Numbered from the whole stretch's first letter, positions 1-63,998 are shown. The stretch is DNA of 63,998 nt, filler included, from Piptocephalis cylindrospora (GCA_003614145.1; 6 parts of 6 records of this genome joined end to end with filler, not necessarily neighbours in it), one strand, 5' to 3'. Numbers and translations are program-made. Notes: a model not told the origin generated them from the letters alone.

Positions 1-106
1 ACTGCCGCAGACGGGGGGGGTGGGGGGCGGGAAGAGAGAGAAAAAGAGGAGTAGAGGAGCAGCAAGACAGAGGTCAAGGGAAAACTCCCTAACTACATAA
101 AAGACC

Positions 107-2044
107 TCAGGTGCGAGCTTGATGAAGAAAAATGGCATACCAAGGAGTGAGAAGGGATCGTTGCTCTGGACTGACATGACGCATGCATTGACTAACCACC
201 CGAAGAATGCTGGATTCAGCAGGATGACCTTTGGGGAAGCCGACGAGATGATGTAGGGAAAAGACCCACCAGAGGTAATTAGCAACCTGAAGGTCATCCA
301 TTTGGTCCAGGAGCTTTTGGGTGGGTACCATGGCATGTTGGGAGGGGGGATGGGGACTGGGGTAGGTGTGGGGTCTAAGATCCTTGAGGAATCTAAAGAT
401 CTCACTGGGCTTGGAGCGATAATGATGAGCCGAGGTAGTAGTGAAGGCTAAAGAATTCCTAATTCCCTCAGCCACGGCCTGAGAAGTACCGGACCTGGCC
501 GGGATGGGGTCCCTCTCCCACTCTTTAGAGATTTGGGAAGAGAGAGTGGCAAAAGTGGTGTCGGCCAGGGTGCTTGCCTCGATGATGTGATCTGAGGACA
601 AAGACTCACTGTGCTTCTCCCCTTCATCCCAAGTGGCGATGGCGAGGAGGTAAAGGGAGCGACAGATGCCCGAAGTAAGATTCTCGAGGAAGAAGGGGGC
701 CTTGACCGGAAGTTCCCGGTGGATCATTTGGGCCTTCCGAAAGGCCAAGAGGGCTAAGAGAAGTAATTTCCTAGAGGTAAGAAAAGTCACTTTAGGTAGT
801 GACGGGGAAAAGTGGACAGAGAACCGAGAGATGTACGCATCACCCTGAGGTACGTCCCGGAGATGAGGGAGAAGGTGATCAAGGGCCATGCGCTCCTCCA
901 TTTCGGTGTAGGGGCCGGCTGGATCCAGAGGATCGACGTCTGGCTGGACATCATATCCTGGCCTAGCTCCCAGGGACTCCCTTCGCCTCACCAGTGTCTC
1001 TCCAAGACGCATCCAATAGTAGGGGCTGTGGAGGAAGCGTTCATGTAGTGCACATACCGTTAGCCTCCTCCACGCCGCAATCCACTGGCCTTTCCGATGG
1101 GCTAAAAGGCCTTGATGATAAGTAATTGTGAAGGAGGCTTCCAGCAAAGCTCGGGCCACCGGGCTGGACGGGGGAGAGGGGGGGAGAAAGGAGGCGGACT
1201 TGGAGAGAATGCTCCCTTCCCCAGCTTCCTCCTTCAGCTTGACTGCGGCAATGTTCAGGGTCCACTCGGCCAGAGCATGCTTATTCCTATGGGCATTGAT
1301 GCAGGCGATGTTGGCATGCATGGCCCATCCAGTTCCGGGGACTTCACTCAATTCAACAAGATCCATGGCTCCCAGAGGATCCCCGGCCTCGAGGGCAAGG
1401 CGAGCACGGGAAAAACAGGCCGTTGGGTGGGCCGAGTCCCCTTCCTCCCCCAGGTCCTCAAGGGAAAGATGGGCTCTTTGCTCTAGCTCCCACCAGGCTG
1501 AATCTCCTTGATGGAGATGCCGATGTTGGTGAATAAACTGAGCCGCGCCCTGTCGATCTCCAAAAGTAAGGAGTAAGTCCAGCCATAGGCGACGGCCCTG
1601 CCGCTCAGCCATTCCCTCTACTTTCCTGCGCCTCCCGTCTTTTTCGGATCCCCTGGGGTCGTCCGGCTCGACCAAAGGTTTGAGCAAGCGCAAGGCATCG
1701 GTTAATTGACCTGCACATCGTGCCATCAGCGCACTATTGTACCTTTCCACAGGGTCGGGTGGAGACAGTATTTGGGATGAGTCTTTTGACTCTGTCGTAT
1801 TTTGGGACAAGGATTTGTTGCTCAGTAGCGATAGCTTCTTCTCATCCTGTATCTCTTCCTGGCCTGATGAACCATGCCGTAACTGGGCAGTGGTGTGTAA
1901 GTTTCGTGCCAGGGCCTGATCGTTTGGCCATTGCCGACACAGGTCGGTCAGGAGGTCGTGGGCCAAGTCAAAGTCCGCTGCCTCAAAGGCACGTCTTGCC
2001 TGCACCAGCTTGTCAGGCTGATCTTGCCCAACACTCTTGGACAT
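107..2044 (-). CDS. CNOT10: CCR4-NOT subunit 10-like TPR protein (intronless)
   Basis: Motifs AFEAADF..L..L..WPND..LARN, NIACINAHRNKHALA and YHQGLL...YYWMRLGE match CNOT10 (YNCGIQLL...RLWLRLAE). Likely start is MSKSVG at 2044; the upstream ORF extension is low-complexity. Confidence 0.72.
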   Translation of the reverse strand: MSKSVGQDQPDKLVQARRAFEAADFDLAHDLLTDLCRQWPNDQALARNLHTTAQLRHGSSGQEEIQDEKKLSLLSNKSLSQNTTESKDSSQILSPPDPVERYNSALMARCAGQLTDALRLLKPLVEPDDPRGSEKDGRRRKVEGMAERQGRRLWLDLLLTFGDRQGAAQFIHQHRHLHQGDSAWWELEQRAHLSLEDLGEEGDSAHPTACFSRARLALEAGDPLGAMDLVELSEVPGTGWAMHANIACINAHRNKHALAEWTLNIAAVKLKEEAGEGSILSKSASFLPPSPPSSPVARALLEASFTITYHQGLLAHRKGQWIAAWRRLTVCALHERFLHSPYYWMRLGETLVRRRESLGARPGYDVQPDVDPLDPAGPYTEMEERMALDHLLPHLRDVPQGDAYISRFSVHFSPSLPKVTFLTSRKLLLLALLAFRKAQMIHRELPVKAPFFLENLTSGICRSLYLLAIATWDEGEKHSESLSSDHIIEASTLADTTFATLSSQISKEWERDPIPARSGTSQAVAEGIRNSLAFTTTSAHHYRSKPSEIFRFLKDLRPHTYPSPHPPSQHAMVPTQKLLDQMDDLQVANYLWWVFSLHHLVGFPKGHPAESSILRVVSQCMRHVSPEQRSLLTPWYAIFLHQART

Positions 2045-2642
2045 GATGAAGGGGAGGTAGGGCCGCAAAGGAATTAAGGGATAAGAACGATGATGCTGTT
2101 GAGTTGAGTTGGGTCGGGTAAAAGTGCGGTGGAAAGATGACGGGGGGGGAGGGGGAATGGAGACTGACTGCTGTGTTGTTTGGGGACGAGGGGACAGTGA
2201 AGAAGGATCAGGCGGAGTGTATTGTGCGTATTTTGGTAAAGAATAAGCCAACCCAGATCTCGTTCTCCAGGGAGTCTCAGATGATGTGGCAGCCAGCAAT
2301 GCATGGTGAGCCGCCCTGGACTGAGCTGAGAATAACTCAAGGCGTAGAGAGACAAGGCTTGGAATTGGTTGATTCATCATGAGGATCGACTAACAAAGAT
2401 GGATTATTTTCTCTCTCTATTTCTTCTTACTGCAAGAATCAATCATTATTATGATTATTAACTTTCCTTCCCCCAATTAGCACCACTTCATCATGGTTGA
2501 CAAAGACATGAAAAAAATGCTAGGCAAGCAGAGTCTGTATTATACATGACGCATAAATCCTCCCATAAGGAAGAAAAGAAAGATCCCGGGTACAGAAGAC
2601 CACGAGTGGGTGTGTCTGGACAAGCGAGGAAGGAGAGAACAT

Positions 2643-4130
<1,488 letters not shown>

Positions 4131-4571
4131 GCCCCTCCTCTGCCTCTTCCCTGGGTCCCAAAAAAACAAAGGACCCCGTGTCCATCCTGCCTTTTTCACC
4201 TCACCATTGCGCGTGTGTGTATAATATACTTGCTTGTTGTCCCTGCTTGGGCTTCAATCACACTTTATTTTCGATAATTTCAGATATGCTGAGCAGGAGG
4301 TGAGAAGTGTTGGGCGGATGATTTAAGAAAGGAAGATGGCGGCAATAACAATAAACAGTATCCGTGCAGATACATCTCTCTTGGTCGTCCACGGAGTATG
4401 GTGGCCCCAAGGAAAGTCGGTCTTCCACAAGTCATGTCCTAAATCATCATTAAACATCATGGCGGCGGTACAAAGGGATTCACAACACACACTCATCTCC
4501 CATCAGCCCTAGTCAACGCCGTCACTCTTCTTTTCATCTATCCCTCCCCCCTTTCTACTGATATAAATACA

Positions 4572-6090
4572 ATGCAAGCCGAGAAACCGTCCAAGAAGGA
4601 AATCACCGAGGACGAAGCCGCCCTCTACGATCGACAGATCCGACTTTGGGGCGTAGATGCCCAGGCAAGGTACTTTATTGTCCCCCTCTCTCTACCCATC
4701 CCTTCACTCAACCCCCACCTGAATCGCTAATAGGCTACGGAATGCCAATGTCCTTATTGTAGGTAGCAGCGCTCTGGTGAACGAGACGTGCAAGAATCTC
4801 GTTCTTGCTGGCGTAGGTAGTCTCACCATCTGGGACAAGACACTGGTGCAGCCTGCAGACCTAGGTGCCCATTTTTATCTCAATGAGTTCGATATCGGCA
4901 AAGAGGTAGGCAGCTCGGTGGGTCGACCCCTTTTTTCCCTTACACTTACCTTTTTGCCCTTGCCTCTGCACGAATGGGATGAAACAGCGTGGGGCTGCTA
5001 TGCTTCCTGCACTACAACAGCTCAATCCTCGGGTCAAGCTCTCCTTTAAAGCCTGTACCCTCTCCGAAGAGCCGAATGAAGGCCTTTTGGACTTTGATAT
5101 CATCCTCCTGGTCGATGCAGCCTTCTCCCAAATAGTATGTGTGTCTCTTTATCAGCATCCCCATCCCAGTATCCTTTCATTTCTCACTCAATCCCCTTCA
5201 TTAGATCCGATTGGATAGGCTGTGTAGACATCATTCGATTCATCTTCTCACCGCCTCGGCCCCCGGCCTCTATGGATTCATTTTTATCGACCTTGGTACA
5301 TACAGCTACTTTGTGTATGTCTCTCTCTCCCTTTTCTTGGCCATGCCCCGGATGACTTGGGTCCTTGATCCATACACTTATTTCCCCCCCCCCCCTTCTC
5401 TATTTCAGTGAACGTGCCGCCCAGAATGGAGCGGGCGAAAAGGTCAAAGAGACTTTGGTGGAGGAGTACCCCAGTCTAGATGAGGCTCTCGCCTTTTCAT
5501 GGTCCGCTCTACCTCTGAAGAAACTTCGAAAGTTTGTCTCCCCTCTATTATTCAGCTTTTTTGGTAAGATGCTCAACCATAGGATAGGCCACTGTCCCTT
5601 ATTTCTCTCACACGCGCTCTCTCTCTCCCCCTGTTTCCTTAGCCATTTGGAGGTTCCAGGAAAAGAATGGTACTTTACCTACCACCGAGGACTTACCTGT
5701 CCTTCGTCAGGTACGTCTAGATATGTCCAAGGATCTAGGCATCCCTGAAGCCTTTGTCGCCGAACAAGTTCTCCAGTAAGTCCCTGATCCCTGGAATTCC
5801 ATCATCCATTCACTTCTCATCCTGTCTATTCCTTCCCTAGGGATCTGGTCTGGGGTTTAGGTACAGAGTACACACCCACATGCGCCATTGTTGGTGGTGT
5901 CCTGGCCCAAGAGGCCATCAAGATCATCACCCATAAGGAGCTGCCCGTTGATAACTTTTTCCTCTATAATGCGAGAGATGGTATGCTTAATCCTGTGGGT
6001 CTAGATGGCCGTTTATTTCTTGACATATCTAACATTTTCTTCTCTGTAGGCTCGGGTGTGATCCATCATGTTCCCCATCGGAGGAATTAA
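4572..6090 (+). CDS. AOS1: SUMO-activating enzyme E1 subunit 1 (multi-exon)
   Basis: ITEDEAALYDRQIRLWGVDAQ, KNLVLAGVGSLTI, LQQLNPRV, PTCAIVGGVLAQEAIK; GT-AG introns. Confidence 0.92.
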
Positions 6091-6558
6091 GCAACAGGAT
6101 GTAGGGGGATGACGGGATTGTTGGGGACAGGAAGGGAGATTGATTGATTACGACCACTTTTTCTACGATCATGGCCCTCCTTTCTGATTTATAAATGTCT
6201 TATGGGTTGATGAAAAGGATCAAGGGCTGAAATGAAAAATAATATACAATTTCCACAACAGTTTAATAAAATGGGTACAAGGAATAATTATACGGGATAA
6301 TCTATTCAACACTAAGTAATATCTCTCTTTCAAGATACTACTCAGTTCAACAATTTAAAGCAAGGATAAAGTGCTGAATAAGGGTAAAAGGACATGACAG
6401 GTCTTCCCTAATCATTATCAAGTAGCTTTGCTTGGTGACATATCGTCATGAGCCACTTTTATATTCAATTCCATATTGTTCTCTTTTATCCTAAAGGTTT
6501 ATAATAATAGATAAATTTCACAAAGAATGATCCCTCATAGTAGAGTGGTCTGTCACAC

Positions 6559-6630
6559 AGCAGCGTAGCGCAGAGGAAGCGCGCGGGGCTCATAACCCCG
6601 AGGTCGGAGGATCGAAACCTCCCGCTGCTA
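6559..6630 (+). tRNA. Initiator tRNA-Met (CAT)
   Basis: AGCAGCG...CGCTGCT-A acceptor stem with A1:U72. CGGGG-CTCATAA-CCCCG anticodon arm. Initiator-type T loop GATCGAAA. T4 run downstream. Confidence 0.96.
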
Positions 6631-6815
6631 AGAGTTTTACTCCATTGAGATAAATATACTCGTAAAATACCATGGTTTTTTACAGCTTTAAAGGTTGAAC
6701 ATTCCTTCATGGTGACATATTGGTATCATTTCTTGCTATTCCCCTCTGGCACAATGCATGACTCATTGGTCCTTCCTTATATATTCATGGTAATAAATCA
6801 ACATTTATAGTATCC

Positions 6816-7428
6816 CTACTGACCCAAGTGTTCCTTGACAAAAGATGCTAAGTGCCGTTCAGCAAAAATTCTCAGATCAGGATCAGTAGAGGGAAAGAGG
6901 TCGCTGCTCAAGTAGATTGGTTGACCATACTTGGCGGCTAAAGCGGGAAAGTGGTCATTGGTGAATACAATATAAGGCATCCCATATAAATATCTGTCCC
7001 AAGGTGGTCCATTCCATCGCGACTTACACAGACGTTGTGCAATGGTTGGGCAAGGATCCTCCATATCAGCGGAAAAAAGACTTGTGGATACGGCCTTTTC
7101 CTACTCATGTATTCGACCATAAAAAGAGTTGGGTGAGATGACATGGGAAAAGTACTCATTTCTCCAATCCGTGGTTTACCCGGATAGCCGGCATGGGCAT
7201 TGCCACCGTTAGGCTTTTCAAGGCACCTGCACTGGATCCGAACCATACCAGCGCCATGTCCTTAAATTTAAGCAACGTGTAATGAACAGACTGAGTCAAG
7301 TAAGGATGGACTGCATGATACACTTGCGTCCTTGGGCTCACTTCCCTGACTTGAGCTCCCTCCAGTGCAGTTACAGCACTTGGTAGGGCTACGGAAGAGC
7401 TATCCTGAGAGGGCGATGGGGATGTCAT
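6816..7428 (-). CDS. PSMG4: Proteasome assembly chaperone 4-like (multi-exon)
   Basis: VHYTLLKFKDMALVWFG..LKSLTVAMP, IAQRL..KYGQPIYLS, FAERHL follow the PAC4 family pattern. Confidence 0.75.
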
Positions 7429-7670
7429 GGCCGTGGGGAGGGATGAATGAACAAGAGAAGTGTGAGATAGGGTTTGGGCAAGTACCACAAGTGGCGTCTT
7501 TTCCTGACCGCTTTCTAACGGTGGAAGTGGGAGCCGCTGCCACAGCCCTGCTGTATCGACAGTTGGATCCTACTCTATAATAATAGCTGTGGGGTGTTGG
7601 GTTGTGCCTTGCACGCGCATGCCATCAGCGAATGGGATAGCATATATGGCACAGTGTCGGTGGGCACAGC

Positions 7671-7696
7671 ACGCGTTTCCACCCATAGAGACGCGT
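7671..7696. promoter_or_regulatory. Two MCB-like ACGCGT boxes upstream of POL1
   Basis: ACGCGT at 7671-7676 and 7691-7696, ~200 bp upstream of the POL1 ATG. Confidence 0.55.
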
Positions 7697-7896
7697 TGCG
7701 TATCAACAAAGCACGACCTGGTCCATCTCTCATCCCTTGCCTCACCAAGCCTCTCTTTCCTCCCCCACCCCCCTCATCTTACTGAACCTGCACTGAGGTG
7801 ACTATTTCCTCCTTTTCTTCAGTCCCAAGTTCTCCTTTTTCTCTCTCTTTGTTATTGCTCCCCCTTTTGAAGCACGTGACTGATCGGCCAACCGCA

Positions 7897-10850
7897 ATGA
7901 CCTCGGACGATCCCGGACAAGGTCTTGGTAGTAGGAGAGCGACGCGGTCCCGTCGTACTGCCGGGTCTTCCTCCACCACGACATCTGCCTCCTCTTCTAG
8001 GGCTGCCAAACTGGCTGCTTTGCGCGAAGCTCGTCAGAGCGGACGAGGAACCCTGGACATGTATGAGGTGCGTATATTTCCTATCTTTATCCAATTGAAT
8101 ATCTCCCCTCACCTTTACCTCTCATTAACTCCCGAAAGGTCGATGACGGTGAAGTATACGATGAAGTGCCTGAGGAGGAGTATCGGAGATTGACTCATCT
8201 ACACGGCGAGGAAGATGACTTTGTCGAAGAGGATGGTGATGCCATTCTCGGTTTGGGTCATAGTGGTTACACTGATCGTGGCCAAGATGTATGGGGAGAG
8301 AGATATGATGGGGGTAGCTCCGAGGATGAGGAGGATGAAGAAGGCAATGGGTCGTCCGGTAAGTCATTTCTTGCTCTGTGAGATTAGTGATTAAGCATCT
8401 TCGTGGCTAACACTACATTTCCTCTATTTCGTAGCATCCAAGAGGAAAAGGGGAAAAAAGGGGGGTGTCGATGGATCCGATGGTAAAGGCATTTCCCGTA
8501 AGGGCTTTACAGATTTTTTCCAAAGAAACGTCACCAGTACTCTAGCCTCTGCGGCTGCCAATGCCAAGCAGCACAATCCCTCCATGAAAGGGTCTAGCTT
8601 CACTACCAACCGTAAGGTAAGGCAACTTACTCATATCGGAGTTTTTCCCGAAGAGAGCTATAGATTAGTTAACATATACCCCCTTCTTTTCCAATTTATT
8701 CTCTCCCGGAATGGGCATAGACTGAGGCGGACGACGCAGATTTCTTGCAGAATCTTCTTGGTGAACTGGATGCGCCCAGCACAACTCTAGAACGAACCAA
8801 GCCTTTGAGATCACCAGCAGTCACGAAAAAAGTTCAGTCCTTCCGGGAACCTTCGAGGACAGGGCATCCCTTACTGAAGAAACCCCGTATTCCCTCCCAC
8901 ACCCAAGTATCATCTAGTCCTGTCAGACCCATTCACCAATCCCATCCAGAGCCTTCCCAGCACAATTCCAAGGCAAAGGCTCAGGAGTTTGAGCACGAGG
9001 ATGACGTGGTAGGTATATCATCCAGGGGAACGAGGGAACAGTCACTACTTTCAATCTTAATCTCATTTTCTCCCATCTCCTTCCCTCTTGCAGTATGAAG
9101 AGCCTCCAAGTATTGATCAAATCCAAATACCTTCACTCGTTCAGAAAGCCGACGATACGAACGACGATTGGGGTGATTTTGATGGAATGGACGATGCAAT
9201 GATTCTTGTGGAGGCTGCCAAGGAGGCCGAGATGAACGTTAAAGGGAAGGCCAGCATTTTTGATAGTAAAGCTGAACCCTCCTATGTCTCCTGGAGGCAG
9301 CTGGAGGCCCCAGAGATCAAAGAAGTAATGACTGAGGGGCCTCCTCTCAATGGAACAACGTCCACGCAAGGCACTACCGTCTCAAACTTAAACTCTGCTA
9401 CCTCCTCTGCTCTTCTTGAAGAGGATGGGACTCTGAAGATGTTTTGGATGGATGCCTACGAACGTCAGGGCCTCATTTGGATCTTTGGTAAGGTCCTTCA
9501 TCGGGAGACTGGCCAATGGATGAGTACTTGTGTTACTGTGCAAGGGTCTCTGAGGAACCTCTACGTTCTTCCCCGGCCGCCTCAGTACAATGGTAGGATG
9601 GGATACATGGGAATACTGGGTTGAGAGGCGTATTTATCCCTTTCTATTTTAACTCAATTTTCCCTCATCCTTTTCCCCAGATCAAGGGGAGGAAATCAAG
9701 GAGGGTGCATCAGCCTTGGATGTTTACAATGAACTCCGCCAGATTCTCCCTCGACATGGCATCAATCAATGGCAGGCCAAGCAGGTGGAGCGTACTTATG
9801 CGTTTGAAGAGACCGGGATTCCTGCCAAAGCCGTGTATCTCAAGGTGGTTTACCCCTTTACCATGCCTTTCCTCCCATCCGATCTCCGGGGTCAAACCTT
9901 TCATAGGGTCTTTGGCACGGAGACGAGCCCCTTGGAGCTGCTTCTGCTTAAGCGCCGTCTCATCGGCCCCTGCTGGATATCTCTTTCCAATCCCCAGATT
10001 GCCTCGGCCCCCACCATCTCATGGTGCCGGGTGGAGGTGACGATCCAATCACCCAAGGAGCAGATCCGTCGTTTGGATGATCAAGAGGCTAGCGGACTCC
10101 CTTCTATCCCTCCTCTGACCTTGGCAAGTCTGGTCTTACGGACGGTAATGGATATGGAGAAGCGAGAGAATGTACTGGTAGCCGCTCATCTCCTCATTTA
10201 TGAAGCCGTTGACATCATGGATCCCAAGGGTTTAGAGGGGACGAGCGGGGGAAAGAGATCGAGGTACACAGTGGTCCGGCCTATGGACACTAGTCTCCCT
10301 TTTCCCCCCGGCCTCAAGGACGCCTTGAGGCGGGAGGGTCAGTGGCTCGGCACAGGTCAAGGCGGTGGAGGAAAGGTAGAGCAGGTACGGACCGAGCGTG
10401 CCCTTCTCTCCTATCTCCTTAGCGTTTTACACCGGCATGACCCGGATGTTTTGATCGGACATAACTTCTTTGGCTTTGATCTTGACGTCCTCATGCACCG
10501 GTGTAAGGCATGCAACGTGGAACAGTGGTCCAGACTTGGGAGACTTCGAAGATCCCAGTGGCCCTCATCCCTCATGACCAATGGAAAGGGGGGGAAGAAG
10601 CGGGGCCGGTCCCAAAAGTAGAGAGGAGTGTGGTTGGAGGAAGGCTAGTGTGCGATACCTATTTGACGGCCAAGGATCTAGTCAAGGCACGTAGCTACGG
10701 AATGACCCCACTTGCCGGGCAGATCCTCGGGATTGGCCGGGAGGAGGTGGTGTGGGAGGGGGGGGCTCAGGCCTGGAGCAATGCCGCCTCCTTGGCCTCC
10801 CTACTCTCCCATGCGGCGTGTGACGCATGGATTGGCATTGCCATGACTGG
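7897..10850 (+). CDS. POL1: DNA polymerase alpha catalytic subunit, 3'-truncated by contig end, with an apparent 1-nt frameshift at ~10590
   Basis: VYDEVPEEEY..DDFVEEDG, LKMFWMDAYE..IFGKV, ERTYAFE, DPDVLIGHN, WSRLGRLRR, GRLVCDTY. Confidence 0.96.
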
Positions 10851-10950
10851 NNNNNNNNNNNNNNNNNNNNNNNNNNNNNNNNNNNNNNNNNNNNTTAATT
10901 AATTAANNNNNNNNNNNNNNNNNNNNNNNNNNNNNNNNNNNNNNNNNNNN
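10851..10950. other. Artificial contig linker (N44-TTAATTAATTAA-N44); also at 21793-21892, 32717-32816, 43641-43740 and 54545-54644
   Basis: Identical 100-nt spacer with stops in all six frames. Flanking contigs fall in non-increasing length order (10842, 10824, 10824, 10804). Confidence 0.98.
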
Positions 10951-13900
10951 GGGGTCACAAGCAAAGCCTCTTTTCTCTCTGCTTTCACCCAGAGGGTACT
11001 CGCGTCGTCACCGCCGGTCTTGGTAGGTCAGCAGACACGGCCTATCCTCATACCCTACCAGCTCATCCATCTCCTTCCGCTGCAAAGATCAAAAGGTGAA
11101 AATTTGGAGAGCTGATCCCATCTCCTCGGCTCCAGTCGAAGGTGAAGACCATCTACTCTGCACCCTGCAGCAACATTCTGGTATATCCATTCTTCCTCTC
11201 TCTCTCTCTCTCTCTCTCTCCCCTCCCATTAACCCTATATCCTCCATGCAGGTTCCGTCTTGTCGGTCAAATGGTCCAAGGATGGTCGCTACCTCGCTTC
11301 AGGTTCCGATGACAAGGCTATTCTTATTTATACTCTACAAGGGCAAGTCACACTGCTTTCCTCTTCATAACCATCCTCATCTCTCTTCTTACCCCCGCTT
11401 CTTTTCCCTTCTAGGGATGATCGAGCCACCTCCACCTTTGGCATGGAAGGGGTGAATCAAGAGGAAAATTGGAAAGTGATTCATCGTTTAGCCGGTCATC
11501 AATCAGGTACTTGACCCATCTCGCATGGCCCATCCATCACTCCTCTCACTCTTCCTCCCCTTCCTCCTCCCCCTTTTCCATAGACATCACCGAGCTGGCT
11601 TGGTCAGAAGATGGAAAGTTCCTAGCCTCGTGTGCCCTAGATGGTCACATTATGATTTGGGATGTTATAACCTTTAGTACGCTCTTTGCTCCAACACGGC
11701 GGGCGATCTGTTCCTCTTTATCCTTATCCTTCCCCCTACCCCCATCACTCACATCCCATAGGTTGTATCAAGGATATTCATGGTCATGATGGCTTTGTCA
11801 AGGGTCTTACATGGGATCCTGCTGGAAAGTACCTTGCTTCTCAGGTACATCTCTCTCCCTACCAGTAGAATGTCTATTGCCCTACTCGTTTAATTTATAC
11901 TCATCTCTCTCTCTCCCTCATCAGGCCGATGATCGAACTGTCAAAGTTTGGAGGGTAGGTGGGGATTGGTCCATGGAACGCTGCTTATCCCAGCCCTTTG
12001 GCGATTCCCCCACCAACACCTTTTTTCGAAGGCTAAGGTAAATATTCACCGTTTCCCTTCCCTCCCCCCTCCCCCCCTCTTTGTCCATCTGTATGGCCTT
12101 CCCTTCTCATCCTTTCCTTTCTCTACATTAGCTGGGCCCCGGATGGGAAGCAAATTGCAACGGCTAACGCCACAAATGGAAAGGTACCCGTCGTCGCCAT
12201 CCTACGACGAGAGGTCAATTGGCCATCCGACATTGCCTTTGTTGGTCATCAAAGGCCCGTGGAGGTGGTGGTAAGGTCTTTCCCCTCTTCCAGCCCGACC
12301 AGCCATGATCTTGCCCCAACTGACCTTACCCTCCTAGAAATTCAACCCGAGAATCTTCCTTTCCCCGGAACAGGGTACCATATGTGCCGTGGGTTCCCAG
12401 GACAAATCCATCACCATTTGGTCCACTCACAGGACAAAAGCCATTGCTGCTATTACCGATGTGTTTGAGCACAGTGTTCTTGATCTGGCATGGTAGATCC
12501 TCCTTCTTGAATAGGATAAATGATGGAAATGACCATGATGCCCCTTTGGATGGGGGCGGTTTATGATCAGTACTAAACTCCCCTCCTTAATAGGTCTCCC
12601 GATGGATTTACCCTTCTGGCTTGCTCCTATGATGGTCAAGTTATCTCCATCACCTTGGAATCCGCTGAACTTGGAGACCCTTTACCGTTAAATAGACACT
12701 CCGAGGTCTTGTCCGAGTATCTACAAGGGTCCCTCCCTCCCAATGCTGCATCTTCGGGCCCACAACCTCTTCCTGAATCTGCGGAACAGTTAGCTTTAGA
12801 AGAGGCCTTTCGGGGCCAAGGATCCAAGGTGTCCAATACCTCCAAACCCTCTACCACTCCTCTCTCCAGTACACCTCCATTGACCACGAATGATGCCGCT
12901 ATGAGTGCGGAACTTCAACAGGACGTCTCCAAGACCAAGGATGGGAAACGAAGAATCCGTCCCGTCTTCATGGAGCCGTAGGTCCTGCCCTAGCCCTTTC
13001 CCTCTTCTCACTGCATCAATGCCTAACCATCTGTACTTTTCTCCCTTTCCTACCCATCCAGGATATCCCGTACAGCATCAAGTGCTGGATCTTCTAATGC
13101 CTTCTCCGAATCCCTTCCCCCTCCCCTTTCTCCCGCTCGCTCTACTTCGGATCCAAGGCATGTACCCATGTCCAAGCCCTTTAGCACCCTTCCACCCGAA
13201 GGTCTTGAGGCCCTCGTCGCAGGTCATCGTCCTTCATGGCAAGAAACTACCGAGGTGCACGGAGAGGACGAGGGTTTGGAGGCTGGAGGAAAAGGGAAAC
13301 GAGCAAAGTCCTCCTCTTCCTCTCAGTCTACAAAGTCTGGCAAAGTAAGATACCATCCTCAGCCCATACATCTATCACGCCCTTTACACTTATCCTTCAT
13401 TCGCCTCCTCTTTAGAATCATATCTCATCCACCATTCTAAGACCCAGTTTCCTATCCCCTGCTCTTTCCCCAGCTCAAGTGCGTCTGGCTTGTCCAAAAG
13501 TCCTGACAGTTCTCCAGCCCTCCTCTTCCTCTAACTCTGAGGATCAAGGAATCCCCTCTGCCCTGGCCATTGAGGCACATAATGATGATGGGTCCTTGGG
13601 GCCCACTAATCAAGATCAACCAGGTAAGCCTCCTTCTTGGTCAAAAATGGACCCTCCCATTGAACCATTACTCAGAGTCCCTTACCCCCTTCAGAGCCCT
13701 CCAAGATCATATGTAGTCGAAATGGAAAAGTCCTTTGGGTCTCCTATCTCCCTCATCCCATCACCCTACTGGATGTTAATGATACCATGGTTGCTGCAAC
13801 CACAGAAGATGGTGCCTTGCATGTCTACTCGCTTGCCGGGAGAAGGTAAGAACCCGCTTTGGCCATTTGGATGGCGTATTCGCAGAAGATATATAATGCT

Positions 13901-26380: not shown

Positions 26381-29300
26381 ATGCACTATTTCTCTCTGAA
26401 AGGGATTGAGGCTATAAAAACGACTCTTCTCCTACTCTGCTTGGTTCATCTGGTATGCCTCTCAAGCCCCTCTTTGGCCGTCCCCACAATGACGACCCAC
26501 CCTATCTCAAGAGGGGCTTCGAACAACCATCTCTCAGGTAATGAGGTCGAATTGGTGAAGCGGATGCCTAGCTGGAGAGAATACTGATTACATCATGACC
26601 TTTCCTCTGAACCCTTCCCCTTGCCGGATAAATGACATGCTTCTGTCTCCACTTTTTCTAGTCAACAAGGCCAATATTCCTCCTCCTACTCCTCATGCAC
26701 CGCTCACGAAGAATAAAAGCTTTCCTGAAGGTCAGAAGCATAGAGTTTCATGGGATTCATCCCGCTCATAGTGTCATCCCCCTAACAACAGCACTAACTC
26801 GCTCTATTTCTGTCCCAATGATGTCCATTTCATTCATGCTCATTTTACATACGCACGCACTTTATTGCCTTTCAGGCGTAGTAAGTAATTTGTCTCTTTT
26901 ATCTCGGAACAAGTATCTACGGAATGCTCATCTCTCCCTTGATACCTTGGTATCCCATCCTTAGAACCACAAGAAGGTAGAAGCACCAGGTATGCATCGA
27001 AAAAGCCCATATTTTATAGTACATCCAGATGATATTCCCCACTCTTCAATCCTCATCCTCATTTCTTCTCGTACCATGCAGTAAAAGTAGCAATCAAGAA
27101 GAATCAAGCACAGTCTATTCAAAACACAGGGTCTGACCATGCTGGCCCATCGGTACGTAACCTTGGGCATTTGGAAATGATTTAGAAAGAGGCGCTAGTC
27201 AAGGATAATGGGGGGCCTGTGTAGAGATAGCTACGTCTATTTTGTCTATCAATTGTTTACTAATATGCATTATCACCTTTTTACTCTATATGACAGAAGG
27301 CACCACAAAAGGTAATATGAATACTACTATAGGTTGAAAATGCCATAGATGGGCCATCTTTTTCGATTTGTGATATGGTTCTTACTTTGTCTCTCCTCCG
27401 CTTTGCTTCATATTATGTCCATCGCTAACCCCTAGAGTGCCCAAGAGGTATGTGGGTCGATATGTGGATTGGGTGAGTGGAAGTGTACTAAATCTAACCA
27501 GCCATGCACTATCCGACGACCCGACAATCATCCCTTCCATTCCCTAGGAATACGACTCTCTTGATACATTTCTTCGAGGCTTTGAGGTACATACCGATGA
27601 AGGGATCTAATCCTATCGTGATCTGTGCCTAGCCACATTTTGCTAATCAGCTAATTATCCCAATTCGTACACTTACCTTATTCGTAGGACCTTCCTATGA
27701 AACAAAAAAGAAAGACCGATAAAGGAACACGGCAGGTAATTTTGGCAGGGTGAGGGTGGCTTAGTTTACGCTATTGGGGCGATAGGATACGTTCCCTTGA
27801 TGCACTTACTCTTTACTTTCTAGAGAATTACGAATGTGGATGATCAACGTTTTAAGCGTGTAAGTTTGGAGCTGAGAAGAGGATGAAAGAGTATATTCGA
27901 TCTGATTGCCTCTTTTGGCATCATTGGTCATCCTTCTCGTCACCCTTTAAACTTGCATTCTGGTGTATGATTAGAAATTATTTTCCGCTTGGAATGCCGT
28001 TAGAAACTCTAACAAGGAAAAGCTTTCCGTCGAGGTAAGTAGGAAGGAGGTGTGTCTTTGGAAATTCTCGTCGGCAAAGGAAAGTGTACTGAGCTGATTT
28101 TGGTATCTCCTCATCTCCCATTCCCTCCCTCCCATGTGGTCCTCCCACAGACACTGGAGAAACTGGAGGGGCAGATACGTGATGCTTACAAGAGGTTTAT
28201 CGTTCTCAAGGTAAGGTATTTCTTTGGCTCCTTGATCCACGGAGGGGAGGAGGGAGACCAGCTCCTTAGCGAAAGGGCTATTCATCCTTTTGAACGTTGA
28301 GAAAAAGGCAAAACCCAGACGATCATTCAACCTTCCCGTTATTTCTCTTGCGTCTCTAACCACTGTTTCTCTACACATTAATCATGGGATAATCATGGAA
28401 TAGGTCGAACAGAATAGTGAGGTGCCATTCTCTACCCTTATGCCGGACGGAGTAACTGGTAAAACGGTACGTAAACTATGGCTCATTACATTTGGCTCCT
28501 TTCGTCTGAAAGGAGATTGTGTTAAGGGAGATATCTCATGATCTCAGCCTTGCTGTTGTAATTTACTCCTTTTGGGTCATATTAGACCGAAAATCCAAGT
28601 GCACTTTTTGAAGAGGGAAAGCGGGTTAAATTGGTAAGTTCACTTCCCCCCAATTGCATGCCCTTTGCCTTTAATCAACATCTTACTCTAGCAGCAAGTC
28701 TCTTCGCTATTAATGATCAGTTCATTTTCCCGTACCGCTATATATAGACCCTTGAGGATATTGACACGGAAATTTCGGATATCAAGGTAAGAGGACGCCC
28801 TACTACCACCATCTTTATTCACCCCTTATTCACCTTTTATTCACCCCCACCTCTTTCTCTTTCATAAAGATTTCTTCTCGTAGCACCCTGTTCACGGTAA
28901 GATAGGGCCCGCCCCTTTTCCTCTCGGAGACACAATTATGACCTTGGTCACTGACCAAACCTTTTTTCTTGTATTAGAGCGCGGATGATCAGGTGGAGTT
29001 TGCTAAATGGGTAAGGATAAACTAATGTGGGATGCATCAAGTAACTTAGGGTCTCCTTGAAAGACACAAAGTCCTCATTCCATCACTATTTCCTCCTGAT
29101 TTAGAAATATTCCACAATCGAAGGCGCTTCCGAAGGAATTGCTAGCAACCCTCTAACCAATGTAAGCCGTAGCGAGGGGAAAGAGGATATAAAAGGCCTT
29201 TTGGATTTGTCATCCATTTTGACACTCACCTTTCGATCCTACGTCAGCCCCAAACATTTCCCTGGACGGACAAGAACTATGTAACTAACCTGGTGGATTA

Positions 29301-30261
29301 TTCCTCGAGGATCAAGTCATCGCTTGACACAATGCCCGATATGACGAGAGTGGCGAAACTTGATAAAAAAGCAAAGGTACGCCTCTCTCCCCTATCTTCC
29401 CACTCTGTCCTCTCCCGTCAAGAATTTATGTCTGTAGGATGAAGCAATATGTGAAGTGGCCTAGTGAAGGATTTTAAATCTCCAAGGCCTGCTCCCTTTG
29501 GCGTGGCTTTATTATCCCCTTCTCACCTTTTATTTCTTATGCTTAATTAGAACGACGACGTCAGCTCATCCCGTTCATCCAGTGAAACCTCCATCGCACC
29601 TATCCGCGCTGAGATGCCGAGCAATATCCAGACCAATACCATCCGACCAGCCGTCAAAACCGGGAGCACTTCTCGTAAGCATACGCCCATCCCAGATTGC
29701 AAGCCGAAGTTTGGGCTCGAAAGCATTCCCGAGGAAGGTCCGGCTCTAAGTTTCCAACGGATAAATATACCCAAGAGCAACCAAGTTCCGAGTTCGCGAC
29801 AGAAGGGTACTTTCCTTCCCCAGGACTTTAAGGGCCTTTCTTCGTTCGTCCGTTCATCGCGTCATCCATCCAACTCGGTACCGATGATCACTTTGCGAAT
29901 GGATGGCCTGAAAAAAAAGCTTCAGGGAGTCTTTAGATCCTCTAAGCCCTCAGGAACCAGTACCCGTCGAGCATACGAATCACTTTCGACAATGGTGGGC
30001 CATGTGCCCATCGTCTTTTTCCGGAACCATTATCTTCCCAAGTTCATTAAAGGAGAACAAAGAAGCAAGTGGGGGGGGGGGGGGAAGGACCGTATTCCCC
30101 CCCGCCGGACGCGTGTTCTCCTCAGGAGAGAGCATTGGGGCTTCATTGCAGGGCCGGACCCTGTTGGCTGTACCTTTTACGAAATACAGGTGATTTCGTG
30201 TTGGTCTCTCACTTGGCCGTTCGTTTCTCCAAGACCGGGACGATTGTTGCACTTTCCATGA
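26381..30261 (+). CDS. Secreted protein of unknown function encoded by ~20 mostly tiny exons (~567 aa; 3' end uncertain)
   Basis: Exons 26381-26537, 26662-26730, 26876-26880, 26965-26989, 27082-27152, 27297-27311, 27436-27447, 27548-27586, 27688-27735, 27824-27859, 27975-28034, 28151-28210, 28404-28466, 28586-28633, 28748-28786, 28870-28896, 28978-29010, 29105-29161, 29248-29376, 29551-30261. All introns are GT-AG and the exons join into one stop-free frame with an N-terminal signal peptide. Confidence 0.8.
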
Positions 30262-32451
30262 TATTTACTCCTTGCATTCACGCAGCTTGACAGTTTCACA
30301 CAGCGTTATGCATAACACATTATCTGTCAGAGATTTAGGACTATGACTCCTTGCGGTTGCAAATGTGGAGTAGTCGGTGCCCGCACATCGAAAGCGTAAT
30401 GTCTTCCGAGGATATGGGGTATAAGAAGCACATGTGTATATGCGGTACGCCCTGATCCTTCCTGTTCAATCAACATACTCTCGGGTATCCGTTGCGTACC
30501 TTCATGATGCACTCCTTTCTCTGGTCAATAGTGGCCGCACAATACCGAGGGCCATGGGAGTAAAGCGCCCTAGCCTGTCTCCTCTAGGGATAGAGAGCAG
30601 TCGTGAAACGGTTTGGATAGAGAAATGAGAAGCAGTATGGAACGATGATCCAACGCCACAAAAGGGACCCATTGCTTTCTAATCCCCTATGCATAGACCT
30701 CTGATGATAAAACCATTTTATTCTCCCCAGTGGGGTAGGCAGATGGGCATCCGAACACAGTGTCCCCTATGCATAGGCCTCTTCCGTATACACCCTCCTC
30801 TATGCATTTGAAATCAGTCTTTTCAGACGAATGAAACTACCCCTTTTTTCAACATCTCCATATAATCGATCCCATGACCCTAAAGACGTGCGTGAGTTTC
30901 AGACGTTTTCATGCTCGCTTGATGGTCGCTCTATACCTCTATACCTAGATGAAATCAAGGGAAAAGGTCGTCAAATACCTCTTTTGTCCTAGAAAAGGAG
31001 TGCTTTTAGCCTGTTTGAGAAAGAGATGATATGACTTTCCCCGCCGATGACCTGTTGCTTTGTCCGTATACGCTCACTGACAACACTATATGCATGTCCT
31101 GGCCACTTTAATAGACATTCGGTTCTAAAACTTGCATTTGCTAGCCACAGCAGCATATCCCTGGGTCGTATGCCACTGGAGTTGGATAATACCAAGACTA
31201 GCATTCTACCATTCCCTGAGAGCGATGTTAGATAAAACCGCTTTGAAACTCCGATGACTTGTTCCCTGATCCAGGGTCACTACCCTATAAGGCTTCAGAA
31301 GGACAGTTACAGAGCATCGCCACCGTGCCAGATAGTCGATACTCCTCATTAGATGAACCTTGGTGAATGGCCCTAAGGGATAGGTAAAGTATGTACACCC
31401 TCACAAGGTATCGTTGGCTTTGGGTGGTGTGAAAGGAGGGTTTTTGACGATGTGAAAGAGGGGACCCTGAAACACAGTCAACAGTAAGTATCAGGGAGAG
31501 AGAAGGGAACGAGCCAGCGATTCTCATTCGAAGTGGCGGGGGGTGCTGCATCAGTCGTGATGGGAAAAGAAGACTGTACCACTATAGTTCACCAATAAGA
31601 TTTGGTAGAGTCCCTTTTCTTCTCGCCTTCCGACCCACCAAGGTGAGGCAAGACAGCTGTTTCAATACTCTCCGAAGCTCTTATCTGTTATGGGAAAACC
31701 CAGTCGCTAGTCAATCTCTCTATAGCCTCCTCATAAACTCACCTTTCCTCAGCAATACCATATTACCCCTTTGGATCACACGCTGTGGTAGTTTCCGTGA
31801 GACAGCAGCCATAATTTCCAGCTCCGAAAGGTCCGCAGTGACCCCTGTGCGGAGTTTAGTGGCGCGGCCCAGCGGGAAAGGTCCCTTTCACCATCCTATT
31901 TGATACTCCGCGACCAGAATTATTCAGAGCCCACTTCTTCAGTTCTCCGTCCCACCAAGTACAGGAGGCGAGAGACCCCGACGACTAATTCATTGAGCAT
32001 AAAAGGGCCACCACGGCACATCTCACGGAACTCATCTCATCATCCCCTCTTTCTATCCATCCGCCCACCCTCCTTTCTTGCTCTCCCTCTTTCCTCGCTC
32101 CTTGCTTTCTTTTCCACCTTACTCCTCCCTCCCCTTCTCCCCCCTCCTGCTGCTGTGCATTGCCTGGTGCAACTCCCTCCAGCTTTCAACACCCCTGCTC
32201 ACATCCTGTCGCGAGCCCTTTCTTACACCACTCCTCCCCCCCTCTTTCTCATCTTTGTGCTGGTCACTCCTAAATTCCACAGTCTCGCACCGCTTCTTTG
32301 GTCTTCTCCTCGCTTCTGCCCATTGCACCACCTCCGTATCGTCTTTTGAGATTGACTTTGAGCAACCTCTCACCCGATCCCAACCATCAATCCCTTTCTA
32401 TCATCCAATCTCGTCTGGTCCGGCCTCACACGTCTCCTTTCAGTTGTCACC

Positions 32452-32716
32452 ATGAAGGTCACCGCTCTCATCTTCGTCGTGGCCTGCTTGGCCGCCCATC
32501 CTATTGTTGCCCCTTCTCCGGGACATGGTGAGTACATCTTTATTTCCCATGCAGATGACCTGTGCGGATACAATATCATGACGTGAATAGGGGATAAAAG
32601 TAAATTAGCAGGTTCACTTACGGCCTATCCTCTGTTCATAGCTTCAGTCCCTGGTGGAGGCGCCAAACCAGTGGTAGTCCACCCAGGTGAGTACACTACC
32701 TTTTTTCACATTAATG
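32452..32716 (+). CDS. 5' part of a small-exon secreted protein, truncated by contig end
   Basis: MKVTALIFVVACLAAHPIVAPSPGH (32452-32527, GTGAGT donor), then a 45-nt exon 32642-32686 (ASVPGGGAKPVVVHP, GTGAGT donor). Confidence 0.7.
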
Positions 32717-34180
32717 NNNNNNNNNNNNNNNNNNNNNNNNNNNNNNNNNNNNNNNNNNNNTTAATTAATTAANNNNNNNNNNNNNNNNNNNNNNNNNNNN
32801 NNNNNNNNNNNNNNNNACCCTCAGTCCTGGTGCCCTTGGGAGGGGGCGTAGCCAGATCCTCCTTGAGGGGAAGTAATTGTCTGGCTGGCTCCCTTGGGTT
32901 CGGGGGTCGAGGAGGTAGCGTGACTACGGGTGTGACGAGCTGGGGGGGGGGGGGGGGGAAGGGAAGGGGGGGGAGAGGGGGGGGGACGAGGAGAGGGGGG
33001 GGGGGAGGGGGGGGGAGGGGGGGAAGGGGGAGGGGGGGGGAGAGGGAGGGGGGGGGGGGGGGGGGGGGGAAGAGTGAGTGAGGGTTTGGAGGTGGGAAAG
33101 GGGTAGAGGCGCAAGGAAAGAAGAAAGAGTGTATTCCTGGGGTATGAGGGATGGATGATAACTAGACGAGGCGACTAGGGGAGCGTAGAGAAGAGAAAGG
33201 GACCGCAAGGCAGCGTGTGGATCGAGTATGAAGAGCAATGGGAAGGGCTTGGGCGGAGCGAAGCAGACAGATGCTAAAACTCGTCCCCCCTCTCCTCTCT
33301 CCACTATCGCTCTATTACTACAGTCGTCAAGCGCATAGACGGGGGAGTTAGAGAGATCTGATGAGGGGAAAGAGGGACCGTTGAACTCCTATAGTTTAAT
33401 AGCACCCACTCACCACTCACAGAAAGGGGGCGGAGTGGGCTGAGAATAGAAGGCCCTCAAGCGGGATAGCCTGCTTGCCTGAGAAGAGTGCGGGGGCCCT
33501 CTAGGTCCATTGGCTCCACAGAATGCCACAGTGGCGGAGGCCAAGGCCAATGGGAAGGGCGTTTCTTAGCATGAAAACAGAGTAGTCTGGCAATCTCATC
33601 AGGGTCGCCTGGCCTGCCTCATAATGATGAAGGGAATCAGATTACTTTGAGTATGTGATGGAAATGGCCAGGTTAAGTTTAGCTGAGTTATATTTTTTCA
33701 AGGCGGGAAAAGCATGACGCGAAATACTAATAACAACCTAGAAGAAAAATATATATATTGGGAAATTCAGAAAGTACTTTAAAACATAAGTGTTCTAGAC
33801 GGCATGAATGAATGGATATCGGCAATGACATGCCATTCATAGTATTAGTATTATTGAGATATAGACATGCTACATCATTCACTCCTTTGATCAGTTAAAG
33901 AAATGAGCGTGCCATCCTTTGAAGCGACCGATGGGCTGGAACGAGATGGATAGGAGTGATACAGCTGAGTTGTAGTAGCAAACAGCGAAATGTATTGGGA
34001 TACAGCTGAGTTGTAAAAATGTCTCCTGAAGCCTCAAGGAAGTAAATTTGACGATATCCGTTCAAATTTCATATTTGACATGAGAGCTAGGAGACGCACA
34101 GCCGGGCGGAGAGTGAGTTAGTCATAGTGAGTCGATTCTACCCACTGATACTACACACCACTCAGCGGGGTCAGCCCTGC

Positions 34181-37100
34181 ATGGCCCTTGCCGAAAGACC
34201 AGTCCACACGCGTCTCCCCCCATCTGAAGAAACAACAAAGCACCTCTTTCCTCATTCCTTTCCCTCAAGAAACCTTAGATACACCATGGAATGGACATCC
34301 ACGCCACCTGGTCATGAAGAACCTCGAGTATGGACCGGGCCGAGTGGCATCTCCGTGGGGAAGAAAGGGCATCACTGTCTAACTCACCAGCCCTGGTTAC
34401 TCCTCGATGTAGATCCTCAAGGATGTTGATAAAGCTCTAGATCCGGAGCATCCCACAACCAACCAAGAAAGAATCGCCCTCATCAGCAAGGCTCTCGCAG
34501 GTAAGACTGGTTAGCAAGAAGCTCTCACCTCTTCCTCCCACCCATCTCACTCCAGCCCCTTTAATCAGATGCTTCGGAAAGCTATAAAGATGAGAAATGC
34601 CTTTCAGTCCAGGCGCAAATCTTGGACAGATCCATTGAATGGTACACGCTTCCTCGTTTAGTTGACTCACAGGAGCCTCTTTTAAGCTATTCCTCTAAAT
34701 CCCAACTAATCCTAGCTATTCTCTAAACCCATCTCTTTCACTCCCTTCTTAGGATGTTGGATCCAGAACGAGGAGAGGCCAACGAATGTGTAAAGGGCTT
34801 GGGAGAGATGCTCATGCTCAAGGTAATTTCCTCTTCCATCCCCCCTCCCCCTCCTCGTCATCGCTCACTCAACTCTTATCATCGCTAGAGCGTGGATCTT
34901 CCCGGGCCTCTCCTAGCTCACACCGCTGATCAGATCATTGACCGAATCCGTCAGAGCTCCCGTATCCCTTTTAACCAAAAGGCGCTCTTTGATATCCTGG
35001 GGAAGTATTTACAGCGTCTTCCTCAACACGCCCTTCTCCCGGCTGCCATCGCTGGGAGTCAGGGTGCCATGGGCATCCAGGCCCGTAGTGGCCAAGACGT
35101 CCTCAATGATCGTATTCTCGCCCTCTCCGAATGCATATGGCATCCTTCATGGATCATCACGCTTTTAGAGATGATCCGTGATCTATCTCTACAACCCACC
35201 CAGCTCACCATCTTTATATCCAAAGGGATACGGTGAGTCAAAGAGAGAGGCAAATCCCCTGATTCTTTTCTAAACCGGCCATTTAGATCATTATCCTCTG
35301 TTGAACTTGAAAGCGCCCCCAAGCTGATTTACCAATTACTTCTTTTAAGTAGAAAGGTACTAATGATATGGAGGCATGTTAACACCATAAAGAAGGAGGA
35401 TACTGACCAACAATTACCCCTCCTTTCCCTAATACGCGGATAGACGGATCAAATAAACGTCCTTTCCGCAACCCTTTCTTTCCTTGCAGCCTTGGATGAT
35501 AAAGAACCCTCGGATTTTTCCCCCGACAGGATCACCCAGACGGAGAACAGTATTTTCCTTTACGTGGGATACGCCATGCGACTTGATCAGGTACGGAAGA
35601 GATGCATCTTTTTCTTCACAATTTCTCCCATAACGTATGCTTAACCTTACCCCTTCCATTTCTTCTTCATTATAGAAACTGGGCGGATCATTTCTGAAAT
35701 GGATCAAGGCCACTCGCACCTCCGAGCTTTCCCCCCATTCTCTTGCTATCCTCCTCATGATCAGTGAGGTCGTCCGGTATCAAGATGCAGTATGTCTAAT
35801 CCCTATTGCCATCATATTCATCTCTCCTCTCATCAATCAGCTCATCTCCCTTTTTTCTCATCGTAGGCCTGGGACCTTATTCGATCACAGCTCATCCTAG
35901 CCGTCAAGGATACGCGGAGAGTTCAGGGAGTAGAATGGATGAAGAGTAAGGGGCATAAGATTTGCAATAAGGATGGCTTGGTTCTATTATGCGTCATCTC
36001 ATCTTATTCCTCCCCCTTTCTATTAGATCATCGAATACTTCAACCCCCCGATGCTAATCATATCCTTCTCTTTTCCATTGGCCGTATCTGTCGTGGCTGG
36101 GAGCAGCTGGCCCCTCCTCTTCTTCGTCTTCTCTTTCTCCTCTTGGATGCGCCCCCAAAGGGCAGAATTGGGGCTTCCCCGCTTCACCCTACCTCCCCTG
36201 CTAATATCATCGGCCCACACGGATCATTGATGGCATGGGCTACCGGGTATCATCCAGAACTTCCCCCTTGTCATTACCAACTACGTCTTCAGGCCATTCA
36301 AGGCATTATTCAGCTCTTCCAGGTATGTGCACCCCCAAGTCATCACGAAACGGCCCCCCATCCCCATCCATCTACATATCCTTACTCTCCCCTCTTCTTT
36401 AGGAAAATGTTCATATGCGCGCCGATATCCTACTTCAATGTTCTGCTCACTTAACTACACCCACCCCCATTTCCATGGGTATTCTTGAGGCGCTCGACAT
36501 CCTATCTACCACTGCCCCTGATACTCTATTCCAGCATGCTAATCAGGTATCTTTCAAGGGTCAAAGGAAAGGATATAATGTCCTGACTATCATTAAATAA
36601 CAGCTCTTTTCCTCCATAGTTCGAGTCCCTCATGGATATTTTGCCCTTTCAATCCGTCCTTTCTGGAAAGGTCCTCGTCCGCATCTTGGGCCGGCTGGCC
36701 ATGCATGATTTATCCTTTCGGGGGAGCTTGATCATTGTTCTTCAAAAGGGTCTTCTATCGCGCGAGGAGGGTTTACGACAGATTTCTTCTCATGGCCTTC
36801 TCTTTCTCGTTGGATCTCATCCCCCATCCGCCACCATCTCCTCAGTGATTGAGGATAGTACCCGTGTGGAACTTTTACGTAGGTCCTTGATTCCCGATGT
36901 GGGCCCTCTATAGTTTTTAATCCCTCAATCCCTCGTTCATGTACAGGGAAAGTGGGTTCAGCCATGCAACAGGACGATAAAGTTTGCGAGTCCTCCCTTA
37001 TTGATATGCTTTCTGGACCTTGCAAAGTCCATCCCGAGGAAGTGGCTCGACTTGTCCTTGGGCTTGTCTCTCCCATTCTCGAGCCGGTGGATGAAGGAAA

Positions 37101-50164: not shown

Positions 50165-51627
50165 TATGAGGGAATGTGAGAGTATTGGAAGGGAAGGGAG
50201 GAGAAGTGAGAGACGAGAAGGAAGGAGAGGAATAGAGGAGGCGGGACATGTGAACGGGATGGGACAGAGAAAAGAGTGTGGGTTTTATACTTGTCAGGGG
50301 AGTCATGGACAAGCCCAAGAGAGGGAAGCAGCAGATGATGTAACATGGCGTATTCCCCTCATGCACACAACACCTTGATGACCAGGAGCAGCAGGCTCGT
50401 CCACTGAGAGTGAATGCACGTGCCTTGTGGCAGGGTGCTACTCGCCAAGGGGCCGAGAGACAGTCCTACCTTGGCTGTGCCCAACAACGACTGTGGGGAA
50501 ATATGGTGGTGTTTAGTATGGTGATCTTGGATTTAGTAGTCTCGGTCAGATAAGTGACACAGGCCGGATGGTGGAGTGCCTTCGCTGCGATGATCAAGCG
50601 AGGGTTAGGGGGCCTAGAGTATAGTACGACACGAATGAGACGCGATGATAAGGCAGTATGATATACTGAGTTATTTCTTATAAAAAGTATTTTCTCATCT
50701 ATTACGGGAGAGAGAGGAGTAAGAACAAGAGGAATATTGAGGCAGGTTATGTGTTTGGATATCTTTAGCGCCTATCCCACTAGGGAAAATAAAATGAGTT
50801 CAACAACAACAAAATAAAATGGTGTCAACAACAACAAGAGAAATATGGGTCATGACGTGTTGTTCGGTATTACGTGGATGGAAGGTAGCCTGAATATCTA
50901 GAAATAGAAAGAAAATTAGGGAAAAGGGTGTGGCCAAGCAAGAAAGTTCACGGCCTATGGATGGCAAGGACAATTCTACACTGGAGACAGGGATGGGCGG
51001 TCTCTCGGAAGGGTCTAGCCACCAGGGCCATCCCAAAGAAAGACAAATAGATAAAGCAACAGAGAAAGGATGAATGTCTGACCACCAAGCCAGTCCTTTG
51101 CTCGACGATGGACTTGATGATGAGATCATAGAAGGACCATTTGATGTTGATGGGCGTGTAGGATATTCGCGGTTTCTTGGGTTGGAGATCCTAGCGATCG
51201 CATTGAGATTTCGTGGGGCAAGCTCAAGAATGTGCCAGTAGATGGTGCAGGTCCTCTTCAGTCTCCTCACACCGGGCGTATCCCCACTCCTGTGACCTCC
51301 GGTAGATGTCCCTGTACCATGGTATTACGACGTGTTTCATGTCATGTAGCCCCGCCTACAATACCGCTTTGGCTATTTAGACAGAGATGGAGCTATTATT
51401 ACTATTGTTATTGCGATACCAGCACTCTTCTCATTCGAGGGACAATGGGGCCCAAGCTCCCCCTTCCCCTTCTCCCCTCTCTCTTTCCTTTGCATGATAC
51501 AATAAAAAGGAGACCACACTAGAGACGACGATAACACTAGAATGACTACCCACCACAAAAAAGTAGAACACATGCCCTTGTGAGTAGAAAGAAGGAAAGG
51601 GCCGTTTATCCGAGGTAAAAAGAGCCG

Positions 51628-52122
51628 TTAAGCTTTACGGATAGCCAGGACTCTCATGCAATGAGGGCATTGATGAACGTCGTCCCTGAAGGGCCCGGCC
51701 ACTAGGGGGACCCAGAAGCATGGCCAGCAGATGAGGCAACAGAGGCAAGCAAAGCAACCGGCCATGGCGCCGACTTCCTTTTTGACTTGAGTGGTGACGG
51801 TCACCTTACAGTGAGGACAGGGCATGGGGATGGGGATGCGGTCGTGGATCACGGGGACCGGGTCTGGCTGTCCAGGGGCGGTTCCCTGCTGGTTGTGAGC
51901 TCGTTGCGGGCTATTCTGGTCCTGGGGGGAGTAAGTTGGGGGAGCAGCTTCACCAATGGGAGCCGTAGGAGGAGACATGGGGGAAGCGGCGCTGTCGCTG
52001 GGATGTCCTTCGGTGTGAGGCACCGGAAAAGATACAGCAGGAGCAGCGTTACTGTTCTCTACCTCAGAGGTCTGGGCAGGGATGCCGGATTGGGAAGCTG
52101 TGAATTTTTCCGTTTGACTCAT
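51628..52122 (-). CDS. LITAF-domain protein, tandem paralog
   Basis: Start MSQTEK; PPTY; CPHC...CWPCFWVP...HQCPHC. Confidence 0.92.
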   Translation of the reverse strand: MSQTEKFTASQSGIPAQTSEVENSNAAPAVSFPVPHTEGHPSDSAASPMSPPTAPIGEAAPPTYSPQDQNSPQRAHNQQGTAPGQPDPVPVIHDRIPIPMPCPHCKVTVTTQVKKEVGAMAGCFACLCCLICWPCFWVPLVAGPFRDDVHQCPHCMRVLAIRKA

Positions 52123-53235
52123 AGTTATGGGAGAGTTTGAAGGACAAGTGAGAAAGAGACAAAAGAGTAAGTTTAAGATAAAGAGAACATGGAATGAGGA
52201 CACTTTAGAATAGGGCTGAAGTTTTTATACGTTTAGAGGGCGGGATCTCATGCTATGAGGGACAAGGATGGGCTGGTATGGTGTGTCCACGTGCAAACTG
52301 CTTGTAGAGGCTATATTGGTTGGTTGGGAGGAGATAAGGCTATGAGAGTTGGAAAGTATGGAGGACGGCCAACGCCCAGGAGATCTTGAAGATCAAGGGA
52401 ATCAGAAAGGACCTGGGGATTTTTTATTCTACCAATTGGTTGGCTAGTAATATGTAATGCGAGCGAGGAGCGGAGCTGGAATTATGGGCATGTGTGAGGG
52501 CCAGGAATCGAGACATGTCTTGGTGGGCGAGACGAGGTGTGTAGGTTTCAAGAGCGGTGAATGAAGTGAGATGTTGTGAGGGCATGACTGGATGCCAGAA
52601 CCCTTATTCGTTTAGTGCTAGTAGCGCTAATAATATTAGGTTAATGAATGAAAGATATAGAACGGGCAAGAGGAGTAAGGAGTGTTTCGTGGAAGGATTC
52701 CACAGAATCCTGGTCCGCCCTACCCACCGTGTCACGTTCACATTGTGTGTAAAAATGGCCGACTAATTTTCTTATGGGGAAAGATGACAAGATATGCGCG
52801 CTCCTTCCTCTGGACAGGAGTTGCATGCAGAAGATAGTGATCCAGGATCTTAGCCCCTATCTCCTGGGATTACACGTGGATAGGACCTTGGTGCCCTGGT
52901 GCTCATCCACCCGGTCGGTCTTCAAGCATGTGAAACGTGTGTATGTGCTTCCATGAGAGATCTGGAGCACCTGGTCTTCCACAGATCATTTCTACGGAAG
53001 GCAGGATATTTCAAGTACTCATTTACTGTCCACGTCAGCCTGACTCGATCGGTCACATTGGATGTATCGTCTTTCTCCTGAGCTATTTTGGGATTTGTCT
53101 GATCTATAGCAACAGGCCTCCTTGGTTCCCTCAACGGTAACATCTCTCCCAAGGCAGGTGTCTATAGACAAGGGCGGAGGCTTGTCGGAGATGGCCTGTA
53201 CAAAGCTGGTCCCCGCTATCCATCCCCAAGTCAGT

Positions 53236-53263
53236 GGTGTGTGTGTGTGTGTGTGTGTGTGTG
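53236..53263. repeat. (GT)n microsatellite
   Basis: About 13-14 GT units. Confidence 0.85.
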
Positions 53264-54447
53264 TTGTATGAGCAGAGGCCTCAAGTGAGAGGATGGCGGG
53301 ATGAGCCTGGGCAGATAGTGATTAGCCCTTCTCTCTCATCTTACCCATCTTACTGGTTATCGGTTACGGGTGAACCTGGACAACCTTCGTTCTTTCTCCG
53401 TGCATCCGCTCTCCCTTCTCCGATATCCTTCCTCCTTTCTCCAATGTCCTTCCATTCACCCGCCTTCCTCATGGTGATTTGCTCCCCCCTACCCACTTGG
53501 GAAGCTCTTGCTGTTCTTCTCATTCAGACTGGTGTATCTGGGCTTCCTTTGAATACTCAATCCCTCTCCTCTGATGTCCCCAGAGATCCATGGATGGGAC
53601 AATACGCAGCCTAGTGTATATGACGGTATGTAAACTGTGTGCGCGTCCTAGAGAAGCAATACACACTGTCCTAGTGTTACGACGAAAAGGGAAAGCAGGC
53701 ATGATTTTGCCAAGAAAAAAAGCCTCTTTCGTCCCGATTTGCCCCACACATACACATACACGCCTGCGGAAACAGACAGCCTGTTCCTCTGATGCAGTGT
53801 GAGAGCGCCTCCTCCTGCCACTGCTTCCCCTCCCCCCAAACAAGCACATTACTCACTTAAGCCCACCCGGCTCATATCTGTTGTTTTTAGTCTCTGTATG
53901 GGGAGTGAGACCTCCATCTTTCAGTGTGTGCTTACCCATACACATGCACACACTCTCTCACCCTCTCTCCTCCCTACTGTCACACCACTATTGCCTTTCA
54001 TCAGCAACTTTACCCTGCCTAACCGCACTGCTGATTCCCCCAAAGGCCAAGAGATATCTGAGGCTTTTGAGGACTTTCCTTTAAGCAGCAACCCTGCCTC
54101 CCCTTTCCGTCTCCTCTCTCCTTCGCCCTTACCCTCTCATCATTCTATATTCTTCTCACCTTTTCCCTGCTCTCACTCTGCAGAAAAGAGCACCCTCCCC
54201 CTCCCCCATTCCCTCACCTCACTCAAACAGGGCCTTTCACAGCCTCCTCCCACCTCGATCCTGTCGGTCACCTTTGGCTTTGAGTATTCCCTGCTCTATC
54301 CCATCCTCTCGCGCTTGGCATCCTTTCTCATCCTTATCCTACCTCTTTTTTTCTCATTTCGGACTCAACTGTCCACACCCTTTTCATTCTTATCCCCCCC
54401 CCTATTCCATCCCCCCACCACCAACCCACCACCCACCACCATCCACA

Positions 54448-54525
<78 letters not shown>

Positions 54526-55192
54526 AAAAAAAAAAAAAAAAAAANNNNNNNNNNNNNNNNNNNNNNNNNNNNNNNNNNNNNNNNNNNNTTAATTAATTAA
54601 NNNNNNNNNNNNNNNNNNNNNNNNNNNNNNNNNNNNNNNNNNNNGGGGCGGGTGAGCTGCCCCGTATCAGGCATGAGCAGAATGGACCTTAAGTTTAGTA
54701 CAGAAGAGGAGCGCGTCTTATCCCTGAAGAGCAAGGCAGGGAGACAAGGCGGCAACTCCGCGCACATGACTGTCCCTGTCAAAACAGATAAATTTCAGTG
54801 TTTTCGTGCACATTTGAGCATCTTATTATTGCAGCGTTCCTATTCATAAAGTGGGAGGATAAATATTTCAAATTCACATACACAAATTGAACAAAGGCCA
54901 CACAGTATGGAATGAGGAGATGAAAACGACCAGCCCCACTCACACTTTTCTTTTTCCTGTCTCCAAAGCCACAGTTCCCCACCAAGCACGAGAGGATATA
55001 GTGGTGAATGTTTGTGGAGGATGCATTAAAATAGTACCATCAAAAAAAAAAAGTAATCAAGCCTCGTCTCAGTCAGCCATATCACGATTTGACTCCACAC
55101 AGTCTCCATCCTACAAAATCAAACCCGATCTCCAACCCATCCTCCTTTACCTCCCATCTCATCCCACCCCCATCCCATCCTCTCCTCTCCAC

Positions 55193-56185
55193 ATGGCCAC
55201 CGTCTACAAGTCAGCCCAGTCTGGCTCAAAGAAGCAAGAAGATGAGGACAAGCGACCAGTCGTGCGGAATAAGCAGCGTGTCTTGATCCTGTGTACTCGT
55301 GGTATTACTCATCGGCAAAGACACTTGATGAATGATATTGAGGCCCTGCTCCCCCATTCCAAGAAGGATACCAAGTTGGATACCAAGAGTGGTTTCGACG
55401 TCGTCAATGAGGTGGCTGAGCTCAATAATTGCAATAACAGTCTGCTCTTCGAGTCCCGTAAGGGCCAGGACCTCTACCTCTGGGCCGCCAAGACCCCCAA
55501 TGGACCAACCGTTAAATTCCTCGTCCAGAATATCCACACCATGGATGAGCTCAAGATGACTGGTAACTGTCTCAAGGGCTCTCGCCCCATCCTTTCTTTT
55601 GACGCCCACTTTGGCCATGCTCCCCATCTTCGTCTTCTCCGGGAGATGTTCACCCAGATCTTTGGCGTCCCCAAAGGCGCTCGCAAGTCCAAGCCCTTTA
55701 TCGATCGCGTCTGCTCCTTTACCCTGACTGATGGACGTGTCTGGATTCGCAACTTTCAGGTATGACCCAGACGGGAGAGAAGGAAACCCCATGTTGGATC
55801 ATCACTCACCCTACACCTTACTCTACATAGATTGTCGAAAAGGATCCCACTGATCCAAACCCTCATGAACCCTCCATGGTCGAGGTGGGCCCCCGATTTG
55901 TTCTCCAACCCATTCGCATCTTTGCCGGTAGCTTCCGAGGCTCTGTTCTATGGGAGAACCCTGATTACATTGCGCCCAACCAGGTTAGTAGGAGAGGTGT
56001 TTTTCTCTGCCTGTGCATCCACGACTGCTTACACACTTCTCCCCTTTCATCAGATCCGTGCTGCAGCCTTGGCTGGAAAGGCCTCCAAGTACGTCAAGAA
56101 GAAGACGGCTAATCTGGAACATGCCAAGAAGCTCGAATCTCTCGATCTTCCTGAGGATCCCGTTGCCGATGTCTTTAATCAGTAA
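55193..56185 (+). CDS. BRX1: Ribosome biogenesis protein Brx1 (3 exons)
   Basis: NKQRVLILCTRGITHRQRHLMND, NIHTMDELKMTGNCLKGSRP, EVGPRFVL. Confidence 0.97.
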
Positions 56186-56889
56186 TTAGTAAGAGTCATC
56201 TGGGATAGAGGAGAAAGATGGGCTGTTGAAGCAAGAGAGAATACACGTTTGCATGTGTTTGGATCCTCACTTGGACTCGTCATTTTGACTGGCTAGTTCA
56301 AGGAAAGAAAGTAATATGGATCAAGGCCCTTGTTCTTCTATTCAGACACGAAGGAAGGAAGAATGAGTGAGCTCTCTATTGCTATCCTTATATGCTCATT
56401 CATGACCATCAATAACCTAGCCTCAATACAAAGCAAAGAATGGCTTTTCTGCCCCACGCCTCCCTGAGGTGGGACAAAGTGTGCCCATACATAGCAGCAT
56501 TTGGAGCTCCGCATGAAAAAAGACCCTGTATACCTGCCCTAGCATATACCCCCTAACAACATTTGCTCCACCCCGCTCGTCCCATCCATGCAACCCATAT
56601 AAAGACTGAAATTCATGGTACTTTACCAAGACCACCTACCCCATCCTCCCTCACTTTTATTCTCCCATCCCCTATCCCCTTGACCTCCCTAACGCTTACT
56701 GTGCTAACGAGTACCGACATCCTTTCGAATATCCATCCTGACTTCCGCTTGTGCCACCTTACTTCTCCTACCTACCATCACGCCCCTGGGTGATTCTCTC
56801 CCTCTCTCTCTTTCTCTTCCTCTCTTTCCAACACAATCGCCATTACTCGGCCTCATTAACGACTCTCAAACATTCGTCCCCCCCCCCCC

Positions 56890-57507
56890 ATGCGTCTTCT
56901 CTCTCTTCCCATCATCCTTACCCTGCTTGCCCTTCCTTCAACGCCAGTCCAGGCTGCTCCCATGCCAGCTTGGTCCGTTGGGAAGATCGCTACTGTTGGC
57001 TCTGCTGTGGCTATGGGCACAGGCATAGGTATCTTTGGCTACCATTCCTACAGGGATCTCAAGAAGAATGAGAAGGTCCGTAAGGACATCGAAGCCCTCC
57101 AGAAAGAAAAGAATGCCGTTGCCGAAGCCAACGCGCTAGCTTCCTTCTCTCCCAAGAAGAAGCCTTCTCCTACTCAAACATCCACAGAAACGACGATAGA
57201 GCCCACCTCTACCCAGAATTCTACAGAGACAACGAAGGATCCCCACCCTTCATCATCAGCAGATCCATCATCAGCAGATTCATCATCAGCACCATCGGCT
57301 GTTCCTTCGTCTATACCATCGACAAGTCCCTCTTCTACACCACAGCAAGATCGGAAGAATGATACAAAGGATCTTTTAAATTCCTCAAGCGCTAATACTG
57401 CTCCTAAAGGAAGAGAGGAAGAGAAGGGGCAAACACCATACTCCTCCACCCCCGAAGATCAGCCCTCTGTAGAGCCCACCCCATCTTCCAAGGTCTCCAA
57501 GGTCTGA
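56890..57507 (+). CDS. Secreted/membrane-anchored protein with Ser/Thr/Pro-rich tail
   Basis: Signal peptide, then AP-MP, Gly-rich hydrophobic segment, basic coiled coil and S/T-rich disordered tail. Confidence 0.8.
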   Translation: MRLLSLPIILTLLALPSTPVQAAPMPAWSVGKIATVGSAVAMGTGIGIFGYHSYRDLKKNEKVRKDIEALQKEKNAVAEANALASFSPKKKPSPTQTSTETTIEPTSTQNSTETTKDPHPSSSADPSSADSSSAPSAVPSSIPSTSPSSTPQQDRKNDTKDLLNSSSANTAPKGREEEKGQTPYSSTPEDQPSVEPTPSSKVSKV

Positions 57508-58271
57508 TTCCGTCTTAATATCATCCTCCTCTCTTTTTATGCTCTTGATCATTTGAATGAATATATCTTTCTTCTCTTGGACCATCCTTTAACGTATCTT
57601 ATATGCCCTTCATCTGTCCCAACAACAATAATGCGCCTTGGGTAGCAGCATTTCAGGGTCCAGCAGAGCCATGTTCAATGTCCGCCCCTATCTCCGTCAT
57701 ACTCAGTCAACTCCGACACGGGTCTTGTCCTTAACTTTTATGCCTTGCCTGCTACCTCATACTTGTCTTTTCATCCTTTCCTCTTCCTGCTTCCTGCTTC
57801 CTGCTTCCCTCATCACCGCACTTTCCCTATCACTTCGCCTTCCCTATCACCCATCTTCCTGACGCCTCCGACTCTGTTTCCCCCTCTCCCCTTCCTCCTC
57901 CCCTCCCCCACTTTCTTTCTCTGACGCCATCAAGCAGATTCTCCCTCTTCTTCCCTCTGCACCACACTCATCCTCTATCTGCCTCTCCTACCGCGCTATT
58001 GGGACCATCTCCTACACCAATTTTCCCCATTGATCGCTTGGTAGTCGATACGCCCCGCCTCTTCATCCCTCAACCACTCACACTTGCTTCCTCATCCCCC
58101 CTCCGTGAACGATCTCCTCTATTGCTCCCTCCTTTCTATCACTGCGACCCTCAAAAAGAGACCAGTGGCCCAGTTCCCTTTCACGTACGCGAGTTCCTCC
58201 CAAGCCCTTCTCCCTCCTCCACAAACCGTCCCTTAGACCTTGTTGTCGACCCCACTTCCCTATCTCTCACT

Positions 58272-59210
58272 ATGAAACTCATCATCCCTTCCTCCAGTCG
58301 ACCTGTGCGCCTCCCCCTCCTCCCTCTTCTTTTTTTGATCCTTCCAATCCACACCATGCTCGCAGTTCCCGTCCCCCAGCCTGAGCCTAACCCCAGCCCC
58401 AAGCCGTTCTCGACGGGAAAGGGCCTGCTCGCCACAGGTATTATTGGCATTGCTGGTTACGGTATTCATCACTGGAACAACTCTCGAAAGACCAAGGAGG
58501 AGCAAGATGCTGAAAAGGCCAAGATGCTGGGAGAATCCTTCAAATCCAAGCCGAAGGAGCCTGCTCCCGCTCCCGCCCCAGAGCCTGCTCCTGCTCCCGC
58601 CCCTGATTCTGCTGCTGCTCCCGACCCTGCTGCTGCCCAAGGTGCGGCTCAAACTGCTGCTCCCTGGATGAATGATCCCACATTCCTAGCATACCAACAA
58701 CAGATGCTAGCTGCCATGCAACAGCAAAAAGATCAGCAGCCACAACCTGATCAGACTCAGCAGCAGGCTCAGCCGGCTGAACAGCCTGGCCAAGCACAAC
58801 AATCACATCAGGCTCAGCAGCAACCAGGCCAAATGGACCCGGCCACCATGGCCCTTCTCCAAGCATCTGTGCCAGGTGCCCCTCAGATGAGTCCGCAAAG
58901 CCAACTCGAGGCGTATGCCCGGGCCATGTGGTTTCAGCAGCAGATGATGGTGCAACAGCAACAGGCTGCTCAGCAAGGGCAAGGGGAACAGGCAACGCCA
59001 GAGCAACTGAAGCAGTTAATGGATCAACAAACCCAACAACAGTATCTTCAGCAGTACCTTGCTGCTCAACAGCAGGGCCAGGGTCAAGCCCAGGACGGTA
59101 CCTCCCAAGAGCAAGCTCAAGCCGCCATGATGGCTCAGATGATGGCCATGTATCAGCAGCAGCAACAGCAGCAACAACAAGCTCAGCCGCAAGATCATGT
59201 CCAGAAGTAG
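58272..59210 (+). CDS. Secreted/membrane-anchored protein with Gln-rich tail
   Basis: Start MKLIIP; signal peptide, (X-Pro)7, Gly-rich hydrophobic segment, PA repeats, Q/M/A-rich tail. Confidence 0.8.
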   Translation: MKLIIPSSSRPVRLPLLPLLFLILPIHTMLAVPVPQPEPNPSPKPFSTGKGLLATGIIGIAGYGIHHWNNSRKTKEEQDAEKAKMLGESFKSKPKEPAPAPAPEPAPAPAPDSAAAPDPAAAQGAAQTAAPWMNDPTFLAYQQQMLAAMQQQKDQQPQPDQTQQQAQPAEQPGQAQQSHQAQQQPGQMDPATMALLQASVPGAPQMSPQSQLEAYARAMWFQQQMMVQQQQAAQQGQGEQATPEQLKQLMDQQTQQQYLQQYLAAQQQGQGQAQDGTSQEQAQAAMMAQMMAMYQQQQQQQQQAQPQDHVQK

Positions 59211-59552
59211 CAGTAAGCATCAGGCCTCGTAACCAAGGAAAGCCTGACGAATGAGAGGGCGATTGAGATGGGCAGGGTGCGATGTATTTTCATAAAGAAA
59301 CGGCTCGTGTCGATAGGACTAAATGACATGAGGCATGAGGATGATTGAGATACCCTGCACACGCACCTAATGCATCCACTTTTCTTTCCTTTTCGCACCT
59401 CCTTTTCTCTTTGATCGAGCAAGAAAGTGTAACAATTAAAAAAAAGGAAAGTATATGTCGTTCATATCACCTTAGTCCCTCCATCCCATTTCTCAACAAC
59501 CCCAGTAGTAGAGCTAGTAATGCAAGCCCGGATTCATGGAATACTTCGTTTC

Positions 59553-60293
59553 TTAAGCATCTATCTCGCGAAATCTCTCGCCAAGATCCTTCCTCAGAGG
59601 AGGAATGCTAATGGAGAGAGGGTGGGGACGGCGACGATGACTCAGAGGCTTGGATGAGTCATTAGACCCGGCTAGTTTGCTCTCCGCCCTTTTTCTGCTC
59701 TTGGCTAGCGCCTCTGACATCTTTTCCTTGCCGAGGCAGGATAGGGTTATGCTCTCCGTGCAGCTAAGGTACCCTTTTTCGTTACTCTTTTTAAGTAAAG
59801 GAAAAAATTCAGGATGTGTGCTCTTCTGCGCTTTTTCGTTCATCCTATCCATGTACCCAGGGGAGCGGTAAAGGGGGGAGTAATCTTTACTTTTAAACGG
59901 TTTCTTAGATAAATATCTATCAAAGTATCCCTTATCTATGCTAGCAGGCCTCACTATATGTATGATATGAATTAGTGAGTATGAGAGAAATTAGAGGTGG
60001 TTTCGCGAACGGTGTATCCACGCCTGTCGCCTCATATCTGACGAAGGAGCATACAAGTAACCCAACTTACAGTCAGGGGGGGAGGAGAGAAGAGGGGATG
60101 GAGTGGCCATTTTCCCCTTCCGTGGCAAGGTTATTGAAGATAGGCCATCGTCTTCTTCGTCCATCCACGAGCTATCATCCACATCGAACATATAGGCCCG
60201 GCGAGCAAGTGAATGATCCGACGGAATGGGAGTAGTTAGAACCAGAGAGGCCATGGACAGAGTCAGGGCAAGGAGCGTGATAGTGATATGCAT
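59553..60293 (-). CDS. Small secreted protein, 2 exons (60293-60071, 59953-59553)
   Basis: Signal peptide MHITITLLALTLSMASLVLT and Kex2-like LARR. A GTAAGT..TAG intron joins the two ORFs in frame. Confidence 0.75.
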
Positions 60294-61321
60294 GATGGGT
60301 TGATGGGTAGGCCAAGCGAGGAGTATTGTGTATGGCTTTAAAAGGCAATTGAAAACGTAACAGAGATCGTATCCAGGGAGTAATGTGTGGAGGATGGGTT
60401 TAAGGGTTTAGAGGATGGAACGAAGCAGACAACTGGTACTTTGGGGTATTTATAGAGAAAAAATATTATCCAAGCACTAGCTCTTTTTCCCAAGCAAAAA
60501 TAAACAGTATGATTCACCATCATCCACGAACAAAATTAACCCTTTTTCCATGGTCCCGTAAAGCAAGGCCAATGGCGCCTAGTGGCTCTCAGAGTGTCTG
60601 GATGAAAGGAAGATAGATGTATCGGGAAGCAGTCCAAGTGAAGCAGAGATTCGCTAACATCTCCGCCCTTTCGATGGGACAAATCGTGTTGCTTGGCCAG
60701 AGATGTCGTGCTACTGTATACTCATCCTAGATAAACCCTCCTGGTTGGGTTGAGGATGGACAAGTTGTCCTGGTGGTTGATGAAGTCACATCACACTATA
60801 TCAGTAGCCGTTTACACATGCTTTTGTCCCAGCAAAGTAATAAAATCATTCCGAGCCCCTCGCTGCGAGCCCTGGATATGCATCCTCCCTAGTGATCCCC
60901 ATTTCACCTCCTATTCCTCAGGTTATGCTTACACCGATAAGGCGGAGTTTTCTCCGGGGACATTCTCAGTAAAAGAACTGAATGACTCTCGGCTTTAGTA
61001 CCGCCTTCCCGTCTAATTGGGAATAGACTATAGCTCTTCTGAGTCATATTACATCCGTCCCAAAAAGCATGGACCCATCTCTTGAATCAACCATTAAGGT
61101 AAAGGAGAAGCGGATTCTAAAACAACAGCGCCACCCAATGGGCGTTGGTTCCATCCAGATCGGAGATGACATGCCACCGAGCCCCTGCTCTTCCAAGCAC
61201 TGTGCATTGATGGGACACGTCAATCCATCAAGGAATGGATTTGAATGCATCTTGGTCTCTCCAATTCTCTCCTCGCTCCGCTTCTCTCCCTCTCTTTTTC
61301 GCCATCCACCCGACCTTCCTC

Positions 61322-63202
61322 ATGACCCTGACCCCTCAAGGTGGTAAGCGCTCCCCTTCGGCATACCTGCCCCTATCCACCCTATCGCCTCGAGAGACAT
61401 GGTCTCTATCTGAAAATGAAGAGGAAGAAAGAGAGGAGGAGGAGGAAGAAGAGCCTATTATAAGCAACAAAATCTTGATCTACCAGTACACCGCCTTGAT
61501 ATGTGCATGCCTTATTGGCACCGGATCCCATTTTGCTAACCATACCATTGGACCATTAAAACCTTATTTGAAAGAGGTAAGTCTGACCCCCTATCCTCTC
61601 TCTTTTCTTTTGACCCAGCTGACCGCCCTCTACCAATTTTTCTAGGAACTAGGCCTGGATAACACACATTTTGGCACGCTTCAAGCCTCCCTGTCTCTCC
61701 TCTCAACCTTGACCCCCCTAGTGGGAGGATGGATGGCTGACCAGGTGGGAATTGGTCCATCTGCCGTTCTTTCCTCCTTCCTTGTCCTTCTCGGTCAGAC
61801 ATGTGTAGCCATTGGAGTGGAGGCCCGCTCCTTCGTCATTGTCCTTCTTGGCTATTGCATTCAAAGGTACAGTGGTAGCCTTTCCCGTTGTATATTGATC
61901 CCAGTTCCGCCTCACCCTTCTGGGGAGAGCATAGCGTAGGGTCGGGAGGGGTCATCCCCGTCTTGGAGTCCATGCTAAGTCGAACCTATGATCATCATCA
62001 TCTCTCTACCACCCTTGGATTCTACCTTTCCTTTGGCAAACTGGTCTGTTTATGTATGAGGATCACCTCTACGAACAAAGCTCATATTTTCCAGCTATCA
62101 CGGATAGGTTAGCTTCATGGCTGCGGGTCTAGCCTTGCCCCTCCGTCGATTGACTGGAGGATGGACTGGCGCAGTATTTTGGCTCTCTACCCTCCTCTGT
62201 CTCCTTTCTTTCCTAGTCGCCTGTTACTATACCGGAAGAGCTAAGCATTCCCCCAAGTTGCCCACCACTCCGCCCTCAGCTTCACCTCTCTCCCCTATAG
62301 AGCCTTGCTCAATTTCCCCCACGGGTCGATCGACATCCTCCCCTGGAGAAGCATCGTTGGAAACTGAAGATGAGGATGAGATGCTAGAGCAAGGGGAGCC
62401 CTCACTTCCCCTTACATCCATTCTTACCGTACCAGTTATCTGGTACCTGGTCATTACCTACCTTCTTGGAGCCTGCTGGACTCCATTCCTCCATCTATCT
62501 ACGTAAGCTCTGTCTCCTGTCCATACCTCCGCACTACGTCAAACTCGCCCCTCATACTCCTTCCCTCATAGAACCATCTTTACTGAGGTTCAGGGTGTAC
62601 CGGAGGAAACCGCCGCTTGGCTATCCTCCTCCATCCTTGCCTTGCCCATCCTGGGGAACCCGGTACTGGGGTATGGGATGAAGCAATTCCCATGGCTCCG
62701 TCCTCGGCGTATCATTGCCCTAGGGGCCCTCCTCACAGTCTTGACTTTCCCCCCCCTCTTCTTGAAGCCTTCAGCAACCTTGGGTCCGGTTGTGGCCATC
62801 CTATCGGCCCTATGTATGGCGCTGGCCCTGTCCTGCACACCCCTGGCCCTGGTGGCCGTAGCCTCCACCCTTAGAACCCATCGGGTAGGTCTTCTCTTGG
62901 GCCTTCATCGGGTCGTCGATATGTCTGGGAGTGTGGGGATGAGTGTGGGGGCGGGCCTCCTCCAAGACGCCCAAGGAGGTCGGTACCGTCCGGTCCTGGA
63001 GACTTGGACCATTCTCGGGTTCCTTGGGCTAGCCGCCGCCCTCTCCTTCCCCGTCCCGCTAATTTCGTGGGACGGACCTGGAAGAGGGGTGAGGGTGGGA
63101 GGGATCCTCTTCATTGCCACTTCTGTCCTACTTGCTTGGACCCTCTTCCTCTACGGCTCTTTCTTGCATTCTTCCCTAGGTCATGGGGATCCTCATAGAT
63201 AG
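61322..63202 (+). CDS. MFS transporter (MFSD1-like), multi-exon
   Basis: GSHFANHTIGPLKPYLKEELGL..FGTLQ, PLVGGWMADQVG (MFS motif A), multiple TM segments. Confidence 0.85.
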
Positions 63203-63443
63203 AGAGTCTGCATACACCATATGCTTATACAGTAGATGCCCTAGCATCCCCCCTTTCCTCCTTCCCTCTCTTTCTAATCAACAGTAAAACCATTCATGTA
63301 GACATGTGTGTATTCCGAGCGATAAGCATGGATAATGGATGAGAGATCCACATGTCCACGAGTGCAAGAAACCCATACTCACACTAGAGATACGACAAGA
63401 TACACCCTTTACCTCTTACTTCTCACGCCTACGAGCTTAGTCG

Positions 63444-63998
63444 CTAGTAAGTAGTACCGTAGGAGACATTATCGCCCCCAGGAGTCGCTGGAGGACTTTC
63501 AACAGTCTCATTGGCGGGATCCTGGGAATCCGAGGCGCCGTCCACACCTGTGTTGTCGGGTTGACCATAACCAAGTTCCTGAGAATCCGAGGCACCATCC
63601 ACAGCTGCAGGGGTACTTTCGGCCTGAGGCTCTTCGACGGGAAGGGTGGTAGTAGAATAAGTGACCTTGACGGGGGTAGGGCGATCCCCACCATGCTGAC
63701 GATGACGACGGCACCGATGATGATGGTGATGATGATGATGATGGGCATCGCAAGACCCGGAGGAGCAGCCGCCGCACTGGCCACCGTAACATTCACCACC
63801 AACCTGTTGGTCGTCGGAGGGATAATCCGAGGGGGCAGAGTCGGGAGACTGGTTATCCGTATCACCCTCCACGTCACCAGTAGCGCTAGGTTCGGATTCG
63901 ACAGGAAGCTCGGGGCTGTAGTCAGTGTCATCATTACTCTGATCAGGAGTAGTATCATCGGCGCCACCCTGATCAGGAGTAGTGTAGCCAGTATCACC
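63444..63998 (-). CDS. C-terminal part of an acidic low-complexity protein with a Cys/His-rich patch
   Basis: Frame is open to the window edge. Repeats TTPDQ x2 and VDGASDSQ x2; CYGGQCGGCSSGSCDA-H9-RCRRH. Confidence 0.65.
   Translation of the reverse strand, partial: GDTGYTTPDQGGADDTTPDQSNDDTDYSPELPVESEPSATGDVEGDTDNQSPDSAPSDYPSDDQQVGGECYGGQCGGCSSGSCDAHHHHHHHHHRCRRHRQHGGDRPTPVKVTYSTTTLPVEEPQAESTPAAVDGASDSQELGYGQPDNTGVDGASDSQDPANETVESPPATPGGDNVSYGTTY

What the first reader, a model, noticed from the sequence alone, without database searches (positions are those of the whole stretch)
26381..30261. Hidden micro-exon gene for a secreted protein with 14 consecutive symmetric phase-0 exons
Seen: 26.6-29.5 kb has no useful ORF, but consensus AG|exon|GT units chain into one reading frame from a signal peptide. 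Exons 6-19 are 15, 12, 39, 48, 36, 60, 60, 63, 48, 39, 27, 33, 57 and 129 nt. Every length is divisible by 3, introns 5-19 are all phase 0, and there are no stops (KAPQK/SAQE/EYDSLDTFLRGFE/DLPMKQKRKTDKGTRQ/RITNVDDQRFKR/...). Other spliced genes here (e.g. HIR1, the pseudokinase) use mixed phases. Known: Schistosoma micro-exon genes (MEGs) encode secreted proteins from symmetric exons and diversify by exon skipping. Inference: this may be a convergent fungal system in which any subset of cassettes can be skipped without frameshift, generating effector variants. I know of no description of this in fungi. The product also has an NLS-like KQKRK.
Basis: partly seen in the sequence, partly recalled or inferred. 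Interest (0 to 1): 0.9.

Follow-up and report, generated by a model that had tools for sequence, protein, structure and literature searches.

The report
Fungal parasite gene of in-frame mini-exons
A fungus that parasitises other moulds has an orphan gene for a predicted secreted protein whose middle is encoded by 14 short frame-preserving exons in a row, a layout known from animal-parasite effectors, but the pieces are likely spliced in one fixed order rather than mixed to make variants.

Summary
A 20-exon, stop-free frame of 567 codons runs from 26381 to 30261. Exons 6-19 are all multiples of 3 and introns 5-19 are all phase 0. An independent database model of a Piptocephalis cylindrospora protein is identical over 508 residues, covering all 19 junctions, but lacks the signal peptide. 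A frame-blind splice scan finds the same donors. The phase run is far from chance (about 1e-4 to 3e-6). No homologue was found.

The skipping-diversification idea is untested, because no RNA run was listed, and the indirect evidence leans against it. Splice sites are of ordinary strength. Skipping needs 191-389-nt introns, against 4 of 88 that long locally. A housekeeping SmgGDS-like gene in the same window has 12 of 12 phase-1 introns. The NLS-like motif is at chance level.

Best reading: a likely host-facing secreted protein built by old exon duplication, bicycle-like rather than MEG-like in operation. I found no paper describing this layout in fungi. The scan's own unchecked notes report similar genes in other fungal genomes.

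The parts
26381..26537 (+). Exon 1 (157 nt, intron phase 1): ATG and predicted signal peptide, residues 1-33 (26381-26479); the database model starts later, at 26489
   Evidence: 19-residue hydropathy windows up to 2.24 within residues 4-38 and none above 1.3 elsewhere; no SignalP run
26662..26730 (+). Exon 2 (69 nt, symmetric phase 1-1)
   Evidence: shared with P0001
26876..26880 (+). Exon 3, 5-nt micro-exon (phase 1-0)
   Evidence: shared with P0001
26965..26989 (+). Exon 4 (25 nt, phase 0-1)
27082..27152 (+). Exon 5 (71 nt, phase 1-0)
27297..27311 (+). Exon 6 (15 nt, phase 0-0), first of the symmetric run
27436..27447 (+). Exon 7 (12 nt, 0-0)
27548..27586 (+). Exon 8 (39 nt, 0-0); predicted helix 1
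27688..27735 (+). Exon 9 (48 nt, 0-0); predicted loop with the basic KQKRK motif
27824..27859 (+). Exon 10 (36 nt, 0-0); first half of predicted helix 2
27975..28034 (+). Exon 11 (60 nt, 0-0); second half of predicted helix 2; weak acceptor
28151..28210 (+). Exon 12 (60 nt, 0-0); predicted helix 3; faintly like exon 15
28404..28466 (+). Exon 13 (63 nt, 0-0); weakest acceptor, with an in-frame alternative AG 9 nt downstream
28586..28633 (+). Exon 14 (48 nt, 0-0)
28748..28786 (+). Exon 15 (39 nt, 0-0); faintly like exon 12
28870..28896 (+). Exon 16 (27 nt, 0-0)
28978..29010 (+). Exon 17 (33 nt, 0-0)
29105..29161 (+). Exon 18 (57 nt, 0-0)
29248..29376 (+). Exon 19 (129 nt, 0-0), last of the symmetric run
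29551..30261 (+). Exon 20, long basic Ser/Pro-rich tail. The 3' end is uncertain: the database model leaves at a donor after 30189 and adds two exons (from about 30339), and a long G run near 30070 could be mis-sized

Best explanation
This is a 20-exon orphan gene of the mycoparasite Piptocephalis cylindrospora for a predicted secreted, cysteine-poor protein that likely acts on the host mould, and whose middle was likely built by old duplications of frame-neutral exon-plus-intron units and is likely spliced constitutively. Shown by sequence and calls: the exon chain, the 15 phase-0 introns, a single N-terminal hydrophobic stretch and the absence of detectable relatives. Predicted at low confidence: exons 7-13 fold into a three-helix bundle, followed by short helices and a disordered basic tail. 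Inferred: a symmetric exon can be copied or lost without frameshift, so the run is the footprint of growth by exon duplication, since erased by fast divergence. Its benefit is evolvability at the DNA level, as in aphid bicycle genes, with occasional skipping tolerated rather than programmed. The effector role is inferred from secretion, orphan status and lifestyle only.
For: Chain and database agreement; frame-blind recovery; phase run P 3e-6 to 9e-5 for a phase-0 share of 0.40-0.50. It is the top micro-exon chain in the window (score 31.7 with 14 exons, next best 15.9 with 4). Same-phase runs mark repeat-built genes here: the SmgGDS-like gene has 12 of 12 phase-1 introns and 11 of 11 internal exons 3n. 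Faint duplication trace: exons 12 and 15 match from their first residue (family-wise p about 0.005; 18 of 33 nt identical). For constitutive splicing: donor and acceptor scores do not differ from the SmgGDS-like gene (p 0.41 and 0.82); single-exon skips need 191-389-nt introns, against 4 of 88 local introns of 200 nt or more; predicted helices cross the exon 10/11 and 12/13 junctions. Intron definition and retention dominate in fungi (PMC12861292), few skipping cases were seen in Cryptococcus (PMC5006051), and there is no 3n bias in skipping outside animals (PMC6142364).
Against: No repeat is detectable without anchoring at exon starts (111 of 150 shuffles score as high), 3'-anchored similarity is nil (p 0.53), and the anchored statistic was chosen after seeing the pair. 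Introns resemble each other no more than control introns do, and exon lengths vary tenfold, so duplication is inferred, not shown. Focal introns are longer than local ones (median 114 vs 83.5 nt, p 4e-4) and some acceptors are weak (-5.7, -0.4), which could favour skipping. No gene family was found, unlike for bicycle or MEG genes. At 567 aa the product is large for an effector, and secretion rests on hydropathy alone. The structure model has mean pLDDT 49.
Confidence: 0.5

Rival explanations
1. MEG-like system: exons 6-19 are cassettes skipped in combinations to give a pool of secreted variants that dodge or match host recognition.
For: All 14 exons are frame-neutral; signal peptide; parasitic lifestyle; introns longer than local background and two weak acceptors. 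Short exons are the ones skipped even in some short-intron species (PMC6142364). The fungal effector SP7 has five differentially spliced mRNAs (table footnote in PMC4617103).
Against: Ordinary donor strength and long skip-introns; helices predicted across junctions; only 41% of the coding sequence lies in internal exons of 81 nt or less; skipping is rare in fungi; a housekeeping gene nearby shows the same kind of symmetry.
Confidence: 0.2
2. The introns were gained into an existing reading frame with a phase-0 bias (for example by an intron-generating element or proto-splice-site insertion), so the symmetry is a by-product and has nothing to do with modules.
For: Exons differ in length and sequence and show no clear repeat. 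Several junctions fit the AG|G/A proto-splice pattern (pattern recalled).
Against: The introns share no sequence beyond control level. Ten neighbouring genes have phases 30/24/22 with a longest run of 3, so no genome-wide phase-0 wave is visible locally. It would not explain why the long last exon was spared.
Confidence: 0.15
3. The product is a precursor cut by Kex2 at Lys-Arg sites into several secreted helical peptides, with exons as peptide units. This rivals the protein's function, not the gene's origin.
For: 4 KR sites in residues 110-331, against shuffles p 0.046; one ends exon 10.
Against: Marginal p value, no repeated peptide unit, and the sites do not line up with most junctions.
Confidence: 0.1
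4. Artefact: the chain is a chance path through non-coding DNA, chosen to keep a frame open.
For: No homologues, no Pfam match, no RNA evidence; the database model appears to be a prediction as well.
Against: The frame-blind splice score of 74 far exceeds shuffles (max 25.7) and the reverse strand (32.6). The chain frame has 0 stops against 6 and 24 in the other frames, and the best codon score. Two predictors agree on 19 of 19 junctions.
Confidence: 0.04

Closest known systems
Aphid bicycle genes (PMC9168663, passages; PMC13552887, passages)
   Same: Secreted orphan proteins of a parasite; many small internal exons almost all in one phase; about 17 exons on average; helical; AlphaFold2 fails without close relatives.
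   Different: Bicycle exons are in a non-zero phase ('exon phase 2'), usually carry CYC motifs and saposin-like folds, and form families of a hundred or more genes. Here the phase is 0, exons 2-19 encode no cysteine beyond the signal peptide, and no paralogue was found.
Schistosoma micro-exon genes, MEGs (PMC10526429, PMC4350168, PMC4699917; passages)
   Same: Signal peptide, tandem small symmetric exons, parasite, no recognisable domain.
   Different: MEG exons are mostly 15 nt (6-36, up to 81), make up most of the coding region, sit between 0.1-5 kb introns, give proteins of at most 189 aa, and are shown to be alternatively spliced. Here the median internal exon is 43.5 nt, introns are 81-193 nt, the protein is 567 aa, and splicing variants are unknown.
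SP7-like effectors of arbuscular mycorrhizal fungi (PMC11333574, section 6 and passages; PMC4617103, table footnote)
   Same: Fungal biotroph, secreted, hydrophilic and partly disordered, basic motifs; several splice versions reported for SP7.
   Different: SP7 has 6-11 recognisable repeats and a family signature, with one conserved intron noted. No repeat or signature is seen here, and no run of symmetric exons is described in the passages read.
SmgGDS/RAP1GDS1-like armadillo gene in this window (P0002)
   Same: Long run of same-phase introns with all internal exons 3n (12 of 12 phase 1).
   Different: Conserved intracellular repeat protein, exons of 126-252 nt (about one repeat each), phase 1, no signal peptide.

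Membership tests
Schistosoma MEG | N-terminal signal peptide | tested here: met
   Single hydrophobic stretch at the N-terminus; hydropathy only, no SignalP
Schistosoma MEG | Tandem symmetric (3n) short exons | tested here: met
   14 consecutive 3n exons; 17 of 18 internal exons are 81 nt or less, 7 of 18 are 36 nt or less
Schistosoma MEG | Most of the coding region in very small exons | tested here: not met
   41% of 1704 nt lies in internal exons of 81 nt or less
Schistosoma MEG | Long introns (0.1-5 kb) | tested here: not met
   81-193 nt, median 114; overlaps only the bottom of the MEG range
Schistosoma MEG | Isoform pool made by exon skipping | not testable with these tools
   No RNA run was listed
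Schistosoma MEG | Sequence kinship to MEG families | tested here: not met
   Only the protein itself at E <= 0.001 among 1.84 billion representatives
Aphid bicycle | Many small internal exons nearly all in one phase | tested here: met
   16 of 19 introns are phase 0
Aphid bicycle | That phase is the bicycle phase ('exon phase 2') | tested here: not met
   Phase 0 here against PMC9168663
Aphid bicycle | CYC motifs | tested here: not met
   Cys only at residues 20, 26, 381, 538 and 548; one bicycle protein also lacks Cys
Aphid bicycle | Saposin-like fold | tested here: inconclusive
   Single-sequence model, mean pLDDT 49; only generic three-helix matches, best Z 8.2 (rmsd 2.7, 78 aligned)
Aphid bicycle | Large divergent gene family, expressed at the host interface | not testable with these tools
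   No genome held and no RNA; sequence searches found no paralogue but would miss very divergent ones
SP7-like effectors | Imperfect hydrophilic repeats with the family signature | tested here: not met
   No internal repeat above shuffles (111 of 150); the signature itself was not aligned
SP7-like effectors | NLS and host-nucleus location | tested here: inconclusive
   One PSORT-type pat7 motif (definition recalled) in residues 110-331, matched by 27% of shuffles

The most novel reading that the evidence does not exclude
This is the first member of a hidden class of fungus-against-fungus effectors in Zoopagales. Like schistosome MEGs and aphid bicycle genes, but convergently and in phase 0, they are assembled from frame-neutral mini-exons, and the parasite skips them in combinations to make variant secreted proteins in a kingdom where exon skipping is otherwise rare.
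Probability: 0.18. Interest if true: 0.82.

Novelty: new variant of a known kind. Interest (0 to 1): 0.48.

Why it matters
Same-phase mini-exon layouts have served to find effector families that sequence search cannot see (bicycle genes). A clear case in an early-diverging mycoparasite suggests the same gene-structure search could uncover effectors in fungus-fungus parasitism, where almost none are known. It also gives one cheap test: RT-PCR or long reads across exons 5-20 would show whether a short-intron fungus uses symmetric exons for variant proteins or only carries them as a trace of history. The public model omits the signal peptide, so secretome surveys would miss this gene. If splicing is constitutive and the gene has no family, it stays an architectural curiosity.

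Tried and rejected
No genome was held, so genome-wide phase statistics and a paralogue hunt by gene structure were impossible. RNA run search: no RNA holder listed, which is no evidence either way.

Homologue searches: the last exon found only P0001 among 1009 candidates; P0001 is a one-member cluster; phmmer over 1.84 billion representatives found only itself; exon 1 had 9 candidates and none at E <= 10; in metagenome contigs 137 pattern matches gave none confirmed; Pfam gave 0 families at E <= 1, so UniRef's 'S1 motif' label is unsupported here; ESM Atlas best feature score was 0.82 and TM at most 0.43.

Folding: whole P0001 gave pLDDT 35; the middle part gave 49. Foldseek had no match at E <= 0.001. 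VIA-align gave only generic three-helix bundles for model residues 1-103, and the rest was barely tested.

Gene prediction: my first run over-called introns and was re-run with a stricter penalty. Background models still contain some false introns, so phases are given for all 76 and for 46 strong ones (22/15/9). In the tile control, regions used for training also showed 9-10 exons of 3n among 17-18, so I repeated the test leave-one-gene-out; HIR1 still gave 11 of 22 and MFS 6 of 9. One SmgGDS exon alone found no relevant PDB or Pfam match; the whole P0002 did.

Other ideas: intron-to-intron similarity was rejected (top z 5.6 against 6.2 in controls). Retention of any one of the 19 introns gives a premature stop.

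Literature: searches for this layout in fungi listed no paper that describes it, judged from listings and abstracts; one search returned 0 papers. Subscription papers are not in the library, and DeMarco 2010 and Kloppholz 2011 were seen only as cited by others. The scan's notes had nothing for this genome, this sequence or Zoopagales.

Full report
Identity. The last exon of the proposed gene matches one database protein, P0001, named by its sources as a hypothetical protein of Piptocephalis cylindrospora. A neighbouring gene matches another protein of that species at 100%. The species is an obligate mycoparasite grown on the mould Umbelopsis isabellina (PMC6784888, passages).

The observation. 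Twenty exons give 1704 nt and 567 codons with one terminal stop. Intron phases are 1, 1, 0, 1 and then fifteen times 0. P0001 is identical to this chain over 508 residues from residue 37, including the 5-nt exon 3, so it shares all 19 junctions. It begins at a downstream ATG and therefore lacks the signal peptide, and it differs after 30189. The genome paper's main text has no mention of a transcriptome (0 hits; the one 'RNA' hit is ribosomal; supplements not seen), so I treat P0001 as a second prediction, not as RNA proof.

Is it chance? Because both predictions keep a frame open, I ran a frame-blind test with splice matrices trained on 10 other genes of the window. In 27100-29600 the best chain scores 74.0, against 32.6 on the reverse strand and at most 25.7 in 100 shuffles. 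Its 14 donors are all model donors, 10 of 14 introns are exact, and 10 of 13 exons are 3n against 39 of 111 in control genes (p 0.0016; p 0.04 with a stricter penalty; p 0.013-0.09 over the whole gene). In the chain frame exons 6-19 have 0 stops, against 6 and 24 in the other frames. Predicted introns of the 10 control genes have phases 30/24/22 (22/15/9 for 46 strong ones), with a longest run of 3. A run of 15 phase-0 introns among 19 has P = 3e-6 to 9e-5 for a phase-0 share of 0.40-0.50, and 1e-3 at 0.6. A scan of both strands for chains of short symmetric exons ranks this locus first by a wide margin (31.7 vs 15.9). These control models come from my own small predictor and contain some errors.

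The armadillo gene at 43170-40081 (-) is related to Rap1 GDP-dissociation stimulator 1 (E 4e-8). It has 12 of 12 introns in phase 1 and all 11 internal exons 3n, 126-252 nt. Its database model P0002 shares 11 of 12 junctions, and the twelfth differs by an in-frame 12 nt. So introns are not independent in phase: one of 11 control genes has a comparable run, most simply because repeat units were duplicated with their introns (inference). A same-phase run alone therefore does not show a diversification system. From memory, not from a call: the human gene has a similar layout and skips one such exon to give two isoforms, so symmetry can be used for skipping as well.

The protein. Residues 1-33 hold the only hydrophobic stretch and end like two other secreted-looking proteins of the window (A-V-P and A-A-P junctions). 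Residues 110-331 (exons 6-19) are charged (38 K/R, 35 D/E) and cysteine-free; the last exon is basic and rich in Ser, Thr and Pro. AlphaFold2 on the middle part alone gives mean pLDDT 49, with three helices at about 75 over exons 7-13. Some helices match single exons (8, 15, 17), but helix 2 crosses the exon 10/11 junction. Fold searches return only generic three-helix bundles. No relative was found in any search. The KQKRK motif fits a PSORT-type pattern (definition recalled) that 27% of shuffles of the same residues also give.

Origin. Exons 12 and 15 resemble each other from their first residue (family-wise p about 0.005; 18 of 33 nt), but the test was chosen after seeing the pair, and unanchored self-similarity is not above shuffles. 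Introns are no more alike than control introns. Duplication of exon-plus-intron units followed by fast divergence is thus plausible but only faintly visible; phase-biased intron gain is the rival. Earlier notes of this scan give the same duplication reading for fungal genes in other genomes. They prompted the test but are unchecked and are not evidence.

Is skipping used? This could not be observed: no RNA run was listed. Indirect signs are mixed and lean against. Donor and acceptor scores do not differ from the SmgGDS-like gene (p 0.41, 0.82). Skipping one exon needs an intron of 191-389 nt, while 4 of 88 local introns reach 200 nt. Fungi mostly recognise introns rather than exons and favour retention (PMC12861292, passages); few skipping cases were seen in Cryptococcus (PMC5006051, passages); and skipped exons are not enriched for 3n outside animals (PMC6142364, passages). 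In favour: the focal introns are longer than local ones (114 vs 83.5 nt, p 4e-4), two acceptors are weak, one has an in-frame alternative, and the fungal effector SP7 is reported with five spliced mRNAs (PMC4617103, table footnote).

Comparison. It is built like a MEG or a bicycle gene but belongs to neither family. It fails the MEG tests of exon share (41%), intron length and kinship (PMC4350168, PMC10526429, PMC4699917), and the bicycle tests of phase and CYC motifs (PMC9168663). In operation it is closer to bicycle genes, whose paralogues differ widely in exon number (PMC13552887) and for which the main text of PMC9168663 never mentions alternative splicing (0 hits). My searches listed no paper on this layout in fungi, within a library that lacks most subscription papers.

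Verdict. Observation confirmed; interpretation partly supported. New variant of a known kind. Interest 0.48, rising to about 0.8 if combinatorial skipping or a hidden family is shown (probability about 0.18 for skipping).

Noticed in passing
window 43170-40081 (-): SmgGDS/RAP1GDS1-like armadillo gene with 12 of 12 introns in phase 1 and all 11 internal exons 3n (126-252 nt); the database model agrees at 11 of 12 junctions.
   Followed up: yes
window 32452-32686 (+): Another gene with a signal-peptide-like start; exon 1 is 76 nt (phase 1), followed by a 45-nt symmetric phase-1 exon, Pro/Gly-rich, then an assembly gap. It could be a second symmetric-exon secreted gene, but the gap hides the rest.
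   Followed up: partly
window 44254-43859 (-): Signal-peptide-like start followed by His and two Cys-Pro motifs; resembles an AA11-type lytic polysaccharide monooxygenase N-terminus (recalled). Pfam gave no relevant match for this exon.
   Followed up: partly
window 56860-57507 and 58270-59210 (+): Two adjacent single-exon, signal-peptide-bearing low-complexity proteins (Ser/Thr/Pro-rich; Gln-rich). Both have a Gly-rich hydrophobic stretch ending in aromatic/His residues just after the signal peptide, so they may be distant paralogues; no Pfam match.
   Followed up: no
window 22683-23966 (-): Intronless secreted subtilase (Peptidase_S8, E 8e-16) about 2.4 kb from the focal gene, divergently oriented; subtilases are discussed for these mycoparasites in PMC6784888.
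   Followed up: no
window 8000-10621 (+): The DNA polymerase alpha catalytic subunit reading frame stops within or just after the exonuclease domain, and the HIR1 gene follows at about 11 kb; no polymerase-domain match among the ORFs scanned. Possibly a truncated copy or a mis-assembly.
   Followed up: no
window 49619-50284 and 51631-52224 (-): Two tandem LITAF-like zinc-ribbon genes.
   Followed up: no
window 30070-30105 (+): A long G run followed by a C run inside the last exon; a homopolymer error here would change the predicted C-terminus.
   Followed up: no
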